DNA from: an uncultured Candidatus Saccharibacteria bacterium
Lineage (GTDB): Bacteria > Patescibacteriota > Minisyncoccia > Phycocordibacterales > UBA12079
Reading direction: 5' to 3'
Assembly: GCA_964459145.1 (NCBI GenBank)
Contig: CAYWKC010000001.1
Location: 40,200-104,199 of the forward strand
Length of the DNA stretch: 64,000 bases
Shown here: piece by piece, positions 1 through 64,000 of the stretch
How the letters are laid out: every line of letters starts with the position of its first letter
How positions within the stretch are numbered: the stretch's first letter is position 1
Program-made: the position numbers and the translations under genes
Notes under the pieces: model-generated
The model's database searches: none
Told to the model about the DNA's origin: nothing
What the model saw: the letters and a program-made list of their open reading frames with translations, nothing else

Positions 1-368
1 CAGGAGAAAGAAAAATTGCTGTGTTAGGAGATATGTTAGAATTGGGTAAATATTCAACAGAAGAACATAAAAAATTAGGAAAAATTGTATCTACTAACTG
101 TGATTTTTTGATAGCTGTAGGGGTGAGAGCTAGAGAAATTGCAGAAGGAGCTTTATTAGGGGGGATGAGCGAAAAAAATATTTTACAATTTGAAACTTCT
201 GAAAGAGCAGGTAAATATTTACAAAATTTTATTGAAAAGGGAGACATTCTTCTAATAAAGGGTTCCCAATCTATTCGAACAGAAAAAGTGACAGAAGAAA
301 TCATGCTACACCCTGAAAATAAAGCAGATTTATTAGTACGTCAAGAAACGGAGTGGTTGAAAAGATAA
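1..368 (+). CDS. murF: UDP-MurNAc-tripeptide--D-Ala-D-Ala ligase MurF, C-terminal fragment (5' end outside window)
   Basis: C-terminal Mur ligase domain-like sequence (GDMLELGKYS...LIKGSQS). Lies with ftsW and murG nearby. Confidence 0.55.
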   Translation, partial: GERKIAVLGDMLELGKYSTEEHKKLGKIVSTNCDFLIAVGVRAREIAEGALLGGMSEKNILQFETSERAGKYLQNFIEKGDILLIKGSQSIRTEKVTEEIMLHPENKADLLVRQETEWLKR

Positions 369-376
369 ATACGATT

Positions 377-1249
377 TTAATTTAGGTAGATTTTGCCAAG
401 GGTTTCTTTGATGAAGCCCTTGATTTCCATAGCAGAAAGAATGATGTTAGTTTGACTGGCAGTTAATTGTGATTGTTGGATAAGGTCATTTTTATCTTTG
501 GGTTCTTTTAATAATTCCAAAATTTGTTGTTCTTCTTGAGAGCAGTCAGAAAAATTTATTTTTTTCTGATTTGATTTTTTATCAAAATTAAAACCCAAGG
601 TTTCCAAAAGTTCTTCGCTAGTATTAATGATAGTAGCTCCTTGTCGAATAAGTTTATTAGAACCAATTCCATAACGAGAAAAAATAGAGGCGGGGACTAC
701 ACAAACTTCTCGATTATAATCTAATGCCAAACGAGCCGTAATAAGTGTGCCTGATTTATCGGTGGCTTCTATTATTAAAGTGGCTTTAGATAAACCTGCC
801 ATGATTCTATTACGCTGAGGAAACATCCATGGGCTGGCCATTTCTAATGGATCAAATTCAGAAAGGAGAGTCCCCCCTGATTTTAAAATTTGTTTGGCTA
901 AATTTTCATTTGATTTCGGATAGAGCACCTTATTGTCTAAACCTGACCCGGGAACAGCAATTGTTTTTAGTTGATTAATTAGGGCAGTCTTGTGAGCAAT
1001 TCCATCAATACCTAAAGCTAAGCCAGAAACAATGGTGACATCATAACCTCTTAATCCTGAAATCAGTTTTTCACAGACCTCTTTTCCATATTGAGAATAC
1101 CTTCTAGAACCTACAACAGTGAGAAAAGTAGAACTCCAGTTAGGCTGTTGTCCACGATAGTTTAATTGTTGAGGAGGGTCATTTATTTCTAAAATTGCTT
1201 CTGGCCAGTCTTGTTTTTTTAGTTGTTTAATTTCCATCCTATTAGACAC
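377..1249 (-). CDS. dprA: DNA processing protein DprA (Smf)
   Basis: SGLALGIDGIAH, VPGSGLD and RNRIMAGLS motifs typical of the DprA Rossmann-like domain. Confidence 0.8.
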   Translation of the reverse strand: MSNRMEIKQLKKQDWPEAILEINDPPQQLNYRGQQPNWSSTFLTVVGSRRYSQYGKEVCEKLISGLRGYDVTIVSGLALGIDGIAHKTALINQLKTIAVPGSGLDNKVLYPKSNENLAKQILKSGGTLLSEFDPLEMASPWMFPQRNRIMAGLSKATLIIEATDKSGTLITARLALDYNREVCVVPASIFSRYGIGSNKLIRQGATIINTSEELLETLGFNFDKKSNQKKINFSDCSQEEQQILELLKEPKDKNDLIQQSQLTASQTNIILSAMEIKGFIKETLGKIYLN

Positions 1250-1368
1250 AATAAATTTTAAATAAATTTATTGTGTTTTAATTTAATTTGATAATATTTA
1301 ATCCCTGTTTGATTTATTTTAATTTTTAACAGGACAGGCTTTTTTAATTCTAACATTTTTGTTATTAT

Positions 1369-2697
1369 ATGGGTATTATGTTGGATATAAAATTTATAAG
1401 AGAAAATAAAAATTTAATTCAAGCTGGGGCCAAAAAGAAACATTTTGATTTTGATGTGGAAGATTTGTTAAAGATTGATGACGAAAGAAAAGCTCTTTTG
1501 GCAAAAGTTGAAAGGATGAGGAAAGAACAAAATATTTATACAGAGAAAATTACCAAGAGCTCTAGTGAAGCAGAAAAGTTTAAGTTGATAGAAGAAATGC
1601 AAATATTAAAAATAAAGTTGAAAGCAGATGAGGAGGACTTAAAGGAAATAATGAAAAGGTGGAGGTTGAGTATGTTGCAGGTGCCTAATATTCCAGATAT
1701 GTCTGTTCCAGAAGGGACTTCTGATGAAGAAAATCAAGAGATAAAAACTTGGGGAGAAAAACCAGTTTTTGATTTTGAACCGAAAGACCATGTTGAAATT
1801 ATGAATAATTTAGACATGGTTGATTTTGAAAGAGGAACAAAAGTTCATGGTTTTAGAGGTTATTATTTGAAAGGAGATGGAGCTAAATTATCTTGGGCAA
1901 TTTGGAATTATGCTAATGATTTTTTTAGTGAGAAAGGTTTCCTCCAGATAATTCCACCAACGATTGTCAGAAAGGAAAATCTTTATGGAACAGGTCATCT
2001 TCCTAATGAGGCTGATGATGTTTATTATACTCAGGATGGAGATTATTTAATTGGAACGGCTGAAATTCCTCTAACGGGTTATCACTCTGGAGAAATTTTG
2101 AAAAAAGAGGAATTACCCAAAAAGTATTTAGGGTTCTCGCCTTGTTTTAGAAGAGAGGCGGGGAGTTATGGTAAAGATACCAAAGGGCTTATTCGAGTAC
2201 ATGAATTTTTTAAGATAGAGCAGGTGATTTTATGTGAAGCTAGCCACGAAGAATCAGTTAAATGGCACGAGTGGATAAATCGTAATGCTGAAGAATTCAT
2301 TGAATCTTTAAAAATTCCTTATCACACTGTAATAAATTGTGGGGGGGATTTAGGACAAGGTCAAGTAAAAAAATATGATATTGAACTATGGGTGCCAGGG
2401 GAAAATAAATATCGGGAAATTTCTTCCGCTTCCTATTTTCACGATTTTCAATCTCGTCGGTTTAATATTCGCTATAAGGAAGGAGACACTAATCCTACTG
2501 AAGTCCGACCCGAAGGGAATAGAACGGATGGTCAAAGAGAAAAGACACATTATGTTCACACTCTAAACTCAACAGCCATTCCCACTCCAAGGATTTTAGT
2601 CTCTCTTGTCGAAAATTTTCAACAAGCAGATGGTTCGGTTAGAATTCCAGAAGTTCTTCAGAAGTATCTGGGGAAGGAAGTTATTTCTAAGAGTTAA
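1369..2697 (+). CDS. serS: seryl-tRNA synthetase
   Basis: N-terminal coiled-coil arm; class II motifs GFSPCFRREAGSYGKDTKGLIRVHEF and a C-terminal GSVRIPEVL-like tail. Confidence 0.9.
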   Translation: MGIMLDIKFIRENKNLIQAGAKKKHFDFDVEDLLKIDDERKALLAKVERMRKEQNIYTEKITKSSSEAEKFKLIEEMQILKIKLKADEEDLKEIMKRWRLSMLQVPNIPDMSVPEGTSDEENQEIKTWGEKPVFDFEPKDHVEIMNNLDMVDFERGTKVHGFRGYYLKGDGAKLSWAIWNYANDFFSEKGFLQIIPPTIVRKENLYGTGHLPNEADDVYYTQDGDYLIGTAEIPLTGYHSGEILKKEELPKKYLGFSPCFRREAGSYGKDTKGLIRVHEFFKIEQVILCEASHEESVKWHEWINRNAEEFIESLKIPYHTVINCGGDLGQGQVKKYDIELWVPGENKYREISSASYFHDFQSRRFNIRYKEGDTNPTEVRPEGNRTDGQREKTHYVHTLNSTAIPTPRILVSLVENFQQADGSVRIPEVLQKYLGKEVISKS

Positions 2698-2844
2698 TTT
2701 TTACCCTATTAAATAAATTTATTTTCCAAAATAAATTTAAAATTTGATGGAAAATGTGCTTAAAAATAGGTTAGATAGAAAAAATTATTAATTATAAAAT
2801 TTTTGTTAAATAAATAACCAAATTTTATTTAACAGGGTGAAATT

Positions 2845-3675
2845 ATGGCCAAGTATATTTCTCAAAGAGCCATACAAAGGCAAAGAAAAAGGTTTGGGAG
2901 AAGAGTAGTATTGTTAATATTAATTTTTTCCTTTTTACTTTTCCTTTTTTCATGGTTGTCTAAGCTAGAAAAATTTAATATTTCTAATATAGACATTAGT
3001 GGAAACTCTATTATTAAAGAAGAAGAAATTTTAGAAATAATAAACAAAAACATTACAGGTAAATATTTATGGTTGTTTTCTAAAAGTAATTTTTTAATTT
3101 ATCCTAAGTCAAAAATTAAAGAAGAGTTGTTAGAATCTTTTATCCAAATAAAAGAATTAAATATTACCTTCGGGGATTTCCAATCAATTGTTGTTGAGGT
3201 TATTGAAAGAAAACCCTATGCTCTTTGGTGTAACGGGATAGAGGAAAACGATTGTTATTTTATGGATAAGATGGCTTATCTTTATGATAAAGCTCCTCTT
3301 TTTTTGAATGATGTTTATTTTAAATATGTGGATGGTTTGTCGAGTGTTTCAACCTCAACTCCTTCTTCTGAGATTTTGCGACAAACTTATTTAGAGCAAA
3401 AGAAGGATGGTTATTTTGATAAAGTAAATTTATTTATTCGTTTATTGAAGGATATTAATATTAACGGTTATAGATTGGTTATCAAAGAAAATAATGATTA
3501 TGAATTATTTTTTAATGATGAAAATAAATTAATTTTTGATGGTAATCAAGATTTAGATGAAATTTTTGAAGATTTGCAAGCAGTACTGGTTGATTTAAAT
3601 GACTTAAAAGATCAGGAATTTGAGTATATTGATTTGAGATTTAAAAATAAAGTTTTATATAAGTTTAGAAATTAA
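2845..3675 (+). CDS. membrane-anchored FtsQ/DivIB-like (POTRA) protein
   Basis: Basic N-terminus, one TM helix, then a POTRA-like region (KPYALWCNG). Weak similarity only. Confidence 0.35.
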   Translation: MAKYISQRAIQRQRKRFGRRVVLLILIFSFLLFLFSWLSKLEKFNISNIDISGNSIIKEEEILEIINKNITGKYLWLFSKSNFLIYPKSKIKEELLESFIQIKELNITFGDFQSIVVEVIERKPYALWCNGIEENDCYFMDKMAYLYDKAPLFLNDVYFKYVDGLSSVSTSTPSSEILRQTYLEQKKDGYFDKVNLFIRLLKDININGYRLVIKENNDYELFFNDENKLIFDGNQDLDEIFEDLQAVLVDLNDLKDQEFEYIDLRFKNKVLYKFRN

Positions 3676-3707
3676 AAGAATAAAAGATTTTCAAAAGATA
3701 AAATTTA

Positions 3708-3839
3708 AGCAGTGAAAAATTTTTTCTTACAGAACACAAAACAATTACTTAAAAATTCCAAACTCCTCCCAGTAGGTCGTCAAACAGTGGAATTTTTTCT
3801 TGGCTAAAGCCAAGAACAGTAATTTTTTTGTTAAAAATT
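3708..3839 (-). repeat. repeat family copy A (inverted relative to copy B at 23534-23637)
   Basis: About 90 percent identity to 23534-23637 apart from a 30-bp hairpin insertion. Contains an AAAAATTCCA...TGGAATTTTT stem and a GGGAGGAG box. Confidence 0.65.
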
Positions 3840-3887
3840 TTAATGCTTAAATTTTATCTTTTGAAAATCTTTTAAAACAACATTGTA

Positions 3888-4898
3888 ATGGAAAATTTTT
3901 GGAAAAAATTAAGCAAAAAGAAAAAACCATTTTTTTGTTTGGCGCCGATGGCGGATGTAACCGACAGAGCTTTCCGACAAATTGTGGCTAAATATAGTAG
4001 ATTTATCTTACCCGACGGTAGCCAAGAAGGAGGGCCAGGTGTTTTCTTTACAGAGATGGTGGCCTGTGATGGTCTGTGTTCTCAGGGAAAGGAAAAATTA
4101 TTAGAACTTTTGAAATTTTCAAAAATTGAAAAACCAATTGTGGCGCAGTTATTTGGATCTCATCCAGAAAATTTTTATCAATCAGCTCAATTAGTAAAAA
4201 AATTGGGTTTTGATGGGATAGATATCAATATGGGTTGCCCTCAAAAAAATATTCTGAAACAAGGAGCAGGAGCCGATTTGATTAATCATCCTGAGTTAGC
4301 GAAGGAAATAATTCGTGCGACCAAACGGGGGGCAGGGGACTTACCTGTGTCTGTTAAGACACGGATTGGTTTCAATAAGAATGAGTTGAAAACATGGTTA
4401 CCAGTTTTGTTAGAAGAAAAACCGACCGTTATTACAATTCATGGTCGAACGAAGAAAGAAATGTCAAAAGTTCCAGCTCATTGGGATGTTATAAAAAGGG
4501 GAGTGGAAATGGCTAAAAATTCAGAGGTTCTAATTATTGGTAATGGTGATGTGCAAAATATTGAAGATGGACGACAAAAAGCCCAAGCAAGTGGGGTAGA
4601 TGGAATAATGGTAGGGCGAGCAATTTTAGGCAAACCGTGTTTATTTAATGACTTGGTAGTTGGATTGCCAAGTGAAAAAAAGAGATTAGAAATGTTGAAA
4701 AAACATCTGAAATTATTTGAAAAATTTTATGGAGGGAAAAAGAGAAGTAAGAATTTTGCTTTGATGAAAAAACATATGAAGGCCTATTTGTCTGGTTTTG
4801 AAAAGGCCAAAGAATTAAGAATTAAATTGATGAAATGTGGAAGCGAACAAGAAGCCATAGCAATAATTGATTTACTTAAAACTCCAAGCACTAAGTAA
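3888..4898 (+). CDS. dus: tRNA-dihydrouridine synthase
   Basis: CLAPMADVTDRAFR and DINMGCPQKN TIM-barrel Dus motifs. Confidence 0.8.
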   Translation: MENFWKKLSKKKKPFFCLAPMADVTDRAFRQIVAKYSRFILPDGSQEGGPGVFFTEMVACDGLCSQGKEKLLELLKFSKIEKPIVAQLFGSHPENFYQSAQLVKKLGFDGIDINMGCPQKNILKQGAGADLINHPELAKEIIRATKRGAGDLPVSVKTRIGFNKNELKTWLPVLLEEKPTVITIHGRTKKEMSKVPAHWDVIKRGVEMAKNSEVLIIGNGDVQNIEDGRQKAQASGVDGIMVGRAILGKPCLFNDLVVGLPSEKKRLEMLKKHLKLFEKFYGGKKRSKNFALMKKHMKAYLSGFEKAKELRIKLMKCGSEQEAIAIIDLLKTPSTK

Positions 4899-4912
4899 AA
4901 AAAATGGAATTA

Positions 4913-4948
4913 AAAACCACTTGGAAGCAAGGCCTCCAAGTGGTTTTT
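4913..4948. terminator. bidirectional intrinsic terminator (dus 3' end and RNase P RNA 3' end)
   Basis: AAAAACCACTTGGA-agcaaggcc-TCCAAGTGGTTTTT hairpin flanked by A and T runs. Confidence 0.6.
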
Positions 4949-4956
4949 AATGTGTT

Positions 4957-5470
4957 CTTTTATATCTATAAGCCGGATTCTGTTTACCCGACCATCGTAA
5001 AATGGTTTAGGGTTTGATAGCCATTTATCTAGGAAGATTGTTACCAATCTTCTCAAGCGGTACTTCCGGCACCACTTTTTTGAGAAGTTAAACTTCTCAA
5101 AAAAGTGGTGCCGGACACGACCTTGCACTTAGGTAAGGATTTAGCCGTTTCACCCCCTCACCCAGAACAGTGCCAACAAATTAAAATTTGTCAAAAATTA
5201 ACTAAATTTTAATTTACCATTAGGGACTGTTTTTGTGCTATTTTATGTTTGCAAAGCAAACAGCACTGTTCTGGGTGAGGGACTACACCCCCGAAAGGAT
5301 GCCTAAAATTCTTTCGAATTTTAGCGTCTCTGCTCGCACCTCTACAACCACAAAGTTGACGACGGGCGTTACCCGCTACCTTGCTCCGAGCACCAAAATA
5401 GTGCTGGAAGTGTCCGGACTTTCCTCCAAGCCTTATAAAAATAAGGCCCAGTAACTATCCGATATAAAAG
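4957..5470 (-). ncRNA. rnpB: RNase P RNA (bacterial type A) with large insertions
   Basis: Minus strand shows GGAGGAAAGTCCGGAC (P4 5' strand), GGTAACGCCCG (P10/11), ACAGAATCCGGCTTAT (P4 3' strand) and a P1 pairing CTTTTATATC/GATATAAAAG. A TAGTATAAT -10 box lies just upstream on the minus strand. Confidence 0.8.
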
Positions 5471-5636
5471 AACATTCTTATATTATACTATAAATCTAAT
5501 TTAGATGTAAAGAGTGGACAAACGATCTAAAAAGTGTTATTGCTCCTAATAGCAAGAGGAAAATGTATGTTTATATTCTAATCCCTTTGTCTGATGATGG
5601 GGGGAAAAAGGAGAAATGAGTTCATAAAGGTGAAAG

Positions 5637-5669
5637 GGTGGGATTGCGGAAGCAATTCCACCTTTTTTT
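5637..5669 (+). terminator. intrinsic terminator without an obvious upstream gene
   Basis: GGTGGGATTGC-ggaa-GCAATTCCACC followed by TTTTTTT. Confidence 0.45.
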
Positions 5670-5707
5670 GTTTTATTATCCAATAAAGATATAGTATAAT
5701 ATGCTAT

Positions 5708-6826
5708 ATGTCTCAAAAAAGAAGTTTTGATAAAGTTTTTGCAACGATAGTAATTGTCTTGATTTTGGCTGGCTTTTTTTTGTTTTTATCGGCTTCTCTA
5801 AGTTTATTGGCTAAAGAATCAGGGGCTCAATTTTCTTCAATTTTTTTTAGCCAATTTGTTTTTGGTTTAGGACTAGGTTTAGTTGCTTTATTTATTTTTT
5901 CAAAAATACATTATCGTAATTACAAAAAATACACTTTTTATCTATTCTTAATTTCTTTAGTTGTCTCTTTTTTGGTTTTTGTCCCCAATTTAGGGTTTGA
6001 ATATAATGGGGCTCATCGTTGGCTGTCTATTTTGGGAGTGTCTTTTCAACCAGCTGAACTGCTCAAGTTTAGCTTTGTTTTATATTTTGCCACTTTATTA
6101 TCTTCTTTTAAAGACAAAACTCACCAATGGAAATATCATATTTTGCCTATTTTAATTCTATTGGCAGTGGTCTCTGTTATTTCCTATTTACAACCAGATT
6201 ATGGAACTTTTATGATAATTGCTGTAACTGCTATGGCGATGTTTTTTGCTTCGGGAGTTCGTCTTAAGTATTTTTTTACGACTATTCTTATCGCAGGGGT
6301 CGGAGTAATTCCTATCATTTGTTCTAAACAATATATTTTGCAGAGATTTCTAACTTTTTTTAGTCCGGGGGAAGATGTTTTGGGAGCCGGTTATCAAATT
6401 AAACAATCACTAATTGCTATTGGTTCTGGTGGTTTCTGGGGAAATGGTTTTGGCAAAAGTATCCAAAAATTTGGAAGTTTACCTGAAGCAATTGGAGATT
6501 CAATTTTTTCTGTGACAGCTGAGGAATGGGGCTTTTTGGGAGCATCTTTTTTGGTGATACTTTTCTTCTTGTTTACTTATCGTGGTTTGAAAATTGCTTC
6601 TCGAGCAACAGATTCGTTTGGTGGACTATTAGTAGTGGGACTTGTTATACTAATAGCATCACAATCGTTTGTGAACATGGGTTCAATGTTGGGAATTTTC
6701 CCGATGATTGGAATGCCTCTTTTGTTTGTTAGTAAAGGAGGAACAGCTTTGTTATTTACTTTAGTAGAGGTGGGAATAATTTTGAATATTTCTAAATATC
6801 AAAAAAATAAAAATTATAAATTGTAG
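5708..6826 (+). CDS. ftsW: SEDS-family peptidoglycan glycosyltransferase FtsW/RodA
   Basis: About ten TM segments; C-terminal FtsW/RodA motifs. Lies immediately upstream of murG. Confidence 0.8.
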   Translation: MSQKRSFDKVFATIVIVLILAGFFLFLSASLSLLAKESGAQFSSIFFSQFVFGLGLGLVALFIFSKIHYRNYKKYTFYLFLISLVVSFLVFVPNLGFEYNGAHRWLSILGVSFQPAELLKFSFVLYFATLLSSFKDKTHQWKYHILPILILLAVVSVISYLQPDYGTFMIIAVTAMAMFFASGVRLKYFFTTILIAGVGVIPIICSKQYILQRFLTFFSPGEDVLGAGYQIKQSLIAIGSGGFWGNGFGKSIQKFGSLPEAIGDSIFSVTAEEWGFLGASFLVILFFLFTYRGLKIASRATDSFGGLLVVGLVILIASQSFVNMGSMLGIFPMIGMPLLFVSKGGTALLFTLVEVGIILNISKYQKNKNYKL

Positions 6827-6933
6827 ATTAAAAATCATGAGAAAAAACCATAACCCATAAAATTCACAGTTGTTTATTTATTTTTTGGACTATAAGTTTT
6901 TTAAAGTTTTAAATAAAGTTTAATTAATTATAT

Positions 6934-8067
6934 ATGAAAATAGTATTAGCAGGGGGGGGAACAGGGGGTCATTTTTATCCCTTGATAGCAGTGGCTGAAA
7001 AAATTAATAAATTGGTGGAAGAGAGGAAACTCTTAAAACCACAGATTTATTACTTATCCAATGCACCTTATGATAAAAAAATGTTATTTGAAAATGACAT
7101 TATTTTTAAAAAGGTGTCAGCGGGGAAATTAAGGCGGTATTTTTCTGTGCTAAATCTTTTCGGTTTGTTTAAAACGGGGTGGGGATTTATAAAATCATTC
7201 TTTTTGGTTTTCAGTATTTTTCCAGATGTTGTTTTTAGCAATGGTGGCAATGCAAGTTTCCCTGTCTTATTAAGTGCCAAAATTTTTAGGATTCCTGTTT
7301 TAATTCATATTTCTGATACAGTGCCTGGAAGAACCAATGCTTGGGCGGCTAAGTTTGCCAAGAAAGTCTCTTTAGGTTTTTCTGAAGCAGAAGAATTCCT
7401 ATCAATAAAAAAAGATAAAATAGCTGTTTTGGGGAATCCAGTCAGAAAAGAGTTAATGAAACCGCTTTCAGAAGGAGCGAGAGAATTTTTGGATTTAAGT
7501 GAGGGTATCCCAGTGATTTTGATTTTAGGGGGGTCAAGCGGTTCTCAAGCTATCAACGAAAGTATTGTTGATGCTTTACCTGAGTTAGTCCAAAAATACC
7601 AAATAATTCACCAGACAGGAAAACAAGGAATCACTGAAGTAGAAAATAGGGCAAGAGTCGTTTTAGAAAATAGTGAATATAAAGAGAGATATAAAGTTTT
7701 TGCTTATCTTAACACCTTGGCTTTGAGAATGTCAGCGGGCATAGCTGATTTAGTTATTTCCAGAGCGGGAGCTGGTTCTATTTCAGAAATAGCTCTTTGG
7801 GGATTACCAAGTATTGTTATTCCGATCCCTGAAGAAGTCAGTAGTGATCAAAGAAAAAATGCTTTTTCTTTTGCTCGAGCTGGGGCAACAGTTGTTATTG
7901 AGCAAGGAAATTTAACTACCCATATTCTCTTATCAGAAATAAAACATTTGATGGAAAATGAGACAAAAAGAAAGGAATTAGGAGAAAATGCTAAAAAGTT
8001 TGCAAAAGCAGATGCAGCTGAAAAAATTGCTCGAGGAATTCTTAATTTAGCTTTGGAACATGAATAA
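6934..8067 (+). CDS. murG: UDP-GlcNAc:lipid I GlcNAc transferase MurG
   Basis: MKIVLAGGGTGGHFYP N-terminal G-loop; GT28 C-terminal domain. Confidence 0.9.
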   Translation: MKIVLAGGGTGGHFYPLIAVAEKINKLVEERKLLKPQIYYLSNAPYDKKMLFENDIIFKKVSAGKLRRYFSVLNLFGLFKTGWGFIKSFFLVFSIFPDVVFSNGGNASFPVLLSAKIFRIPVLIHISDTVPGRTNAWAAKFAKKVSLGFSEAEEFLSIKKDKIAVLGNPVRKELMKPLSEGAREFLDLSEGIPVILILGGSSGSQAINESIVDALPELVQKYQIIHQTGKQGITEVENRARVVLENSEYKERYKVFAYLNTLALRMSAGIADLVISRAGAGSISEIALWGLPSIVIPIPEEVSSDQRKNAFSFARAGATVVIEQGNLTTHILLSEIKHLMENETKRKELGENAKKFAKADAAEKIARGILNLALEHE

Positions 8068-9400
8068 TTCAACAAAAATTATTACAAGATTTCCACCTTC
8101 TCCAACAGGATTTTTCCATATTGGAAGTGCTAGGACAGCTTTGTTTAATTATCTTTTTGCTACACAAAATAAGGGAGAAATGATAGTTCGGATTGAAGAT
8201 ACTGACCAAAGTAGGTCAAAAACAGAATATGAAAAAGATATTTTTGAAAGTTTGGTTTGGTTAGGTTTTAAATTTGATGAAAAGAAAATTCACAAACAGT
8301 CGGAAAAAAAAGAAATTTATAAAAAATACTTGAAAAAAATGATAGCAGAAGGGCGAGCTTTTGAAAGAGAGATTTCTCAAGAGGGAAGTGGAAAAGTGAT
8401 TCGCTTTAAAAATCCCAATAAAGAAATTATTTTTGATGACATTATCAGAGGAGAGATTAAATTTGATACTAGTGAATTGGGAGATTTTATTATTGCTAAA
8501 AGTTTAGAAGAACCACTTTATCACTTGGCAGTGGTAGTAGATGACGCGGAGAGCGGAGTAACCCATATTATCAGAGGAGAAGATGGAATTTCTAATACCC
8601 CACGGCAAATTTTAATTCAGGAAGCTCTTTGTTTTCCTCGGCCAGTTTATGCTCATTTACCCCTTATTTTGGTTTCTGATAAATCAAAAATGTCTAAAAG
8701 ACACGGGGCGGTTTCTTTGAATGAATATAAAGCACGAGGTTATTTACCCGAAGCATTGCTTAATTATTTAGCGTTGATAGGTTGGAATCCAGGGACAGAA
8801 CAAGAAATCTTTTCTCTTGATGAGTTGGTGAAAAAATTTAATTTAGGAAAGGTGCAAAAAGGAGGGGCTATTTTCAACCTAGAAAAATTAAATTGGATAA
8901 ATAGAGAACATCTTAAATTAATGTCTGACGAGAATTTTGGAAAAAGAGTGTTAGAATTTTTGCCAGACGAAATAAAAAAAATGGTTGTTGAAAATAAAGA
9001 AATGTTAATAAAAATTTTACCGGTATTACGAGAGAGAATAGAAAAATTTGGTGATGTTAAGACAATGGCAGAGACAGGGGAGTTAGCCTATTATTTTTCT
9101 CAACCAGAATATGCTGGAGAAAAATTATTATGGAAAGATGAAACTGATTTAATTAATGTTAAAAAACATTTAGAGAAAGTTATTAAGTTGCTTGATGGGG
9201 TTCAAGAATGGACAGCCGAAAATATTAAATTAGCACTTTGGGATTATGCAACGGAACAGGGAAGGGGGGTTGTTTTGTGGCCAATGAGATATGCTCTGTC
9301 AGGTAAGGAAAAATCGCCTGATCCATTTGTTTTAGCTGAAATTTTTGGTCAGCAGGAAACTCTTAGGCGTTTGCAATATGCAATTGGAAAAATTAATTAA
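8060..9400 (+). CDS. gltX: glutamyl-tRNA synthetase
   Basis: RFPPSPTGFFHIGSARTALFNY (HIGH region) and KMSKRHG (KMSKS). Confidence 0.9.
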   Translation: MNNSTKIITRFPPSPTGFFHIGSARTALFNYLFATQNKGEMIVRIEDTDQSRSKTEYEKDIFESLVWLGFKFDEKKIHKQSEKKEIYKKYLKKMIAEGRAFEREISQEGSGKVIRFKNPNKEIIFDDIIRGEIKFDTSELGDFIIAKSLEEPLYHLAVVVDDAESGVTHIIRGEDGISNTPRQILIQEALCFPRPVYAHLPLILVSDKSKMSKRHGAVSLNEYKARGYLPEALLNYLALIGWNPGTEQEIFSLDELVKKFNLGKVQKGGAIFNLEKLNWINREHLKLMSDENFGKRVLEFLPDEIKKMVVENKEMLIKILPVLRERIEKFGDVKTMAETGELAYYFSQPEYAGEKLLWKDETDLINVKKHLEKVIKLLDGVQEWTAENIKLALWDYATEQGRGVVLWPMRYALSGKEKSPDPFVLAEIFGQQETLRRLQYAIGKIN

Positions 9401-10712
9401 AATTAAAGCAAGGTTTTTTGCTTGGAAGAGTAATTTTCAAGTGGGGATTTTGTTGGTATTAGTGGCAGGAATAATTTGTCCAATCGGTATAAGGGCTGAC
9501 CAGATTGATGAATTGAAAGCAGAAATTTCTAAGAGAAGTGTAGAGATGAATGTCTTGGAAGAGGAAATTGCTACTTGGGAAAAAGAAATTGAAATTATTG
9601 GTCAAGAAAAGCAAAGTTTGGACAGAGATATTAAACAATTAGATACCACTCAAAAAAAATTAAATTCCAGTATTTACTTAACCAGTAACCAGATAAATAC
9701 CACCAGTTTAAAAATTGAAGAATTAGCCATTGGGATAGATGAAAAAAAAGACGAAATTGAAAAAAATTCGAGGGCTTTAGCGGAAGCTCTACGGTCAATT
9801 AATGAACAAGAAAGTTATTCTCTGCTGGAATCTATGTTGTCTAACGATAAGTTGTCAGAGTTTTGGAATGATTTAGAAGGTTTGCAAAAAGTGCAGACAG
9901 AAATAAGAAACAAGACCAGTGTTTTGAAAGAATTAAAAGAAGAATTGACTGTTGATAAACAACAGTCAGAAGAAGAGAAAGAAGATTTGTCTTCATATAA
10001 AATAAAATTGGCTGATCAGAAAGAAATCGTAGAAAATAATCAAGAAGAAAAAAGTAAATTACTTACGGAAACAAAAAACAAAGAATCAAATTATCAAACA
10101 ATTTTGGATGAGAAAAAAGCATTAAGGGACCAGTTTGAGGCAGAATTGATGGAGTATGAGAATCAGCTAAGATTGGTGATTGACCCTAATAGTATTCCTG
10201 TAGCGGGACATATTTTATCATGGCCAGTAGAGAATGTTTACATCACTCAATTTTTTGGCCATACACCTTTTGCTACTGCTAATCCGCAAGTATATGGAGA
10301 GGGGGGGCACAATGGAGTTGATTTTCGGGCGTCTATCGGGACAAATATAAAAACAGTACTGAGTGGAACTGTGACAGCGGTAGGAAACACAGATATTAAT
10401 TGTCCGGGAGCTTCTTATGGCAAGTGGGTTTTAGTAAGACATAATAATGGATTGTCTTCTTTGTATGCGCATTTATCTTTGATTAAAGTTTCAGTGGGGC
10501 AGGTGTTAGTGACAGGGGATACAGTTGGTTATAGCGGAAATACTGGATACTCCACTGGTCCTCATTTGCATTTAACTATTTATGCAACAGAAGGAGTTGA
10601 GGTAAAAGAATATCCTTTTAAGAGTTGTAAGGGAGCAACAACAATTATGCCTTTGGTTACTCGTCGAGACGCCTATTTAAATCCCTTGTCTTATTTACCA
10701 GAGTACAAGTAG
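9378..10712 (+). CDS. M23 (LytM-type) metallopeptidase with N-terminal coiled coil, EnvC-like
   Basis: Long coiled-coil N-terminus; C-terminal GHNGVDF...HLH M23 motifs. Start moved to the internal ATG at 9378 to avoid overlap with gltX. Confidence 0.75.
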   Translation: MQLEKLIKIKARFFAWKSNFQVGILLVLVAGIICPIGIRADQIDELKAEISKRSVEMNVLEEEIATWEKEIEIIGQEKQSLDRDIKQLDTTQKKLNSSIYLTSNQINTTSLKIEELAIGIDEKKDEIEKNSRALAEALRSINEQESYSLLESMLSNDKLSEFWNDLEGLQKVQTEIRNKTSVLKELKEELTVDKQQSEEEKEDLSSYKIKLADQKEIVENNQEEKSKLLTETKNKESNYQTILDEKKALRDQFEAELMEYENQLRLVIDPNSIPVAGHILSWPVENVYITQFFGHTPFATANPQVYGEGGHNGVDFRASIGTNIKTVLSGTVTAVGNTDINCPGASYGKWVLVRHNNGLSSLYAHLSLIKVSVGQVLVTGDTVGYSGNTGYSTGPHLHLTIYATEGVEVKEYPFKSCKGATTIMPLVTRRDAYLNPLSYLPEYK

Positions 10713-10839
10713 GTTTCTTGGTATCAGAATTGAAAAATAACGGAAGATTGACAATATCGTGAAGTTTTGATTGAATGAGAGAGGAAAAAGGGTAGTTCAT
10801 TTTAGATATATTGAGGGTGTTTTTTAAACCGTTAACTTT

Positions 10840-11367
10840 TTGAAAAAAAGGGGGGAAACGATGGCAAACGAGTGGGAAAAGTTATTAGAAGGAATCTATG
10901 GGGTTGAGACCGAAACAGCAGAAAAGGCGGAGAAATTCATGGAAGAGGCTGTCTTGGAGGCAACGAGGGTGAGCCACGAGGCTGAAGTGAAGTTTTATAT
11001 TAACACTTTAGCAGAGGTCAAAGCGGAACAAGTAGTTTGCCAGCAATCGCTGGCAAGAACAAGAGAAGACCTTGGAAAATCCCGAAAGGAGATAATTTTT
11101 CTCCTCAAGGAAAATTCCGAAAAAACTCAAAAAATTGAGATTCTAGAAACCCGGGTGGGGACAGAAGAAGGGTCTCGGGAATATTTTGAGAGGGAAGCGA
11201 GACATTGTCGCCATAAGAGTTCCCGTCAGAGAAGTATAATTGAGGGTTCTCTGGCACTTCTCAATTCTGTCCAAACGGTGGCAAGAACACCGCTTAAAGT
11301 GAAGGAAATGATAAAAAGAGTCTCGAAGATTTTGTGTGAGGCTCTCGATTACGAACCCCCGAAATAA
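10840..11367 (+). CDS. hypothetical alpha-helical protein, higher-GC region
   Basis: 175-aa ORF with GGGG-type RBS upstream and a terminator hairpin downstream (GGTCAGCTGGGAGGAGCTGACC + T-run). G+C visibly above the local average. Confidence 0.4.
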   Translation: MKKRGETMANEWEKLLEGIYGVETETAEKAEKFMEEAVLEATRVSHEAEVKFYINTLAEVKAEQVVCQQSLARTREDLGKSRKEIIFLLKENSEKTQKIEILETRVGTEEGSREYFEREARHCRHKSSRQRSIIEGSLALLNSVQTVARTPLKVKEMIKRVSKILCEALDYEPPK

Positions 11368-11576
11368 CACACAATAATACACAAGGAAAAGTGAAGGTCA
11401 GCTGGGAGGAGCTGACCTTTTTATTTTTTCATTTCTCTATTCTAACCGGAAAGAGTTGTTATGTTGATTGTTTGATGTCAGTACAAAAAACATTGACAAA
11501 ACCTATAAAATGGGGTATTTTGTGGTTAGGTAGGGGATTTGTATTTTTTTAAACACTTAAAAAAGGAGGAAGCGTT

Positions 11577-11807
11577 ATGTCTGAAAATATGGGTGATATT
11601 GATCGTTTGGAAGGAACTCTCCATAATGGGAGAGGGAAGGAGGAAAATGTAAAACTCCGGACAGTTATCGGGATAGCAGTTGATAAGCTCAAATTTTTGG
11701 TGTATCAAACCAATAACGGGATGATCGCCAATATTAAGGAGGTGGAGGAAGAGGTTAACTCTATTATAGCTGACCTCAGTCCTTTTGTTTTTGTTTCTAC
11801 TAAATAG
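11577..11807 (+). CDS. hypothetical small protein
   Basis: 76-aa ORF preceded by an AAAAAGGAGGA RBS. Confidence 0.35.
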   Translation: MSENMGDIDRLEGTLHNGRGKEENVKLRTVIGIAVDKLKFLVYQTNNGMIANIKEVEEEVNSIIADLSPFVFVSTK

Positions 11808-11869
11808 TGGTGAACCCTTTTTTAAAAAAATAGACGGGTCAGCTTTATGTTTATGAGTTGGCCTGTTTT

Positions 11870-12313
11870 TTATTTAAGAATGTAACGGACAGTGGGGCCG
11901 GCGGGGGAGGATTGAACGATTTTGTTTTCTGATTCTAATTCGTTAAGATACTTGAGGGCGGTCTTGTCGGAGACCTTTAATAAGTTTTCAACCTCTTCGC
12001 GGGGAATACCTACTGGTCTATTTTCAATACTACAATTTTTGAGGGCTTGTTGATGTTCGGTTTCTCTTTTTAAAAATTCTAAAATTTGGTTTTTGCGTTC
12101 CTCAGTTCGTTCGTCTAAAGCTTCTGTGGCTTTTTTTCTCAGATCTTGAAGTTCTGGGGGAGGAAGGGAACTAAAATTAGTAATGGATGCTTTTTTGGAA
12201 GCGCGGATTTTAGCAAATTTTTTACCTAAAATAAAACCGAGTATTCCTAAAAGAGCTAAACCTAAATAATAATACATATTTTTTGTTAGTAATAATGTTA
12301 ATAAAGAACTCAT
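11870..12313 (-). CDS. membrane-anchored putative winged-helix protein
   Basis: N-terminal TM helix, coiled-coil linker, C-terminal wHTH-like segment (VSDKTALKYLNELESENKIV...TVRYIL). Confidence 0.45.
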   Translation of the reverse strand: MSSLLTLLLTKNMYYYLGLALLGILGFILGKKFAKIRASKKASITNFSSLPPPELQDLRKKATEALDERTEERKNQILEFLKRETEHQQALKNCSIENRPVGIPREEVENLLKVSDKTALKYLNELESENKIVQSSPAGPTVRYILK

Positions 12314-12418
12314 TCCAGAAGAAGTAGGGCGGTTTGGGGTGAATAGGGTGGAATTATGGAGTTATTCGTTTCGGGAGGATTTGGGGAGGTCCGACCTCCC
12401 GAGATTGGTGGAGTAGGA

Positions 12419-13189
12419 TTATTCTTCTTTCTGGGTGGTTTGAAAAAAGACATTGTCGCAGGATGGGGATTTGGTGAAGCCGGCTGATTGAGCTTCTGCC
12501 TCGGTGCAGAAATAGGCCTCGCCTTTTTTGGGATCTATTTTTACTGATGAATAAGAAGGGCAATCGGGTAAAAAGTATAGGTTGCCAGCATCTATGGTAG
12601 AAATGTTACCTTTAATGATACAATCAGAGTTGTCTGGTTGTGCATCTATTGTCCCTTTAAAGTCTTTGGGTAATTTTTCGCAAGTCCCCCAAGCTCCTTT
12701 CTTGTATTGTTTGGCTTTGCCTTCGGCGTTAGATAGATAATCTTTATATCTAAAATCTGGTGGGGTGGGGAGAGCCACAGCAAAACCGTTGTCTATCATA
12801 TATTTACTAAGCATAATATCATCTTCCTTTTCTATGTTTGATGGAAGGAAAACATGGCGGAGCAGGCGACCGAAACGGTCTGTTCCTGAAGAATCTCTTT
12901 CTAAACGAACTTCTTTATCTAGAATCAAATCATTAAGGGCTTGGGTGGCTTCTGCAAAATAACATTCATTTTTTTCTGGTGCGGAGATATTTAGGATTCT
13001 GACTGTAACAACACCATCTTCTTCTTTAGCACCGGCAATTTCAAAAGTATCACCGTCAAGCACCCTTAAGACTTTGTGGAGATTGTCTGGTTGACCACTG
13101 TAATCTTTGGTTTTGATAATTTGGTAGCCGATTAGACCAGAACTGGCCAAGAGGGCAGTGATGGCTGAGAGAATGACTTTGGTTTTCAT
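12419..13189 (-). CDS. secreted thermonuclease (SNase-like) with C-terminal Cys-rich domain
   Basis: Signal or TM N-terminus; LRVLDGDTFEI...VRILNISAPE SNase motifs. C-terminal about 60 aa carry four Cys and an F.TEAEAQSAGF.K.PSC motif reminiscent of the Ada-type zinc-binding motif. Confidence 0.7.
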   Translation of the reverse strand: MKTKVILSAITALLASSGLIGYQIIKTKDYSGQPDNLHKVLRVLDGDTFEIAGAKEEDGVVTVRILNISAPEKNECYFAEATQALNDLILDKEVRLERDSSGTDRFGRLLRHVFLPSNIEKEDDIMLSKYMIDNGFAVALPTPPDFRYKDYLSNAEGKAKQYKKGAWGTCEKLPKDFKGTIDAQPDNSDCIIKGNISTIDAGNLYFLPDCPSYSSVKIDPKKGEAYFCTEAEAQSAGFTKSPSCDNVFFQTTQKEE

Positions 13190-13306
13190 ATTTAAATTAT
13201 ATCATAATTGGAAAAGAGAAGGGAATTAAATTTGTTTGGGTAGTGCATTTTTATATACACAGTTTAGTTTTGAAAAAAATAAAATTGTTATATAATTTAA
13301 ATAAGT

Positions 13307-13621
13307 ATGATGAAGTTTAAAAATGATAACAGGGGACTGATCAAATGGATTATTCTGATAGTGATAGCAGTGATTGTCTTGAGTTATTTTGGTTTTGACC
13401 TAAGGGCTATTATTGAGTCTGACAGAACTCAAAATAATTTGGGCTATTTATGGGGATTAGGAGTGACAGTTTGGAACGAATATTTATCACGCCCAGTTTT
13501 ATATTTTTGGAATAATATTTTTATTGATTTGCTATGGAATAGTTTTGTGGAAAATATGGAAAGAATTAAAGCTGGGCAAGCAACAACAATTGAAGAAATG
13601 GTGCCACAGTTACCAAGCTAA
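13307..13621 (+). CDS. hypothetical small membrane protein
   Basis: 104-aa ORF with one TM helix. Confidence 0.4.
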   Translation: MMKFKNDNRGLIKWIILIVIAVIVLSYFGFDLRAIIESDRTQNNLGYLWGLGVTVWNEYLSRPVLYFWNNIFIDLLWNSFVENMERIKAGQATTIEEMVPQLPS

Positions 13622-14020
13622 AGAAAAGAGTAGGGGATTAATAGTCAAAAGTCCATAAAGTCAGAAAAATTTGCAGAGCAAATTTTTCCCTTTTGACTTT
13701 TGACTTTATAAACCTTCGACTTAAAATAATTATGTGGGAAAAAATTTTGGTAATAGTTTTATTTGTTTTTGGTTTAGTTTTATATGCTTTTACTGTGCAT
13801 TTAGATAAGGTCTTAAATGATCCCATTATTCAGAATAATGTAGACTTTACTTATTAAGCATAGAATTTAAAAAACCCTCCGCCAAGCTTCCCCCAAACAG
13901 AACATAATATTTTTTTCTCCCTACGGGTCTGAAAAAAATTTATTCATTCCTTCTTCGCTCTGGCTCCGAAAGTCTGTTTGGTGGAACTTGGTTACGGGTT
14001 TCGAGAATTGGTAATTTCTT

Positions 14021-14452
14021 ATGAAAAATTGTAAATTAAAAATCAAAAAACTGGATAGGGAAGCTACCCTACCCGATTATGCTTATCTGGGAGATGCTGG
14101 TTTAGACTTATATTCTAATACTAACATTTTAATTAAATCTTTTGAGAGAAAAGTTATTCCTACTGGAGTGGCTATGGAAATTCCAGATGGCTATGTCGGT
14201 TTGATTTGGGATAAAAGTAGTTTAGGAATCAAAGAAATTTTAAAAACTTTGGGGGGAGTGGTTGATAGTGGTTATCGTGGAGAGATTAAAGTAGGATTGG
14301 TTAATCTTTCTAAAAAAGATTTTCAAATCTCTAAAGGGCAAAAAATTGCTCAGATGATTATTCAAAAGAAAGAGGAAGTTAAGGTAAAAGAGGTGGACGA
14401 TTTATCTGAAAGTGAGAGGGGAACTAAAAAGTTTGGGAGTAGTAATAGATAG
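14021..14452 (+). CDS. dut: dUTP diphosphatase
   Basis: GDAGLDLYS, IPDGYVGLIWDKSS and GGVVDSGYRGEI dUTPase motifs. Confidence 0.85.
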   Translation: MKNCKLKIKKLDREATLPDYAYLGDAGLDLYSNTNILIKSFERKVIPTGVAMEIPDGYVGLIWDKSSLGIKEILKTLGGVVDSGYRGEIKVGLVNLSKKDFQISKGQKIAQMIIQKKEEVKVKEVDDLSESERGTKKFGSSNR

Positions 14453-14496
14453 ATGATAGAGATTACATGTTAAAAGAAAAAACTGCTTAGAACTCA

Positions 14497-14525
14497 TTTT
14501 TAGCCCTTGTTTGAGGGCTAAAAAT
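14497..14525. terminator. bidirectional terminator after dut
   Basis: TTTTTAGCCC-ttgtttga-GGGCTAAAAA. Confidence 0.55.
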
Positions 14526-14551
14526 ATGAACATAGTTAAATGTCTATAAAG

Positions 14552-14572
14552 CCTGCCTGGCCGGCAGGCAGG
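14552..14572. repeat. 21-bp GC-rich palindrome flanked by 9-bp direct repeats
   Basis: CCTGCCTGGCCGGCAGGCAGG flanked on both sides by TCTATAAAG. Related copies at 20418-20438 and possibly 53883-53906. Confidence 0.5.
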
Positions 14573-14745
14573 TCTATAAAGTCGAAAGAAAATGCAGGGG
14601 AAGGGCTTTTTTAGAATACTATGTCGCAAAAGGTATATTGTGCGACGTAGTATTATTCTCCCCTTCTCCCTTTTTTAATATAAAAAATAAAAGCCACCAG
14701 ACACGAATGTCGGTGGCACCCCCTTTCTATTTTGGGAGATGTTTA

Positions 14746-14994
14746 TTAAGCTCTTTCCCAGTGGTTGGGGAAAAACTTACCTCTTTTCCCCTCCAGCCGA
14801 ATAAGACCGTCTAGGAGAACTTCACTAATAATTTCAATTTTGCCTCTTCTTCGCCCGGCGATAGCATCGCTCCGTCGAATAACCCTTTCCCCTATTTTGA
14901 ATTTTTGTAGAGGAATAGGTCTTCTGATAGTTATTTCTTCCATTCTTACCTCCTTAAAATTTCTTTTATTGTTTTTGTTTTTTTCTTTGGTCAA
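14746..14994 (-). CDS. hypothetical basic protein
   Basis: 82-aa ORF with its own downstream terminator (GCCACCGACATTCGTGTCTGGTGGC + T-run on the minus strand). Confidence 0.4.
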   Translation of the reverse strand: MTKEKNKNNKRNFKEVRMEEITIRRPIPLQKFKIGERVIRRSDAIAGRRRGKIEIISEVLLDGLIRLEGKRGKFFPNHWERA

Positions 14995-15246
14995 ATCAAT
15001 TTTATTTATCTTTTCTCTTAAAAAGGAAATTAAACATTAAGAACATTTCTATAAATAGAATAACATTATTTTGGATTTTTGTCCATATCTATGATTTTTT
15101 ATTTTTTGACTGGCATAACTAATCACAGAATAAATAATATAAGCCAAGATAGCTGAAAAGACTGCTGTAAAAATAGTCAAAAGAATTGTGGCTACTCTGA
15201 TAAGAACAAGGGAAATTTTTTATTAATTATTAATTGAAATTAAAGA

Positions 15247-15738
15247 TTAAAGATTATCGGGATTATCTAATATTTTTAATTTTTGTTTTAAGATAACATC
15301 ATTTTCTCCAAATAAAAACTTGCCTTTAAACTTTTTTCTTTCCAAAAATAAAGGTATCCAATGAATGTCGTCTGGCCACATCTCGGAATAAGGAATTTCA
15401 TCAATATGGAACCACTGGGGCTTCATTTCTTCACTTTCAATTGGTTGTCCATTAAATTTTTCTCCTCTAAAAATATGAACTTCTAAAATTTCTGGGTTGC
15501 CTTGAAATTCAAAATTTAAAATTCCAATTTTTTCTAGTTTCTGTTCAATTTCAATACCGGCTTCTTCTTTTATTTCTCTAACGGCAGCCTCTTCAATTGT
15601 TTCTCCTTTTTCTACTTTTCCCCCAAAACCATTCCATCTTCCCATTCCAAAACCACGTTTTTTCATTCCTAATAATATCTGAGAATGGTTATGAACAATA
15701 CAAAGTGTCATTTGTTTTTTCACTGTTTTTGCTTTCAA
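15247..15738 (-). CDS. NUDIX hydrolase
   Basis: Nudix box GGKVEKGETIEEAAVREIKEEAGIE. Confidence 0.8.
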   Translation of the reverse strand: MKAKTVKKQMTLCIVHNHSQILLGMKKRGFGMGRWNGFGGKVEKGETIEEAAVREIKEEAGIEIEQKLEKIGILNFEFQGNPEILEVHIFRGEKFNGQPIESEEMKPQWFHIDEIPYSEMWPDDIHWIPLFLERKKFKGKFLFGENDVILKQKLKILDNPDNL

Positions 15739-15792
15739 TTTTTAATTAATAATGACTTTTGACTTTATAAACTTTATGAACTTTTAACTCTT

Positions 15793-16194
15793 TTATATTC
15801 CTTTACAATTGCTAGCGGGGGTGTAGCCTGCCAATTCGGCTTCTTCTTTGCTATTAAACCAAATTTGATTGTCTGTTTTGATTCGTTGTGCTCCCGAACA
15901 CCACGGAGCATGATATTTATTGCTATTTTTTGAAGCCACGTACTTTCCTCCTAAAACCTGCGGGGGCTGAACTTCTTCTGTAGATTGGGATATTTGAGCT
16001 AAATTATTGTTTTCTAGGATTGAATTTTGAATTAAAATGGGTGTTTGATTTTTCTCTGTTTGAGATAATCTTCCTAAACCAAATGAGCAAAAGGCTGTCA
16101 TAATAATCAATATAATTATAAAAACGGCCTTATCTTTTGTGAGTGCATCAATTTTCTCCTTGATTTTATTGATAATTTCCTTTATACTTTTCAT
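15793..16194 (-). CDS. membrane-anchored protein with C-terminal Cys-motif domain
   Basis: N-terminal TM helix. C-terminus (YHAPWC...WFNSKEEAELAGYTPASNCKG) shares a motif with the C-terminus of the nuclease at 12419-13189. Confidence 0.5.
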   Translation of the reverse strand: MKSIKEIINKIKEKIDALTKDKAVFIIILIIMTAFCSFGLGRLSQTEKNQTPILIQNSILENNNLAQISQSTEEVQPPQVLGGKYVASKNSNKYHAPWCSGAQRIKTDNQIWFNSKEEAELAGYTPASNCKGI

Positions 16195-16255
16195 TAGTTT
16201 TAATATTAAGATATTAAAGCTATTTTAACAAAATTAATGAGTAAGTGGTAGTGGT

Positions 16256-16355
16256 TTTATTATCCGCCCAAGGCGGATGACATATTTACGACTATCAAAA
16301 TTCAATAATAACTGAGTGGTGGCTCCTGAAATTTTATCCGCCCAAGGCGGATGAC
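16256..16355 (+). promoter_or_regulatory. tandem hairpin repeats upstream of rpmA (putative leader)
   Basis: Two direct copies of TTATCCGCCCAAGGCGGATGAC (16256-16281 and 16332-16355), each a GC hairpin, about 30 nt before the L27 start. Confidence 0.4.
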
Positions 16356-16386
16356 TATTTTTGTAGTCGTTGCACTCCTCAAAAAT

Positions 16387-16659
16387 ATGTCACATAAAAA
16401 AGCGGGTGGATCAACCAAAAATTTAAGAGATTCAGGACCTCAATATTTGGGAACAAAGTTATATGATGGACAAAAGGCCAAAGTTGGTTCTATTGTGGTT
16501 CGCCAAAGAGGAACTAAAATTTTAGCTGGAAAAAATGTTCAAGTTGGTAAAGATCATACCCTTTTTGCTGTCAAGGAAGGCAAAGTAAAATTTACTAAAA
16601 AAAGAAAATTAAATTTTGATGGTTCTACTAGACGAAAAAAAGTAGCTAATATTATATAA
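16387..16659 (+). CDS. rpmA: 50S ribosomal protein L27
   Basis: [12 protein letters not shown]...[11 protein letters not shown]. Start placed at the internal ATG giving a canonical 90-aa L27. Confidence 0.9.
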
Positions 16660-16676
16660 AAAATAAGTAAAAATAA

Positions 16677-16706
16677 AAATTCCGAATTAATTAATTCGGA
16701 ATTTTT
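16677..16706 (+). terminator. terminator after rpmA
   Basis: AAATTCCGAATTAATTAATTCGGAATTTTT. Confidence 0.6.
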
Positions 16707-16738
16707 ATTTTTATATATAATTTTTTATTTATATAATT

Positions 16739-16793
16739 AATTTATGGCTATGCGATAGCCATAAATTATTATGGCTATCGCATAGCCATAATT
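16739..16793. repeat. two adjacent copies of a 29-bp REP-like perfect palindrome
   Basis: AATTTATGGCTATGCGATAGCCATAAATT then TTATGGCTATCGCATAGCCATAA (inverted centre). Same element at 25148-25176 and 53564-53592. Confidence 0.8.
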
Positions 16794-16875
16794 GGTTTTT
16801 AAAACCCAGACCCAAGCCCATACCATTTTAAAAACTAATATAGCCAAAGTTCCGGAATACTATAAAAACTTAAGT

Positions 16876-17319
16876 TTAGAGAGCTTTAATTTGGAGAGAG
16901 AATTTTCCTTCTTCCTGTTCTACCTTAATTTTTATTTCGTACTCCCCTACTTTCTTAAGAGGTTTCTCTAATTGTAGAATTTCTGGATCAATCTCTATCC
17001 CAGTTTTATCTTTAATAATTTTTGCAATTTCTTTTTTGTCTAGACCAGCAAACAGTTTTCCTTCCTGACTGGTTTTAACTTCTATGTCAATTACTTTTTC
17101 ATTTAGTTTCTTAATTAGTTCTTTTGAATTTTCAACCATTTTCTGCTGTTCCTGTTCGTGTTTTTCTTTCAAGTTAGTCAATTCTTTTATAACTTGATTG
17201 GTGGCTAATTTGGCTAACTTTTGTGGAAGCAAAAAATTAACAGCGTAACCATCTGAAATCGTCTTAATATCAAACTTTTTCCCCACTTTAGGAACATCTT
17301 GTAGTAAAATAACTTTCAT
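16876..17319 (-). CDS. rplI: 50S ribosomal protein L9
   Basis: MKVILLQDVPKVGKKFDIKTISDGYAVNFLLPQ. Confidence 0.85.
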   Translation of the reverse strand: MKVILLQDVPKVGKKFDIKTISDGYAVNFLLPQKLAKLATNQVIKELTNLKEKHEQEQQKMVENSKELIKKLNEKVIDIEVKTSQEGKLFAGLDKKEIAKIIKDKTGIEIDPEILQLEKPLKKVGEYEIKIKVEQEEGKFSLQIKAL

Positions 17320-17418
17320 ATTAGTTGTTTATTTAACTTTTTATATTTTATCTCTATTTGAAGAAAAAGCAATCAATAAAATACTTAGTTAATACTTAGT
17401 TATTTAGGCACCCGGTGC

Positions 17419-18714
17419 CTAAATGTTGTTGAGAGCTTCGATGGCTTTATCTAATTGGGGGTCTCCTCCACTTTTTATGTAGTCAACGTCGTCTTCAGTT
17501 ATCTCAATCTCAATATCAGGTTTTAATCCTTCATGGGAAAAAGAATTTCCATTGGGTGTCAACCAGCGTGCTACAGTTACTTTTAGAGAAGTTTCTGGGG
17601 TTATCTTAATTAATTCTTGAACAGAACCTTTTCCAAAGGTCTGAGTGCCAACCAAAATGGCTTTACCATATTCTTGTAAAGCTCCAGCTAAAATTTCAGA
17701 GGCGGAAGCCGAACCTTCGTTAACCAAAATAGCCATTTTTAAATTATCATTAAAAATATCGTAACCTTTGCTGTAATGAATTTTGTTTGCTTCTTTTCCG
17801 CCATAATCCTCAGTGACAACTACTTTTCCTATAGGGAGAAACCAACTGGCAATATCTGTAGCAGCTTCTAAATAACCACCTGGGTTTCCTCGCAAGTCCA
17901 GAATTAATTTATCAGTTTCTCCATTTTGAATGAATTTTCTTAAGGCCTCTCTAAAAAGATTAGGAGAAACAGCCGTAAAACTATAAAGACGAATAATAAA
18001 AACTCCATTTCTTATTTCAGACCCCTCTTTAACTTCAGTTTCAATCGTAGGAATATCAATAACATCTCGAGTGATAGAAACTTCAAAAGATTCTTTCTCC
18101 CCTTCTCTTGCTATCAACAGGACCACTGCTGTGCCTTTTTCTCCACGAATAAGTTTAACCGCATCAGTGGTGTCCATGTTTTTGGTTGATTTTCCGTCAA
18201 TTTCTAAAATTTTGTCTTTAGGTTGCATTCCAGCTCTTTCCGCTGGGGTATCTTTTAGAGGAGCAATGACGATTAAAGTATTGTCTTTAATTCCAATTTC
18301 CATACCGACTCCTTCAAAGTTGCCTTCAATGTCATCTTCAAACATTGCCGATTCCGACGGTGGCAAAAAAACAGTATAAGGGTCTCCAAAAGAATTAGTC
18401 AGGCCTTGGATTGCTCCCCAAATTTTATCTTGAGTGGTTATTTCTTTATCCTCGTCTTCTTTATCTTTAACGAACCTCTCATCTAAAATTTTCCATGTTT
18501 CCCAAAATGGTTTTAAACTAACTGCTTCAAATTCAGGGTTTTCTTTATCAAGAATGTTTGAAATTGATTCATTTTTAGAAAAATTAAATTGTGAGCCGAA
18601 GACAAAACTTCCAACCAAAAGAACTACAATGATTACACAGAAACCAATTTTTTTAGTTGTTTTTTTCTTAAAGATTTTCTTAATTTTTTTTAGAAAACGG
18701 TTGAATAATTCCAT
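17419..18714 (-). CDS. ctpA: C-terminal processing peptidase (S41, CtpA/Prc-like)
   Basis: N-terminal TM, PDZ domain, LDLRGNPGGYL and S41 catalytic region. Confidence 0.85.
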   Translation of the reverse strand: MELFNRFLKKIKKIFKKKTTKKIGFCVIIVVLLVGSFVFGSQFNFSKNESISNILDKENPEFEAVSLKPFWETWKILDERFVKDKEDEDKEITTQDKIWGAIQGLTNSFGDPYTVFLPPSESAMFEDDIEGNFEGVGMEIGIKDNTLIVIAPLKDTPAERAGMQPKDKILEIDGKSTKNMDTTDAVKLIRGEKGTAVVLLIAREGEKESFEVSITRDVIDIPTIETEVKEGSEIRNGVFIIRLYSFTAVSPNLFREALRKFIQNGETDKLILDLRGNPGGYLEAATDIASWFLPIGKVVVTEDYGGKEANKIHYSKGYDIFNDNLKMAILVNEGSASASEILAGALQEYGKAILVGTQTFGKGSVQELIKITPETSLKVTVARWLTPNGNSFSHEGLKPDIEIEITEDDVDYIKSGGDPQLDKAIEALNNI

Positions 18715-18836
18715 GTCCTTTCAATTAAATTTTTCGTATTTTTAATAAAGACTATAATAACACATTTATTTAACAATAAAAACTTGCTCCCTTTTTTAAT
18801 TTGTAATAACCAGAGATTATAGTAAAATAATACTTA

Positions 18837-19778
18837 TTGACATTAAATAAAATATTTATGATAAAAAAATATACTTCAAAAAATATCACTTGGATAGATA
18901 TGGAGGAACCTGACCGTCGAGAAATAAAATCCTTAATGAATGAATATAAAATTCATCCTTTAGTGGCCGAGGAACTTTTGATTTCTACCTTTCGACCAAC
19001 AGTTGATTTATATGATAATTTTATTTATCTTATCTTGCATTTTCCGATTTTAAGTCATTCTAATGGTGAGGTTAGTAGTTCTAACTTAGAAATTGATTTT
19101 ATTATTGGTAAAGATTTTTTCATTACAACTCGTTACAACGGAATAAACCCTTTACAAAAAACTTCCAAAATCTTTGAAATAGAAAATATTCTTAATGAAA
19201 AAAATCGTTGGGAACATGGGGGTTATCTTTTTTACTATGTGGCTCAACAATTATACAAAAATTTGATTGATGAATTGGATTATCTTGAAAATTTGCAGGA
19301 GGATATGGAAAGCGGTATTTTTGGTGGAAATGAAAAGAAAATGGTCAAGAAAATTTCGCAGGTTAGCCACAATTTGCTTGATTTTAGACAAGCTATTCTG
19401 CCACACAAAGAAGTTTTAGATTCATTAGAAAAAATCGGAGGTGAATTTTTCGGTAAAGATTTTTCTTATTATTTAAAGGATGTCAACAATAAATATCGTA
19501 AAGTGTCTCATATTATAGAAACGAATATAGAAAATTTAAAAGAATTAAGAATCACCAACGATTCTCTTTTGACAACCAAACAAAATGAAACCATGAAAAT
19601 TTTTACGATTTTAGCCTTCGTAACTTTTCCTCTGTCTTTGTTTGCTTCTCTTTTTGGTATGAATGCTGCCTTTATGCCAATTATTGGAATGAAATACGAT
19701 TTCTGGTACATTGTCGGGATTATGTTGTTTTTGACTGGATTAATGTTTACTTTTTTCAAATATAAAAAATGGTTCTAA
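18837..19778 (+). CDS. corA: CorA-family divalent cation transporter
   Basis: C-terminal two TM helices with the GMN motif (FGMNAAFMP). Confidence 0.75.
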   Translation: MTLNKIFMIKKYTSKNITWIDMEEPDRREIKSLMNEYKIHPLVAEELLISTFRPTVDLYDNFIYLILHFPILSHSNGEVSSSNLEIDFIIGKDFFITTRYNGINPLQKTSKIFEIENILNEKNRWEHGGYLFYYVAQQLYKNLIDELDYLENLQEDMESGIFGGNEKKMVKKISQVSHNLLDFRQAILPHKEVLDSLEKIGGEFFGKDFSYYLKDVNNKYRKVSHIIETNIENLKELRITNDSLLTTKQNETMKIFTILAFVTFPLSLFASLFGMNAAFMPIIGMKYDFWYIVGIMLFLTGLMFTFFKYKKWF

Positions 19779-21223
19779 AATTATTCAATACTTTAGGTAG
19801 AAAAAAACAAGAATTTAAACCACTAAAAGATGGACAAGTTTCTTTTTATTATTGTGGTCCGACTGTTTATTCTCAACAACATATTGGAAATTTAAGGGGG
19901 GCGGTCTGCGCTGATAGTATTCGTCGTTCTTTAGAATATTTGGGTTATTCAGTTAATTTTGTTTCTAATTATACTGATGTGGGACATTTAACTTCGGATG
20001 AAGATGAGGGTGAAGATAAAATTGAACAAGGAGCTAAAAAAGAAGGTCTCTCCCCTGCTGATATTACTAACAAATATATTAAAATTTATGAAAAAGACAC
20101 CGAAAAATTGAATATTCTTCCTCCCACTACTCGTTGTCGAGCCACTGACTATATCAAACCAATGGAAGAAATGGTGGCAACTCTTTTAAAAAAAGGTTTT
20201 GCTTATCAAACTGAATTAGCTATTTATTTTGATGTTTCTAAAGCAAATAATTATACTCAACTATCAGGACAAAATTTAGAAGATTTAAAAACGGGAGCGG
20301 GAACGGGCGATGTAGTTGACCCACAGAAAAAAAATCAAAATGATTTTGTTCTTTGGTTTTTCAAAACAGGCGTTCATGCTAAGGCCTTGCAGACATGGGA
20401 GTCCCCGTGGGGTGAAGCCTGCCTGCCGGCAAGGCAGGGTTTTCCAGGGTGGCATATTGAATGTTCGGTTATGGCAAAGAAACATCTGGGAGAAACCCTT
20501 GATATTCACATGGGAGGAATTGAACATATCCCTATTCATCACACTAACGAAATAGCTCAAAGTGAGTCAGCGAATGGAGTAAAATATGTTAATTATTGGT
20601 TGCATAATGAACATTTGGGAATTGATAATACCAAAATGAGCAAGTCGTTAGGTAATGTTGTTTATGTAAATAACATTGAAGAAAAAGGTTTCCACCCTTT
20701 AGCTTTAAGATTTTTCTTCTTGCAAGCTCATTACCGTTCTAAACAAAATTTTACTTGGAAGGCTATGGAAGCAGCTAAAAATGGATTAACTCATCTTGAT
20801 AACCAAAGGGCTGATTTAGGTGATGAAGTAGGAAAAATTTCAAAAGAATTTAAACAAAAATTTATAGAAAAAATTAGTGATGATTTTAATTTACCACAAG
20901 CCTTGGCTATTGTTTCAGAGGTTCTTAAATCTGACTTATCAAAAGCAGACAAACTAGCGACTATTTTGGATTTTGATAAAGTTTTGGGGTTAAATTTAAA
21001 ACAAAAAAGGTTTAATTTGTTCACAAAAACAACAAAGTTTATTACAAAAGGATATGATGTAGAAATGACCCTTAACAATAAAATTTCTAATTTGTTAAAA
21101 GAAAGAGATGCTGCTCGGAAAAATAAAGATTGGGCTGAGTCTGATAGGATTAGAGATGAAATAGAATCTCAAGGTTATACTGTTAAAGACACTCCAGACG
21201 GAACTCAAATCTTTAATCCTTGA
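19769..21223 (+). CDS. cysS: cysteinyl-tRNA synthetase
   Basis: YYCGPTVYSQQHIGNLRGA (HIGH) and KMSKSLGN. Carries a GC-rich in-frame insertion between SPWG and PGWHIEC. Confidence 0.9.
   Translation: MVLKLFNTLGRKKQEFKPLKDGQVSFYYCGPTVYSQQHIGNLRGAVCADSIRRSLEYLGYSVNFVSNYTDVGHLTSDEDEGEDKIEQGAKKEGLSPADITNKYIKIYEKDTEKLNILPPTTRCRATDYIKPMEEMVATLLKKGFAYQTELAIYFDVSKANNYTQLSGQNLEDLKTGAGTGDVVDPQKKNQNDFVLWFFKTGVHAKALQTWESPWGEACLPARQGFPGWHIECSVMAKKHLGETLDIHMGGIEHIPIHHTNEIAQSESANGVKYVNYWLHNEHLGIDNTKMSKSLGNVVYVNNIEEKGFHPLALRFFFLQAHYRSKQNFTWKAMEAAKNGLTHLDNQRADLGDEVGKISKEFKQKFIEKISDDFNLPQALAIVSEVLKSDLSKADKLATILDFDKVLGLNLKQKRFNLFTKTTKFITKGYDVEMTLNNKISNLLKERDAARKNKDWAESDRIRDEIESQGYTVKDTPDGTQIFNP
20418..20438. 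repeat. GC-rich palindrome embedded in-frame in cysS
   Basis: CCTGCCTGCCGGCAAGGCAGG encodes ACLPARQ between the conserved SPWG and PGWHIEC motifs. Near-identical to the intergenic palindrome at 14552-14572. Confidence 0.55.
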
Positions 21224-21274
21224 AAAATAAAAAACCTCTGATATATCAGAGGTTTTTTATTTTATAGGTTTTAT

Positions 21275-22972
21275 TTATTTTGTATAAGATAGACAAAAAC
21301 TGTCTTTGGAATTTGTTCCAATTCCTCGACACCACCATTGATAATGGTCTCCTCCTAGATTGCTAAAAGTTACAGCACTTGGCGTTCCAGAGTTACAAAG
21401 ATTGGTTGTGGGAGCAAAATCAACAGAAATCAAATTGGAAGAACCACAGGCCCCATCAGTTATACTTCCTAAAATATAAAAGAAATCATCGCTCAAATCT
21501 TGAATGGGCGAACCCTTGGTACTTAAGCCAATTTCTATTTTGAAAGTTCCTACTGTCGATAGAAAAACAAGACTATCTGGAATAGTCCATTGATAACTAC
21601 CATTGTTAGGAATTGAGCCAAAATCATAAACAGAATTGCCTTCTTCATCCAAAAGATTTATGAAAACATTTTTGCCTGAGAAATTAGTAGACTCCCATTT
21701 AATTTCGTAAGCGAAGCCTGCTTTCCAAGTTTCTCCTCCATTGGGTGATAAAATACTATGAGAAAATATTTCTGTTGAAAGACAAGCTCCCCCACGGCAA
21801 CCATTGGCACAAGAATAATTACTAACTCCAACCGCTAAGATATCTGTGTTGGAAGATTGACAAAAATATTCTTTAACAATAGCTTCTGTTGAACAATAAT
21901 CTTCCCAAATTTTTGTAGTAGGACCTTGAGCCAAAATTGTTCCGAAAGTTAAACCCTTAGTGAAAAAATCTTTTCCACCATCAGAATCAGAACAAGCGGT
22001 GGTTGTCTCTGACAAAATATCAAACAATTCACTTTTATCTTCAGAGGTTTTTAAATTAGTGGCGCTAAGTTGAAGCTGATAATTTGAAGCAACCATAACA
22101 TCAAATGGAATTGTCCATTCAAATTTGTTTTCGAAGCCATCCACTGTTCCAATATATCTAACGGTTGTTGGATCTAAATTACCTCCTATCAAATAAATTG
22201 AATAACTTTCCGCCTGGGGGTCATTATTTATCCAAGTAATATTGTAGGTCTGTCCTCGAATGAGTTGTTCATTGGCTTGAGGTGAAGTAACGGTGAAAGT
22301 GTTTGTTAAATTATTGTCATAAGCATAACAACTAACATTTTTCCCCCAGTTTAATCCTGTACAAATCCAAGTATAACGAATAATTCCTCCTGTTTGTTCT
22401 TCTGTGCTAACTGTGGAGGCCGTTCCTGTTGCGCAAAGATTTACTACTGGTTTGTAAGCAAAAGATTGCCCATGAGCAGAACCGCAAGAAGCATTAATTG
22501 TGGCTGATGATTGTGTTAAAGAATTTGTTTTTTCACAACCAGATAATTGGTTTAATTTTTTTCTTGTAGTAGCTCCTACATAACCAGAACCATAAGTAAG
22601 ACCCCAAGGAGCTAAAATTTCACTTTTGTATTTTTGTTGAAAACTAATTACTGCTGAAGAAGTATTTTCTCCAAAATAACCATCTTTGTCTTTTGAAATG
22701 CCAAAACCCTCTTTTTTTAAAACTTGTTGGAGAGCTTCTACTTCTTCCCCGCTATTTCCGTATTTTAAATTGGTATCAAAATCGTGGCACCATTCTTCTG
22801 AAGGAGTTTCTCCTGTTTGTTGAGCTATTTGTTGCTGTAGACTAGTAATTTGTGCCAACAGAGAATTTAACATCGCGGTTAACTCAGCAATGGTTGAGGC
22901 TGAAGATATATTAGGAAAAACCAATATTCCTAAAAATAGAATTGATAAGATAACTTCTTTTATTTTACTCAT
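21275..22972 (-). CDS. secreted protein with peptidoglycan-binding domain and Cys-rich repeats
   Basis: Signal peptide; PG_binding_1-like segment (YGNSGEEVEALQQVLKKEGF...FGENTSSAVISFQQKY); repeated C..C..C modules. Confidence 0.55.
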   Translation of the reverse strand: MSKIKEVILSILFLGILVFPNISSASTIAELTAMLNSLLAQITSLQQQIAQQTGETPSEEWCHDFDTNLKYGNSGEEVEALQQVLKKEGFGISKDKDGYFGENTSSAVISFQQKYKSEILAPWGLTYGSGYVGATTRKKLNQLSGCEKTNSLTQSSATINASCGSAHGQSFAYKPVVNLCATGTASTVSTEEQTGGIIRYTWICTGLNWGKNVSCYAYDNNLTNTFTVTSPQANEQLIRGQTYNITWINNDPQAESYSIYLIGGNLDPTTVRYIGTVDGFENKFEWTIPFDVMVASNYQLQLSATNLKTSEDKSELFDILSETTTACSDSDGGKDFFTKGLTFGTILAQGPTTKIWEDYCSTEAIVKEYFCQSSNTDILAVGVSNYSCANGCRGGACLSTEIFSHSILSPNGGETWKAGFAYEIKWESTNFSGKNVFINLLDEEGNSVYDFGSIPNNGSYQWTIPDSLVFLSTVGTFKIEIGLSTKGSPIQDLSDDFFYILGSITDGACGSSNLISVDFAPTTNLCNSGTPSAVTFSNLGGDHYQWWCRGIGTNSKDSFCLSYTK

Positions 22973-23077
22973 TATAGTTTTTATTGGGGATTAATAAATT
23001 ACTTAATTACTCATTGTAAATAATAACATACATATATGTATAAAGTTATCCATATAGAATTTTAAAATAAAAAAATC

Positions 23078-23441
23078 ACCGATACCCGCTTATGCGTTGG
23101 AGTATCGGTGATTACTTAAAGCGGCCATGGCTTAGGTTGATCCGGCGAGGGATATTGATACCCCAGAGGATTCGTCCGTAAACCAAACCTGACCGAGGGA
23201 CAAAAGTAGGTTGAGAGAATCTTCCTCTCTCTGGCTTATCCGATGTTCGCAATCGCGTTGCGAAGGATAGGAGGCGCTCTGAATTTGAGAGCCCATCCAT
23301 GCGCCTGAGCCGTCTTTATCTTGGACAGGCGTCGGTGGGGATTATTTCTCCCCAGAATAATGGGCTGCACCGTTGTAGTTACGGCGGAAGGCGGCCTTAT
23401 CGCCAGCCATAAGCCCGTGTCCTCAAAACATTCTCTCAACC
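23078..23441 (-). ncRNA. unclassified GC-rich structured RNA with own promoter and terminator
   Basis: Minus strand has TTGACA-17-TATCAT (plus 23449-23477) and a terminator hairpin at 23086-23111 plus T-run. 13-bp long-range pairing GGGTTGAGAGAAT/ATTCTCTCAACC; G+C far above flanks; no coherent ORF. Confidence 0.4.
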
Positions 23442-23533
23442 CACCTGTATGATAAGACACAGTTTAATTATTGTCAAGCATTTTTATTTTCTTCCACACA
23501 GAAATAAGGGGGAAAAGCCAATTTTGAGGATTA

Positions 23534-23637
23534 AAATTTTTAACAAAAAAATTCCACTGTTTAACGACCTATTGGGAGGAGTTTGAAATTTTTAAGGAAT
23601 TGTTTTGTGGTGTTTCAACAAAAAATTTTTTACTGCT
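23534..23637 (+). repeat. repeat family copy B upstream of dnaB
   Basis: AATTTTTAACAAAAAAATTCCACTGTTTAACGACCTATTGGGAGGAGTTTGAAATTTTTAAGGAATTGTTTTGTGG...TACTGCT. Confidence 0.65.
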
Positions 23638-23747
23638 CAAAAATTAGCTTCTTTCCTTATTTCTTTTACATTTATCCCCTCTCTATCCCCTCTTTTTTCC
23701 CTATTTTCCATCTTTTGAAATTTAACAATTATGATAAAATACAAAAT

Positions 23748-25148
23748 ATGGAAGTGATTAATAATAATCCTAATTTAAGAATTCCTCCTCAAAACATTGA
23801 TTCCGAAAAGGCCTTGTTGGGTTCTATTATGTTAAGACCAGAAGTCATCTATGATGTTTTAGATATTATTTCTGAAGATTGTTTCTATTCTGAAAAACAT
23901 CGCATTGTGTTCAAAGCAATGTTAGATTTATTTTCTAAAAAAGAACCGATTGATTTATTAACTTTATCTTCAATTCTGAAAGAACAAAAACAATTAGAAC
24001 AAATTGGTGGAACTACTTTTTTGACAGAATTAGTAGAAACAGTTCCCTCTTCAGCCAATGCTGAACACTACGCTAAAATTGTTCACAAAAAATATATGAT
24101 GCGACGATTGATTGGAGCGGGAGAAGAAATTTCCAATTTGGGTTATAACGAAACAGAAAATTTGGAGATAGCTTTAGACAAAGCGGAAAAAAGTATTTTT
24201 ACTGTAACGGGGTCTTTGATTTCCCGTTCTTTTATAAAAATAAAAGAGGCTTTAGGTGAAGCTTGGGAGAGATTGGATAGATTACATAAATCAGAAGGTA
24301 AATTAAGAGGAGTGCCAACTGGTTTTAAAGAATTAGATGATAAATTATCTGGTTTTCAAAATTCTGATTTAATTATTATCGCAGCTCGCCCTTCAATAGG
24401 AAAAACATCTTTGGCTCTTGATATTGCTAGAAAGGTGGCGATTAATTATAATTTGCCAGTCGCTATTTTTTCTTTAGAAATGAGTTCCCAACAATTAGTG
24501 GACAGAATGTTGGCGGCTGATTCTAATGTAGATGCTTGGAAATTAAGAACAGGACGGTTAACAAGAGATGAAGAATTCAATTCTATTAGGGAATCCCTGG
24601 ACCGTCTCTCTAAAGCCCCTATTTTTATAGATGACCAAGCTTCAAATAATATTTTGAATATGCGTTCGGTAGCCCGTAAGCTAAAAAGACAACATGGTTT
24701 GAAATTAATTATTGTTGATTATTTACAATTGATGGCACCGACTGAATCTAGAGGGTCTGATTCAATGGTACAACAGGTCACAGAAATTTCTCGCTCTCTT
24801 AAACATTTGGCTCGAGAATTAGATATACCAGTAATTGCTTTGTCCCAGTTAAGCCGAGCAGTAGAAAGTCGAGGGGGGCGTCCTCGATTGTCTGATTTGC
24901 GTGATTCTGGTTCTATTGAACAAGATGCTGATTTAGTAGCATTTATTCACAGAGAAAATAATGAAGATGGTTCGGGTAAATCATGTTTAGCCGAAATTTT
25001 GATAGAAAAACACAGAAATGGACCTACGGGAAAAGTAGAACTTAATTTTAATGAGAAGAAAGCTACCTTTCAGAGTGTAGAAAAAAATGATTTTAGTGAT
25101 TTTGCTATTAAAGAGGAAGAAGAAACTGAACAAAGCGATGATTTTTAA
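23748..25148 (+). CDS. dnaB: replicative DNA helicase DnaB
   Basis: N-terminal DnaB domain, Walker A (AARPSIGKTSLALDIA), H4 motif. Start set at MEVINNN; the upstream 55 codons of the ORF lie in the repeat element. Confidence 0.9.
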   Translation: MEVINNNPNLRIPPQNIDSEKALLGSIMLRPEVIYDVLDIISEDCFYSEKHRIVFKAMLDLFSKKEPIDLLTLSSILKEQKQLEQIGGTTFLTELVETVPSSANAEHYAKIVHKKYMMRRLIGAGEEISNLGYNETENLEIALDKAEKSIFTVTGSLISRSFIKIKEALGEAWERLDRLHKSEGKLRGVPTGFKELDDKLSGFQNSDLIIIAARPSIGKTSLALDIARKVAINYNLPVAIFSLEMSSQQLVDRMLAADSNVDAWKLRTGRLTRDEEFNSIRESLDRLSKAPIFIDDQASNNILNMRSVARKLKRQHGLKLIIVDYLQLMAPTESRGSDSMVQQVTEISRSLKHLARELDIPVIALSQLSRAVESRGGRPRLSDLRDSGSIEQDADLVAFIHRENNEDGSGKSCLAEILIEKHRNGPTGKVELNFNEKKATFQSVEKNDFSDFAIKEEEETEQSDDF

Positions 25149-25176
25149 ATTTATGGCTATGCGATAGCCATAAATT
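25148..25176. repeat. 29-bp REP-like palindrome overlapping the dnaB stop codon
   Basis: AATTTATGGCTATGCGATAGCCATAAATT. Confidence 0.8.
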
Positions 25177-25186
25177 AATTATATAA

Positions 25187-25807
25187 ATGATGAATTCAAT
25201 TGATAAATTAGCTGAATATTTTTCTAAGTTTCCAGGAATTGGAGCGAGGCAGTCCAAAAGATTTGTTTATTTTTTATTGACAAGAAATAATGGCTTCTTA
25301 TATGAGCTGACTGATTTAATCAAACAATTAAAGAAAGATGTTAAGATATGTGAAAATTGTTCTTGTTTTTATTCTTTGGATGATCATTCCAATTTGTGTC
25401 GTATCTGTAAAAATCCGAATAGAGACCAATCTTTGTTAATGGTAGTGGCCAAAGACGCTGATTTAGAAAATATAGAGAGGATTGGAAATTATAATGGAAT
25501 ATATTTTGTGTTAGGGGGTTTGTTGCCTATTTTAGAAAAACAACCTGAACAAAGAATTAGATTAAAAAAGCTTCTAGAGCTTATCCAGAAAAAAATTAAA
25601 ACTAAAGAATTAAAAGAAATTATTTTAGCTTTAAGTTTAAACCCCGAAGGAGAAAATACTCTTGATTTTCTTTCTCAACAGATTAAATCGTTGATTAAAA
25701 AATACCCATTAAAAATAACAACCTTGGGAAGAGGGTTATCTACTGGCACAGAGTTGGAATATTTAGATAACAATACTTTTGAGAATGCTTTTAAAAACCG
25801 CACTTAA
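25187..25807 (+). CDS. recR: recombination protein RecR
   Basis: C4 zinc finger (CENCSCF...CRIC) and Toprim domain. Confidence 0.9.
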   Translation: MMNSIDKLAEYFSKFPGIGARQSKRFVYFLLTRNNGFLYELTDLIKQLKKDVKICENCSCFYSLDDHSNLCRICKNPNRDQSLLMVVAKDADLENIERIGNYNGIYFVLGGLLPILEKQPEQRIRLKKLLELIQKKIKTKELKEIILALSLNPEGENTLDFLSQQIKSLIKKYPLKITTLGRGLSTGTELEYLDNNTFENAFKNRT

Positions 25808-25853
25808 AAATAAGTTCATCTGAGCCTATTTTTAATTGCGGTTTTGAATTATG

Positions 25854-26600
25854 CTATTCATCTTCTAAAATAGAAAATGAATATTGAATAGTTTCCCTGA
25901 TTGAAGAAGATAGAGAACAGAAAGGAGCTGGTGCTGGACAAGATTGTGGACTAAGTCCAAACACAAAAACATAATTATTATTTTCTCCTAAATAAGTACC
26001 GAAAGGATACCCGTCTTTTTGATCTTTTCCCCACACAATTCGATAATCTCTTCGTCCTATAATATTACATTCATTATAAACTTCTTCTATTTTAGTATTT
26101 TCATAAAACCAATTTTTTTCATAAATATCAATGGAAGCAAAACTAGAGTTTTTGAAGTCTTTAAAAGAAAAATATACTGTGGCCTCTCTTCCTTTTTCGG
26201 TTTTCGCATATTTAAATACGCTACTTTCTACAATATCACCATAGGCTTTTTGATATCCAGTACTAAATTCATATTCTTCATTTCTATATTTTTCAAAAGA
26301 ATATGTGTCGCCCCATGATATTCTCATCAATATAAGACAGTCTTCTGACGGGTCTGTTTCTTTTGTGCAAGTGATTAGTTCTGAATTTTCAATTGTTTCC
26401 TCTGGTGTATTAACATCATCAACAGATGTTGAATTTTTTACACCTAAAAAATAAAGTCCTCCTATAGCAATTACTAAAACAATAGTAGTAATTAAAACGA
26501 CGTTTTTTACCCACTTTTTCTTTGAAATGACCACATTATTGTTTTTTGATACAGGTTCTTGATTTTCCGGGTTGGAAGGATTATTTAGATTGTTTTCCAT
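25854..26600 (-). CDS. hypothetical membrane-anchored protein
   Basis: 248 aa, N-terminal TM helix, no recognised motifs. Confidence 0.45.
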   Translation of the reverse strand: MENNLNNPSNPENQEPVSKNNNVVISKKKWVKNVVLITTIVLVIAIGGLYFLGVKNSTSVDDVNTPEETIENSELITCTKETDPSEDCLILMRISWGDTYSFEKYRNEEYEFSTGYQKAYGDIVESSVFKYAKTEKGREATVYFSFKDFKNSSFASIDIYEKNWFYENTKIEEVYNECNIIGRRDYRIVWGKDQKDGYPFGTYLGENNNYVFVFGLSPQSCPAPAPFCSLSSSIRETIQYSFSILEDE

Positions 26601-26767
26601 ATTTTTTCTTGCTCGACCATTTTTGATGGTTTAGGATTGTTAATTAATATTAATTTGTATTTAAAATATAACTATTAACAATTATAGTATGAATAAACAA
26701 CTAAATCACTTTAAACTAGTGGATAAGGATTTTAATAAAAAAATTTAACACTGAGTGTTAAATTTTT

Positions 26768-27079
26768 TTAGATTTGAGTAATTTTGATTTGGGCGTAGGG
26801 TTGACGATGCCCCATTCTTTTCAGATAGTTACTTTTGGATTTGAATTGGCGGATTCTAATTTTTGGTCCCCTGCCCTCAGCTAAAAATTCAGCGGTCACT
26901 TTACCTGTCAAATAGGGAGTTCCAATTTTCGTGGTTTTTTCATCATCTAAAAGTAATACTTTATCAAGAGTGATTTTATCCCCAGCTTTATATTCGGCAG
27001 GAAATTTTTCAACCTTAAGAATGTCTCCTTCAGAGACCTTATATTGTTTTCCTCCTATTTCTACAACTGCAAATTTCAT
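26768..27079 (-). CDS. rplU: 50S ribosomal protein L21
   Basis: MKFAVVEIGGKQYKVSEGD. Confidence 0.9.
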   Translation of the reverse strand: MKFAVVEIGGKQYKVSEGDILKVEKFPAEYKAGDKITLDKVLLLDDEKTTKIGTPYLTGKVTAEFLAEGRGPKIRIRQFKSKSNYLKRMGHRQPYAQIKITQI

Positions 27080-27210
27080 GGTCTATATATTACATTATTT
27101 CTTGATAAAATCAAGAAAAAAGATTATGGAATGGGTAATTCTGTAAGAAATGGGGCGATTTGGGGTGGTTCAGCAGAAAAACATAAGATTTGTGGGCAAT
27201 TTGAGACCTA

Positions 27211-28245
27211 TTATTTTTTGTTTAGAAGTAAAAGAGTTAACCCGATTATTTTATCTTTGTCTTGTGATTTACTTTCCGCTACTAATAAAGTTAATGCTGT
27301 TAAAGCTTCAGGAGTTAAACTAATTCTAAGAAGACCTGTCTTTCTAAGAAACCACACAAAAGAAAAAGCTCCGCTTCTTTTGTTGCCGTCAGTAAATGGA
27401 TGATTTTTAACAATAAAATACAGAAGATGGGCAGCTTTTTCTTCGGTAGTCGGGTAAACATCTTTTTTACCAAAGGTCTGAAAAACATTACCAACAATTC
27501 CTCCAATCGCATCTTTATTTCTCTCTTGTCCAAATAATTCAGTGGTTTGTTTTTTAGTAAGCAAAGTTTTCTTTAGATCATGAAGAGCTTGATTTAATTC
27601 TTCTGCGGTAAAAATTATTTGTTTTTTAGTGATGCCTTTTTTGGGGAAACTTTCTTTATCATAAGCATCCAGAGAAAACCATGTGCTAGCAAACACGTTA
27701 ATCAACTCTAAGATGTTCTTGGTATCAACAATATTTCCAGCCGGTAATAAAGCTTTGATTTCTGAAACAGCTTGCAAGAATTTTTGATAATTAGCCCCGA
27801 CTCGCTGTTTATTAATGGTATAGCCATCAACTAAATGCTGTTTTAAAGTCTTGGTCGCCCAGATGCGGAAAGCGATTGCTTTTGAAGAATTCGTCCTATA
27901 ACCCACCGCTAAAATGATATCTAAAGAGTAAAATGTGACAGGCTTGTCTGAATTTGCAATATGCATTTTTTGCATATTGCTTTTTTCATCAATTTCGCCA
28001 TCTTTGAAAATGTTAGTAATATGACGAGAGACAACTGATTGGTCAATGCCAAAAATATTTATTATTTGTGCTTGTGTTGCCCAAATTGTTTCATTATCAA
28101 AATCACCACGCAGTTCAATGGCCCCGTTTTTGGCTTGGTAAATCATTAATTGTTTTTTTAATTCGGTCTTGGTCATCTTGGTGTTTGTATTATAACAGGT
28201 TTTTGGGGAAAAGTGTTCCAAGGTGATGTAATCAAGCACGGTCAC
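27211..28245 (-). CDS. RhuM-like N-terminal domain fused to Fic/DOC domain protein
   Basis: C-terminal Fic motif HPFTDGNKRSGA; N-terminal region resembles RhuM-family proteins. The N-terminal extent is uncertain. Confidence 0.65.
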   Translation of the reverse strand: MTVLDYITLEHFSPKTCYNTNTKMTKTELKKQLMIYQAKNGAIELRGDFDNETIWATQAQIINIFGIDQSVVSRHITNIFKDGEIDEKSNMQKMHIANSDKPVTFYSLDIILAVGYRTNSSKAIAFRIWATKTLKQHLVDGYTINKQRVGANYQKFLQAVSEIKALLPAGNIVDTKNILELINVFASTWFSLDAYDKESFPKKGITKKQIIFTAEELNQALHDLKKTLLTKKQTTELFGQERNKDAIGGIVGNVFQTFGKKDVYPTTEEKAAHLLYFIVKNHPFTDGNKRSGAFSFVWFLRKTGLLRISLTPEALTALTLLVAESKSQDKDKIIGLTLLLLNKK

Positions 28246-28539
28246 GCTTACAAAGGAACTGTGGCAACAGAAAGTGGCGAAGAGGTTGGCTTCAAAATCA
28301 TCTTTGTCATTCCTCTCTCAAAACTCCTTGATGAAAGGTACGCCAGTTCAGATGTAGAGTTGACAGAGAAAAAAAGCCCTGCGGAGATTCGCCGCTTTCT
28401 CTATCTCGAGATACGCAGGAAGGGAAAAGAAGAAGAAATTTCAGATGTTGAATATCTTTCGTTTATGGAGATAATATGCCCTGAAATTTTCAAAAATTTC
28501 CGTCGGTATAGTTGGTTGCATAAAATGGTTAAGAGCTAG
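28213..28539 (+). CDS. hypothetical protein
   Basis: 108-aa ORF followed by a strong terminator (CCGCTCAACG...CGTTGAGCGG TTTT). Confidence 0.25.
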   Translation: MFQGDVIKHGHAYKGTVATESGEEVGFKIIFVIPLSKLLDERYASSDVELTEKKSPAEIRRFLYLEIRRKGKEEEISDVEYLSFMEIICPEIFKNFRRYSWLHKMVKS

Positions 28540-28750
28540 GCGGAACACCCCCCGGCACCCGCTCAACGAAAATCGCTTAACAGCTATTGTCGTTGAGCGG
28601 TTTTCTTTTTGTCTTTTTTTTGATGGATCGGCATAGAATTGGGCTGGTTTTATGCTGAGTGGTGGTTAAAAATAGGAAATTTGTGGATAACTTGAGATTT
28701 TAATTGAGATTGTTGGTATAATTTTCTGTGTATTAGTTAATAATAAAATT

Positions 28751-29515
28751 ATGGAAAAAGGATTTGGGTTGAGGGGTGTTTTAATAGTTATTGGAATTAT
28801 TGCCCTTGCGGGTGTTGGTTATTATTATGTCAAAAATGATACTTCTCTACCTGAAGAAAATACAATTGGTGATAAAAAAGACACTGGTAATTTGTCTATC
28901 GATGATTGTAAAGATTTGGAAAATTATAAACAAGAAGTGTGGTATCCGAATTTTAAGGTCAAAATTGAAAATTTAGATTTCTTTAGCCAGGCTGATGCCG
29001 AATGGCTTTTCGAAATGAATAAACACTCCTATAATTCACCTCAAGATATAATTGACCAAAGAGGAAAATACACAATCGAAAATGTCGGTCAAGTTTGTTA
29101 CTCAAATAGTGGTTATCTTTTCGCTATAATTCCAAGTGAATATGGAGGAGGAGGTTTTAAATTCATCCTTTACGATACAAAACTCGATACAATTAATATA
29201 GCAAAAAGAGAGGATATTGATGGGGGTAAAAATACACCTTGGTATTCATACAATAAGAATATGGTCGAACAAAGAAACGAAATTATAAAAACAGGTGCCC
29301 CTGAGCAAGTAAAAGAGATATATAAATGGTTTGGAACTCCTAGTAAATTCCAAGAAATAAACCAAGAAAACATAAAATTATCTGGAAGTACAGGAGACGC
29401 AGGGTGTGGCTCGAAAAGTTTTTATAATTATTCTCTAAAAGAGAATTATATTACTATTAAAGAAATTTGTTTTTCTTGCGAAGGAGATGAAGAAGCGACT
29501 TGTTATTCATTTTAA
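28751..29515 (+). CDS. hypothetical membrane-anchored or secreted protein
   Basis: N-terminal TM helix, Cys-containing C-terminus, terminator at 29540-29563. Confidence 0.45.
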   Translation: MEKGFGLRGVLIVIGIIALAGVGYYYVKNDTSLPEENTIGDKKDTGNLSIDDCKDLENYKQEVWYPNFKVKIENLDFFSQADAEWLFEMNKHSYNSPQDIIDQRGKYTIENVGQVCYSNSGYLFAIIPSEYGGGGFKFILYDTKLDTINIAKREDIDGGKNTPWYSYNKNMVEQRNEIIKTGAPEQVKEIYKWFGTPSKFQEINQENIKLSGSTGDAGCGSKSFYNYSLKENYITIKEICFSCEGDEEATCYSF

Positions 29516-29578
29516 ATCGATCATAAATTGCTAAATATATTTTTTTAAAACAGCCCGTTGGGGCTGTTTTAATATTCT

Positions 29579-29784
29579 GGTGCGCCGGGCAGGATTCGGT
29601 CACTCTCGTGGATATTTTTGTTCGCTTCGCTCCAAAAATATCTCACTTCATTGACCTCCACTCACTCGTATTTTTTCTTCACTGCGTTACGAAAAAATAT
29701 ACTCGTTCGGTTCGAATCCTGACTGTACGAAGTACAGTAAGAAAAAAAGCCTATCCAAACTGGATAGACCTTTTTCTCTTAGGG
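29579..29784 (-). repeat. tRNA-linked element downstream of tRNA-Tyr, ending in a tRNA 3'-end copy
   Basis: Exact 20-nt copy of the tRNA-Tyr 3' end (29580-29599 matches 29783-29802). Contains a terminator hairpin (29742-29776), an inverted T-arm copy CAGGATTCGAACC, and a GAGCGAAGCGAA box. Confidence 0.6.
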
Positions 29785-29867
29785 TGCGCCGGGCAGGATT
29801 CGAACCTGCGTAGCCGTAAGGCGCGAGTTTTACAGACTCGTGTAATTGACCGCTCTACCACCGACGC
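29785..29867 (-). tRNA. tRNA-Tyr (GUA), long variable arm
   Basis: Cloverleaf: acceptor GCGTCGG/CCGGCGC, anticodon loop CTGTAAA, T-arm GCAGGTTCGAATCCTGC. Confidence 0.85.
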
Positions 29868-29876
29868 ATATTTTAT

Positions 29877-32600
29877 TTATACCAGCACTTTTGCTTTTCT
29901 CTTCTTGCTTTGAGAATGATTCGTTGGAGAAATATTTTTCTTAGGGCTTTTCTGTTCTTTCTTAACTACAGAGAAACCCTTCTTTTTTCTGACAGTAAAA
30001 GTTAATTTATTATTCTCTACACCAATAGTTACAGAACCTCCTTGCATCATTCCCTGAGAAATCATCTGAGTAGCAATTGGAGTTAACACTTCATTCTGAA
30101 TAACTCTCTTCAAAGGTCTAGCCCCATATTGCGGATTATAGCCCTTTTTAACTAGATAGGAAAGAGCTGAATTAGTAATGGATAATGAAATATCCTTTCC
30201 TTTTAATCTCTTTTTGATTGAAGCTATTTGGATGTCAACAATTTCTCTGAGGGAATCTTCTCTTAAAATATCAAAGACGACAATATCATCTAAACGGTTT
30301 AAGAACTCTGGTCGGAAATAATCTTTCAGAGAATCCAAAACTTTTTGTTTGGTCTCTTCATATTGTTCTTCATTAGAATTATTATTGAACCCAATGGTCT
30401 CCATTTCATTCACATATTTAGAACCGATATTAGAAGTTAAAATAAGAATAGTGTTTTTAAAATTAGTCACTTTCCCCTTGGCATCAGTTAAAATACCATC
30501 ATCTAAAACTTGTAACAAAAGATTAAAAACTTCTGGGTGGGCTTTTTCAATTTCATCAAAAAGAATGATAGAATAAGGTCTATGGCGAACTGTTTCAGTC
30601 AAAGTTCCCCCTTCTTCATGACCAACATAGCCAGGTGGAGCTCCAATTAATTTGGAAACACTATGTTTTTCCATAAACTCTGACATATCTATTCTTATCA
30701 AAGCTTTCTCGTCGTTGAACATAATTTCAGCTAAACGTTTAGTCAACTCTGTTTTTCCTACTCCTGTAGGACCCAAAAACATAAAGGAGCCAATCGGTCG
30801 GTTAGGGTCTGAAATTCCCACACGAGACCTTTTAATGGCATCCGTTATTTTTTTAATAGCAACATCTTGTCCAATAACAACTTTTTTTAAGCCGTCTTCT
30901 AAACGTTTTAGTTTTTCTGTTTCTTCTTCCAGCATTCTAGTGATAGGTACCCCTGTCCAACGGCTGACCACATCAGCAATGTCTTCTGCTGTAATTTCTT
31001 CATTTAAAATCCGCCCAGTTCTTTTCAACTTTTTAAGGTGGTTGGTTTTTTCTTTTAATTCTTTCTCAGCCTGAGGAATTTCGGAATAACGAATTTCCGC
31101 TGTTCGACCCAAATCAGTCATGGCTTCACTTTGGTCAGACTCAATTCTTAATTGTTCTAAACTTTCTTTGATGGTTTTTATTTCGGCCAAAAGTTTCTTT
31201 TCATTATTCCACTTAATAGATAATTCTGAATTTTTTTCTTTGAGATCAGCAATTATTTTATCTATTTCTTTTAGGCGATCATTGTTTTTTGTTTTGGCTT
31301 CTTTTTTAAGCGCCTCTTTCTCAATTTCTAATCGTCGGATATTTCTGTCAGCTTCTTCTAAAACTGGTGGTTTATTTTCTAAAGAAATTTTAAGCGAAGA
31401 AGCTGATTCATCAATTAAATCAATGGCCTTATCTGGTAAAAATCTATCTGTAATGTAACGACTGGATAAATTAACTGCAGCGACAATGGCTTCATCAATA
31501 ATTTTGACTCCATGATAAAGTTCATATTTTTCTTTTAATCCTCTCAAAATAGCAATGGCATCTTCAATTGAGGGCTCGCTAACATAAACTGGTTGAAAAC
31601 GTCTTGTTAGAGCAGGGTCTTTTTCAATGTATCTTTGATATTCTCGCAAAGTGGTAGCTCCAATTGCTTGCAATTCTCCTCTCGCTAAAGCTGGTTTTAA
31701 CATATTAGAGGCATCCATAGAGCCATCAGCAGCTCCCGCTCCGACAATCGTGTGGATTTCGTCTATAAACAAAATAATTTTCCCCTCAGCTTGTTGAATT
31801 TCTTTTATAATAGATTTCAAACGGTCTTCAAATTCTCCGCGATATTTAGTCCCAGCTACCAATAAACCTAAATCCAAAGACACTAGTTTTTTATCTTTGA
31901 GAGAGTCTGGGATGTCGCCTTGAACAATACGCAAAGCTAAACCTTCGGCAATTGCTGTTTTTCCTACTCCAGCGTCCCCAATCAAAATGGGATTGTTTTT
32001 TGTTCGGCGAGACAAAATTTGGACAATTCGTCTAACTTCATTATCTCTCCCAATGACTGGATCTAATTTATTTTCATTAGCTAACTGGGTTAAATTTCTT
32101 GTAAATCTTGTTAAAGTTTTGTATTTTTTGGGTTTTTTAATGTTGGTGATTTTACCTTCTTTGATTTCTTGGAGAATGGTTTGGACATCTTCTTTTTTGA
32201 TATTAAATCTTGTCATTATTTCGTGAGTGTCTCCTGGAATATCAAATAAAGCTAAAAATAAATGTTCTACTGAAACAAAATCATCATTTAAGTCCTGTGC
32301 AATTGTAACTGATTTTTGTAAGACCTGTGCTAATTCAGGTGTTAAAAAGATTTGGTAAGAAGGCGTTAGGGTAGTAGTTTTTTCGGGGATTTCAATTAAT
32401 TCTAATAAAGTATCTGCTAAAAGAATAACATCTACATTTAATTTTTCTAAGATAGATATAACCACATTTTCTTCCTGAGTTAAGATTGCTGTAAAAAGGT
32501 GTAAATGATTAACATGATTTTGCCCACGTTCAATAGCTAACTCGTGAGAAAGACGAATAACTTCTTTAGCTTTAGTTGTAAAATTTTGGAAAGGAGGCAT
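29877..32600 (-). CDS. clpB: ATP-dependent chaperone ClpB
   Basis: Clp_N repeats, two AAA+ modules (GDAGVGKT and GPTGVGKT), long coiled-coil middle domain, Lys-rich C-terminal tail. Confidence 0.9.
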
Positions 32601-32629
32601 AATTTAAAAATATTAGAGCAAAAGAAAAA

Positions 32630-33532
32630 TTATATTCCTTGACTGGAATTAATTGTTTCTGAATTGGTTTGATGAGGTTTGTCTAAATCTCGCTTGATTA
32701 GATTTACAGGAATGAAAAAACTTGATTTTGATTTGATTCCGATAACTTTTCCGTCCAAATCTATCAATAAACTCATGGGCAACTGCAAATCAAGGTTTGT
32801 TTCAATTTCAGTTGTCATAATTTTTAGCTCTGTTTTGGAACTTTCAATCGGTGGTTCACCAGTAGTTGCTACGAGTGATAATTTGTCTCTTTTTAAATTT
32901 GAAATAATCCCAGTTGAAGCAACATTGGATGTTTCTCCGCCCAAAGAAATAACTGATTGTCCTAATTTCAAAACATCAGAATCACCTAATTCAATGGGAG
33001 TAAAAATTAATTCTTCTTCTCCTAAAACTTCGGGACTAGGTGTTTGAATTTTTAATAAAGTTAGGTCATCATCCATTAAATTATTTTCAAAAGCTAACTT
33101 TAAATTTAAGTTACCGTCAGTAATAAAATAATTACCTTCTTTGGATAAACCTTTTCCATCTATTAGTATTTCATTCTCTTTAGAAATAATAACACCTAAG
33201 CTAATAAAATTAGCTTGGTCTTTTCCTTCTTTATCTTTGGTTAAACTAAAAACCCTGACCAATGAGCTTGAATTTTTTTCAATGGCTTTAATAACAAAGT
33301 CCTCATCACTAACAATAATAGTCTCTGTATTTTCAATAATAGTAGCTTTTTGCTCACCAGGGACAACTCGCTCCACTGTTTTTTCAATAACTTTGTGGAC
33401 TGTATCAGTTACAACTTTAGGAGCTTGGTTCATCAAGGAAACAGTCACAATACCCGTAGCAATAGAAGTGATAAAACTGATTAAGAGAGTTAAGAGGATT
33501 ATTTGAGTTTTGTTTAATTCTTCTATGTTCAT
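32630..33532 (-). CDS. membrane-anchored HtrA-like (S1C) domain protein, probably non-catalytic
   Basis: TM N-terminus; resembles the trypsin-like fold around GGETSNVASTGIISN, but the GNSGG serine motif is replaced by MSLLIDLDGKVIGI. Confidence 0.45.
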   Translation of the reverse strand: MNIEELNKTQIILLTLLISFITSIATGIVTVSLMNQAPKVVTDTVHKVIEKTVERVVPGEQKATIIENTETIIVSDEDFVIKAIEKNSSSLVRVFSLTKDKEGKDQANFISLGVIISKENEILIDGKGLSKEGNYFITDGNLNLKLAFENNLMDDDLTLLKIQTPSPEVLGEEELIFTPIELGDSDVLKLGQSVISLGGETSNVASTGIISNLKRDKLSLVATTGEPPIESSKTELKIMTTEIETNLDLQLPMSLLIDLDGKVIGIKSKSSFFIPVNLIKRDLDKPHQTNSETINSSQGI

Positions 33533-33661
33533 AAATTTAGTGATTAAGATTTAGGTGTTAGGAGTTAGGAGAGGAAAAATCGCTTTGCGATTTTTCCTCT
33601 AAAACCTAAATAACTAACCTCTGAATACCTACTTGATATTATAGACAAAAAAGTTATAAAA

Positions 33662-34831
33662 TCAAATTGAACAAATTTTAATTAAACATTTAATTAAATA
33701 ATCAATATTTTTTTTGGTAGTGGATTTTCCCATCGTAAAACGGATTGAACCTTTATCTCGATTTTCTCTATTTCCTAATGAGTTAACCACATAAGAAGTT
33801 TTCCCTGTTAAACAAGCTGATTTAGTAGAACAAGCAATTCCCAGTTGGTCTAATTGAATGATCATAAATTCATTATTCTTGTTAGGAAAAAAAATATTGG
33901 CATTATTAGCTAACCTTTGGTTAAGGTTGCCGTTTAGTTTGGTGCCTGGAATTTTTTCTAAAATTTTCTTAATAAAATAATTTCTCAATTTTATTAATCG
34001 TTGGCTTTCTCTTTTCTTGTCTTGTTCTGCCATTTCCAAAGCTTTAGCGAAACCAACAACGAGAGGTGTATTTTCGGTTCCCGGTCGAAGACCACTCTCT
34101 TGGCCTCCTCCCATAATCAAAGGATTAATTTCAATATTTTTTTTCACAAAAAGAATTCCTACTCCTTTCGGTCCATATATTTTTTGAGCATCAAAACTTA
34201 TCATATCGATATTTAATTTTTGAATATCAATAGGTAAAAACAATAAAGCTTGAGCTGCGTCGCTATGAAAAATTGGAAAGGCTGAGGATTGTGGTTGTCG
34301 TCTTTTAAAATTTTGTATGATTTTTACTATTTCTTCTATTGGCTGAATAGTCCCGATTTCATTATTTACGAACATAATTGAAATTAGAACTATCTTAGAT
34401 GTGATTATTTTTTTTAACTGTTCAAGATCAACTATCCCCTCTTGGTTAATGTCTAAATAATCAACCTGAGCGCCTTTTTCTTCAAAATATTTAAAACACT
34501 GTAAAACTGAAGGATGTTCAAAAACAGTGGTAATTAAGTGCATTTCTTTAACTTGTTGTCCTGCTTCAATTAATTTATTAAGAATACCAAAGATAGCTAG
34601 ATTATTTGCTTCTGTCCCCCCTGAAGTAAAAATCAATTCTTCGGATTGAGCATTTACAAGTTTGGCTATTTTTTTTCGAGATTCAGTCAAGGCCTGTTTT
34701 GCTATGATTCCTTCAGTATGATTGGCTCCTGCATTTCCGAAATCAACATTCCAAAATCTTTCCATGGCTTTTTTAACCTCTTTCCTCACAGGAGTGGCAG
34801 CAGCGTGGTCTAAATAGATTCTTTTTTTCAT
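33662..34831 (-). CDS. cysteine desulfurase / class V aminotransferase
   Basis: PLP lysine region SFDAQKIYGPKGVG; class V fold. Confidence 0.85.
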   Translation of the reverse strand: MKKRIYLDHAAATPVRKEVKKAMERFWNVDFGNAGANHTEGIIAKQALTESRKKIAKLVNAQSEELIFTSGGTEANNLAIFGILNKLIEAGQQVKEMHLITTVFEHPSVLQCFKYFEEKGAQVDYLDINQEGIVDLEQLKKIITSKIVLISIMFVNNEIGTIQPIEEIVKIIQNFKRRQPQSSAFPIFHSDAAQALLFLPIDIQKLNIDMISFDAQKIYGPKGVGILFVKKNIEINPLIMGGGQESGLRPGTENTPLVVGFAKALEMAEQDKKRESQRLIKLRNYFIKKILEKIPGTKLNGNLNQRLANNANIFFPNKNNEFMIIQLDQLGIACSTKSACLTGKTSYVVNSLGNRENRDKGSIRFTMGKSTTKKNIDYLIKCLIKICSI

Positions 34832-34899
34832 TAATCGTTATTTTACTATGGTTTTTCTAAATTGCAAAAAAGTGTTTGTAGTGTATAATTTTTGGTATT

Positions 34900-35367
34900 A
34901 TGACTTTTACTTTAGAAGAGCTAGCTTTATATGTTCTTGTCGGGGTTAACATCCTTTTTGTTCTGTGGTTAACAAGATTAGAAGTAAAAAGTAAAGATAT
35001 TAATTTAATTAGAGATAAGAAAGGATTACGAAATAAAATTGATTCTATTGAAAACAAGATTGAAGAATTACAACAATTTGGAAATGAAACTATAGATAAA
35101 CTGGATGTTTTAGAGAATAAGTTGAAAAATAGTATTCAAAATATAGAGATTGTAAGATTTAATCCTTTTAAAAAAGATGGAGTCGGTGGGGATCAAAGCT
35201 TTGCGACAACTTTTTTGAATAAAAAAGGAAAAGGAATAGTGATGTCTAGTTTATATACTAGAGATAAAGTTAGTATCTTTGCTAAACCCATTGAAAATTG
35301 GCAGTCAAAATATGAACTTTCTGAAGAGGAAACCAAAGTTCTAAATGAGACCAAAAATTCTCTTTAA
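34900..35367 (+). CDS. hypothetical membrane-anchored coiled-coil protein
   Basis: 155-aa ORF immediately upstream of infB. Confidence 0.4.
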   Translation: MTFTLEELALYVLVGVNILFVLWLTRLEVKSKDINLIRDKKGLRNKIDSIENKIEELQQFGNETIDKLDVLENKLKNSIQNIEIVRFNPFKKDGVGGDQSFATTFLNKKGKGIVMSSLYTRDKVSIFAKPIENWQSKYELSEEETKVLNETKNSL

Positions 35368-35371
35368 AATT

Positions 35372-36895
35372 ATGAGTAAAAAAATCAGGGAAAATTTAAT
35401 AGAAAGACCGCCAGTTGTTGTTGTCATGGGGCATATTGACCACGGAAAATCAACCTTGTTGGATTTCATCAGGAAAACCAATGTCGTTGAAAATGAGGCC
35501 GGGAGTATTACTCAGCATATTTCTGCTTATGAAGTTCTTTATGAAAAAAATAAAAAAGAAAAGAAAAAAATTACTTTTATTGATACTCCTGGACATGCTG
35601 CTTTTTCAAACGTCCGTGCTACTGGAGTCTGTTTGGCTGATATAGCCATTTTAATAATTTCAGCCGAAGATGGAGTTAAACCTCAAACAATTGAAGCCTA
35701 TAAAAGTATTCAGGAATCTAACATTCCAGTGGTGGTAGCTATCAATAAAATTGACAAACAAAATGCAAATGTTGAAAAAATTAAACAAGAATTATTAGAA
35801 AACGAAATTTTTCTTGAAGGGTTAGGTGGAAATATTCCGTTTAATATGATTTCAGCCAAAACAGGACAAGGTGTTTCTGAGCTTTTGGAGACAGTGCTTT
35901 TGGTAGCTGATATGGAGGAATTAACAGGTAATCAAGGCGAACCAGCAAGTGGTTTTGTCTTGGAATCAAAAATTAATACTCAAAAAGGAACAGAAATTAC
36001 GGCTATAATAAAAAATGGAAGAATGAAAAAAGGTGATTTTATTGTGATAAACAATAAAGTAAGTCCAATTAGAGGGTTAGAAAATGTTTTAGGAGAACCT
36101 ATTAATGAGGCTACTTTTTCAAATCCAATTAAATTGATTGGAATTAAAGCGGTTCCCGAAACAGGAACCAGTTTTGTAACTTTTCTATCAAAAAAAGAAG
36201 CCGAAAACTTTATTAGTAATCAAGTAAATAAATCAGATGTTTTAACCAAAAGATTTTCTCAAAAAATAAACACTTCTGACAATGAAGAAAAAACAAAAAT
36301 TTTAATAATAATTAAGGCTGATGTTTCTGGAACAATTGATGCCATTCAACAAGAAATAAAAAAGATTGAACAAGAAAGAGCTGACATTCAAATCATTTCA
36401 GCTGGAGTGGGAGATATAAACGAGAACGATATAAAATTAGCTGGGAATAAGGGAGATGTTTTAATCGTTGGTTTTAATGTAAAAATTAATCAACAAATAA
36501 AAAGTCTAGCGGAAAGATCAAATATTAAAATTGTTATTGTTGATGTCATTTATAAATTGACGGAATGGTTAGAAGAAAACATTAAAAACCTTATTCCTAA
36601 AATAAAAGTAGAGGAACAAACTGGTTCAGCTAAAATTATGAAACTCTTTAGTAAATCTAAAGACGGACAAATAATCGGAGGAAAGGTAAAAGAGGGTAAG
36701 ATAATATTATCTTCTGATGTAAAGATTTTGAGAAGAGATTATGAAATTGGAAAAGGGATAATTATTAATCTTCAAAAACAGAAAATTCAAGTTAAAGAAG
36801 TAAGTGAGGGAGATGAATTTGGAATGAATTTAAAATCAAAAATCGATGTTGCTTCTGGTGACGTTCTCTCAGCTTACAAAATTATTGAAAAATAA
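35372..36895 (+). CDS. infB: translation initiation factor IF-2 (short form)
   Basis: G-domain VVVVMGHIDHGKSTLLD, DTPGH, NKID. Start at MSKKIREN. Confidence 0.9.
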   Translation: MSKKIRENLIERPPVVVVMGHIDHGKSTLLDFIRKTNVVENEAGSITQHISAYEVLYEKNKKEKKKITFIDTPGHAAFSNVRATGVCLADIAILIISAEDGVKPQTIEAYKSIQESNIPVVVAINKIDKQNANVEKIKQELLENEIFLEGLGGNIPFNMISAKTGQGVSELLETVLLVADMEELTGNQGEPASGFVLESKINTQKGTEITAIIKNGRMKKGDFIVINNKVSPIRGLENVLGEPINEATFSNPIKLIGIKAVPETGTSFVTFLSKKEAENFISNQVNKSDVLTKRFSQKINTSDNEEKTKILIIIKADVSGTIDAIQQEIKKIEQERADIQIISAGVGDINENDIKLAGNKGDVLIVGFNVKINQQIKSLAERSNIKIVIVDVIYKLTEWLEENIKNLIPKIKVEEQTGSAKIMKLFSKSKDGQIIGGKVKEGKIILSSDVKILRRDYEIGKGIIINLQKQKIQVKEVSEGDEFGMNLKSKIDVASGDVLSAYKIIEK

Positions 36896-36900
36896 AAACA

Positions 36901-37224
36901 ATGACATTGAGACAAGAAAAAGTACGAGAAAATATTAAAAACTTAGCTGCTCAATTTTTGGAAAAAGAATCGAATAGAACTTCCCTAATTACAATAACTG
37001 ATGCTGATGTTTCTAAGGACCTTAAGCAGGCAACAATTTTTATAACAGTTTTGCCAACCTCAAACGAACAATCCGCTTTAGATTTTGTTAAACGACAAAG
37101 AAGCGATTTTAGACATTTCCTTCAATCTAAACTTAAAATGAAATTTACTCCTTTCCTTGATTTTGCAATAGATGAAGGTGAAAAAAATCGCCAAAGAATT
37201 GACGAATTGTCTCAAGATTTGTAG
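36901..37224 (+). CDS. rbfA: ribosome-binding factor A
   Basis: Typical RbfA N-terminal region; follows infB. Confidence 0.85.
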   Translation: MTLRQEKVRENIKNLAAQFLEKESNRTSLITITDADVSKDLKQATIFITVLPTSNEQSALDFVKRQRSDFRHFLQSKLKMKFTPFLDFAIDEGEKNRQRIDELSQDL

Positions 37225-37244
37225 ACTATAAGAAGTTTAAAAAA

Positions 37245-37316
37245 GGCCTGGTGGCGAAGTAGAAACGCTTCGGTCTGCAAAACCGACATGCGCGGGTGCG
37301 ATTCCCGCCCAGGCCT
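37245..37316 (+). tRNA. tRNA-Cys (GCA)
   Basis: Acceptor GGCCTGG/CCAGGCC, anticodon loop CTGCAAA, T-arm GCGGGTGCGATTCCCGC. Confidence 0.85.
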
Positions 37317-37511
37317 CAAGTAAAATAATTAGGAAATTCTTTTCTTCATTATTTTACTTTGGAGGTTCTGGTAGGAATCGCACGGTGGTAGGAAAAAGTC
37401 CCGTGGACTTTTTCCGAGTCGCGACCAGCAGTACTTTAGTTTTTCAAGTTTGAGTTTACGAAAACTAAGAAAAACTTTAGTAACTGTGGATCGATTCCCG
37501 CCCAGGCCTCA
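37317..37511 (+). repeat. tRNA-linked element after tRNA-Cys, ending in a 20-nt copy of the tRNA-Cys 3' end
   Basis: 37492-37511 (CGATTCCCGCCCAGGCCTCA) matches the tRNA 3' end. Hairpin GGAAAAAGTCC-cgt-GGACTTTTTCC at 37391-37415. Inverted T-arm copy GGAATCGCAC at 37374-37383. Confidence 0.6.
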
Positions 37512-37524
37512 GGAAAAATAAAAT

Positions 37525-37606
37525 GCCTGGGTGGCGGAATTGGTATACGCGCACGACTTAAAATCGTGTCTTTCACGAGATGCGGGTTCGACTCCCGCCC
37601 CAGGCA
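37525..37606 (+). tRNA. tRNA-Leu (UAA), long variable arm
   Basis: Acceptor GCCTGGG/CCCAGGC, anticodon loop CTTAAAA, T-arm GCGGGTTCGACTCCCGC. Confidence 0.85.
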
Positions 37607-37627
37607 CAAAAAAGAAATAAACGATAT

Positions 37628-37700
37628 CCGCCCATAGCTTAGCTGGTAAAGCAGTCGGCTCTTAACCGAAAGACCGTAGGTTCGAATCCTACTGGGCGGA
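37628..37700 (+). tRNA. tRNA-Lys (CUU)
   Basis: Acceptor CCGCCCA/TGGGCGG (C1-G72), anticodon loop CTCTTAA, T-arm GTAGGTTCGAATCCTAC, A73. Confidence 0.7.
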
Positions 37701-37704
37701 CAAA

Positions 37705-37764
37705 TGTAGCGAAGCGGAATTTGTTAACCTAAGGCAAAAAAGATATTTAGTATTTAGTAATAGC
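37705..37764 (+). repeat. partial tRNA-linked element after tRNA-Lys (GCGAAG box only)
   Basis: TAGCGAAGCGGAA...AAAAAAGATATTTAGTA resembles the 3' half of the Trp element but has no hairpin and no tRNA-end copy. Confidence 0.35.
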
Positions 37765-37871
37765 AAAACAAACCTAACAGATAGGACCATTTGTTGATAA
37801 TATTTTACCATTGTTATATACTTTTAGTAGTTTGTAAATATTGAAAACCTAAAAAACAAAAGGAGGTTGTT

Positions 37872-38342
37872 ATGGAAATACCCACTAATATTAAAAAGGA
37901 AATTTCCTTAATTGAAAAGGGTAAGAGGCTGAAAAAGAGAAGGGTTGAACAGAAAATCCCCTATTCTCAATTGCTTTCCCTCGCGAAAAATAATTTAACA
38001 TTTCTTGATAGAATTGCTAATGCCGAGCCCATCCTCTCTTTTCTTCGCAAAAATTCAAGACGAATATTAATTGTTAACTGGTTTAACTCTACTTACCCAC
38101 AGCATAATTCACGAGATAACTTAGGGCGGCTGATTCTAACAGTTATAAACGAAAAGGCATCCCTCTATGATTGGATTGACGCTGACTACCCTGCGAATAG
38201 AAGTAATCGAGACTATACATTGGTTACCGAGAAGGAATTAGAAAAATGGCACCCCAAGAGTCTTGAACGATTTGCTCTTCTTACAGAAAAAGCCGTCTGG
38301 AAAAATATTTTTCAAAAGCTAAGGATTATGAGAAGTTATTAA
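37872..38342 (+). CDS. hypothetical protein
   Basis: 156-aa ORF with AAAAGGAGG RBS and a downstream terminator (AAATCCCCTGTT...AACAGGGGATTT). Confidence 0.4.
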   Translation: MEIPTNIKKEISLIEKGKRLKKRRVEQKIPYSQLLSLAKNNLTFLDRIANAEPILSFLRKNSRRILIVNWFNSTYPQHNSRDNLGRLILTVINEKASLYDWIDADYPANRSNRDYTLVTEKELEKWHPKSLERFALLTEKAVWKNIFQKLRIMRSY

Positions 38343-38500
38343 ATTTTAGTTTTCAAAAATCCCCTGTTTTGCCCCTTTGGGGCTTAACAGGGGATTTTCA
38401 TTAAAAACCTCTTGATTATAATCAGAATATTCTATATAATACTCACATGTCACCACAGCCCTATTTTTTTGTCAGATAATTTAATTAGGGTTTCAAAAAT

Positions 38501-38659
38501 ATGTCACAAGATAATTTAATTAAAATGACTTGCCAAGATTGTAAAAGAAACAATTACTGGACAAGAAAAAACAAAAAAGGAGTAGAACGAAAATTGGAAT
38601 TCAAGAAATTTTGTAAGTGGTGCAGAAAGCACGTTATGCATAAAGAAACCAAGAAATAA
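38501..38659 (+). CDS. rpmG: 50S ribosomal protein L33 (below the ORF-track size cutoff)
   Basis: MSQDNLIKMTCQDCKRNNYWTRKNKKGVERKLEFKKFCKWCRKHVMHKETKK. C..C/C..C zinc-ribbon and KNK...LE.KK.C..C..H pattern of L33. Terminator at 38665-38690. Confidence 0.75.
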   Translation: MSQDNLIKMTCQDCKRNNYWTRKNKKGVERKLEFKKFCKWCRKHVMHKETKK

Positions 38660-38739
38660 AAGTTAAAAAAGTCGCCATGCGACTTTTTTTAGTGCTTTTA
38701 GCTTTTAATTTGGATATAATTAACTTATACTATTTTTAT

Positions 38740-38811
38740 GGGTCTATAGTTTAGTTGGTAAAACAGCGGTCTCCAAAACCGCCATCCGAGGTTCGAGTCC
38801 TCGTGGACCCG
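38740..38811 (+). tRNA. tRNA-Trp (CCA)
   Basis: Acceptor GGGTCTA/TGGACCC, anticodon loop CTCCAAA, T-arm CGAGGTTCGAGTCCTCG. Confidence 0.85.
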
Positions 38812-38999
38812 CAATAATAAAAATCATTAAATTTTATATTGGGTGATTTTTGTTATTTATGATTTTGACAGGGCTCGAACGGTAATAGGAAAAGTGCTAA
38901 ACGCACTTTTCCGAGCCACGGCCAGCAGTACTTAGCAGATTTTGAGCGAAGCGAAAAAAGATGTTTAGTAATTGTGGGTCGAATTCTCGTGGACCCGCA
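38812..38999 (+). repeat. tRNA-linked element after tRNA-Trp, ending in a 14-nt copy of the tRNA-Trp 3' end
   Basis: 38986-38999 CTCGTGGACCCGCA matches the tRNA 3' end. Hairpin GGAAAAGTGC-taaac-GCACTTTTCC at 38888-38912. GAGCGAAGCGAA box. Terminal GTGGGTCGAATTC T-arm-like segment. Confidence 0.6.
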
Positions 39000-39000
39000 T

Positions 39001-39930
39001 ATGAATACCCAAACTAAATTACTTGATAAAAATTTTCACCCTTGTGTAATAAATGCTTCAGGAGTAAAGGATACTACTTTTGAAGAATTAGAATCTTTAG
39101 CAAAAAGTGATTCTGGTGCGATTGTGATGAAAACTTGCACTCTTGAACCAAGAAAAGGTAACTCCGAACCTCGTTGCTCCACTACCCCCTTTGGTTTAAT
39201 TCAAAGTATGGGTTGGCCTAATTTAGGTTATAAAAAATATATTGAATTTGCAGAAAAAATAAAAGAAAAATATGATAAACCAATAATTGCTAGTATTGGT
39301 GGATTTTCAACAGAGGATTATAAAAAGATGACGTTAGCTTTTCAAAACAGCAAGGTCGATCTGATTGAAATTAGTCTCTCCTGTCCTAACTTAGAAGGAC
39401 ACCCTCAAATTGGATATGACTTTGGTGAAACAGAAAAATTATTATCACAATTAATTAATTTAGGAAAAAAGCCAATCGGTCTAAAATTACCTGCTTATCT
39501 TGATTCAATTTTGCAAGAAAAAATGGCGAGGATAATTCTAAAATATAAGATCTCTTTCATCACCTGTATCAATTCTTTGGGTAATAGCTTAATCATTGAC
39601 TCCCAGTCAGAAAAACCACTAATTAAACCAAGAAATGGAAGTGGTGGGTTGTCTGGAGATTATATAAAACCAGTAGCCTTAGGTAATATTTGTGGTTTTT
39701 ATAATCTTCTGAAAGACAAAGTATTTATTTTTGGAGTAGGAGGAATTAAAACAGGAAAAGACGCTTTTGAATTTTTTTTAGCTGGGGCAAATGCCGTTCA
39801 AATTGGAACTACTTTTGAAAAAGAAGGGGTTTCTTGCTTTGGGAGAATTAATAAAGAGCTAAAAGAAATTTTAGAAAGAAAGGGATATAAAAATATTCAA
39901 GAGGCAATAGGCAATCTAAAATTTCTTTAA
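39001..39930 (+). CDS. pyrD: dihydroorotate dehydrogenase (class 1)
   Basis: NASGVKDTT, SIGGFS and C-terminal TIM-barrel motifs. Start set at MNTQ; upstream in-frame codons belong to the tRNA-end copy. Confidence 0.85.
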   Translation: MNTQTKLLDKNFHPCVINASGVKDTTFEELESLAKSDSGAIVMKTCTLEPRKGNSEPRCSTTPFGLIQSMGWPNLGYKKYIEFAEKIKEKYDKPIIASIGGFSTEDYKKMTLAFQNSKVDLIEISLSCPNLEGHPQIGYDFGETEKLLSQLINLGKKPIGLKLPAYLDSILQEKMARIILKYKISFITCINSLGNSLIIDSQSEKPLIKPRNGSGGLSGDYIKPVALGNICGFYNLLKDKVFIFGVGGIKTGKDAFEFFLAGANAVQIGTTFEKEGVSCFGRINKELKEILERKGYKNIQEAIGNLKFL

Positions 39931-39933
39931 TTT

Positions 39934-41574
39934 TCAAATCAATAATCTTACCACCCTTATTTCATCAAAAGAATATTTATCACCTAAAATTCTTTTTACA
40001 GGGGTTAATTTGTCTCCCTTGATTTTCTGCCAAGCTTGTTTAATCTTTTCAAAATCTTTAATATCGTTTTTCAAATAATCTAGATTCACTTTATTAGTCC
40101 CCTGTTCCCCTACTAATTTTTCTAAGTGATTGATAATAGTTGCTATTGTCATTTTTCTCTCTCGAGCCATATCTTCAATTGTCATTTCTTGAACAACTAA
40201 TTGTTTGGTCAAATCATAAGTTGAGATTTTTTCTCCCACCGGCACATCTACCACAGCTTTATTTAAAAATTCTTTTTGTAAATTATTTTTTCTTTCTTTG
40301 GGAGTTATTTTTAATTGACGGGCTGTTTGTTCAGATTTTTTCTTCAATTCTTCATCAAAACTCAAAATATCTTTATTTATAGATAAGGCCATTTTGTTAA
40401 TTCCTTTCAAATATAAACCATCAAGAGACCTCACGCGAGACAATGCCACATAACCCATTCCAGCCACGAAAGACCTTGAAAGGTCAATTTCAGCCGCATC
40501 CAAGCTCATTCCTTGGCTCTTATGAACAGTAATCGCCCAAGCTAACCGAAGCGGGATTTGAGTGATTTTAGCCTTAATTACTCCGTCTTCTTCTATGTGC
40601 CATGATTCATAATTTACGATTATCTCTTTTCCCCCATAAGTTCTAATCACTGGCAAGTTTCCGTCAAAATCAACTACCACTCCTAAGGTCCCATTAACAT
40701 AACCAACTTCAAAATTATTTTTTACAAACATTACCACTGCATCTTTTTTTAATTGCAGTTCTTCCATTGCCAAACAACTTTTTTTCAAAGTTTCAGATAA
40801 CTTTTTTGTTCCGCTACATTGCATTTGGTAAATCTGAGGAAAGCCTTTAATTTTTTCTAATTGTTCAAAATTTAAGCGATCCACTTCCTTATTATGTGTG
40901 TAAAGTTTCGTTGGGACAATTTTCTCCTGTTTAATTTTTTGCCTTTTCCGTAAAAGCTCTTGAGTTTTTTTGCTGATTTCATTTTGCCGAATATCTTTCA
41001 AAATACTTAATAAGTCATCTTCTAAATCTTGTCGATATTGATCGCTTAAATAACAAATCTGTAAATCCATATTTTTCCAGATCTCAGCTTGATAAGCAAA
41101 ATCTACATTCATCCCCTTTTTATTAATTGGCGGAAGTTGAAAAAAATCTCCACATAAAACAATTTGTATTCCCCCAAAAGGTTCCGAGGATTGTTTGAAA
41201 GCTCGACAAATTTTATCTACAGTATCTAATTGCCAACCACTTAACATTGAAATTTCATCAATTACCAACACTTGAGTATATTTAAATTTTTTCTTGAGAT
41301 AATTTTTACTTGATAATTTTTCAATTTCAATATCAGACAAACTGTCCTTAATTCCTAAACCTGACCAAGAATGAATAGTAATTCCATTTAAGTGAGTCGC
41401 CGCAATTCCTGTAGAGGCAGTTATCCCCACTGGAACTTTTTTTGCTTTAAGAAAATCAATATATTGATTTAAAACATAGGTTTTCCCACTCCCCGCTGGA
41501 CCAGTCAAGAAAACATTTTTCCCCATCTTTAAAATTTCTAAAGTTTCTTGTTGTCGCATATTACATTTCCTCAA
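39934..41574 (-). CDS. Pif1/RecD-like SF1 DNA helicase with C-terminal HTH-like region
   Basis: Walker A GPAGSGKTYVL, motif II VLVIDEISMLS, C-terminal helical or HTH segment. Confidence 0.65.
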   Translation of the reverse strand: MRKCNMRQQETLEILKMGKNVFLTGPAGSGKTYVLNQYIDFLKAKKVPVGITASTGIAATHLNGITIHSWSGLGIKDSLSDIEIEKLSSKNYLKKKFKYTQVLVIDEISMLSGWQLDTVDKICRAFKQSSEPFGGIQIVLCGDFFQLPPINKKGMNVDFAYQAEIWKNMDLQICYLSDQYRQDLEDDLLSILKDIRQNEISKKTQELLRKRQKIKQEKIVPTKLYTHNKEVDRLNFEQLEKIKGFPQIYQMQCSGTKKLSETLKKSCLAMEELQLKKDAVVMFVKNNFEVGYVNGTLGVVVDFDGNLPVIRTYGGKEIIVNYESWHIEEDGVIKAKITQIPLRLAWAITVHKSQGMSLDAAEIDLSRSFVAGMGYVALSRVRSLDGLYLKGINKMALSINKDILSFDEELKKKSEQTARQLKITPKERKNNLQKEFLNKAVVDVPVGEKISTYDLTKQLVVQEMTIEDMARERKMTIATIINHLEKLVGEQGTNKVNLDYLKNDIKDFEKIKQAWQKIKGDKLTPVKRILGDKYSFDEIRVVRLLI

Positions 41575-43348
41575 TGGTTTCTATCCCTAACAAGCCCAAA
41601 CCATTTTTGAGAACTTGAGCTACTCCTTCTGTAATGGCTAAACGAAACTCTTTCTCTCTATCTGAAGCATCCAAAACTGGGCAATGAGCATAAAATGAAT
41701 TAAACCTTTGAGCTAATTCAAATAGATAAACACATAATAAGTGAGGAGCTACTTCTACCCCTGCCCGATAAGTTACTTGGGGATAGTGAGCTAACCATTT
41801 TAACAAACTTTTCTCAAATCCCCCTCTACTTCCAACCTTGCTAACTTCGGGAGGTTGGATCTCCCGAAGTTGTGATTTTTTAAGAATAGTTTTAGCTCGC
41901 ACGTAGGCATAGAGAATATAAGGGCCAGAATAGCCTTCAAAATTAACAAATCTTTCTGGATCGTAATTTACATTCTTATTAAATTCATGAGACAAAATTA
42001 AAAATTTTAATCCAGCTAAAGACACCACTCGGGCTATCTTCTCCCTTTTACTTTCGTCATAATCTTTCAATTCAACAATTTTTGTCTTAGCAATTCTTAA
42101 CGACTCTTCCAAAATATCAGTCCCTTTTATATTCTTTCCACTACGTGAACTGGTTTTTTTCCCATCCATTAACAACCAACCAAAAGATAGATGAAAATAT
42201 TTATTTTTGAATTTATTATCTAATCTTTCTAAGATTTTGATAATTGCTCTGAAATAATTCTCTTGCTCTATTGCAGTTAAAGTTAGGTTCAAATATAAAT
42301 CTGGGTAATCTTCAAATTTTTGAAATCCTAAAGCAATGTCTTTAGCAGAATAAGTCGGGTTTTCTTCACTTGTTTGCATCACCCAAGTAGCCAAACCATC
42401 TTTTTCCCCATCATAAACAATGGCTCCTTGACTCTTTTTAAAGATTCCTTTTTCATCTTTATCTATAATTTTTTTAGCCTCTGCAAAAACCTGACTTTCT
42501 GAATATTGTTTATCATAAACTACTCCCAAATCTGAAAAAATAATTGTCTGATGTTCTAAACTCCATTCTTTAATTTTTTCATACAAATCAGTTGCTTCAT
42601 TTTTTACTCCATCATAAATATCCTGATTTATCTGTTTGATAGCTTTTTCATTGGTGTCAAAATTATCAGAAGCATAAACATAGGCATCAGCAATAAAATC
42701 CATCTTTTTGTGTTTGTTCCAAGATTTAAAATTGTCTGGCAACCCTTTTTGCATTACTCCCCATGTGCATTTAGCAGTGTGCATTCCAATATCACCATAA
42801 TAATTAGTTTTTATCACCTTATAACCTAAGTTTTCAATTAATTTACAGACAGCTAATCCTGAAATTGCTCCTTTAATATGTCCTACCGTAAAAGCTTTAT
42901 GGGTATTAGGTTGACCAAACTCTACCATTATTTTTTTGTTGTTCTCCTTAAATCTTCCATAATTTTCCTTTTCAGCTAAAATATTTTTTAATTCACTCTC
43001 AAAATAATTCTGTTTAATTGTAAAATTAATAAATCCTGGAGTCGCTATTTCCACTTTTTCTAATAAATCAGGGAGGTCTATTTTTTCAACTATTTCTCGA
43101 GCTATCTTTAAAGGATTTTTTTTCAAAACTCCCGCCAAAGCCATGGCTACATTAGTAGCATAATCCCCGTGAGATTCTTCAGTGGAATTTTCCACCGTAA
43201 AATCAACCTCTTTTTCAGTTTTCTGCCTTGAGAAATATTCCTTTATTGATTCAGAGATCTTTGTCTCAAGAATCTCTTTGGCTGAAAAATTTGCCTTATC
43301 AAGAAAATTTCCAATAATATTATTTTTTAAAATTTCTGAGAGTTCCAT
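41561..43348 (-). CDS. argS: arginyl-tRNA synthetase
   Basis: N-terminal Arg add-1 domain (HGDYATNVAMA), HIGH-like FTVGHIKG, DALR anticodon-binding C-terminus. Confidence 0.85.
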   Translation of the reverse strand: MELSEILKNNIIGNFLDKANFSAKEILETKISESIKEYFSRQKTEKEVDFTVENSTEESHGDYATNVAMALAGVLKKNPLKIAREIVEKIDLPDLLEKVEIATPGFINFTIKQNYFESELKNILAEKENYGRFKENNKKIMVEFGQPNTHKAFTVGHIKGAISGLAVCKLIENLGYKVIKTNYYGDIGMHTAKCTWGVMQKGLPDNFKSWNKHKKMDFIADAYVYASDNFDTNEKAIKQINQDIYDGVKNEATDLYEKIKEWSLEHQTIIFSDLGVVYDKQYSESQVFAEAKKIIDKDEKGIFKKSQGAIVYDGEKDGLATWVMQTSEENPTYSAKDIALGFQKFEDYPDLYLNLTLTAIEQENYFRAIIKILERLDNKFKNKYFHLSFGWLLMDGKKTSSRSGKNIKGTDILEESLRIAKTKIVELKDYDESKREKIARVVSLAGLKFLILSHEFNKNVNYDPERFVNFEGYSGPYILYAYVRAKTILKKSQLREIQPPEVSKVGSRGGFEKSLLKWLAHYPQVTYRAGVEVAPHLLCVYLFELAQRFNSFYAHCPVLDASDREKEFRLAITEGVAQVLKNGLGLLGIETIEEM

Positions 43349-43407
43349 TAAATTAATAATAACATATTATTAGTGTATAAAAAATTTTAAACCTAATTAT
43401 CATTAAT

Positions 43408-43899
43408 TTATTCAAACAAAATAGGTATTTCTAGAGCATTATCGTTTTCTGGTAAATCTGAGGGATTATCTTTTTTAAGAATTAAAAAACCTTTCTCTCC
43501 ATAATCTGGCTTATCAAATTGTAATTCACCTTCAAACTGAACAAGGTCTTCTGTCATCCAATCACTCTGAGCCATTGCATATCCCTCAGCAATAATTAAA
43601 CCATCCCAATTAGTTAAAATTACAGGAAAATCACCTTCAAAATACCAAGTTCCTCTTGCTTGTCCTTTTAACAACAATGGGCTAGAAATTTTATCATTAG
43701 GTTGAATTGAATCTAATTTAATTAAATCTTTTAAATTTTTTTCCTCTTCACAAAGTTGTTCTGGTTTTTCAGCAGAGGGGCTCCCATGTTTAACCCATTC
43801 CCCTTTTTGACAAATCCAAATATCTTCATCTCCTCTAAGAATTAAAAGCAAAAAAACAATCCCCATTAAAACTAAAATTATTATGCCTATTTTCTTCAT
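43408..43899 (-). CDS. hypothetical membrane-anchored protein
   Basis: 163 aa, N-terminal TM helix. Confidence 0.4.
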   Translation of the reverse strand: MKKIGIIILVLMGIVFLLLILRGDEDIWICQKGEWVKHGSPSAEKPEQLCEEEKNLKDLIKLDSIQPNDKISSPLLLKGQARGTWYFEGDFPVILTNWDGLIIAEGYAMAQSDWMTEDLVQFEGELQFDKPDYGEKGFLILKKDNPSDLPENDNALEIPILFE

Positions 43900-43906
43900 A
43901 AATTCT

Positions 43907-44254
43907 TTATTCTTTAATTAATGGTAGCTTATTCTTTTTCCATTCTAGAAGACCTCCTTGCATATCTTTAACATTTTTAAAACCCAAAGTTTTTAAAACA
44001 TTGAAAATAATTTGGCTTCGAACTCCATTCCGACAATAAGCAATGATAGAATTCTTTTTTTTGTCAATCAAACCAATTTTTTTTAAATCCTTTAAAAAAT
44101 CTTCTGAAAGATTTAACAAAATAGCATTTTTTATGTGTCCTGCTTTATATTCCATCAAAGTTCGCACATCTAATAAAGTAAAATCACTTCCTTTTTGAGT
44201 TTTTTTATATAAATCATTAACCGAAATAATATCCCGATTTTCCTTTGTTTTCAT
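43907..44254 (-). CDS. rhodanese-domain protein
   Basis: Active-site loop CRNGVRS. Confidence 0.75.
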   Translation of the reverse strand: MKTKENRDIISVNDLYKKTQKGSDFTLLDVRTLMEYKAGHIKNAILLNLSEDFLKDLKKIGLIDKKKNSIIAYCRNGVRSQIIFNVLKTLGFKNVKDMQGGLLEWKKNKLPLIKE

Positions 44255-44370
44255 GAATTTATTATACCATAGATTTTCTTTTTTGTTTCCGCCTATTCGA
44301 CGAGTTGTTGGAGAGGTAATTTCCGTTTTAATTTCACCAAATATAGAATTAGTGGTATAATCATATTAAT

Positions 44371-45303
44371 ATGAAATCATTTTTTACAAAAATAGAAGGT
44401 GTTTATATAACAATCTTATCAGTTTTTGTTATTTCCGCTGGCACTTTTAGTTATTTGGTTTGGTCAGGAAATAATCATTTAAAATCTATAGATGAAAAAT
44501 TTTCTTTAATTAATTCAAATTTAGAACTTTTGGAAAGAAAACTGGCTTCTACCACAGCAGAATTACAAGGAGATATTGTCCAAACTTATACAAATTTATC
44601 TCAAGCCTTAAGCAATGAAAAAGAAAACGTTGGAAAAATAGAAAATTTGTTGGGTACTTATAAAGAGGAGGTTGGAAATATAACTGGTACAGTAACGAAT
44701 CTTGAAAAATTAAGTAAAACCGATCCAGAATTATTACAAAAATATTCCAAAGTTTTCTTTTTAAATGAACATTATGCCCCAGCTCGTCTGTCAGAAATAC
44801 CAAATAACTACGAATACTTTGAAGCCAAATATTCTAAAATAGATTCACAAGTCTGGCCTTATTTAGAAAAGATGTTAAAAGCTTCTCTTAATGCTGATTT
44901 AGAAATTTATGTCTATTCGGCTTATCGCTCTTTTAATGAGCAAACTGCTCTCAAAAATCAATATGCTATTATCTACGGAGATGGCACTGCTAATCAATTT
45001 TCAGCCGACCAAGGTTATTCTGAACACCAATTAGGCACAGCCGTTGATTTAATCACGACTGGAATTGGAGGAACGCTGGAAGGATTTGAACAAACAATAG
45101 CTTATCAGTGGTTGCTTAATAATGCTTACAAATACGGTTTTATAATGTCCTATCCCGACGATAATAGTTATTATGTTTTTGAACCATGGCATTGGCGTTT
45201 TGTCGGTGTTAAATTGGCAACGGACTTGCACACCAGTGGAAAAAATTTTTACGATTTAGACCAACGAGAAATTGACGAATATTTAGTTAATTTATTTGAA
45301 TAG
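44371..45303 (+). CDS. VanY/M15-family D-Ala-D-Ala carboxypeptidase, membrane anchored
   Basis: SEHQLGTAVDL and EPWHWRFVG LAS-fold motifs; N-terminal TM plus coiled coil. Confidence 0.75.
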   Translation: MKSFFTKIEGVYITILSVFVISAGTFSYLVWSGNNHLKSIDEKFSLINSNLELLERKLASTTAELQGDIVQTYTNLSQALSNEKENVGKIENLLGTYKEEVGNITGTVTNLEKLSKTDPELLQKYSKVFFLNEHYAPARLSEIPNNYEYFEAKYSKIDSQVWPYLEKMLKASLNADLEIYVYSAYRSFNEQTALKNQYAIIYGDGTANQFSADQGYSEHQLGTAVDLITTGIGGTLEGFEQTIAYQWLLNNAYKYGFIMSYPDDNSYYVFEPWHWRFVGVKLATDLHTSGKNFYDLDQREIDEYLVNLFE

Positions 45304-45543
45304 TTTAAAATCTGCCTATTAAGAAACAAATTTAAAACAACAACCAACTCGGTAACGAGTTAGTTGTTGTTTTGGTCGAGAAAAAGATTGCTCCTTTTTA
45401 GGCTTTTTAGAGCCATTTGTTAAAAAACACTTTAAAATCACCCCTACTTCTTGGTCATTAAACCAAAAAAACCATTTTTCGTAAAAAAAGCGAAAAAACA
45501 ATTTCCACTTTTTTATTAAAATTTTTCTCTCAGTATTTTATAA

Positions 45544-46146
45544 CTAAACTAATTTCTCCGAAATAAAATTTAAATAATTTTTTGTGTTTGGTCTGAATTC
45601 TTTAAAATATATAATCCTAAACTTATATTGCCTAAGTAGATCTTCTACTTCATTCTTCGTGTAAAAGCTAAACCAACGTGGTTCACCCACTTTCTTAGTC
45701 TCACGATACTCTTCATTTATCCCTTCAATAAGTCCTAATCCAAAAATACCATCGGGCTTTAACACCCGCTTAATTTCCTGCATTGGTTTACTAATCTCAT
45801 TTTTGGGAACGTGGAGCAAGGAAGTATATGCCCATATTCCATCAAAAAAATTATCTTCAAAAGGAAGTTGGTTAAAATCAGCTTTAATAGAGGTTAATCC
45901 TTTTGATTGTGACAGTTTAATCATTGCTTCTGAAGCATCTAAACAAACAACTTGCATTCCCGCTTGTTGCAAAATAAGTCCATCTCTTCCTGGGCCACTT
46001 CCAATGTCTAAGATTTTTTTCTCGTTCTTGATTGATCCAATAAATTTTTTTAAAAAAGTTTGTGGGAATTTACTCCAAAAATCAAAAGTTTCTTCATCAT
46101 ATTTTTGAGCAAAATTATTGTAGGCATCAATAGTTTTTTTATTCAT
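45544..46146 (-). CDS. class I SAM-dependent methyltransferase
   Basis: Motif I ILDIGSGPGRDG. Confidence 0.75.
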   Translation of the reverse strand: MNKKTIDAYNNFAQKYDEETFDFWSKFPQTFLKKFIGSIKNEKKILDIGSGPGRDGLILQQAGMQVVCLDASEAMIKLSQSKGLTSIKADFNQLPFEDNFFDGIWAYTSLLHVPKNEISKPMQEIKRVLKPDGIFGLGLIEGINEEYRETKKVGEPRWFSFYTKNEVEDLLRQYKFRIIYFKEFRPNTKNYLNFISEKLV

Positions 46147-46163
46147 ATTTTATTCAAGAAACA

Positions 46164-46364
46164 CAATTTTGTTGCCAGACTAGGATTCGTCCTGACGGTC
46201 TCTAAATAAAATTCTTCGCTAACCACTTGAATTTTATTAAGAGCCACGGGACACGGCTCGTTGTTGCTCCCCACGGTCGCAACATACTCCGTTGTTCGAA
46301 TCCTATCCAAAATGTGCGTAGGCACATTTCTTCTGGCAATAAAATTTCGTCGCTCTCAATTTTG
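46164..46364 (-). repeat. tRNA-linked element downstream of tRNA-Gln, ending in a 26-nt copy of the tRNA-Gln 3' end plus flank
   Basis: 46164-46189 matches 46357-46382. Hairpin AAAATGTGC-gtag-GCACATTT at 46309-46329. Inverted T-arm copy TAGGATTCGAAC. GAGAGCGACGAA and TAGCGAAGAA boxes. Confidence 0.6.
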
Positions 46365-46436
46365 TTGCCAGACTAGGATTCGAACCTAGATAACCAGCTC
46401 CAAAAGCTGATGTCCTACCATTAGACGATCTGGCAA
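46365..46436 (-). tRNA. tRNA-Gln (UUG)
   Basis: Acceptor TGCCAGA/TCTGGCA, anticodon loop TTTTGGA, T-arm CTAGGTTCGAATCCTAG. Confidence 0.8.
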
Positions 46437-46446
46437 TATTTCTTTA

Positions 46447-47496
46447 TTATTTTACATTTTTTGCTAAGTTTATCAATAATAATTCTAGCGGAAGTTGAGG
46501 AATATAGGAGAGCTTTATTTGAGCAAATACATCAATTAACTCATCTATTAGCCCTGCATTTATACCTGAATCGGCCTTTTTGCTCAATTTTTGTAAGAAT
46601 TTGAAATCAACTTCAGAAAATTCTTCTTTAAACATTTTTTCTGCCTCTTGAGAAAATCTTAGTAACAAAATAGCTCTAATTTTATGTAAAATTAATTTTA
46701 CAAAAATTTGCATATCAATATTATTTTCTAAGGCAATTTTTATCTTTTCTAATCCTATTCCTATATTTTTTTCTGCAAGAGCCAAAATAAACTGATTAAC
46801 CAGTTCCCCACTCGGAGCTCCAGTGATTCTTTCTACTTCCTTCAAAGAGATTTTTTTATCAGCCGAAGCACTAATAACTTTTTGCAAAATTCCCAAAGTA
46901 TCACGAAAAGAACCGTCTCCTAACAAAGCAATTAATTCCTCTGTCCCTTTTTCTAATTTGATTTTTTCTTTTTTAGCAATATCTAAAATAATTTCTGTCA
47001 AAATTTGTTGTGACGGTTTTTTAAACACAAATGTCTGGCAACGAGAAACTATGGTGTCAGGAATTTTTTCTACTTCCGTTGTAGCTAACACAAAGACTAC
47101 ATGTTGGGGTGGTTCTTCTAACGTTTTCAAAAGAGCATTAAAAGCATCTTTGGTTAACATATGGACCTCATCAATAATATAAACTTTATAAGGAGATTCA
47201 AAAGGTAAAACATTCACTGCTTCCCGCAATTCTCTAATAGCATCAATTCCCCGATTAGAAGCAGCGTCTATTTCATTCAAATCATTAACAGAACATTTTA
47301 TCTCTTGCGCTAAAATTCTCGCCACAGTAGTTTTTCCCGTTCCTCTTGTTCCTGAAAATAAATAGGCATGGGAAATATTTCCTAATTTGATAGCTTTTTT
47401 AAGAGTGGCTGTAATATGATTTTGTCCCAAAACTTCGTTGAAACTTTGAGGCCGATATTTACGATAAAGTACTAAATTGTCATTCATTAAAATCAT
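46447..47496 (-). CDS. dnaX: DNA polymerase III gamma/tau subunit (short)
   Basis: AAA+ clamp-loader N-terminus YRPQSFNEVLGQ...GTRGTGKTT, sensor motifs. Confidence 0.8.
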   Translation of the reverse strand: MILMNDNLVLYRKYRPQSFNEVLGQNHITATLKKAIKLGNISHAYLFSGTRGTGKTTVARILAQEIKCSVNDLNEIDAASNRGIDAIRELREAVNVLPFESPYKVYIIDEVHMLTKDAFNALLKTLEEPPQHVVFVLATTEVEKIPDTIVSRCQTFVFKKPSQQILTEIILDIAKKEKIKLEKGTEELIALLGDGSFRDTLGILQKVISASADKKISLKEVERITGAPSGELVNQFILALAEKNIGIGLEKIKIALENNIDMQIFVKLILHKIRAILLLRFSQEAEKMFKEEFSEVDFKFLQKLSKKADSGINAGLIDELIDVFAQIKLSYIPQLPLELLLINLAKNVK

Positions 47497-47682
47497 TATA
47501 ACAAAATTAACCCAACTGAGACAATAGATCTATAATTTTCAATTCCCAATTTACAATTTTCAATGAATTTCCAATGATTGAATTTTAAATAAAGACGAAT
47601 TTTGGCAAAACCAAAATTCGTCTTTGAAAATTGAAAATTTTTACATTGTTTGAAAATTGAAAATTAGAAATTAAAGATTCTC

Positions 47683-48375
47683 TTAACCCCATTGTTTGGC
47701 TTTGAGAGCTTCCTCGGCCGCTGATTGTTCTGCTTCTTGTTTAGAAACCCCTTCTCCCTCTGCCACTAATTTATTGTTTAAAAATACTCCCACTCTAAAT
47801 CTTTTATCATGGTCAGGTCCAGTCTCTTCTAAAACTTGATAATTGGGTGTTATTTTCACAATTTCTTGAGCTTTTTCTTGAAAATTACTTTTGGCATCTT
47901 GCCACAAATTATTTTTAACCACTTCATTTATCTTTCCAAAAAAGTTATCAGCAATAAATTTTTGAACAATGACATAACCTTGGTCTAAATAAATTGCCCC
48001 AATAATCGCTTCTACTGCATTGGCCATAATAAAAGTCCGTGCTCTGCCTGTATCTTTAGCTTCACCCTTTGATAATTGTAAAAAATTATTTATTTCTAAT
48101 TTCTCTGCTACTTGAGATAAAGAAGTAGTATTGACTAAAGCTGACCGGTAAGCTGTTAAAGCTCCTTCATTCTCTTGTGAAAATTTTTCATAGAGATAAT
48201 GAGTAGTCACCAACTCCAAAACAGCATCACCTAAATACTCTAATCTTTCGTTATGTTCAGAAACTTCATTTTGATGTTCATTAACATAAGAACGATGAGT
48301 TAGAGCTGTTTTTAGTAATTCTTTATTCTTAAATTTTAATCCAATTTTTTCTTCAAATTTTGTAAAATCAATCAT
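47683..48375 (-). CDS. rnc: ribonuclease III
   Basis: ERLEYLGDAVL signature; C-terminal dsRBD. Confidence 0.9.
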   Translation of the reverse strand: MIDFTKFEEKIGLKFKNKELLKTALTHRSYVNEHQNEVSEHNERLEYLGDAVLELVTTHYLYEKFSQENEGALTAYRSALVNTTSLSQVAEKLEINNFLQLSKGEAKDTGRARTFIMANAVEAIIGAIYLDQGYVIVQKFIADNFFGKINEVVKNNLWQDAKSNFQEKAQEIVKITPNYQVLEETGPDHDKRFRVGVFLNNKLVAEGEGVSKQEAEQSAAEEALKAKQWG

Positions 48376-48517
48376 ATTTTTCTTATAAACGAAGCGAATT
48401 AGAAAAATATGACCCTACTAAACCAAATTTTGTAGAAATTTGAGTCATTTGATTTTTTGTTAAAAAATCAAATGATATTTAGTATGGGTGATTTTAATAA
48501 TTCCACACTATTAATAA

Positions 48518-49471
48518 TTATTTTCTTTGGACTTGAGACTTTATTAGCTCAACTCCTTTGTTAATTATTGGTCTTAAATCTTCATAAGTTCCAATTTCAT
48601 CAATTTTAGATAATTCAAACCACCTGACATCATCCAGAGTTCCTCGCTCTCCCCCATTCTCTTCTAACTCAAGAATATTAAAATCAGCTTTAGCCAAAAA
48701 ATAAGTAACTTTCCTTCTTGTGCGTGAACCACCTTCTTGGGTGCTATCTTCTTCATAAAGAGTGGCCACATATTCATTACTATTTACTTTGCCTTCTACC
48801 ACTACATCTAAACCTGTTCCTTCTTTGGCTTCTCTTCTTACACATTCTTCAAGAGTTTCGCCTTTTTCTTTTGTCCCCTTAACCAATGTCCAAAAACCAA
48901 AAACATTATGAACAAAAACTAAAAGAGTTTTTCCTTCCTTTTCTGTATAAATAATTGCCCCCCCTAATTCTTGAAGGGGCAAATTTTTTATATCCTCATC
49001 ATCTTTAAAATCTTTTTTAGGTTTATCCTTGGTTGTTTCATATTTTCTTGGTTCACCTAATTCTTTATAAATAGTTCCTAAAACACCACTTACAAATTTT
49101 CCACTATTTTCTCCTCCAAAGGCTTTGGCCAATTCTATGGCCTCATTGATAGCTACTTTAGGCGGAACTTCTTGTTTATCAGAAAACAATAATTCGTAAA
49201 TTCCAATACGTAAAATATTTCTATCTACAATAGAAATCTTATCTATCGGCCATTGTGGAGCAGCTTGTTGAATAATATTATCAAGATTTTCTTTTTCTTT
49301 TAGAATTCCTGTGATTAAAGATTTAGCAAAAAGATTTTCCTCTGAAATAATAGCAAATTCCTTTAGATTATAATCTAAAATATCAAATATGTTTGTTTTC
49401 TCTTCCTCCTTGAAATCCCATTCAAAAAGAGTTTGTAAAACTATTGATCTTGAAAGGTGCCTATTCAACAT
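48518..49471 (-). CDS. nusB: NusB antitermination factor fused to a C-terminal NUDIX hydrolase domain
   Basis: NusB motifs (RHLSRSIVLQTLFEWDF, DRNILRIGIYEL) in the N-terminal about 140 aa. Nudix box GTKEKGETLEECVRREAKEGTGL in the C-terminal half. Confidence 0.65.
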   Translation of the reverse strand: MLNRHLSRSIVLQTLFEWDFKEEEKTNIFDILDYNLKEFAIISEENLFAKSLITGILKEKENLDNIIQQAAPQWPIDKISIVDRNILRIGIYELLFSDKQEVPPKVAINEAIELAKAFGGENSGKFVSGVLGTIYKELGEPRKYETTKDKPKKDFKDDEDIKNLPLQELGGAIIYTEKEGKTLLVFVHNVFGFWTLVKGTKEKGETLEECVRREAKEGTGLDVVVEGKVNSNEYVATLYEEDSTQEGGSRTRRKVTYFLAKADFNILELEENGGERGTLDDVRWFELSKIDEIGTYEDLRPIINKGVELIKSQVQRK

Positions 49472-49518
49472 AAACCTAAATTGTTGAAGGTTGTCAAACC
49501 CGATAAATTTTTAAAAAA

Positions 49519-49818
49519 CTATTTTGTTTTCTTAGATAACTTTTTAGCATCTAAGACCTTTTCTTTTTCTTCTGATTTTGTGCTGGAATCTTTACCCAAT
49601 TCTTTCATCTTCGCTTTTTTTCTCTCAGTTTTCTTTTCTATTTGTGTTTGAACATCAATTACCTGCCTACTCCTATATTCACCACAAACTCCACAAACAC
49701 GATGACGCAAATGAAAGGAACCACACTTTGAACATTTAGAAAGTCGTGGTTCTGTTAAGCTATGATGTGATCGCCTATTTTTAGTATGACCACTAGTGTG
49801 CCGCATTCTGACTGACAT
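49519..49818 (-). CDS. rpmF: 50S ribosomal protein L32 with Lys-rich C-terminal extension
   Basis: MSVRMRHTSGHTKNRRSHHSLT...CSKCGSFHLRHRVCGVCGEY L32 zinc-ribbon core plus a 45-aa K/E-rich tail. Confidence 0.8.
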   Translation of the reverse strand: MSVRMRHTSGHTKNRRSHHSLTEPRLSKCSKCGSFHLRHRVCGVCGEYRSRQVIDVQTQIEKKTERKKAKMKELGKDSSTKSEEKEKVLDAKKLSKKTK

Positions 49819-49929
49819 ATTAAGAATTATTATAGCTAATTTTGTAAAAAAAGCAAATTAAAGAAATAAAACAAAAACAGGTTTCGCCTCCGGCGAAACC
49901 TGCTGTCAAACTGTAAGATTTTCTCTCTA

Positions 49930-50265
49930 CTACCAAATAGTATACCGTGGGCCAAGATCAAAAACGAACAAACAACCAAGACAGAGACTGATGACTATGA
50001 AAAGTAATCTCTTTCTTTGTTCTTTCCCCATGACGATAAAAAAGTCAAGGACGGCACCAAAGAATATGATTAGGCTAATGATATAAGCAACTATTGGGCT
50101 TACTAAAGAAAAAAATATTAGTAAGCCACAGCTGATAAAGAGAAATGCCCAAGCGAAAGAGAATGCAGAGAACTTTTCTTCTGCAAAGGCTTTCACTAAA
50201 AAATAAGCAAGACACATTCCCCCTATCGCCAAGCAACCACCAGAAACTCTGCTTAAATTTTCCAT
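49930..50265 (-). CDS. hypothetical small membrane protein
   Basis: 111 aa, about three TM helices, terminator downstream (CAGGTTTCGCC...GGCGAAACCTG). Confidence 0.35.
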   Translation of the reverse strand: MENLSRVSGGCLAIGGMCLAYFLVKAFAEEKFSAFSFAWAFLFISCGLLIFFSLVSPIVAYIISLIIFFGAVLDFFIVMGKEQRKRLLFIVISLCLGCLFVFDLGPRYTIW

Positions 50266-50387
50266 TTTTAATACCCCCCATTTTTGGTTTAATTTAAGTT
50301 ATCTCACTCAAAGGACCACTGATTGTTTTATACCACAAAGTAGGATTTTGTCAATCATTCTGAAATATTTTTAAGTTCTGCTATAAT

Positions 50388-53300
50388 ATGACTATGTCTG
50401 AATTTTCTCACCTACACACCCACAGCCACTATAGCCTATTAAATGCTTTACCTAGAATTAAGGAGTTGGTAGCTCGTGCTAAAGAAAATACGATGCCTGC
50501 TTTAGCCTTAACTGATAATGGAAATATGTATGGCACCATTGAGTTTTACCAAGAATGTTTAAAACAAGATATTAAACCAATTTTGGGTGTAGATTTTTAT
50601 GTCGCTCTTAAAACCCGTCATGATAGACGGTCAGGAATTGATAATCGCAACAATCGTTTAGTCCTCTTGGCTAAAAACGAACAGGGTTATAAAAATTTAA
50701 TCAAATTAGTCAGTCAATCATTTTTAGAGGGATTTTATTACAGACCCAGAATTGATAAAGAACTCATTGAGCAATACAAAGAAGGATTAATCTGTATTAT
50801 GCCCCAGTTTAGTGGAGAAATCTCCAAAGCTCTTCAAATTAATGATAAAGAAAAAGCTAAAGAAGTCGCCGAATGGTACAAACAAAATTTCGGAAGTTTT
50901 TTTCTAGAAATAACTCATCACCCTGAAATTGAAGGCCAATTAAAATTAAAAGAACAAATTATAAATTTTGCTAATGACGAAGACCTTCCTTTGGTGGCTT
51001 GCCAAGATGTTTATTATTTAAATCCTGAAGATAAAAAAGCTCGCGATATTTTAATGTCTATCCAAAATTCAATTCCCCACCGCCGGAATGAACAAGAAGA
51101 TTTTTCTTTTATCAATCAAGAAACCGCTAATGAGTATTTCAAAAACACCCCTGAAGCATTAAAAAATATCCAAAAAATAGTAGATAAATGCAATATTAAG
51201 TTAGATATTGATAGTTGGTATTTCCCTGATATTGAAATCCCTGAAGGAGAAACTTACGATTCTCAATTAAGAAAAACTACCTACGCTGGAATAAAAGAAC
51301 GGGGTTTAGAAAAAACTAAAGAAATTGAAGACCGCATTGAATATGAATTAGAAATTATCAGAAATAAGGGATATTCTTCTTATTTTTTGATTGTCTCTGA
51401 CTTAATCAAACATGCTCGGAGTGAAGGAATTTTAACTAACACCCGAGGTTCTGCCGCCGGTTCTTTAGTTTCTTACTTAAATTTTATTACTAAAATTAAT
51501 CCGCTGGAATTAAAACTCCCTTTTGAAAGATTTATGAACCCAGAACGCCCTGGTATCCCTGATATTGATGTAGATATTGCTGATAACCGTCGAGATGATG
51601 TCATTGACTATATGAGAAGCAAGTATGGAGAAGAAGCTGTGGCACAAATTGGAACTTTTGGAACTATGGCTGCTCGTGGGTCTGTCCGCGATGTTACCAG
51701 AGCTTTAGGTCACCCTTATGAACTGGGCGATAAGATTGCTAAATTAATTCCTATTGGTTCTCAAGGATTCCCCATGACCATATCAAGAGCTCTTGATATG
51801 GAAGAAGAACTTAGAAAACTCCAAGAAGATAATCCCGATGTTCGGGAAATAATAAAATATGCTCAAAAGATTGAGGGTTGTGCTCGACATATTTCCACTC
51901 ACGCTGCAGGAGTTCTAATTTCTCCCACCCGAATTGATGATTATACCCCTGTTCAACTGGATAAAGATGGGAAAATTATTACTCAATATGATATGTATAC
52001 AGGAGGACAAGACGGCGTAGTTAATTTACCTAAATTTGATATCTTGGGAATTAAAAATTTATCAATTCTTTCTAATGCCATTCAATTAGCCAAAAAATTG
52101 AGGAGGATAGAAGTTGATTTAGATAATATTGATTTAAAAAATAAAAAAACTTATGAAATGTTAGCTCGCGGAGAAACTTTGGGAACTTTTCAATTAAATG
52201 GACAAGGGATGACCCAATACTTAAAAGAACTAAAACCAAAATCAATTTGGGATATTATGGCGATGGTAGCTCTTTATCGTCCAGGACCAATGGCCTTTAT
52301 CCCAGATTATATTAAAAGAAAAGAAAATCCTCGTTTAGTCACTTATCTTCATCCTGAGCTAAAAAATATTTTGGAACCAACTTATGGAATTATCATTTAC
52401 CAAGATGATGTTATGCTTATCGCTGTAAACTTGGCTGGCTATACATGGGCAGAAGCTGATAAATTTAGGAAAGCCATGGGGAAAAAAATTCCAGAAATGA
52501 TGCAAGAACAAAAAGACAAGTTTTTTAAGGGATGTTCAGAACATGGGATAGAACAAAAAATCATACAAAAACTGTGGGAGACCATAGAGACCTTTGCCGC
52601 TTATGGTTTTAACAAAGCTCATTCAGCTTCTTATGGACGAGTAGCTTATGAGACCTCTTATATGAAAGCTAACTTCCCTATTGAATATATGACCGCTTTG
52701 TTAATGGCCGACTCTGGCGACACAGAAAAAATAGCTGAAATTATTACTGAATGTAAAAGATTAGACATTGAAGTGCTCCCACCCGATATCAATGAATCTT
52801 TCACAGATTTTACAATAGTTCTTGATAAAAAGACCAAAAAAGAAGCTATTCGTTTTGGTTTACAAACTATTAAAAATTTTGGAGAAGGAATCGCCAATTC
52901 TATAATTTCTGAAAGAAAGAAAAACGGACCTTTTAAATCTTTAATTGATTTTTTAGAACGAGTTCAAGATAGAAATTTAAATAAAAAATCCTTAGAAGCT
53001 CTAACTATGTGTGGGGCCATGGATAAGTTAGGCGAAAGAAAACAAATTGTAGAAAATATGCCTGATTTATTAAAATACAATAAAGATTTTGGATTAAAAC
53101 CAAAAGAACAAGATTCTTTATTTGGGAATAATTTTCAGACTCCTCAAATCACTTTGAGAAAAGTAACCCCTGCTACTACTGAAGAAAAACTTGTTTGGGA
53201 AAAAGAACTTTTGGGTTTATATATCTCTGGTCACCCCTTGGACAAATTTAGCCAACAATTATTAAAAAGCAAAACAAATTTAAGTAGGATTAAAAAAAGA

Positions 53301-53558
53301 GCATCAGAAGGAGTCACCACTGTTGTGGCTGGTTTAATTGAGGATTGTAGACCAATTTTAACCAGAAAGGGAGATAAAATGGTCTTCCTCAAATTATCAG
53401 ATTTTAGTGATAGCATAGAGGTAGTCGTCTTTCCTAAAATTTATTCAGACTTTGTTGAATTATTACAAAATGAAAAATGTGTTTTAATTAAAGGTAGAAT
53501 TTCAAAAAGAAATGAAGACACTTCTCTTATTGCCGAAAGCATCCGAGAATTGAAATAA
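50388..53558 (+). CDS. dnaE: DNA polymerase III alpha subunit
   Basis: N-terminal PHP domain (HLHTHSHYSLL), polymerase core and OB fold. Confidence 0.9.
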   Translation: MTMSEFSHLHTHSHYSLLNALPRIKELVARAKENTMPALALTDNGNMYGTIEFYQECLKQDIKPILGVDFYVALKTRHDRRSGIDNRNNRLVLLAKNEQGYKNLIKLVSQSFLEGFYYRPRIDKELIEQYKEGLICIMPQFSGEISKALQINDKEKAKEVAEWYKQNFGSFFLEITHHPEIEGQLKLKEQIINFANDEDLPLVACQDVYYLNPEDKKARDILMSIQNSIPHRRNEQEDFSFINQETANEYFKNTPEALKNIQKIVDKCNIKLDIDSWYFPDIEIPEGETYDSQLRKTTYAGIKERGLEKTKEIEDRIEYELEIIRNKGYSSYFLIVSDLIKHARSEGILTNTRGSAAGSLVSYLNFITKINPLELKLPFERFMNPERPGIPDIDVDIADNRRDDVIDYMRSKYGEEAVAQIGTFGTMAARGSVRDVTRALGHPYELGDKIAKLIPIGSQGFPMTISRALDMEEELRKLQEDNPDVREIIKYAQKIEGCARHISTHAAGVLISPTRIDDYTPVQLDKDGKIITQYDMYTGGQDGVVNLPKFDILGIKNLSILSNAIQLAKKLRRIEVDLDNIDLKNKKTYEMLARGETLGTFQLNGQGMTQYLKELKPKSIWDIMAMVALYRPGPMAFIPDYIKRKENPRLVTYLHPELKNILEPTYGIIIYQDDVMLIAVNLAGYTWAEADKFRKAMGKKIPEMMQEQKDKFFKGCSEHGIEQKIIQKLWETIETFAAYGFNKAHSASYGRVAYETSYMKANFPIEYMTALLMADSGDTEKIAEIITECKRLDIEVLPPDINESFTDFTIVLDKKTKKEAIRFGLQTIKNFGEGIANSIISERKKNGPFKSLIDFLERVQDRNLNKKSLEALTMCGAMDKLGERKQIVENMPDLLKYNKDFGLKPKEQDSLFGNNFQTPQITLRKVTPATTEEKLVWEKELLGLYISGHPLDKFSQQLLKSKTNLSRIKKRASEGVTTVVAGLIEDCRPILTRKGDKMVFLKLSDFSDSIEVVVFPKIYSDFVELLQNEKCVLIKGRISKRNEDTSLIAESIRELK

Positions 53559-53563
53559 ATCAA

Positions 53564-53592
53564 AATTTATGGCTATGCGATAGCCGTAAATT
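53564..53592. repeat. 29-bp REP-like palindrome after dnaE (one mismatch)
   Basis: AATTTATGGCTATGCGATAGCCGTAAATT. Confidence 0.75.
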
Positions 53593-53599
53593 TTGATTG

Positions 53600-53632
53600 A
53601 ACCCCCAAGAATCAGGGCCGGTTGGGGGGGGT
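53600..53632. terminator. bidirectional terminator (dnaE and tRNA-Glu)
   Basis: AACCCCCAAGAATCAGGGCCGGTTGGGGGGGTT with flanking T and A runs. Confidence 0.55.
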
Positions 53633-53657
53633 TAGGGTGTTTTTAGTACCAAAAGAG

Positions 53658-53729
53658 TAGCTCTACCGGGAATTGAACCCGGATTTCCGCCTTGAGAAGG
53701 CGATGTCCTAACCGTTAGACGATAGAGCC
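53658..53729 (-). tRNA. tRNA-Glu (CUC)
   Basis: Acceptor GGCTCTA/TAGAGCT, D-arm TCGTCTAACGGTTAGGAC, anticodon loop TTCTCAA, T-arm CCGGGTTCAATTCCCGG. Confidence 0.8.
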
Positions 53730-53951
53730 AAATATTATTTAAAAATTAAACTTGTTACTATATTAACATTTTTCTTAGAACATCGCCTTCTATGATGCTC
53801 TCTCTATTTTCTATCTCACTATCGTTCAATAAAGAAAATTTTTTCTTTCAGAAAAACCGGATGAAAAGCCAAGTAGCCTGTCTGCCGACAGAGGCAGGTT
53901 GGCTTTTCATTCCAATACCCATTAGACGATAGAGCCAAATACTCCTATATG
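53730..53951 (+). repeat. tRNA-Glu 5'-side element ending in a 20-nt copy of the tRNA 5' end plus flank
   Basis: 53932-53951 TTAGACGATAGAGCCAAATA matches 53715-53734. Hairpin GAAAAGCCAA...TTGGCTTTTC at 53873-53918 encloses a GC palindrome related to that at 14552. Confidence 0.45.
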
Positions 53952-54143
53952 TTACTGTTTTTCTACTAAAAATCAAAGTTATTTACATGAACCCCCCCCC
54001 AATCACCCCCAATCACCCCAAAACCGCCCTACTTCTTAGGGGTTTAACCTTATTTATGAAGTATCTGTGAAGGTTATCCGCAAAGGTTCAACCTCCGCGA
54101 ACCAAAAAAACAACTCGGCAATTAAAAATATGTCATTTCTATT

Positions 54144-54392
54144 TTATAAATCATTTAAAGCTGTTAATTCAGCATTATTATATTCTTCTTCCGTAATCTC
54201 TTCGCCACTCGTTAAAACTTCAAACACAACTTTATTACCATACGGAACTTCAGATTCTCCCTGAGTAGTTTTTATAAACCCGACATAAGGAGCGTCAACT
54301 CCTGTTGTTGGAACAGTCCGAATAAACTCCCCCAAACCTTTGGCAAACACCTTCTCTCTAAACGCCTTCATTGTTAAATGATTTTCTGACAT
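54144..54392 (-). CDS. hypothetical protein, last gene of the restriction-modification operon
   Basis: 82-aa ORF co-oriented with and downstream of the nuclease gene. Confidence 0.35.
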   Translation of the reverse strand: MSENHLTMKAFREKVFAKGLGEFIRTVPTTGVDAPYVGFIKTTQGESEVPYGNKVVFEVLTSGEEITEEEYNNAELTALNDL

Positions 54393-54491
54393 AATTTTTA
54401 TTTTCCCTCATAACCCAATCTCGCGTTAAAATAATCACAAAATTCACAATCTTTTCCTGACTCTGGCATCTGTTCACTGTCTAAACATTTT

Positions 54492-55151
54492 TTAATTTCT
54501 CCAATCATCCCCCCCCACCCAACTGTCATCCCCTTCATAGGCAATCAGCTTGACATCAAAATCAATCTTCCCATCAAACGCTTCCCGATCTAACTTCCCC
54601 GTGCAATAAACAAAGTAGCCCGTCTTAGAAACTTTCAACCCAGTCTTTCTCAATAACCACTGATAAACTTCCATTTGTCTTTTATAGCCGTCTTGCCATT
54701 CTTTATCTAATTCTACCACTGGTTCATCTTTCGCGGTCGCTTTATAATCAACGACAATATATTCCCCCTGACTATTTATCCAAAGATCATCAATCGCCCC
54801 GGTGATGACCAAACCAGTTTTTTTGTCCTCGTAACGAACACCTTTAAAATTCTCCCTCCAAATATCCAACTCCTCATGAGCGACCGGCCGAGCATCTACC
54901 CCATATTGCTCCTGTAAAGGATGTTGTTCCCCTTTCGCCCGATGAATATCAAATTCTTTTTTAAGTAGAGTATCAACCGCACTGTTGATAGCAAAAGGAA
55001 ACCCCGGCGGTCTCTTCGTTCCCAATTTATTATCAATATAAAAACAACGAGGACATTGCCGAAACAAATCTATCTTAGACCGACTCAGTTTCCATTGCTT
55101 TCCTCCGTAATTCCACGAAGCTTTTCTGTTGGAGTTATAATAATCTGACAT
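54492..55151 (-). CDS. PD-(D/E)xK nuclease, Cas4/RecB-like
   Basis: N-terminal LSRSKIDLFRQCPRCFY motif, GAIDDL and IVVDYKAT nuclease motifs. Confidence 0.6.
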   Translation of the reverse strand: MSDYYNSNRKASWNYGGKQWKLSRSKIDLFRQCPRCFYIDNKLGTKRPPGFPFAINSAVDTLLKKEFDIHRAKGEQHPLQEQYGVDARPVAHEELDIWRENFKGVRYEDKKTGLVITGAIDDLWINSQGEYIVVDYKATAKDEPVVELDKEWQDGYKRQMEVYQWLLRKTGLKVSKTGYFVYCTGKLDREAFDGKIDFDVKLIAYEGDDSWVGGDDWRN

Positions 55152-55181
55152 GGTTTTAATTTAAAATTTATAATTTTTAAT

Positions 55182-57419
55182 CTACAAGTTTAAATTTTTC
55201 CATTCTTTTAAATCCGAATCTTTTGCAATCTTCCACAAACCAGATACTTCTTTTATCAAACCCCCTTTAAATTTTTTATTTTCTTTTAACCAATTTTCTA
55301 ACGCTCTTGCTCTCATTCTTGCACCTTCTCCCTCCGCAGTAAAGCCACTTTTTGTATCCACAATCCAAATATTATTTTTGGTTTTTATAAACCAATCAGG
55401 AAAAAATAACCTTCCGTCCTCCCTTTTCACAGAAAAATTATCTGACCCATTATCCCCATTCTTATACCACCAAATAACACTTTTATTTTTCTCCAAATAA
55501 TCCACAAAACTTTTTTCATTTTTATTTTCTTTTTCTAAGTAACAAGGCTCTAAAGCACATTTTTTGCTTTCTATTTCTTTATACAAAGAATTATATCTAA
55601 CTTCTGACAAAGGAATTTTTATCGGTTTCGTTTCATCTATCCTTTTTTCTTTTTCATTTTCTTCTATTTTTCGTACCTCTTTATATTTCAAAAGGGCTTC
55701 ATTTATTATAGGAACCAGAGTACTATTTGATCCTTTCATTAAATCATTAACAATATAATGATAATATTCTTTCTTCTCCCCTATTTTTAAAATATCTTCA
55801 AAAAATACATTCAAAGCTGATTTTAATACTCCATAGGAACGAATTATTCCACCATATTTTGATTCTTCTTCCTGTTTAGACAATACTTCAATACAAAGTT
55901 TCTTATATAGTTTTTCTACATCTGGATAAGACATTTCTTGTCCAAAATCTTTTGCTTCTTTTAATCGTTTTATAAACTTATCATAATCAGTAATTTTTTG
56001 GTCAACTATTAAATTCAAATCTAAATGATTATTAAAATAAAAACCAGCTTTTTTTAAGGCTTCTTTGTTTTTAAAATATTTTTTTGCAACCTCAATAAAA
56101 GTGAATTGAAAAGTTTTTCCTAAATCATTATAACTAGTTCTTTGAGAGACAAAAGTTTTTAAATCAATTTGTTCTACATCTTTTTTTATTTTTGCTACAA
56201 GAAGTTTTGTTTCATTTGGTCCTATTCCTTGAAAATTTTTATAACTGTCTATAATTTCATTTTTTGTGTAAGTCGTATATAAATAAGAATGATTAAGGAT
56301 AGACTCTAAATATTTTTTTGCTTCTGGCATTCTCAAAACTCTTCCTAAAAGCTGAATTTGAAAGACTGGGCTCTTGGTTTCCCTATACATCAACATCACT
56401 TGGGCTCTAGGGCAATCCCATCCAGTCGCTGGGGCTTGTTTAAAAAGTAAAACATCAACTTTATTATTATGTTTTGTTATATTTTCTAAGTTTTCTTTAT
56501 CAGAACCAGTCAACCACACTGCTATTTTATTTTTTTCAACACCTTTTTCTTCTAAATACCCCAAAACAATATCTTTTTGTTTTCTCTCTTCTTGATCTTT
56601 CTTTTCATCATTAGGAAGTTGAATCATCAAAAGAGGATTAACATCAATATTATTTTTTTCATAAACTTTTTTTAATTCTTCTCTTTTTTTAAGAGCCAGA
56701 TCTAAAACATACCTATCTAAATCTTCTTCTTTTTTATCTTTAAAATCTTCTTTTGTTTGTGATAAAATACCCTCTTTAATAAGTCCTGCATTAACAACAT
56801 CTTCATAAGGTATATCTACATCAACATTCTCACTATCATGAGTAGCCGTTATTTTTAAAATGATTCTAGGGTTTATTTCTTTTATAACTTCATCAGCTAA
56901 TTGAGTTCTCACTTCCCTATGGGCTTCATCAATTATTAAAATAATATTTCTATCTTCTAATTTGGTTCTTTCTATCATTCCATCCCAAGTAATCTCTGTT
57001 TCTCCCTCTCTTCTTAATTTTCTTCCCTCTTTGTTCGCAGTTTTTATCTTAGACCAATTAAAAAACAAAATTTCATTTTGTTCTAAAATTTTACCTCTAC
57101 TTAAATCATTCAAATCAGTAATATCTATGGCAACATTTCCATCATAGTATTGCATAAATTTATTTTTACTTTGGGAAGCAAGATCTCCGTCTTTTGACCC
57201 TCCAATACTAACCCACAAAAAAGTTAAATCAGCCTCAACAAGTCTTGGGTCATTTGTAAGGTCTTTTATAAATTGAGCCATCATCACAGTTTTCCCCGAT
57301 CCTGTTGGAGCTTGAAATCTTATAGATTGCATTGATTCTTTTTTCCACTTATGAAGAAACTCGTCCATCAACTTTTCTGTAGCTTCTATTTGAAATGGTT
57401 TCAATATTATTTGTTTCAT
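55182..57419 (-). CDS. res: Type III restriction enzyme Res subunit (SF2 helicase plus PD-(D/E)xK)
   Basis: Motif I FQAPTGSGKT, DEAH box IIDEAHR, C-terminal FPD...IVDTK endonuclease motif. Confidence 0.8.
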   Translation of the reverse strand: MKQIILKPFQIEATEKLMDEFLHKWKKESMQSIRFQAPTGSGKTVMMAQFIKDLTNDPRLVEADLTFLWVSIGGSKDGDLASQSKNKFMQYYDGNVAIDITDLNDLSRGKILEQNEILFFNWSKIKTANKEGRKLRREGETEITWDGMIERTKLEDRNIILIIDEAHREVRTQLADEVIKEINPRIILKITATHDSENVDVDIPYEDVVNAGLIKEGILSQTKEDFKDKKEEDLDRYVLDLALKKREELKKVYEKNNIDVNPLLMIQLPNDEKKDQEERKQKDIVLGYLEEKGVEKNKIAVWLTGSDKENLENITKHNNKVDVLLFKQAPATGWDCPRAQVMLMYRETKSPVFQIQLLGRVLRMPEAKKYLESILNHSYLYTTYTKNEIIDSYKNFQGIGPNETKLLVAKIKKDVEQIDLKTFVSQRTSYNDLGKTFQFTFIEVAKKYFKNKEALKKAGFYFNNHLDLNLIVDQKITDYDKFIKRLKEAKDFGQEMSYPDVEKLYKKLCIEVLSKQEEESKYGGIIRSYGVLKSALNVFFEDILKIGEKKEYYHYIVNDLMKGSNSTLVPIINEALLKYKEVRKIEENEKEKRIDETKPIKIPLSEVRYNSLYKEIESKKCALEPCYLEKENKNEKSFVDYLEKNKSVIWWYKNGDNGSDNFSVKREDGRLFFPDWFIKTKNNIWIVDTKSGFTAEGEGARMRARALENWLKENKKFKGGLIKEVSGLWKIAKDSDLKEWKNLNL

Positions 57420-57420
57420 A

Positions 57421-59316
57421 TTAGTTGTTCAAACTCTTATATATTTTTAATATCGGTTCCGGAATATGTTCTACTTTAACATTTTTATATTCTGCATAAT
57501 CATTTTTAAAATCATTCCCCCCATAAGAAAAAATATAAATTTTCACTTCTTTCTTATCTAATATTTTTTTCTCCATTTCTGGTAAATTATCCAAATTCTC
57601 TCTAAAATAGATTCCCACAAATTTATCTTTTTCGTCAGTAAAAATTTGATAATACTTATTTTTAACGATTTCCTTAAATGTATCTTCCTTTAAAGCTATC
57701 ATTTGCCCAGCTTCGTGAGTAAACTCTAATTTCTTTTTATCAGAAACATTTTTAATATTTTCTACATCTACAAATTCAGTTTTAAAATATTCTAAAGCTC
57801 CTCCCAATCCCCCCACTTTTTCCCCATTGGGTTTTGTATACCCTTTTATAACTTTTTTAATTCTTGGTTGAGTTATCCTCCTACAAATTCCATACTCTTG
57901 AATTTCTTTTGCACTCATACCTTTTTCTTGCAATTCTTTTTCAAACCCATTCAATTCATTGTTGGTACACAAAATAAATCTCCTATTTCCTCCGTCTTCT
58001 TTGTTTAAATCTAAAACCGCATGTCCTGTTGTTCCAGAACCAGCCATAAAATCAAGAATTACTGAATTTTTCTTCTCAGAGATTTTTATTAACAATTTTA
58101 TTAAACCAATTGGTTTTGGTGATGTAAAATATGAATTTGAACCAAAAAGTTCCTCTATTTCTTTTGAAGCATTTTCATTTGTTGCCACATTATCAAACCA
58201 AGTATCTACTATCTGACCTTGAATCTCTGATAAAAATAATTTTCTATTAGGAACACCATTTTTTGAAACAACAAGTCTCCCGTCTTTTATATATTTATCA
58301 AATGTACTTTTTGAACATCTCCATTTTCCTTTTATAATCCTACCATCTGGCATCTTTATAGAAAATTCTTTGTTTTTAGAACTATCAGGTTGCAATAATG
58401 GAACCAAACGCCAATCACCCCGAGGATCATTATCAGGGTTTTTATATGTTTTTTTAACGTAATCTTCGTTTAAAGGAATATTATTTAGTTGACTCAAATC
58501 AATATTTTTTGTGTAGCAAAATATGTAATCATGAACACGAGCAACATTTTTAGATAATCTTGGTGGAGTTTTTGTTCTACGCCATAAAAAATTAGCTATA
58601 AAATTTTCTCCCCCAAAAATTCCATCGCAAAGAATTTTTAATTGGGCCATCTCATTATCATCAATAGATATAAAAATAACCCCATCATTTTTTAATATTT
58701 TTTTTGCCAACACTAACCTTTTTTCCATAAAAGAAAGCCACTTTGAATGTCTAAAAGTATCTTCTCTATCTACGAAAGAATCATTATAAATAAAATCTTT
58801 ATTGCCTGTATTATATGGGGGATCAATATAAATAACATCAATTTTATTTTTATGAGTATAATTTAAAACTTGCAAAGCATGATAATTATCTCCCTCAATT
58901 AAAATATTTTTAGGTTTATTTAAGTCTTTATCTTTAATTCGTTTATCTTCTTTAGAAACTAAAATTGGGGCTTCTGTTTTACATCTTTCAACGACTTCTT
59001 CCTTGTGGTCTTCCCAAACAAGTCCGTACTTTTTCTGCTTTTTTAAAAGTTGCAATTCTTTGATAAGTTCGTCTTTTGTATATTCTTCAAAATCTTTTTT
59101 ACTTACAGGACTTTTTTTGGCTAAATCAGAAACTAAACCCTTTTCTTTAATCTCTCTAATATGAGCCACTGTATATCTTCTGTCTTTTCTCTTCCCAATT
59201 CTATCAGGCACAATAAAACCCTCCTTTTCCCAATTCCGCAAAGTGTCCTCATGCACACCCAAAAGCTCCGCCACCTCCCCAATCTTATATAATTTTTCCC
59301 TATTTTCTTTTTTCAT
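57421..59316 (-). CDS. mod: Type III Mod-like DNA methyltransferase with N-terminal MerR-type HTH
   Basis: Beta-class order: motif IV IYIDPPYNTGN precedes motif I FMAGSGTTGHA. N-terminal LYKIGEVAELLGVHEDTLRNWEKEGF HTH. Stop and start overlap with res. Confidence 0.8.
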   Translation of the reverse strand: MKKENREKLYKIGEVAELLGVHEDTLRNWEKEGFIVPDRIGKRKDRRYTVAHIREIKEKGLVSDLAKKSPVSKKDFEEYTKDELIKELQLLKKQKKYGLVWEDHKEEVVERCKTEAPILVSKEDKRIKDKDLNKPKNILIEGDNYHALQVLNYTHKNKIDVIYIDPPYNTGNKDFIYNDSFVDREDTFRHSKWLSFMEKRLVLAKKILKNDGVIFISIDDNEMAQLKILCDGIFGGENFIANFLWRRTKTPPRLSKNVARVHDYIFCYTKNIDLSQLNNIPLNEDYVKKTYKNPDNDPRGDWRLVPLLQPDSSKNKEFSIKMPDGRIIKGKWRCSKSTFDKYIKDGRLVVSKNGVPNRKLFLSEIQGQIVDTWFDNVATNENASKEIEELFGSNSYFTSPKPIGLIKLLIKISEKKNSVILDFMAGSGTTGHAVLDLNKEDGGNRRFILCTNNELNGFEKELQEKGMSAKEIQEYGICRRITQPRIKKVIKGYTKPNGEKVGGLGGALEYFKTEFVDVENIKNVSDKKKLEFTHEAGQMIALKEDTFKEIVKNKYYQIFTDEKDKFVGIYFRENLDNLPEMEKKILDKKEVKIYIFSYGGNDFKNDYAEYKNVKVEHIPEPILKIYKSLNN

Positions 59317-59328
59317 TGTTTTGTTTTA

Positions 59329-59565
59329 TTAAAAAATTACAGCCAAAAGGGTTGTTATCAAAATAAGACCAATTCCTACCAACCAAGGATTATTCCAGTT
59401 AACTTTCCTAAATTTTATATTATCATAATACCAATTTTTAAAAAATAATTTTCTATGACAGACTGGATTAAATCTATATTCCCATATTTTCCTTTTTTCC
59501 CATTTACTACTGGAATCTTCAGGATTTTTATATTTAATGAATATTGTTTTTCCTTTATTATTCAT
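59329..59565 (-). CDS. hypothetical small membrane protein
   Basis: 78 aa with a C-terminal TM helix; in the operon upstream of mod. Confidence 0.35.
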   Translation of the reverse strand: MNNKGKTIFIKYKNPEDSSSKWEKRKIWEYRFNPVCHRKLFFKNWYYDNIKFRKVNWNNPWLVGIGLILITTLLAVIF

Positions 59566-59569
59566 TTTT

Positions 59570-60418
59570 TTATTTTTTGATATTATTTTTCTTTTTATCT
59601 AATATTTTTTTCATACTATCAGTAAATTCTTTATTTTCATCCTTTTCCCTTAAAACTTTTTTAAATAAAAAAGTTAATGATTTTTTTATTGCATCAGATA
59701 ATTCTAAACACTCATCATCATTTTCAGCATGCAAACCTTGACTTAACGAAGAATGTAAAATACCTAAAGGATTCACTCCATTAGGACAAAGAGAACTTGG
59801 AATTAAATCTTTAACTAAATCAATTTTTTCTTGAGCAACTCTTGTGGTTTTTGTTTTTTCAAAAGCTTCTTTATATTTCTCTAAATCTTCTCCTTTTAAT
59901 AAATCACTCGTGAACTTAAGAAGTTCATCAATGACACCTTCTACTATTCTACGAAAATAAGCAAAAGCACCTACACCATAGCCCTGAGATTCACAAATTA
60001 ACCCATTTTTATAATATTCAGTATATTCTTCTAAATTTTTCTCTAACTCTTTATCTATATCAATACTCCATGCTGGAATTTGCCCAACCTTCTCCATATA
60101 AATAATTTCTTCTGTTTCTTCTTCATTTTCTTTTTTTATCTCCGCCAAGCCAAAATTAACAAAAAATATTCTAAAGGAATTATTACACGCCGAACATTTA
60201 TATTTTAATCTAACTATCTTATTAGGAATCTTTTCCCATTCATCATAATCAACTTCGTCATATTTATTTATCATGTTAAAAGTCTGATCTGAATCACAAT
60301 TATCACAATGCATATGTATTGCTGGTTTAGGTAATTGACTTAATTCGTCCGACTTATAAAAATCTGTAGTAAATTTTTTATACAAAGGATATTCTTCTAA
60401 AAACTTTTTATTTGCCAT
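59570..60418 (-). CDS. hypothetical protein with N-terminal C4 zinc ribbon
   Basis: HCDNCDS...CSACNN four-Cys motif; otherwise helical, no recognised motifs. Confidence 0.45.
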   Translation of the reverse strand: MANKKFLEEYPLYKKFTTDFYKSDELSQLPKPAIHMHCDNCDSDQTFNMINKYDEVDYDEWEKIPNKIVRLKYKCSACNNSFRIFFVNFGLAEIKKENEEETEEIIYMEKVGQIPAWSIDIDKELEKNLEEYTEYYKNGLICESQGYGVGAFAYFRRIVEGVIDELLKFTSDLLKGEDLEKYKEAFEKTKTTRVAQEKIDLVKDLIPSSLCPNGVNPLGILHSSLSQGLHAENDDECLELSDAIKKSLTFLFKKVLREKDENKEFTDSMKKILDKKKNNIKK

Positions 60419-60432
60419 AATTTTATTTTTTA

Positions 60433-60675
60433 CTATCTAATTTTTCCATTTATATTATCTAATAAATATGTCATATTTTTTACTTTATCTTCTAAACTTT
60501 TTACTTCTTTGTGTAAATCATCAATTTTAGCCCAAGCTTGATAATATTCTGTAACTCCCACAACTCCACCACATGAAGAACATTGTATAAAGAAAAATTT
60601 ATATCTAGAATAATTAGGTGAATTTTCGGCTAACTCAAATCGAGTATTCCCACATTTTGTGCATTTTGAAACCAT
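60433..60675 (-). CDS. small zinc-ribbon protein with C-terminal coiled coil
   Basis: CTKCGN...CSSCGG; first gene of the operon. Extended -10 TGTGATATACT on the minus strand around plus 60735-60750. Confidence 0.4.
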   Translation of the reverse strand: MVSKCTKCGNTRFELAENSPNYSRYKFFFIQCSSCGGVVGVTEYYQAWAKIDDLHKEVKSLEDKVKNMTYLLDNINGKIR

Positions 60676-60977
60676 ATTTTTATTTAAATTAACTTCCTAA
60701 TAATCTCTTATTTATTAAAGAATTTTTATCACTACTGCTAGTATATCACAAAGCACCCCGAAATGCAAGCATTCTCTGAATTTTCATAACTTATCGAGGT
60801 CAAATCCATTTCCACCTCTTCGATGGGTCGCCGATGAGACAACTACCCCAAAAAACCTCACCTCACAAACCCCCTAAAACAAAATCTTCGATTTTGTTCG
60901 GGCGAACATCAAAGATGTTTTAGCCCCACCCAACTTGGTACCTTTTTCAAACGGTCGTTCAAAAAGGGTACCTATTA

Positions 60978-61006
60978 AAAATAGGAGTGCTTCAAGCACT
61001 CCTATT
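60978..61006. terminator. perfect hairpin terminator after murJ
   Basis: AAATAGGAGTGCTT-caa-GCACTCCTATTT. Confidence 0.55.
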
Positions 61007-61045
61007 TAAAACTATCAACTTCCCCATCCATCCAACCTCCTCACA

Positions 61046-61091
61046 ATTCAGTACTCTGACTACTAAATTTACAGTAGTCGGAGTACTGAAT
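61046..61091. repeat. 19-bp-arm inverted repeat directly 3' of murJ
   Basis: ATTCAGTACTCTGACTACT-aaattt-ACAGTAGTCGGAGTACTGAAT. Confidence 0.5.
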
Positions 61092-61146
61092 CTAGGTCAT
61101 TCGGCATAACTATCGGCATAAAACTATCCACAAAAACCTAGCTTTA

Positions 61147-62784
61147 TTAACCTAAATGAAGTTTGCGTTTTAGGGTTAAGGTGACTTCATCAATCTCTCT
61201 GTTTTTTAATAATTTTAAGACCAAAACTAAAACAACTAAACCAATAATTCCAGAAAAAAGACCCTGCAAAAATATTCCCCCAAAAGTAGTAATGTCAAGA
61301 ATAAAACTCCACAGGTTTAAAGAGAAATAAGCAAAAATACCCATTATAAAAGAAGCCAAGAGAGTTTGGAAAAATGACTTTTTGAGAGAAGAGGAAAAAC
61401 GATTAAAATCTTTCTGAAAAAAGAACCACAACAAACTCGCATTAACAAATGTCCCTAAAGAATAACTCATCGGTAAAACAAGCACATTGATATTTTGAAT
61501 ATCACTAATCCGAAAAATCAATCCTATAATTTCTTTAATAAATTCTACATTTATAAACAACCATTTAAAAAAGAAAGCTGAAATAATAATAACAATAGCC
61601 GAAAAAATGCTGATTAAAACTGGCTTGATTGTTTTCCCCGCAGCATAATAGCCACGAAGAAATAATAAAACTAAACTTTGTGCTGTTACCGATAAAGCAA
61701 AAGCTGCTAAACAAGCTGCCGTCAAACGAGTATCCACCCAGTCAAATTTTCCAGACCCTAAAATAGTTCTAACTATTTGGGCTCTCAAAACAATAAATAA
61801 AACCAAAACAACTGTTGTCCAAAAAACAATATGTCGAGCAGCAGTGGTAATTTGTTGGAAAAAAACATCAACTTGATTGTTTGAAAAAAGTTTAGCTAAA
61901 ACTGGGAAAGCGGCAATAGAATAACTAACTCCAATAATACTTAGAGGGACCGATTGCAAACTAAAAGAAAAAGTAAAAATAGAAACAGCTCCCTCTCCAA
62001 GTGTGGAAGCTAAACCAACCAGAAAAATCAAGGCCAAATTACTTGTGGAAAGAGCTAAAGTTCTTGGTAAGGACAAAATAATTATTTCCTTTATTTTTTT
62101 AAAATTAAAAGTATAAACAAATTTTGGTAAAGACCCTAAGCGATAAATAGAAGGTAATTGGATAATAAGATGGAAAAAAGCTCCCAAAATTACACCGAAA
62201 ACCAAACCTTTTAATCCCCAAATTGGATAAAAAAAGACAATACCAATTATTATTCCAATATTGTAAAGAAGAGGACTCAGAGCATAGATAAAGAATTTTT
62301 GATTAATTTGAATAATACTGGTAAAAAAATTAGATAAACCAAGGAGAACAGGAGATAACAAAAGAATTCTAGATAAATTAATAACTTGATTAATGGCTTC
62401 TTGAGAAAAACCAACCAAAATAAGTGGTGTGACCTTAGGAATTAAGAAAAAGGCGAAAGAACAGACAATTATAATTAGCAAAAGAAAAACTGAAAAGACT
62501 TCACTCATAAACCGTTTCCCCTGTTCCCTATTTATTTCTTCTGCTAAAAATGGAACTAAGACTGAAATGGAAACAATAGAAGCCACCATTATAAAAATGA
62601 AATCTGGAATACGAAAAGAAGCATAATAGATATCCAAAATTCCCCCCGCCCCAAATGAATGAGCCAAAAGACGATCCCTGAGCAAAGCTAATAGTTGAGA
62701 AAGTAAAGCAAAAAATGCCAAAAGATAAGCGGTCTGATGAAGACCGCTTATATTATTCAATAAATTAAAAGCCTTTTTAATCAT
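61147..62784 (-). CDS. murJ: lipid II flippase MurJ (MviN)
   Basis: 14-TM MOP-family topology; N-terminal MurJ motifs (RDRLLAHSFGAG...YYASFRIPD). Confidence 0.85.
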   Translation of the reverse strand: MIKKAFNLLNNISGLHQTAYLLAFFALLSQLLALLRDRLLAHSFGAGGILDIYYASFRIPDFIFIMVASIVSISVLVPFLAEEINREQGKRFMSEVFSVFLLLIIIVCSFAFFLIPKVTPLILVGFSQEAINQVINLSRILLLSPVLLGLSNFFTSIIQINQKFFIYALSPLLYNIGIIIGIVFFYPIWGLKGLVFGVILGAFFHLIIQLPSIYRLGSLPKFVYTFNFKKIKEIIILSLPRTLALSTSNLALIFLVGLASTLGEGAVSIFTFSFSLQSVPLSIIGVSYSIAAFPVLAKLFSNNQVDVFFQQITTAARHIVFWTTVVLVLFIVLRAQIVRTILGSGKFDWVDTRLTAACLAAFALSVTAQSLVLLFLRGYYAAGKTIKPVLISIFSAIVIIISAFFFKWLFINVEFIKEIIGLIFRISDIQNINVLVLPMSYSLGTFVNASLLWFFFQKDFNRFSSSLKKSFFQTLLASFIMGIFAYFSLNLWSFILDITTFGGIFLQGLFSGIIGLVVLVLVLKLLKNREIDEVTLTLKRKLHLG

Positions 62785-62826
62785 CTTATTTAATTTCTAC
62801 TGTATTTTATTCTTCCTGAACCCTTG

Positions 62827-64000
62827 TTATATTTCAGTCGCCGATTCAGTTATATTATTTTCAATTGATTGTCCAGTTAAACCAGAAAGCGGAGCTTTCC
62901 CATTTCTAAGATTTTCTAAAATTGAGGAAATTGAAGTATCATTTGGAAGCAAACTTTGTAGATAATCAAAAACCTTAACAGCTTCTTCTCTCTCTCCAGT
63001 TTCACTATAACTTAACCCTAAAAGATAAATAGTATCAACTGAGTAAGGATTTAGATTAAAAGACTGCTCCAAAGAAGCAATGGCTTCTTTATAATCCCTT
63101 GTATTATATTCTAAAGCCCCCAACTGTAAAAAAGCTTGTGAATCGTTGGGAGTTACTTGGGTTAAGGTCTTAAGAATGTTAACTGCTCCTTCTTGATTTC
63201 CTCCATTTAATTCTATTTGAGATAATAAGTAATAAGCATCCGAATAATTGTTTTTCATTTGAATAGAGGTGTTTAAATATCCCTTAGCTTTTTCTACATC
63301 ACCATTAGCAATTTCTAAATTAGCCAGAGACAAAGCAATTAAGGGATTATATGGGTTAAAAATGATAGCATTACTGTAAGATTTCAACGCATTATCATAA
63401 GCCCCTTCAATTTTTAAGGGAACAACCGATCTATAAACATTTCCTAAAGACAACCAATTTTGATAATTTTTTGAATCTTTACTTATAGCAGTATTCGCAT
63501 TAGTAATAGCGCTATCAAGAGCTGTTTGAAATTGTTTTGCCACTGTCTCCTCGGCAACATCTGTTTGGTTCAAAACCGCTTGTAATTGAAATATATTAAT
63601 ATTGGATAATAGCCGATAATATAAATCATAACCTGAATTTTTGGCAGCTTTTTCCATTAATTCAACAGATTTTCCTAAATCTCCTTCTGAGTTTAGAGCC
63701 AAAAAACTTTTTTGTGCTTGAAAAGAGGCATTGGTTTTATTGATAAATAAAAACATCCCAAACATAGATAACAAAAGAAACCCTGCCATAACAACGAGAA
63801 AAATAAAACCTTTTCCTCTATTTTTTAATAATGAAATAACTTCTACTTTGACTATTTTTTCTTGATAAAACAAAGATAACAACAAACCAGAAAATAAGAA
63901 ACTTAAACTTAGAACGACAATTCCTGGAACATAAATAAATGAAAATACCCATAAGTAAATAGTGGCTGAAAAAACTGACCAAGCAATATATCGGTCAAAT
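62827..64000 (-). CDS. polytopic membrane protein with C-terminal TPR repeats (N-terminus outside window)
   Basis: Reading frame stays open to the window edge upstream of the listed TTG start; the extra N-terminal segment is hydrophobic. The C-terminal 300 aa are TPR repeats. Confidence 0.55.
   Translation of the reverse strand, partial: FDRYIAWSVFSATIYLWVFSFIYVPGIVVLSLSFLFSGLLLSLFYQEKIVKVEVISLLKNRGKGFIFLVVMAGFLLLSMFGMFLFINKTNASFQAQKSFLALNSEGDLGKSVELMEKAAKNSGYDLYYRLLSNINIFQLQAVLNQTDVAEETVAKQFQTALDSAITNANTAISKDSKNYQNWLSLGNVYRSVVPLKIEGAYDNALKSYSNAIIFNPYNPLIALSLANLEIANGDVEKAKGYLNTSIQMKNNYSDAYYLLSQIELNGGNQEGAVNILKTLTQVTPNDSQAFLQLGALEYNTRDYKEAIASLEQSFNLNPYSVDTIYLLGLSYSETGEREEAVKVFDYLQSLLPNDTSISSILENLRNGKAPLSGLTGQSIENNITESATEI

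Follow-up and report, generated by a model that had tools for sequence, protein, structure and literature searches.

What are the structured inserts of about 190 bp that directly follow four of the seven tRNA genes identified by ARAGORN in the window (the whole 64-kb stretch of DNA analyzed here), and how could they have come to lie there? Each insert, located immediately 3′ of tRNA-Cys, tRNA-Trp, tRNA-Tyr, or tRNA-Gln, contains both an antisense and a direct copy of the 3′ part of its own tRNA, and its 3′ end is an exact 14–26-nt copy of the tRNA from T-loop nucleotide C56 onward. ARAGORN and the direct-repeat search confirm the count of four out of seven given in the first-pass annotation, as well as its exact terminal copies at a regular distance, the copy spacing being 186–204 bp and the C56 register shared. 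By simple reasoning, the chance of a given 14-mer recurring within 300 nt is about 1e-6; here such a recurrence is seen four times, in the same register. The parts of the four elements are listed below.

37299..37318, plus strand: X1 (Cys), T-loop C56 to discriminator +2; functional tRNA-Cys gene at 37245–37317
37318..37359, plus strand: Cys spacer hairpin, AT-rich, directly 3′ of the tRNA, 19-nt arms
37358..37383, plus strand: Cys degenerate A′ TTGGAGGTTCTGG, then T′ GGAATCGCAC (T-arm antisense; inverted copy at 37374–37383)
37370..37501, plus strand: Cys core, covariance model 95.1 bits, E 4.7e-24; P1 5′ strand, PJ, P2 (37391–37415), P3 (37423–37492), P1 3′ strand
37492..37511, plus strand: X2 (Cys), exact 20-nt terminal copy CGATTCCCGCCCAGGCCTCA
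38790..38813, plus strand: X1 (Trp), T-arm to 3′ end; functional tRNA-Trp gene at 38740–38812
38813..38866, plus strand: Trp spacer hairpin AATAATAAAAATCA / TGATTTTTGTTATT
38867..38989, plus strand: Trp T′ AGGGCTCGAAC (38870–38880) and core, covariance model 93.5 bits; P2 38888–38912, P3 38920–38980 with loop GAGCGAAGCGAA
38976..38999, plus strand: X2 (Trp), terminal copy, exact over its last 14 nt, with two transitions further 5′ in the T-loop/T-stem part
29783..29802, minus strand: X1 (Tyr), C56 to discriminator +2; tRNA-Tyr gene at 29782–29868
29723..29782, minus strand: Tyr spacer, with an intrinsic-terminator-like hairpin (~29744–29775) and a small hairpin CTGTACTTCGTACAG (29723–29737)
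29589..29723, minus strand: Tyr T′ CAGGATTCGAACC (29709–29721) and core of a divergent subfamily, 63.6 bits, E 3.7e-15
29579..29598, minus strand: X2 (Tyr), exact 20-nt terminal copy, then native CCA-type end and native terminator
46357..46382, minus strand: X1 (Gln), C56 to 8 nt beyond the discriminator; tRNA-Gln gene at 46364–46435
46306..46356, minus strand: Gln trailer hairpin, A′ TTGCCAGA (antisense of the acceptor 3′ strand), P0 hairpin (~46307–46331)
46180..46307, minus strand: Gln T′ TAGGATTCGAAC (46294–46305) and core, 84.7 bits, E 4e-21
46164..46189, minus strand: X2 (Gln), exact 26-nt terminal copy

X1 and X2 form exact direct repeats of 20, 20, and 26 nt in the Cys, Tyr, and Gln elements, with start-to-start distances of 193, 204, and 193, respectively; in Trp, the exact 14-nt repeat occupies 38800–38813 and 38986–38999 (start-to-start 186; 24 nt at 88%). 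Inverted T-arm copies are also present as initially described, complementary at 13/13 positions in Tyr, 12/12 in Gln, 10/10 in Cys, and, approximately, 10/11 in Trp, where the single mismatch is G·T-compatible. The Cys A′ TTGGAGGTTCTGG pairs with CCAGGCCTCAA via two bulges and G·U pairs. The native terminator after the Tyr X2 is the same one that follows tRNA-Tyr in a relative (locus L010).

The family covariance model recovers exactly these four copies in the window, tRNA-Leu, tRNA-Lys, and tRNA-Glu being element-free by this model, and a scan with it, which the first-pass annotation had proposed, yields 40 copies in 27 loci of Patescibacteria genomes and metagenomes. The hosts are 13 tRNA species (Cys, Trp, Tyr, Gln, Leu, Ser, Thr, Val, Glu, Pro, Lys, Arg, Phe) and one tmRNA. 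Family members were collected with a pattern derived from P3, and hence the sequence conservation of P3 is inflated; eight out of 12 pattern matches in GTDB genomes are true, all eight in Patescibacteria, Paceibacterota or “Saccharibacteria” MAGs, and 18 out of 19 metagenome matches are true.

Read from the 5′ end of the tRNA-sense strand, a family member has four parts. A hairpin spacer of ~55 nt (mostly 50–60 nt), often terminator-shaped, is followed by the antisense T′, preceded in some copies by A′ and the hairpin P0, which lies exactly at the 65/66 boundary; T′/A′ is the Watson–Crick reverse complement of the tRNA T-loop, T-stem 3′ strand, and acceptor 3′ strand. The core (~105–130 nt) is a three-way junction of P1 (T′ paired with the terminal copy), PJ (a short helix bearing a GA-rich internal loop and hairpin P2), and P3, a long hairpin with a conserved G·U pair and a bulged A. 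The 3′ end is the direct tRNA copy X2, which starts at C56 in 28 out of 28 copies with an identified host tRNA; among these 28 copies, tRNA positions 56–64 have one to three mismatches per column. The right end is variable and falls mostly at discriminator +1–3 nt or where the native terminator ends (L044, L023, L010), and the duplication length ranges from 8 to >80 nt.

The structure of the core is under selection, and the folding strand is the tRNA-sense one. The fraction of paired cells in the family alignment is 90.3%, compared to 73.0% in shuffled data and 32–43% with partner columns slid; both sides have changed in 25 out of 28 pairs; and the covariation score is 0.465, compared to 0.173 (shuffled) and at most 0.115 (slid). 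The strand is indicated by the pair counts, 83 G·U/U·G vs. 20 A·C/C·A; folds with DNA parameters do not discriminate between the two strands. The family-wide covariation thus upholds selection on structure, as argued earlier from the window copies.

Some of the homologies initially proposed have to be reassigned. The hairpins with A-run, GC, and T-run arms, taken as homologous in all four elements, are not homologous: they are core P2 in Cys and Trp, P0 in Gln, where it lies before the antisense segment, and a terminator-like spacer hairpin in Tyr. The GAGCGAAGCGAA box, considered a mark of the family, is the apical loop of core P3 and a generic loop motif, and the supposed partial element after tRNA-Lys is the native tRNA-Lys trailer, a hairpin at 37701–37725 also found in L039 and L041. 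The T-arm-like GTGGRTCGAWTYC does enter T-loop positions 56–60, but its upstream part is the P3 3′ strand, and it is not simply a T-arm mimic, since the A/T after GGG covaries with the T/A at the P3 base. Inspection of the flanks of the family alignment yields TTCGAAC and G(T/A)CGAA, which are T-loop-derived; a 4-bp TCGA target duplication around the core was rejected, as hosts with the TTCAAAT loop (L039, L040) have inverted, not direct, flanks. A hammerhead-like reading of the GA-flanked P2 was also rejected, with invariant positions not fitting and no model matching.

Comparison of orthologous loci in relatives, also proposed in the first-pass annotation, reveals precise empty sites at Cys, Trp, and Gln. 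L010/L011, whose neighboring dihydroorotate dehydrogenase (DHODH) is 81% identical, carry an element after Tyr and Gln and none after Cys and Trp; L012, with a DHODH of 76% identity, has none after Cys, Trp, and Gln and, unlike the window, has one after Leu. The precise empty sites, together with the Leu copy in a relative at a site empty in the window, mean that the element moves. Turnover is indicated by the Tyr and Gln copies, whose core subfamilies in the relative differ from those of the window. The element occupies many tRNA species and leaves the tRNA gene intact. Tandem or nested arrays are formed in L017, L027, L034, L039, and L045. L025, having no adjacent tRNA, was set aside as evidence, as its sequence past the end of the tRNA is the same as that of L031 and resembles an assembly join; contig ends of the same organism from other samples, which lie near the elements, revealed no alternative allele.

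The empty sites, the 13 tRNA species with tmRNA, the arrays, and the absence of a recombinase, transposase or reverse transcriptase family among the window genes checked agree with the miniature non-autonomous tRNA-targeting element mentioned among the initial explanations. Our preferred reading, which we put forward tentatively, is therefore a family of small non-autonomous mobile elements inserting at tRNA/tmRNA 3′ ends in Patescibacteria (CPR bacteria). We could not find a description of a mobile element of this kind in the literature searched; the search yielded only the group I introns in anticodon loops of Patescibacteria tRNAs, which are a different thing (PMC13011429).

The inserts might instead be host-useful structured tRNA trailers (processing, termination or decoy signals), spread by local duplication and gene conversion instead of transposition; a tRNA-like minihelix of A′–P0–T′ and the terminal copy, read by RNase P or RNase Z, would be an example. 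The high occupancy in the window and the roughly constant spacer length fit this explanation, as does the imitation of the acceptor and T stems by A′–P0–T′ with X2 in some copies (window Gln, L028, L030, L034). Moreover, in elements with a decayed terminal copy, T′ is still complementary to the functional tRNA, which also speaks for the mobile element, with −17.8 kcal/mol for T′ with the tRNA vs. −10.3 kcal/mol with the terminal copy in the window Trp element, −37.0 vs. −14.8 kcal/mol in L045, and −21.2 vs. −9.5 kcal/mol in L011; the T′–tRNA mismatches are mostly wobble-compatible, which fits RNA and DNA alike. However, close relatives do well with empty sites, occupy different tRNAs, and have different core subfamilies at the same tRNA, many copies are devoid of A′, and tandem arrays with nested decaying copies are typical of selfish DNA. 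The tRNA-trailer RNA family suggested in the first-pass annotation thus leaves the presence/absence pattern unexplained, and we consider a trailer function improbable.

The elements share an intact tRNA, an insert, and a direct repeat starting in the T-loop with integrative elements and genomic islands of tRNA/tmRNA genes (tyrosine integrase, T-loop sublocation), where tmRNA targets and tandem arrays are also known. The likeness to attL/attR noted earlier holds with respect to geometry and fits L043 poorly. There, two tRNA-Pro isoacceptors 400 nt apart carry elements 97.5% identical in the spacer, P0, T′, and core, each with its own tRNA’s acceptor sequence in both copies, which argues that both copies may be target-derived, although gene conversion could mimic this pattern. 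A classical integrase product, either a minimal attP circle or a scar of a larger island, with the element supplying the left copy, would account for the identity block from the T-loop to or beyond the tRNA end, the arrays, the tmRNA target, and the terminator-like hairpin brought right after the restored tRNA end. We deem it very unlikely, given not only L043, but also the at least 14 targets, which would require many integrase specificities, and the constant size and covarying hairpins, which deletion scars would hardly be expected to show. Unlike islands, the elements are ~190 bp long, non-coding, and integrase-free, and hold an internal target antisense and a conserved covarying three-way junction. 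No match was found by blastn of one core against phage (INPHARED) and plasmid (PLSDB) collections, and pattern scans of IMG/VR produced chance matches only, none confirmed by the covariance model; hence, no related autonomous or episomal form is seen in these collections. Given the constant size and architecture, the conserved, covarying cores, and the lack of a larger relative in these phage, plasmid, and viral collections, the earlier suggestion of reduced remnants of larger integrated elements is not supported.

The matching of T′/A′ to each new target poses a difficulty for the mobile-element reading. The cores of L036 (Leu) and L037 (Ser) are 100% identical, and their T′/A′ are entirely different and perfectly matched to the host, a combination requiring that T′/A′ be re-templated upon insertion or that cores undergo gene conversion with each other; conversely, L017 has the same 85-nt X–spacer–T′ with two different cores. 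A pseudo-tRNA reading, with A′/T′ copied from tRNA 5′ strands, was rejected on the basis of Watson–Crick pairs where the tRNA has G·U: in L010, A′ has C opposite G69, whereas the tRNA has U4, and in L030, T′ has A opposite U63, whereas the tRNA has G51. The complement reaches the tRNA 3′ end in some copies only (L010, L030, L028).

According to the mechanism we propose, the element would work as a folded single strand, and T′/A′ would recognize its target, positions 56 to ~73 of a tRNA gene, by base pairing. The breakpoint would be set between T55 and C56, and the insertion would leave a second copy that begins at C56 and has a variable end, mostly at discriminator +1–3 nt, due to which the tRNA gene survives. 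The movement would be catalyzed in trans by a putative enzyme encoded elsewhere in the genome. Our data comprise 64 kb of this genome and isolated loci from other genomes and metagenomes; among the called genes of the window with precomputed Pfam assignments and 20 further ORFs scanned, there is no recombinase, as the first-pass annotation had noted, and also no integrase, transposase or reverse transcriptase.

We lean tentatively toward a DNA-level route, in which a recombinase or an HUH-type transposase would act on a folded single-stranded DNA site. Integron attC, CTX-phage attP(+), IS200/IS605 ends with PATEs, and REPIN/RAYT pairs work via folded single-stranded DNA and, like the elements, are short and non-coding with one active strand, conserve structure above sequence, form imperfect hairpins with G·T pairs and bulged bases, and have an internal site pairing with or mimicking the target; REPINs and cassettes also use an enzyme encoded elsewhere. 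Strand-specific structure with compensatory change, the hallmark of such sites, is observed in this family. Identity with integron attC was rejected, as the R″/R′ consensus (RYYYAAC/GTTRRRY) is absent from the elements, as is IS608 TTAC/TCAA; furthermore, folded sites pair 4 nt with the target, compared to 10–22 nt here, and have neither a long variable target duplication nor strict tRNA 3′-end specificity.

Alternatively, and less probably, mobility might be RNA-mediated: a read-through transcript from the tRNA promoter would be copied to DNA by a reverse transcriptase encoded elsewhere, T′/A′ pairing either with the tRNA itself or, in an R-loop, with the tRNA gene, and synthesis would be target-primed from a T55/C56 nick, or the core RNA, perhaps a small ribozyme, would be ligated to the tRNA 3′ fragment; the duplicated segment from C56 would then be the 3′ part of the tRNA transcript. 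This rather doubtful route is consistent with the tRNA-sense orientation, the enriched G·U pairs, one of them conserved, the GA-rich internal loops, and the right ends at discriminator or terminator ends, resembling RNA 3′ ends. The antisense segment resembles a primer-binding site, and re-templating by tRNA would explain identical cores with different T′/A′. No promoter-like site was detected within the elements by promoter scans, and the window Cys element must be transcribed, since it lies inside the Cys–Leu–Lys cluster with no promoter-like site 3′ of it. Retroelement primer-binding sites, R2-type TPRT elements, and retrozymes likewise feature complements of the tRNA 3′ part, terminal direct repeats, a target-derived 3′ junction, and variable-length duplication; unlike these systems, the element sits at the tRNA gene itself, and its complement is T-arm-centered. 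Against the RNA route, the window genes checked include no reverse transcriptase, group II introns are absent from 95 complete Patescibacteria genomes surveyed (PMC13011429), A′ is interrupted by P0 and does not consistently reach the tRNA 3′ end, and the copies have no non-templated CCA.

The hairpin loops also bear on the choice between the two routes. Triloops, chiefly C(GAA)G, C(TTT)G, and C(TGT)G, account for 49 of the ~85 terminal loops, and GNRA and UNCG loops are absent; the DNA mini-hairpin d(GCGAAGC) is a classic example of very high stability. Most spacers resemble intrinsic terminators that would stop read-through from the tRNA into the core. Rfam 15 yields no element match at the gathering threshold or E ≤ 5, only chance-level overlaps (mir-26, E 0.32), and specifically no group I or II intron or ribozyme family even at E ≤ 5. 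The triloop excess, the absent GNRA/UNCG, and the terminator-like spacers are hints in favor of DNA over RNA.

A more specific and rather unlikely version of the mobile element is a new, nucleic-acid-guided class, with T′/A′ as an internal guide reading the T-loop-to-acceptor part of any tRNA gene by base pairing and rewritten per insertion, and the conserved three-way junction as a catalytic or enzyme-docking module. Rewriting of the guide from the target would explain identical cores with perfectly matched, unrelated guides, and, if true, the element would in effect be a naturally programmable means of insertion by which the targeted gene is always preserved.

Patescibacteria tRNA genes commonly harbor group I introns, which, like the elements, are small structured inserts, most of them without a homing endonuclease (PMC13011429). 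A self- or protein-spliced T-loop intron that has acquired a 3′ exon copy, with maturation by 3′ processing or splicing, could be imagined on this basis, the more so as, in MFE folds of the whole unit, the insert is looped out and the 5′ acceptor strand of the tRNA pairs with the terminal copy. We find it scarcely credible: the elements follow an intact, uninterrupted gene and match no intron model, whereas the described introns lie within the anticodon loop (including position 35/36) and are recognized by group I models (PMC13011429), and splicing to the terminal copy is not required, because this copy decays.

Miniature inverted-repeat elements (MITEs; Correia, RUP, ERIC) are also small, non-autonomous, multi-copy, hairpin-forming, and often co-transcribed. 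Unlike them, our family has no short fixed-length TSD and no family-constant terminal inverted repeats, its arms (T′, X2) following each host tRNA; we know of no IS related to these elements. Strict tRNA/tmRNA 3′-end targeting, an internal antisense, a covarying three-way junction, and the lack of an own gene are not combined in any of the families compared, and the mechanism could show either folded single-stranded DNA sites in a new role or guided insertion of a new kind. Patescibacteria genomes are tiny, and yet an insert follows over half of the tRNA genes in these 64 kb, making it a major unannotated component of these genomes, able to break assemblies and to confuse annotation of tRNAs and att sites. 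The family is also found in MAGs titled Saccharibacteria, and, since Saccharibacteria include cultured strains, the question is experimentally testable.

Seven tRNA genes were identified in the window by ARAGORN, and behind four of them lies an insert whose end is a copy of the 3' part of the tRNA, as the first-pass annotation had claimed; no insert is present behind tRNA-Leu, tRNA-Lys and tRNA-Glu.

Inserts behind tRNA genes of the window (host; exact terminal copy; start-to-start spacing)
tRNA-Cys; 20 nt; 193 bp
tRNA-Trp; 14 nt (24 nt at 88%); 186 bp
tRNA-Tyr; 20 nt; 204 bp
tRNA-Gln; 26 nt; 193 bp

The exact repeats thus span 14–26 nt at spacings of 186–204 bp. The inverted copies of the own T-arm, also described from the sequence, are likewise found inside each insert (Tyr 13/13, Gln 12/12, Cys 10/10, Trp 10/11), the single mismatch in Trp being G.T-compatible. 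The tRNA-tailing inserts are real, and an Rfam search of the window recognised the tRNAs and the RNase P RNA and nothing else.

The element has a constant anatomy. A spacer of 38–77 nt, mostly 50–60 nt, separates the core from the tRNA end; it forms a hairpin, often resembling an intrinsic terminator, with the acceptor 3' strand sometimes within the stem. Many copies then have A', which is antisense to the 3' strand of the acceptor, and a hairpin, P0, located precisely at the boundary 65/66; T', antisense to the T-loop and the 3' strand of the T-stem, is found in all copies. The core comprises PJ (CGGC/GCCG) around a GA-rich internal loop, hairpin P2 and then the long hairpin P3; helix P1 is formed by the terminal copy (X2) paired with T', and the resulting three-way junction was recovered by RNAalifold. 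At the 3' end of P3, the A/T that follows GGG changes in concert with a T/A at the 5' base of the helix (13 U-A, 10 A-U), and hence the GTGGRTC segment, described earlier as T-arm-like, belongs to the core and is more than a mimic of the T-arm. Both A' and T' are genuine reverse complements of the 3' strand of the tRNA: in L010, a syntenic relative of the window, G69 faces C in A' but U4 in the tRNA, and in the related locus L030 U63 faces A in T' but G51 in the tRNA; these two cases rule out copies of the tRNA 5' strands.

X2 begins at C56 in the 28 copies whose host is known, and positions 56–64, which make P1, are nearly always retained. The right end is variable, extending to the discriminator plus 1–3 nt in about half of the copies; the shortest X2 are 8–15 nt (L045, L041, L031b, L011, L010), and others span the whole native terminator (L044, +43 nt; L023, +35 nt; L010). 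Where X2 has decayed, T' is still complementary to the functional tRNA.

Selection on structure, proposed in the first-pass annotation, was assessed on an alignment of 40 copies with 500 shuffles and, as a second control, with the partner columns slid.

Structure statistics (measure; observed; shuffled; partner columns slid)
Cells paired; 90.3%; 73.0%; 32–43%
Covariation score; 0.465; 0.173; at most 0.115

None of the 500 shuffles reached any observed measure, and in 25 out of 28 pairs both partners have changed, in agreement with that proposal. G.U/U.G pairs outnumber A.C/C.A pairs (83 vs. 20, or 53 vs. 19 without conserved G.U). The core structure is under selection, and the folding strand is the tRNA-sense strand. 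Sequence conservation of P3 is inflated, as most copies were collected by a P3 pattern; the compensatory changes are carried by the copies found without it (Tyr and Gln of the window, L010, L011, L017a, L027, L031b, L034b, L042b).

The covariance-model scan suggested earlier was performed with a model built from an alignment of 26 copies; it found the four named copies in the window (63.6–95.1 bits), none beyond Cys, Trp, Tyr and Gln, and 40 copies at E<1e-4 across 227 kb of related loci. The distribution was studied with a pattern derived from helix P3. Eight of its 12 matches in the GTDB one-genome-per-species collection are true copies, all from Patescibacteria, Paceibacterota or 'Saccharibacteria' MAGs, and 18 out of 19 matches in JGI metagenomes are true as well; the one IMG/VR match is by chance, and no relatives of the element were found in phage, plasmid and viral collections. 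The hosts identified to date comprise Cys, Trp, Tyr, Gln, Leu, Ser, Thr, Val, Glu, Pro, Lys, Arg, Phe and a tmRNA gene, and five loci (L017, L027, L034, L039, L045) contain tandem or nested arrays. Metagenome contig L031 and MAG contig L025 share 100% identity starting at the last 4 nt of tRNA-Glu and are unrelated upstream of it, which probably reflects a chimeric join, made during assembly, where tRNA and element meet.

Judged by homologues of the dihydroorotate dehydrogenase (DHODH) encoded nearby, the window belongs to Patescibacteria/Parcubacteria, and orthologous tRNA loci, a comparison proposed earlier, were compared in syntenic relatives.

Occupancy of tRNA loci in relatives (locus; DHODH identity; empty; occupied)
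L010/L011; 81%; Cys, Trp; Tyr, Gln
L012; 76%; Cys, Trp, Gln; tRNA-Leu(taa)

The empty sites are exact: in L010/L011, 26 nt separate Cys from Leu, and the ATG of the gene behind Trp lies 2 nt past the tRNA. The Tyr and Gln copies of this relative belong to core subfamilies other than those of the window, the native tRNA-Tyr terminator of L010 is present on both sides of the insert, and tRNA-Leu(taa), occupied in L012, is empty in the window. Quickly changing occupancy and exact empty sites indicate that the element is mobile.

Other insertions were observed in the window and in related loci:
window 37872–38342, plus strand: 156-aa ORF with a good ribosome-binding site, between tRNA-Lys and rpmG
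L012 2093–2398: small GIY-YIG ORF between tRNA-Cys and tRNA-Leu; a 15-nt copy of the 5' end of tRNA-Leu precedes it
L012 2111–2130 and 2620–2639, also L034 and L037: 20-nt perfect palindrome CCTGCCTGCCGGCAGGCAGG

The 156-aa ORF has no Pfam match and is missing at this position in L010 and L012, hence being a lineage-specific insertion beside the tRNA cluster. The GIY-YIG ORF is a second, different kind of insertion duplicating a tRNA end. The palindrome resembles a very small palindromic insertion element in its behaviour; one of its insertions lies within the loop of P3 in the Leu element.

The likeness to attL/attR noted earlier holds for the geometry, which is the same as in tRNA-integrating islands; however, the islands' defining integrase is absent from the window genes checked, and an element-borne identity block is doubtful. 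A classical attP supplies its own tRNA end. In L043, two tRNA-Pro isoacceptors 400 nt apart carry elements with 97.5% identical spacer, P0, T' and core, and both copies in each have the acceptor sequence of that very tRNA-Pro, a pattern that would fit target duplication, contrary to the element bringing its own tRNA end. The cores of L036 (Leu) and L037 (Ser) are 100% identical and bordered exactly by TCGA...TCGA, whereas the spacers, T'/A' and X2 of the two are unrelated, each perfectly matching the host; conversely, in L017 an identical 85-nt X-spacer-T' segment is joined to two different cores. To judge from these sequences, either the guide (T'/A') may be re-templated at insertion, or cores may be exchanged or converted between copies.

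The statement that the window lacks a recombinase stands for the called genes with Pfam hits and 20 further ORFs scanned, among which no recombinase, transposase or reverse-transcriptase families were found (precomputed Pfam for the called genes). Two other loci were noted:
window 54492–59316, minus strand: cluster of an N6/N4 DNA methyltransferase with a MerR/HTH domain, a ResIII/SWI2-SNF2 helicase and a PD-(D/E)XK nuclease, which looks like a restriction-modification or defence locus
window 27211–28245: Fic/RhuM protein

As to the route of movement, we tentatively lean towards single-stranded DNA, with the element acting as a structured folded-strand site whose stem would imitate the target. 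Such a design is similar to that of attC, CTX attP(+), and IS200/IS605 or REPIN ends, although the consensus boxes of these folded single-strand sites are not shared. The core is separated from the tRNA by terminator-like hairpins, and of about 85 terminal loops 49 are triloops such as C(GAA)G and none are GNRA or UNCG; GCGAAGC is a classic stable DNA mini-hairpin. Movement via RNA seems somewhat less likely; it agrees with the same sense of element and tRNA, with the position of the Cys element within the Cys-Leu-Lys cluster, where a promoter scan found no promoter-like site after it, with the wobble-compatible mismatches, and with the duplication right ends resembling transcript ends.

The element differs from a usual MITE in its target-specific arms and variable duplication length, and is not one of the recently catalogued group I introns of Patescibacteria tRNA genes, which sit in the anticodon loop (PMC13011429). 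Of the readings offered earlier (miniature elements, remnants of integrated elements or a trailer RNA), the best supported is that of a miniature, non-autonomous element that targets tRNA genes and whose structure is selected, given the exact empty sites in relatives and the family-wide covariation. No description of it was found in Rfam 15 or the searchable literature, which is no proof of absence; being widespread in Patescibacteria, unannotated and unusually built, the family is of high interest.

Further structured RNA features of the window are as follows:
4953–5470, minus strand: class A RNase P RNA, 518 nt vs. the 367-position model, with large insertions (105.8 bits, barely over the gathering threshold of 100 bits)
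23100–23470, minus strand: GC-rich, strongly folding region of ~340 nt between ORF 21275–22972 and dnaB
37701–37725, plus strand: hairpin with loop GNNGCGAAGCGNA immediately 3' of tRNA-Lys

The GC-rich region has a sigma-70-like promoter and a hairpin with a T-run as terminator (MFE -136 kcal/mol, z -3.8); Rfam gave nothing for it up to E<=1, and ARAGORN detected no tmRNA anywhere in the window. The region is a candidate unknown structured RNA. The tRNA-Lys hairpin is also kept behind tRNA-Lys in the distant Patescibacteria loci L039 and L041, and the motif of its loop is seen again in the element (P2 and P3) and in other tRNA trailers.

Follow-up and report, generated by a model that had tools for sequence, protein, structure and literature searches.

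Why does the 5' end of a tRNA gene recur about 200 bp upstream of the intact gene, and what is the hairpin-rich DNA that lies between the two copies? The question is raised by the tRNA-Glu locus of the 64-kb stretch of DNA analysed here (the window; G+C content 32.8%), in which a 20-mer, TTAGACGATAGAGCCAAATA, has two exact occurrences, at 53715-53734 and 53922-53941. An earlier note on this DNA had pointed to the repeat and it is real, although its upstream copy lies at 53922-53941 and not at 53932-53951, as first placed (off by 10). The 20-mer does consist of tRNA-Glu positions 1-15 plus five flanking bases, the gene having been mapped to 53657-53729 on the minus strand. None of 100 shuffles gave two matches to it, and no third copy was found in the 64-kb window with up to three mismatches allowed. 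Extended to 26 nt, the repeat retains 92% identity, its copies being spaced 207 apart, and no ORF was found in the 187 bp separating the two 20-mers.

The noted combination of a duplicated tRNA-Glu 5' end and an interval rich in hairpins is thus supported, and the particular hairpin proposed, GAAAAGCCAA/TTGGCTTTTC, was recovered with its arms at 53863-53872 and 53899-53908. The parts of the locus are as follows.

53657-53729, minus strand: intact tRNA-Glu gene, anticodon CUC (ARAGORN; Rfam tRNA, 63.6 bits)
53730-53777, minus strand: AT-rich spacer between element and tRNA, the probable site of the tRNA's own promoter
53778-53941, minus strand: whole conserved element, ~160 nt
53778-53798, minus strand: P-d hairpin, from the anticodon arm; 3' strand and tail complementary to the tRNA
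53778-53791, minus strand: P-d 3' strand plus tail, AGAAGGCGATGTTC, the reverse complement of tRNA positions 22-35
53801-53806, minus strand: ATAGAG box, the 3' strand of P1, pairing with copied tRNA positions 2-7 (53930-53935)
53807-53838, minus strand: P-c hairpin of the module, with a 5-bp basal stem; helix 4
53841-53855, minus strand: P-b hairpin of the module, TTTTTCT GAA AGAAAAA, with double changes
53856-53916, minus strand: P-a hairpin of the module, 17 pairs, including the GAAAAGCCAA/TTGGCTTTTC stem
53877-53898, no strand: GC-rich palindrome CCTGTCTGCCGACAGAGGCAGG, a secondary 22-nt insertion in the P-a loop
53916-53941, minus strand: 5' end of the element, a copy of tRNA-Glu 1-21 (two mismatches) plus five flanking bases
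53942-53995, minus strand: conserved upstream region with a promoter-like TTGATT-N16-TAACAT, a putative promoter
53596-53660, plus strand: imperfect inverted copy of the upstream region, just 3' of the tRNA

A remodelled tRNA-Glu copy and its conserved fold

The upstream copy is wider than the 20 nt originally described: it is a rearranged version of about tRNA positions 1-43 with a module inserted into the D-loop. The element runs from tRNA 1-21 through a three-hairpin module of ~90-110 nt in the former D-loop to the P1 box and P-d. A covariance model of the element, R1, built from nine copies, gives weak matches (16-30 bits) to tRNA-Glu genes themselves, and in these alignments tRNA-Glu 1-19 corresponds to the start of the element, tRNA 20-47 to ATAGGG...P-d...GAUGU, and all 88 module positions are deleted; this identifies the element as a truncated copy of tRNA-Glu whose D-loop carries a foreign module. 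This non-coding, remodelled copy lies head-to-tail upstream of the gene. Its acceptor sequence tracks that of the neighboring tRNA across genomes (GGCTCTA, GGCCCTA, GACCTTA), with 0-2 mismatches over 21 positions of the tRNA copy in 17 of 18 loci. In the window, the tRNA-plus-element block is flanked by inverted copies at 53596-53660 and 53942-54032.

A second tRNA-derived segment lies at the end of the element nearest the gene, where a 17-nt inverted copy of tRNA positions 19-35 occupies 53775-53791 (94% against 53695-53711). The 3' strand of P-d in tRNA-Glu elements continues as GAUGUCC, and AGAAGGCGATGTCC is the reverse complement of tRNA 22-35; this antisense box agrees with its own tRNA at 13 of 14 positions in the window and at 13-14 of 14 in 11 of 18 loci. 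It tracks the differing anticodon stems of L081/L082 and L096 but fails to follow the tRNA changes seen in L089, L094, and L098. The 5' strand of P-d equals tRNA 29-34, and the P-d loop is in the sense orientation in L093 and antisense in L095. These differing loop orientations, along with the alignment of the tRNA to R1, rule out that the box is purely an antisense guide. We read it as a remodelled anticodon arm, a fold-back arising from truncation of the copy and partly kept in step with the gene; the antisense tail may be a relic of that fold-back and have no working role.

In 16 of 18 loci the antisense box stops 45-55 nt short of the tRNA (48 nt in the window). The intervening sequence cannot be aligned between genomes; most spacers have good -10-like hexamers 9-23 nt before the tRNA start. 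With this nearly constant spacing and these hexamers, the tRNA probably has its own promoter. Upstream of the element, TTGATT-N16-TAACAT ends ~12 nt before the copied G1, and 53942-53995 can be aligned with the L011 sequence that precedes the first partial tRNA copy there; the motif, which scores below the threshold of the consensus scan, is the likely promoter of the element. In several loci the repeat reaches ~20 nt upstream of G1, so that both units would share a -10 region. Terminator-like sites were flagged by the consensus scan on the plus strand only, inside the secondary GC insertion in P-a, and no conserved U-tract was found after P-a across the copies, some of which are U-rich there. 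P-a was rejected as an intrinsic terminator on these grounds.

R1 recovers all copies at 43-155 bits, on the tRNA strand only. When the 22 distinct copies are aligned to it, 95.0% of 901 cells in five helices are paired, a figure inflated by the fitting of that alignment to R1; double (both-side) changes occur in 22 of 44 pairs, none of 500 shuffles did as well as the observed pairing, and sliding the 3' partners by 1-3 columns as a control gave 38-53% pairing. The stem tables and RNAalifold are free of the bias, and the latter, applied to a MAFFT alignment of 19 unique copies, independently recovered P-a, P-b, and P-d, together with compensatory changes and invariant U.G pairs. P-a is 98.9% paired over its 17 pairs, with U.G invariant at one of them (22 of 22 copies) and frequent at two more, and P-b has double changes from UA to CG in all four modelled pairs. 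P-c emerged when the alignment was anchored on invariant columns; in 17 of 19 copies its 5-bp basal stem has no mismatch, nine different stem sequences occur, and helix 4 as a whole is 96.3% paired with double changes in seven of 11 pairs. Helix 5 (P-d) is 93.8% paired, with double changes in four of six pairs. The helices are thus maintained by compensatory change, and the element is a conserved structured one.

P1 (helix 1; 89% paired), in which the box, ATAGGG in its general form, follows P-c directly on the 3' side, is supported in the tRNA-Glu lineage only. It has compensatory pairs – CTCTA/TAGAG in the window, CCTTA/TAAGG in L090, and CCCTA/TAGGG elsewhere – together with a one-position mismatch in several loci, and it has no counterpart in the related tRNA-Leu element described below. 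A full tRNA-like cloverleaf, with P1 as the acceptor stem and ATAGGGT as a copy of the acceptor 3' strand, was considered and toned down, because the tRNA-Leu element has TAGGAGG in this place and no possible P1.

P1, P-a, and a 3' hairpin all appear when the window copy is folded at minimum energy (z = -4.2), and the z-scores of the two strands, -4.2 and -4.5, show that both fold well. The helices contain 77 G.U cells versus 14 A.C cells, which indicates that the folding strand is the tRNA-sense strand, most likely as RNA; single-stranded DNA hairpins also tolerate G.T, so the bias does not strictly distinguish RNA from single-stranded DNA.

Relatives, neighboring genes, and elements at other tRNA genes

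Judged by the closest relatives of its DnaE, which are Paceibacteria-like metagenome-assembled genomes, the window belongs to the Patescibacteria. Homologues of the element amount to 23 copies (22 distinct) from 19 related Patescibacteria sources, all of them immediately 5' of tRNA-Glu and on the tRNA strand. The tRNA-Glu(CUC) gene is located after dnaE in seven close relatives, and in three of them – L004, L007, and L011 – the region 5' of the tRNA matches window positions 53730-53960 with 79% mean column identity, in an alignment that takes in the tRNA-end copy, the hairpins, and the inverted box but not the unconserved AT-rich spacer. DnaE is 76-84% identical in the relatives that carry homologous elements. 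Scanning metagenome contigs with the junction signature GTCTAAYGGNTATTGGAATNAAAAG yielded 18 loci, and in 17 the match is upstream of a tRNA-Glu (CUC or UUC), L083 being cut before the gene; because the search pattern held tRNA-Glu D-loop bases, this recovery is biased towards tRNA-Glu. The duplication is therefore not private to one genome but is conserved 5' of tRNA-Glu in L004, L007, L011, and 15 metagenome loci. The earlier note had allowed that the 20-mer might simply belong to a promoter element shared by related tRNA-Glu loci, and this is largely the case in that both the duplication and the hairpins are kept upstream of tRNA-Glu in relatives, although what is kept far exceeds a promoter element. 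No match to the signature was found in viral contigs, and there is thus no sign of a phage origin.

The element varies in form. A short version without the module, consisting of tRNA 1-16, a near-complement of tRNA 1-16 (forming a hairpin), and GGACATTGTCC, is present in L002, L003, L007, and L011, and is in tandem in L003. L001 and L006 have a plain tRNA with no element, so the element is dispensable. The copy number of units also varies, with tandem units – two or three per locus – in L090, L093/L097, and L096. The module is not confined to tRNA-Glu but occurs inside a truncated tRNA-Leu copy as well: 5' of tRNA-Leu(UAG) in L004 are tRNA-Leu 1-19, three tandem modules, tRNA-Leu 21-35 in the sense orientation, a 39-nt AT-rich spacer, and the intact gene. 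Each of these modules has P-a, P-b, and P-c and ends in TAGGAGG or TAAAGGG, and the three resemble different module subtypes of other genomes. In L084, a partial tRNA-Gln copy has an acceptor sequence that differs from that of the adjacent gene.

At the gathering threshold, Rfam 15, whose families include tRNA-like RNAs, T-box, tmRNA, group I intron, and YrlA, reports only tRNA and RNase P in the window; permissive scans of 53560-54150 and the L004 tRNA-Leu element gave sub-threshold noise only, and the Cys-to-Trp region likewise yielded no family other than these two. No description of the element, which recurs in many uncultivated lineages, was found in Rfam or in the literature searched. 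Group I introns in Patescibacteria tRNA genes are anticodon-loop introns (PMC13011429). A group I intron was rejected at this locus, where tRNA-Glu is intact and no intron model matches.

The window also contains four downstream, tRNA-linked elements, to which the earlier note had likened the tRNA-Glu element as a mirror image.

29579-29802: 3' element of tRNA-Tyr
37299-37510: 3' element of tRNA-Cys
38793-38998: 3' element of tRNA-Trp
46171-46382: 3' element of tRNA-Gln

These units are 186-204 bp long, and the far end of each repeats 13-20 nt of the tRNA 3' end. A tRNA-complementary segment, in which the 5' strand of the acceptor is fused to that of the T-stem, lies 56-60 nt after the gene in the Tyr, Cys, and Gln units and is diverged in the Trp unit; it pairs with the far copy to give a fold-back closure, which includes G.U pairs in the Cys unit. 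The bodies of the four are mutually homologous, and that on the window tRNA-Gln is nearly identical to one attached to tRNA-Glu in L086, suggesting that 3' bodies move between tRNA species. Both the 5' and 3' kinds are found around a single tRNA-Glu in L004, L086, and L090. Five of the seven tRNA genes in the window have appendages of one kind or the other.

The tRNA-Glu element resembles the 3' units in its size (186-207 bp for the two kinds together), in the sense copy of a tRNA end at its far end, in a tRNA-complementary segment located 45-62 nt from the gene, in hairpins with an A-rich arm, GC core, and T-rich arm, and in hairpin tips of the form GAGC-loop-GCGA (e.g. GAGCGAAGCGAA). Unlike the 3' fold-backs, it draws its two tRNA-derived segments from different parts of the tRNA. 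When the four 3' elements were combined into an nhmmer profile, this had no match at 53730-53941 on either strand, and R1 had none to the four 3' elements of the window at E up to 10; R1 gave a weak partial match (20.9 bits) to the tRNA-Gln 3' element of L003, via the GAGC-loop-GCGA capped hairpins. The mirror image therefore holds as a common design and shared geometry, with homology not demonstrated by either profile or R1, and the likeness could reflect either common descent or convergence.

The tRNA-Glu locus has dnaE (50388-53558) on one side. Its neighbors on the other are a small ORF, a gene for a PD-(D/E)XK nuclease, and Res and Mod, which encode a type III restriction-modification system. 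In L002, murJ directly follows the tRNA, and the segment from tRNA-Glu to murJ varies between genomes. Res and Mod are absent from the orthologous locus in all close relatives, and the earlier remark that the locus borders a restriction-modification island is correct for this reason. Only two copies of the repeat exist in 64 kb, so the island does not have it as its attachment site. A scan of 50 window ORFs (47 of the 49 that reach 120 aa, plus three below that length) revealed no integrase, transposase, or reverse transcriptase. Neither terminal inverted repeats at the element ends nor a fixed short target duplication was found, and derivation from a MITE or insertion sequence was rejected because there is no terminal inverted repeat and the apparent duplication belongs to a longer, remodelled tRNA copy.

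Explanations for the element

With a confidence somewhat better than even, we interpret the locus as a folded element on a partial tRNA-Glu copy, transcribed as a small RNA that rides on the copy. Transcription would proceed in the tRNA direction from a tRNA-type promoter retained by the partial copy, the transcript would fold as a small RNA ending at P-d, and tRNA-Glu would be driven by its own promoter in the 45-55 nt spacer. Given a promoter on the partial copy and a separate one for the tRNA, the module RNA would thus be carried on a dispensable copy, gaining a strong promoter and a tRNA-like 5' end and leaving the real gene intact. Recombination between the partial copy and the gene would account for persistence and for changes in copy number without an enzyme of its own. 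The genomes of Patescibacteria are very small and a conserved non-coding structure is therefore unlikely to be idle; our guess is that the RNA binds a protein or acts in cis at the tRNA-Glu locus.

The alternatives differ in how much of this they share. In one, the module is a non-autonomous mobile element, as RNA or single-stranded DNA, that targets the tRNA D-loop (and its sister family the T-loop), is moved in trans, and creates or requires a partial tRNA duplication on insertion. The presence of one module type in both Glu and Leu contexts would fit such movement, as would the match of the three L004 tRNA-Leu modules to different subtypes of other genomes, the near-identical 3' body on tRNA-Gln in the window and tRNA-Glu in L086, and the differences in presence, absence, and copy number among relatives; the L084 tRNA-Gln copy, with an acceptor unlike that of the adjacent gene, is what is expected of a displaced remnant, and strand-specific folding is also seen in hairpin-dependent single-strand transposition. 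However, no transposase, integrase, HUH enzyme, or reverse transcriptase was found among the ORFs scanned in the 64 kb, the element lacks terminal inverted repeats and a fixed short target duplication, and viral contigs have no match. The element occurs at orthologous sites in genomes with DnaE identities of 76-84%, and its copies show ordinary divergence along with compensatory changes; vertical descent under selection accounts for this better than recent movement does, and we regard a mobile module as unlikely. We think it quite improbable, too, that the element is a cis-regulatory leader co-transcribed with the tRNA, in which the antisense tail would pair with the nascent tRNA and control its folding, RNase P processing, or decay, with P-d as a competing mimic of the target. 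In most loci the box agrees with its tRNA at 13-14 of 14 positions, and it tracks the L081/L082 and L096 anticodon stems; this and its nearly constant distance from the tRNA are in keeping with such a role; so are the two alternative pairings that follow from the identity of the P-d 5' strand to tRNA 29-34, and the tRNA-complementary segment of the 3' elements. But the box is out of step with the tRNA in L089, L094, and L098, the corresponding tRNA-Leu segment is sense rather than antisense, the P-d loop (sense in L093, antisense in L095) resembles a historical fold-back more than a tuned guide, and the tRNA apparently has a separate promoter in the spacer.

The comparative data contradict two further readings. 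Direct repeats of a tRNA end classically signal integration, and an island such as the restriction-modification genes, which adjoin the locus and are missing in relatives, could have used the tRNA-Glu 5' end and left the 20-mers as attachment-site repeats; the variable segment between tRNA-Glu and murJ would agree with this. As in attachment-site tRNA duplications made by tyrosine integrases, a terminal tRNA repeat here lies beside an intact gene with variable DNA next door. In this case, though, the repeat is at the 5' end, the copies are just 207 bp apart and enclose no gene or cargo, no integrase was found in the 50 window ORFs, and no third repeat lies beyond the island with three mismatches allowed. 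Moreover, the interval is under structural selection, the same repeat and hairpins are conserved and folded in the island-free L004, L007, and L011, and the copy is remodelled to about position 43, all of which leaves an integration scar very improbable. We give as little credence to a chance repeat, or to a duplicated promoter with ordinary terminator hairpins of no specific role. Hairpins with an A-rich arm, GC core, and T-rich arm do resemble bidirectional terminators, plus-strand terminator-like sites are flagged in P-a, and both strands fold well (z of -4.2 and -4.5); against this, the terminator calls depend on the GC insertion, which is secondary, no U-tract is conserved after P-a, no shuffle of 100 reproduced the repeat, and three to five helices keep their order and junction sequences in 22 distinct copies with compensatory changes.

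A structured RNA carried on a partial tRNA copy, which we favor, has likenesses among known systems. BOX elements of Streptococcus pneumoniae are built as boxA-boxB(n)-boxC, and Correia, RUP, and REP elements are likewise modular structured intergenic repeats. The element is similar to these in being small, non-coding, and strongly structured, and it is similar to BOX in that the number of middle modules varies (one in tRNA-Glu, three in the L004 tRNA-Leu element) and whole units are in tandem. Unlike them, it takes its end pieces from the neighboring tRNA and is tied to tRNA genes rather than dispersed, has no terminal inverted repeats, and has one module copy in the window. A tRNA-identical 5' end is a feature in common with tmRNA, plant mitochondrial t-elements, mascRNA, YrlA, and viral tRNA-like structures. 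As in such tRNA-scaffolded RNAs, a foreign structure replaces the tRNA arms, and the acceptor-like P1 is continuous with the 5-bp P-c stem in a manner comparable to the acceptor/T-arm stack. The element differs from these RNAs in having no Rfam match and no 3' acceptor end or CCA context, and in the missing P1 of the tRNA-Leu version.

More tentatively, and as something that we hold to be possible but on the doubtful side, Patescibacteria may have an undescribed class of small structured RNAs on partial tRNA copies, comprising a D-loop 5' family (Glu, Leu) and a T-loop 3' family (Tyr, Cys, Trp, Gln, Glu, Leu). These would use tRNA promoters and ends, possibly with RNase P and RNase Z, and would pass from one tRNA species to another by recombining with the parent gene. 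If this two-family reading is true, the tRNA-Glu element of the window is the founding example of the 5' class. If the element is an RNA, it represents a new class of structured RNA living on a spare piece of a tRNA gene, and if it is mobile, a new way to target tRNA genes that leaves them intact. A partial tRNA copy is often taken for an integration scar, and these elements show that this can mislead.

The GC-rich palindrome

The palindrome seen earlier within the hairpin, CCTGTCTGCCGACAGAGGCAGG at 53877-53898, is of the same family as the one at 14552-14572, as had been proposed, with a CCTGYCTG...CAGRCAGG design common to both. It does not belong to the conserved hairpin but is a secondary insertion that is absent from 20 of the 22 other copies and elsewhere in L087 and L094. 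The P-a loop of every other copy is without it, and the near-identical CCTGCCTGCCGGCAGGCAGG is in the P-c loop of L087 and inside the tRNA copy of L094; palindrome copies were also found in L081. The palindrome at 14552-14572 has TCTATAAAG on either side and is the only site showing a target duplication.

From its distribution, the palindrome behaves as a separate, dispersed insertion of 20-22 nt. Rickettsia palindromic elements and yeast mitochondrial GC clusters are small palindromic insertions able to enter genes. The palindrome is like them in being GC-rich and dispersed in an AT-rich genome, and unlike them in that it is only 20-22 nt long with a target duplication at one site; we know of no enzyme associated with it. 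Also like those insertions, it is found at differing orthologous positions, and once in frame in an essential gene, cysS. This copy, at 20418-20438, encodes seven residues (ACLPARQ) between PWGE and GFPGWH of CysRS, an insert that is absent from the aligned solved CysRS structure.

Elements at the 3′ ends of tRNA genes and their hairpin caps

Four tRNA genes of the window are followed by an element at their 3′ side:

3′ tRNA-linked elements of the window
29579-29802, - strand, 3′ element of tRNA-Tyr
37299-37510, + strand, 3′ element of tRNA-Cys
38793-38998, + strand, 3′ element of tRNA-Trp
46171-46382, - strand, 3′ element of tRNA-Gln

These elements are read as fold-backs. In order, their segments are a terminator-like hairpin, an acceptor 5′ strand fused to a T-stem 5′ strand, two hairpins with caps, and the tRNA 3′ end repeated in sense orientation; the fused strands are the reverse complement of this 3′ end. 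The tRNA-Gln element has a small hairpin between TGCCAGA and TAGGATTCGAAC, and its body is nearly identical to one carried by tRNA-Glu in a metagenome locus (L086).

A recurring cap, GAGC-(3-4 nt)-GCGA and often GAGCGAAGCGAA, closes A/T-armed hairpins both in 3′ elements and in the modules (hairpins P-a, P-b and P-c) of the 5′ elements, and would place two tandem G.A pairs beside two G-C pairs. The terminator-like hairpins 3′ of the tRNAs have AGC-GNNA-GCT tips.

Examples of the GAGC-(3-4 nt)-GCGA cap
window 29630-29650
window 38930-38950
L085 (metagenome locus), hairpin P-c
L081 (metagenome locus), hairpin P-b

Across the window and loci L001-L098 (relatives and metagenomes), 5′ or 3′ elements accompany tRNA-Tyr, -Cys, -Trp, -Gln, -Glu and -Leu(tag), all substrates of class I synthetases, in a small tally skewed by the way in which the loci were retrieved. 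None was present on the Ser, Val, Lys, Gly, Asp or Leu(taa) genes of the same set.

Variants and surroundings of the 5′ element

Short units lacking the module lie upstream of tRNA-Glu in four relatives:

Module-less units upstream of tRNA-Glu
L003:9830-10020, short unit, tandem
L002:10589-10680, short unit
L007:9235-9329, short unit
L011:9270-9364, short unit

Each comprises tRNA positions 1-16 and a near-complement of them (e.g. CAATTAGAATATAGAG), which together form a hairpin, with the palindrome GGACATTGTCC and a spacer rich in A+T making up the rest of the unit. The 5′ element also exists in a tRNA-Leu form in a further relative (L004:225-560, - strand), where it lies upstream of tRNA-Leu(tag) at 142-224 and runs from tRNA-Leu 1-19 through three tandem P-a/P-b/P-c modules of differing subtype to tRNA-Leu 21-35 (sense), a 39-nt spacer and the gene, which bears a 3′ element as well.

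The tRNA-Glu and element block of the window is bracketed by an imperfect inverted repeat of ~65 nt (53596-53660 / 53942-54032) containing a G-run plus TTTTTAGTA..AAAA.AGTA, the right arm of which is the conserved region upstream of the 5′ element. The block is directed towards dnaE in the window and L002, and away from it in L001, L003, L004, L006, L007 and L011; its direction thus differs among the window and these relatives, which implies at least one inversion.

GC-rich palindromes and partial tRNA-Gln copies

A family of GC-rich palindromes (20-22 nt, consensus CCTGCCTGCCGGCAGGCAGG) is dispersed across the AT-rich genomes of the window and three metagenome loci:

GC-rich palindromes
window 14552-14572, with a direct repeat of 9 bp, TCTATAAAG, on either side
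window 20418-20438, in-frame 21-nt insert in cysS
window 53877-53898
L087:2392-2411
L094:1566-1585
L081:6942-6961

The cysS insert adds the residues ACLPARQ between PWGE and GFPGWH of CysRS, and these are missing from the solved CysRS structure aligned to the window product.

Two loci have a partial tRNA-Gln copy at the site held in the window by the tRNA-Gln gene:

Partial 5′ copies of tRNA-Gln (TGCCAGATCGTCTAATGGTAG), each followed by a GC-rich hairpin
L084:5613-5680, - strand
L007:2613-2730, - strand

The L084 copy has an acceptor unlike that of the adjacent gene (TACCGGG), a pattern expected of a displaced remnant, and the L007 copy is interrupted by a GC palindrome (29 nt).

RNase P RNA of the window

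A covariance model for class A RNase P RNA matches window 4953-5470 (- strand) with 105.8 bits, barely above the gathering score of 100 bits. The match spans 518 nt relative to a model of 367 positions, and the window RNase P RNA therefore contains large insertions.

Follow-up and report, generated by a model that had tools for sequence, protein, structure and literature searches.

Results

Organization of the Locus and Limits of the Islet

The window (the whole stretch of DNA analyzed, 64,000 nucleotides from an uncultured Candidatus Saccharibacteria bacterium) carries on its minus strand a run of co-oriented ORFs that includes a Type III restriction-modification (R-M) pair, mod and res, preceded by three genes (g1, g2, and g3) and followed by a frameshifted Cas4-like nuclease gene and an 82-aa ORF (Table 1). 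The ORFs are closely packed: the successive gaps from g1 to the 82-aa ORF are 14, 4, 12, 1, 30, and 5 nt, and no terminator is predicted in any of these intergenic gaps. The first-pass annotation had read the run as a single acquired operon of eight genes. The layout that it described is present (co-oriented minus-strand ORFs, 1–30 nt apart), but its eighth gene is the 48-aa C-terminal piece of the frameshifted nuclease, and the idea of one acquired operon fails on comparison with a close relative (L091), with which synteny is lost at the murJ stop and around position 55157.

Table 1. Features of the R-M islet and its surroundings (positions in the window).
Feature	Position	Strand	Description
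g1	60433-60675	minus	80 aa ORF
g2	59570-60418	minus	282 aa ORF
g3	59329-59565	minus	78 aa ORF
Mod	57421-59316	minus	631 aa ORF
Res	55182-57419	minus	745 aa ORF
PD-(D/E)xK nuclease, N-terminal part	54492-55151	minus	219 aa ORF
Nuclease, C-terminal part	54398-54544	minus	48-aa ORF carrying C-terminal Cas4 cysteines
82-aa ORF	54144-54392	minus	
Variable, likely acquired segment (defense islet)	55158..61146		murJ stop to conserved Cas4-like start; blastn vs. L091
Solo-Cas4-like PD-(D/E)xK gene	54398..55151	minus	putatively resident; outside islet, frameshifted
Intact tRNA-Glu(CUC)	53657-53729	minus	ARAGORN and Rfam, 63.6 bits
Remnant of original tRNA-Glu 5' end	53916-53941	minus	26 nt, 92% to intact gene
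Promoter-like element	60740..60768	minus	TTGCAT, 17-nt spacer, TGaTATACT (TG-extended -10 TATACT)
Structured spacer	60676-61146	minus	471 nt; downstream of murJ; tandem hairpins, then putative islet promoter

The relative keeps the same frame, murJ ... Cas4-like – tRNA-Glu – dnaE, with amino-acid identities to the window of 84% for DnaE and 78% for MurJ and a nucleotide identity of 89% for the Cas4-like gene. By blastn, homology spans murJ (62763-61210, 75%) and resumes at 55157-54397 (89%), with none between. The slot between murJ and the nuclease gene in L091 is filled by an M10 peptidase, Fic, an EcoRI-type methyltransferase, Bro-N, and GmrSD; because it holds these different defense genes, we set the islet at about 55158-61146, so that it comprises g1, g2, g3, Mod, and Res. 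It is likely that this ~6-kb segment, a five-gene Type III R-M islet in a variable slot between murJ and the solo-Cas4-like gene, was acquired horizontally. The earlier description of an acquired defense locus is thus kept for the Mod/Res islet, with the nuclease and the 82-aa ORF excluded.

The G+C comparison that had been suggested as a check gave only a mild deviation in base composition (GC3 of 14–21% in the islet vs. 23–39% in the flanks; GC3 z from -0.8 to -1.6), and we rejected composition as proof of foreign origin because the deviation is weak. A search of the islet ends for shared direct or inverted repeats turned up none of 11 nt or longer, att-like direct repeats around the islet are absent as well, and no integrase is encoded between 54 and 61 kb. 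A duplication scar in the nearby tRNA gene had been taken as a sign of an acquired island. The scar is real, but alignment to L091 shows that it neither flanks nor bounds the islet: positions 53985-53916 align at 94% to the L091 upstream flank plus the first 21 nt of tRNA-Glu, and the 26-nt repeat, separated from the tRNA by 207 nt, lies beyond the nuclease as viewed from the islet. The intact tRNA-Glu is a divergent allele, 80% identical to the L091 gene and located within a replaced segment (blastn). With a repeat that does not flank the islet and no integrase in the 54–61 kb interval, the locus lacks the marks of a tRNA-targeted integrative island.

The spacer between murJ and g1 was correctly described as hairpin-rich (and about 470 bp long): its minimum free energy is -143 kcal/mol vs. 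-109 ± 5.5 in shuffles (z = -6.2), and it contains inverted repeats (I1, I2, and I4; arms of 19 and 14 nt), with at least one hairpin followed by a U-run. An Rfam search of the spacers matched no family apart from the tRNA. Past the hairpins and 65 nt ahead of the g1 start codon (ATG) lies the extended -10 element that had been called as the promoter of the first gene. The element is there, although as a consensus match only; its -35 hexamer matches at 3/6 positions and it is therefore unlisted in the promoter scan, and the region shows no significant excess of AT-rich promoter-like matches (43 vs. 33 ± 7 expected). The genes g1–g3 and Mod/Res are probably transcribed together from one promoter. 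No Shine-Dalgarno sequence is evident before the islet ORFs; since murJ has none either, this is uninformative in both directions.

The Type III Pair and g1

The assignment of mod and res to a Type III system was borne out by profile matches and motifs. Mod matches N6_N4_Mtase (PF01555, 1.9e-40) and PADLOC MTase_III (2.5e-102), has DPPY at residue 165 upstream of a DFMAGSGTTG motif, and begins with a MerR-type helix-turn-helix (HTH; MerR_1, 8e-13). A PADLOC mad1 match reflects solely this HTH, and we rejected it as an indication of a MADS system. Res matches ResIII (PF04851, 3.9e-18) and PADLOC REase_III (1.1e-20) and combines in a single polypeptide an SF2 helicase (GSGKT40, DEAH164, TAT191, and QLLGRVLR356, i.e., QxxGRxxR) with the C-terminal PD-(D/E)xK nuclease motif that had been noted before (PD674...DTK690); a phmmer search of Res against PDB sequences gave no match. 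The two genes are co-oriented and adjacent (Mod ends at 57421, Res starts at 57419). In Type III R-M, methylation is placed on a single strand of a short, asymmetric recognition site, and unmethylated DNA is cut after ATP-triggered sliding, which takes two unmethylated sites in inverse orientation. Judged by its domains and gene order, Mod/Res is a bona fide, canonical Type III R-M pair, and it would be expected to have restriction activity.

The first ORF, g1, encodes a CxxC...CxxC zinc ribbon with a C-terminal coiled coil and matches phrog_9414 (1.1e-7). Its six homologues share an invariant CxKC and QCSSCGGVVG, and the family occupies 34 loci in IMG/VR, where the neighbors include CI-like and CII-like regulators in a subset; homologues also lie in prophage regulatory regions. 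These contexts mark g1 as a phage-type small protein, typical of temperate-phage immunity regions, and possibly a small regulator. A similarity to the Lar restriction-alleviation protein (NCBIfam, E = 0.009, far below cut-off) was treated as chance.

The g2 Family Is Recurrently Associated With R-M Systems

The g2 protein combines a four-Cys zinc-ribbon-like beta domain at its N-terminus with a helical domain at its C-terminus. It matches phrog_25239 (4e-41) and has 736 homologues; the 147 genome loci of the family span both bacteria and archaea. It has no match in Pfam or NCBIfam or among the 5027 PADLOC v2 models, its AF2 models (pLDDT 81.5 and 83.8) have no structural neighbor in the PDB, and profile searches recognized no domain of the nuclease, ATPase, HEPN, or toxin kind and none that is otherwise catalytic or DNA-binding. 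An FRRI-E helix, together with the embedding in R-M systems, prompted us to consider HEPN/DUF4145 for the C-terminal domain; no profile or fold supported it.

Homologues of g2 are found inside or beside R-M systems at 14 of 80 loci. Half of these (7/14) carry g2 between hsdS and hsdR, in six cases 2–7 nt after hsdS; in another (L039) the order is HTH – Res-like – g2 – Mod-like with 2-nt gaps, and in L014 g2 follows a Type III Mod. When neighbors were clustered, R-M components were the sole recurrent ones, and no conserved partner outside R-M emerged. As in the window, g2 is accompanied in L019, L028, L039, and L053 by a homologous MerR-type HTH, either on its own or fused to Mod or HsdM. In the first-pass annotation all of the upstream genes had been tied to the R-M pair; this holds for at least one of them, g2, but tblastn and jackhmmer searches of 80 other genomes never placed g1, g3, Res, or the 82-aa ORF beside a g2 homologue. 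The distribution suggests that g2 is an autonomous single-gene module, widely transferred and repeatedly inserting in Type I, II, and III R-M operons. Embedding inside defense systems is a documented predictor of defense function (bioRxiv 10.1101/2024.01.29.577857; PMC12255303), and g2 may well be an embedded accessory, with a role in immunity or control that benefits from being expressed alongside R-M genes, and would then not be a subunit of the restriction enzyme.

The precise and recurrent position of g2 (directly after hsdS and before hsdR, or between Res and Mod), its exclusively R-M recurrent neighbors, the accompanying MerR-type HTH, and the zinc-ribbon-like domain could also be those of a dedicated R-M controller or assembly factor, one that sets the timing of restriction vs. 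methylation after transfer, for example, or modulates the endonuclease. We regard this as unlikely: 66 of the 80 homologues have no R-M gene detected in the inspected flanks, one is moron-like among the structural genes of a temperate Rhizobium phage, and partners of Types I, II-like, and III are hard to square with a specific protein-protein role. Because those 66 homologues lie outside R-M contexts, the link between g2 and R-M could also reflect insertion-site preference rather than function.

A Resident Solo-Cas4-Like Nuclease With a Poly-G Frameshift

The nuclease gene matches PDDEXK_1 (3e-11), and Cas4 models match its N-terminal part in one frame and its C-terminal part in the other. One additional G in a G8 run (54509-54516) splits the gene, leaving RecB-type nuclease motifs with C33 and C36 in the longer ORF and C235 and C238 in the shorter one, which lies in the +1 frame; all four cysteines are invariant among homologues. 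G7 would restore a 250-aa nuclease that aligns along its full length (100%) at 88–90% identity with intact proteins of 250 aa. By descent the gene is thus a member of the family, although as assembled it is not intact. The tract is G8 in the window and in three other assemblies and G9 in one (L004), where the contig ends 12 nt past the tract; among these lengths no in-frame G7 allele was seen. Either length could in principle be an assembly error; G8, at least, recurs in independent assemblies. The slip from G7 to G8 appears to have inactivated or phase-shifted the nuclease.

The nuclease has more than 8000 homologues, of which the best 120 are 70–98% identical and nearly all 248–255 aa long. 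At 15 metagenomic loci it lies beside an ATP-cone/Mrr protein, most of these also having MnmA and a few having MGMT-type and UDG genes downstream. No cas genes were found near it in five Pfam-annotated contexts, nor is it placed in a CRISPR adaptation module (cas1/cas2). Solo-Cas4 is reported to be common in the Candidate Phyla Radiation (CPR), and solo-cas4 genes in general to evolve mainly vertically (PMC5704561). On this conservation and context, we would class it as a resident, lineage-conserved solo-Cas4-like repair-type gene, of a kind strongly conserved throughout the Patescibacteria, that is not part of the islet. The proposal that it is an accessory component of the Type III system is not sustained for a conserved lineage gene that stays in place in L091 and is frameshifted here.

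A tie between this nuclease and restriction systems is nevertheless conceivable, since co-oriented defense genes (GmrSD, Eco57I-type, Type I, Type III, reverse-transcriptase, and AAA genes) lie directly upstream, within three genes, at no fewer than 16 of 75 Cas4-like loci, L107 and L136 with their homologous Type III pairs among them. It could be that the nuclease cooperates with the upstream restriction system, e.g., by processing fragments, with the G tract as a phase-variable switch; such cooperation would account for the build-up of defense genes at this position. The tract does differ in length between assemblies, and of four G/C runs at least 8 long in the 64 kb, three cluster at 53.6-54.6 kb. 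We give such cooperation rather little weight. The upstream partners are mechanistically unrelated, as expected at an integration or turnover hotspot beside a conserved anchor gene, many loci have housekeeping or repair neighbors only, neither G8 nor G9 is in frame, and the published analysis found no arms-race signature for solo-Cas4 (PMC5704561).

g3 and the 82-aa ORF

The g3 product has a C-terminal transmembrane helix (tail-anchored). Six homologues were found among 1.84 billion representatives, 35–47% identical over the alignment, which conserve FNP..H.K, NPW-V, and, behind these, a hydrophobic tail; none lies in a viral contig. It belongs to a real, if rare, family of tail-anchored proteins. 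The 82-aa ORF lies between the Cas4-like stop and a conserved hairpin downstream of that gene, inside ~300 bp that are missing from L091 (54397 to 54097 in the window corresponds to 14 nt there). It forms a singleton cluster with no homologue in any locus examined, and a Pfam match to the Tis1 immunity protein (Tis1_ImmP, E = 0.0011, below cut-off) was treated as chance. It is an orphan, never seen beside g2 homologues or the nuclease elsewhere, and would lie outside the Type III system rather than be the accessory component once proposed. Against PADLOC-DB v2, none of g1, g2, g3, and the 82-aa ORF had a match at E <= 0.1.

That the small ORFs are non-coding noise had been offered as the outcome that would overturn the operon reading. 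For g1 and g3 the facts point the other way, both having conserved homologues. As applied to g3 and the 82-aa ORF, the suggestion draws on the atypical codon-position GC of g3 (GC1 of 0.24 below GC2 of 0.29), the absence of an evident ribosome-binding site, and the singleton status of the 82-aa ORF, but g3 has its conserved motifs and tail, the 82-aa ORF shows GC1 > GC2 > GC3 as in coding sequence, and the ribosome-binding site is equally missing before murJ. We consider it improbable that the two are spacer noise.

Discussion

Overall, the locus is an ordinary R-M system with one interesting embedded candidate gene, g2. A single composite system built from all seven or eight genes, with the nuclease and small proteins as dedicated Type III accessories, is very improbable and largely refuted by the synteny with L091: the close packing without predicted terminators, the related Mod-Res pairs upstream of the same nuclease family in the distant loci L107 and L136, and the UvrD-Cas4 fusions known next to Type III R-M (PMC5704561) speak for it, but the nuclease stays in place in L091 though everything upstream differs, is found beside housekeeping or repair genes at many loci, and is frameshifted here, L107 and L136 have other genes (HerA-like ATPase, DUF3800) between Res and the nuclease, the examined flank upstream of their Mod-Res pairs (incomplete for L107) contains nothing that matches g1, g2, or g3, and g1, g3, and the 82-aa ORF are never beside g2 or the nuclease elsewhere.

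Our preferred reading is instead that a horizontally acquired islet occupies a variable position between murJ and the solo-Cas4-like gene on the chromosome of a member of the Patescibacteria (CPR). Within it g1, g2, and g3 come before mod and res, and a single promoter probably serves all five genes; the MerR-type HTH on Mod probably autoregulates the locus; g1 may act as a small regulator, g2 may contribute an embedded accessory immune or control function, and g3 would be tail-anchored. The downstream nuclease and 82-aa ORF would have no part in the Type III system.

The Type III system itself is routine, and the apparent eight-gene system is corrected to an islet plus resident genes. What merits attention is g2, a broad, unannotated family and a testable candidate for an embedded defense or control function, in the CPR, whose defense biology is poorly known. 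There is evidence that diverse defense genes in Patescibacteria repeatedly land in the slot ahead of the conserved solo-Cas4-like gene, and the nuclease provides a natural poly-G frameshift, variable in length between samples, in an otherwise highly conserved protein. We put forward only tentatively, as possible rather than probable, that g2 is a single-gene immune or R-M-modulating module and that a lineage-wide defense hotspot lies upstream of the CPR solo-Cas4 gene. If true, g2 would act with restriction, e.g., by backing it up as an effector or by sensing its failure, and would represent a fold without solved relatives that has moved between bacterial phyla and archaea, nesting preferentially in R-M systems.

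Comparison With Known Systems

Mod/Res resembles the EcoP15I/EcoP1I type (Mod2Res) in its mod-then-res order with a 1-nt gap, its beta-class N6/N4 methyltransferase with DPPY ahead of the AdoMet motif, and a Res that joins SF2 motifs to a C-terminal PD-(D/E)xK. It differs in having a short Res (745 aa), too divergent for phmmer matches in the PDB, a MerR-type HTH at the N-terminus of Mod, and three additional genes 5' of mod. Like the C proteins and RptR, small regulators encoded by the first gene of R-M islands, g1 (~9 kDa) is the first ORF behind the putative island promoter, and its homologues in phages are located in CI/CII regulatory regions. The likeness is one of position only; unlike those regulators, g1 has a zinc ribbon and coiled coil and no HTH, and no operator repeats were identified.

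Once its frame is restored, the nuclease shares with the CPR solo-Cas4/PF12705 proteins (Hudaiberdiev et al., 2017) a stand-alone PD-(D/E)xK domain of ~250 aa, four conserved cysteines, a location outside CRISPR, and a wide distribution in Patescibacteria, but unlike them the copy here is frameshifted at G8. Varied defense genes recur upstream of solo-Cas4 in our loci, a pattern not found in the available part of that study (Hudaiberdiev et al., 2017).

For g2, the HEPN/DUF4145-type R-M-embedded RNases (HEPN profile or fold, Rx4-6H motif) are a class into which it does not fall. Unlike PrrC, RloC, TgvAB, DarTG2, and the PADLOC HEC/PDC candidates, it has no PADLOC match, toxin-type domain, or PDB neighbor. 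Like the R-M-embedded defense genes (the PrrC and RloC anticodon nucleases, TgvAB, and DarTG2), however, g2 occupies the hsdS–hsdR hotspot slot, and like many of the HEC/PDC "guilt-by-embedding" candidates it also occurs solo elsewhere; a further difference is its occurrence inside Type III and Type II-like systems as well.

Gene Content and Limits of the Islet

The first-pass annotation described an eight-gene operon beside tRNA-Glu, possibly a composite defense system, made up of three upstream genes (g1, g2, g3), a Type III restriction-modification (R-M) pair (Mod, Res), a Cas4-like PD-(D/E)xK nuclease and a small downstream ORF. Every ORF it named was found on the minus strand at its reported coordinates; seven of the eight genes had been listed, and the unlisted eighth is a 48-aa ORF. 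From g1 through the nuclease ORF to the 82-aa ORF, the successive gaps are 14, 4, 12, 1, 30, and 5 nt.

Features of the islet and of its nuclease/tRNA-Glu side (window positions)
Feature	Position	Strand	Description
g1	60433-60675	minus	80 aa
g2	59570-60418	minus	282 aa
g3	59329-59565	minus	78 aa
Mod	57421-59316	minus	631 aa
Res	55182-57419	minus	745 aa
PD-(D/E)xK ORF	54492-55151	minus	219 aa
48-aa ORF	54398-54544		different frame, overlaps nuclease ORF end; C-terminal Cas4 cysteines
82-aa ORF	54144-54392	minus	82 aa
tRNA-Glu(CUC)	53657-53729	minus	tRNA scan and Rfam
tRNA-Glu 5'-end copy	53916-53941	minus	26 nt, 92%; repeat search
Promoter-like TTGCAT-17 nt-TGaTATACT	60768-60740	minus	consensus match only
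G/C runs of at least 8	53624-53631, 53992-54000, 54509-54516; fourth 6952-6959

A relative (L091) shares the order murJ ... nuclease – tRNA-Glu – dnaE with the window (amino-acid identity 84% for DnaE, 78% for MurJ, and about 91% for the nuclease), and its murJ-to-nuclease slot holds an M10 peptidase, Fic, an EcoRI-type methylase, Bro-N, and GmrSD in place of the islet genes: the same chromosomal position with different defense cargo. That slot spans 3253-9938 of L091 and also carries a 279-aa ORF, which accompanies the EcoRI-type methylase, and a 121-aa ORF. Nucleotide homology between the two breaks off where murJ ends and is restored from 55157 onward, 6 nt ahead of the start of the nuclease gene, which places the acquired segment at about 55158-61146, with g1, g2, g3, Mod, and Res as its contents. 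The comparison with L091 thus upholds an acquired defense island but not the limits first drawn for it. No repeats were found in the islet flanks searched, and islet GC3 (14–21%) is among the lower values in the window without being an outlier.

Between g1 and murJ, the spacer of about 470 bp that had been called hairpin-rich is indeed so: its 471 nt (60676-61146) fold far more strongly than shuffled sequences (z = -6.2) and include several strong hairpins. The extended -10 element reported before g1 is present as a consensus match, in an AT-rich region where a promoter scan found promoter-like matches no more frequent than expected. The 82-aa ORF is an orphan neighbor outside the islet; the approximately 300 bp that hold it, which separate the stop codon of the nuclease from a hairpin conserved further downstream, are absent from L091, and no homologue was found in any locus or cluster set examined.

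The Type III Pair and the Small Genes g1 and g3

The pair is recognizable as first described. Mod matches N6_N4_Mtase (1.9e-40) and PADLOC Type III methyltransferase models (2.5e-102) and has a MerR-type HTH at its N-terminus (8e-13), while Res matches ResIII and REase_III and carries GSGKT, DEAH, TAT, and QxxGRxxR motifs as well as a C-terminal PD...D-T-K nuclease motif; a sequence search of the PDB gave no match for Res, which is too divergent. At the sequence level, the predicted proteins show the features that define Type III systems. Homologues of the Mod HTH (residues 1–59, window 59140-59316) are fused to Type I HsdM N-termini in three loci (L019, L028, L053; 48–62% identity) and occur as a free 63-aa gene heading a Type III-like operon in a fourth (L039, 7219-7410); g2 is present in all four.

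The small ORFs g1 and g3, annotated as genes from the outset, proved to be conserved, with six homologues each and conserved motifs. In g1, CxKC and QCSSCGGVVG are invariant across the homologues found by protein search, and IMG/VR added 34 loci; where neighbors were callable, they included CI-like repressors and CII-like and other transcriptional regulators, which make up a minority of the neighbors scanned, and two additional homologue contexts are prophage regulatory regions. From its position alone, leading the islet genes after the promoter-like element, g1 may be a small regulator. The six g3 homologues (among 1.84 billion representatives) belong to a family with a C-terminal hydrophobic helix, and none was found in viral contigs.

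The g2 Family

The g2 family is undescribed, widely transferred, and R-M-embedded. Protein searches gathered 736 clusters, and GTDB species representatives contain 147 loci (38–63% identity), with hosts in Patescibacteria, Bacteroidota, Proteobacteria, Planctomycetota, Cyanobacteria, Chloroflexi, and at least six archaeal lineages. HMM and structure searches, proposed at first pass as a check, gave no match in Pfam, NCBIfam, or PADLOC (including all 31 aligned members at E <= 1) and no meaningful PDB neighbor for either domain model; the sole profile match, phrog_25239, is itself uncharacterised. Confident AlphaFold models (pLDDT 81.5 at full length; pLDDT 83.8 and pTM 0.75 for residues 1–122) predict a beta-rich domain bearing two CxxC pairs at the N-terminus and a helical one at the C-terminus. 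In the alignment, K110, Q113, E143, S144, R156, E160, N216, S226, and H230 are invariant and Q145 and R157 nearly so; such strict conservation of polar residues suggests a defined site for catalysis or binding.

R-M linkage was found in 14 of 80 loci, nine of them Type I operons, where g2 lies demonstrably between hsdS and hsdR in seven and starts 2–7 nt after hsdS in six of those seven. Elsewhere it is abutted by a Type III Mod (L014), lies with 2-nt gaps in the order free-standing MerR-like HTH, Res-like, g2, Mod-like (L039, Woesebacteria), or has a small N6_N4 methylase just downstream (L008, L050), and clustering of all neighbors returned R-M components as the only recurrent partners. No R-M gene was detected in the other 66 of 80 loci, whose contexts vary, and in a temperate Rhizobium phage a distant homologue lies antisense, moron-like, among structural genes. 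Therefore, g2 behaves like a self-contained cassette of one gene that tends strongly to lodge within R-M operons. An Anaerolineaceae MAG (L021, 427-9235) has a g2 homologue in a dense island with a Dam-type methylase, a 207-aa ORF, a Cas4-like nuclease, a 540-aa P-loop protein, and an HTH/ImmA-like pair.

The Nuclease Gene and Its Neighborhood

The stand-alone nuclease had been taken as a possible R-M accessory, a reading that is not supported: it is a resident neighbor of the islet, found at the same position in L091 with different upstream genes, and is disrupted here by a poly-G frameshift. A run of eight Gs (54509-54516) separates its two ORFs, over which the four invariant cysteines are split, and deletion of one G yields a 250-aa protein with 88–90% full-length identity to intact 250-aa proteins. 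The family is large (more than 8000 matches in the protein search); its best 120 homologues (70–98% identity) are almost all 248–255 aa, the named ones coming from Woesebacteria, Andersenbacteria, Parcubacteria, and other Patescibacteria. Three other assemblies share the eight-G run, and a JGI assembly (L004) has nine Gs (about 6172-6180), its contig ending 12 nt past the tract; both lengths are out of frame, and the difference suggests population heterogeneity or slippage. Since close relatives have WVEG where the window has WVGG, a point change extending the run, then slippage, is a plausible history. Of the four G/C runs of at least 8 in the window, three fall in a 1-kb stretch of the tRNA and nuclease region, and two of these form an imperfect inverted repeat whose arms (53615-53631 / 53993-54009) bracket the rearranged tRNA segment.

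The duplication scar reported at tRNA-Glu is real, but it is not an island edge. In alignment to L091, the 5' fragment is at the native position, with window 53985-53916 matching, at 94%, the first 21 nt of the L091 tRNA together with the flank upstream of it; the intact tRNA-Glu shares only 80% identity with its L091 counterpart, and the sequence downstream of it is unrelated. The scar records that sequence was replaced or rearranged on the dnaE-facing side of the nuclease; it does not bound the R-M islet. Between remnant and intact gene lie, at 53775-53791, 17 nt that repeat the tRNA D/anticodon-arm region in inverted orientation (94%) and, at 53861-53910, a strong hairpin whose 19-nt arms resemble a terminator on the plus strand, both further signs of rearrangement.

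Across five individual contexts and 75 metagenomic loci of the nuclease family, defense-type genes (GmrSD, Eco57I-type, Type I, Type III, reverse transcriptases, AAA ATPases) lie within three genes upstream in at least 16 loci. Two of these, L107 and L136, carry Mod-Res pairs homologous to ours (Mod 38–43%, Res 30–33% identity), with another gene between Res and nuclease; nothing in the available flank of either locus matches g1, g2, or g3. A protein with ATP-cone and Mrr_cat domains lies at most three genes upstream in 15 other CPR metagenomic loci (L121, L130, L131, L139, and 11 others), alongside MnmA in 11 of the 15, and a few of these have MGMT-type DNA-binding and UDG genes downstream; such neighbors hint at a repair role. 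In one close relative, genes for GluRS and an M23 peptidase lie upstream. These contexts are consistent with a conserved, repair-type gene acting as an anchor, with a hotspot of defense-gene turnover upstream of it.

A cassette of serine recombinase, SNF2-PLD helicase (~1095 aa), and Eco57I-type methylase (~1100 aa) lies upstream of the nuclease in L089 and L096/L097, ending 6 nt before it in the latter and separated from it by AAA_13 and DUF559 genes in the former; the nucleases of these two genomes are only about 73% identical, and the cassette may be a mobile R-M-like element targeting this position. In three unrelated metagenomic loci (L100, L143, L148), the gene immediately before the nuclease encodes a reverse transcriptase (RVT_1) of ~305 aa, which may belong to a retron, a DRT, an Abi system, or a group II intron.

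Discussion

The original observation is real but mis-bounded. We would read the region as an ordinary Type III R-M islet, probably acquired in a variable slot together with three extra genes, one of them (g2) a member of the widely transferred family described here; the nuclease, broken by its frameshift, and the 82-aa ORF are resident or orphan neighbors. The interest lies in g2 and the solo-Cas4-adjacent hotspot, not in the Type III system. Solo-Cas4 is common in CPR genomes, and solo-cas4 genes in general are mainly inherited vertically, according to published work (PMC5704561). The slot that g2 occupies within R-M operons has been described as a hotspot for embedded defense genes, and new defenses have been predicted with success from such embedding (bioRxiv 10.1101/2024.01.29.577857; PMC12255303).
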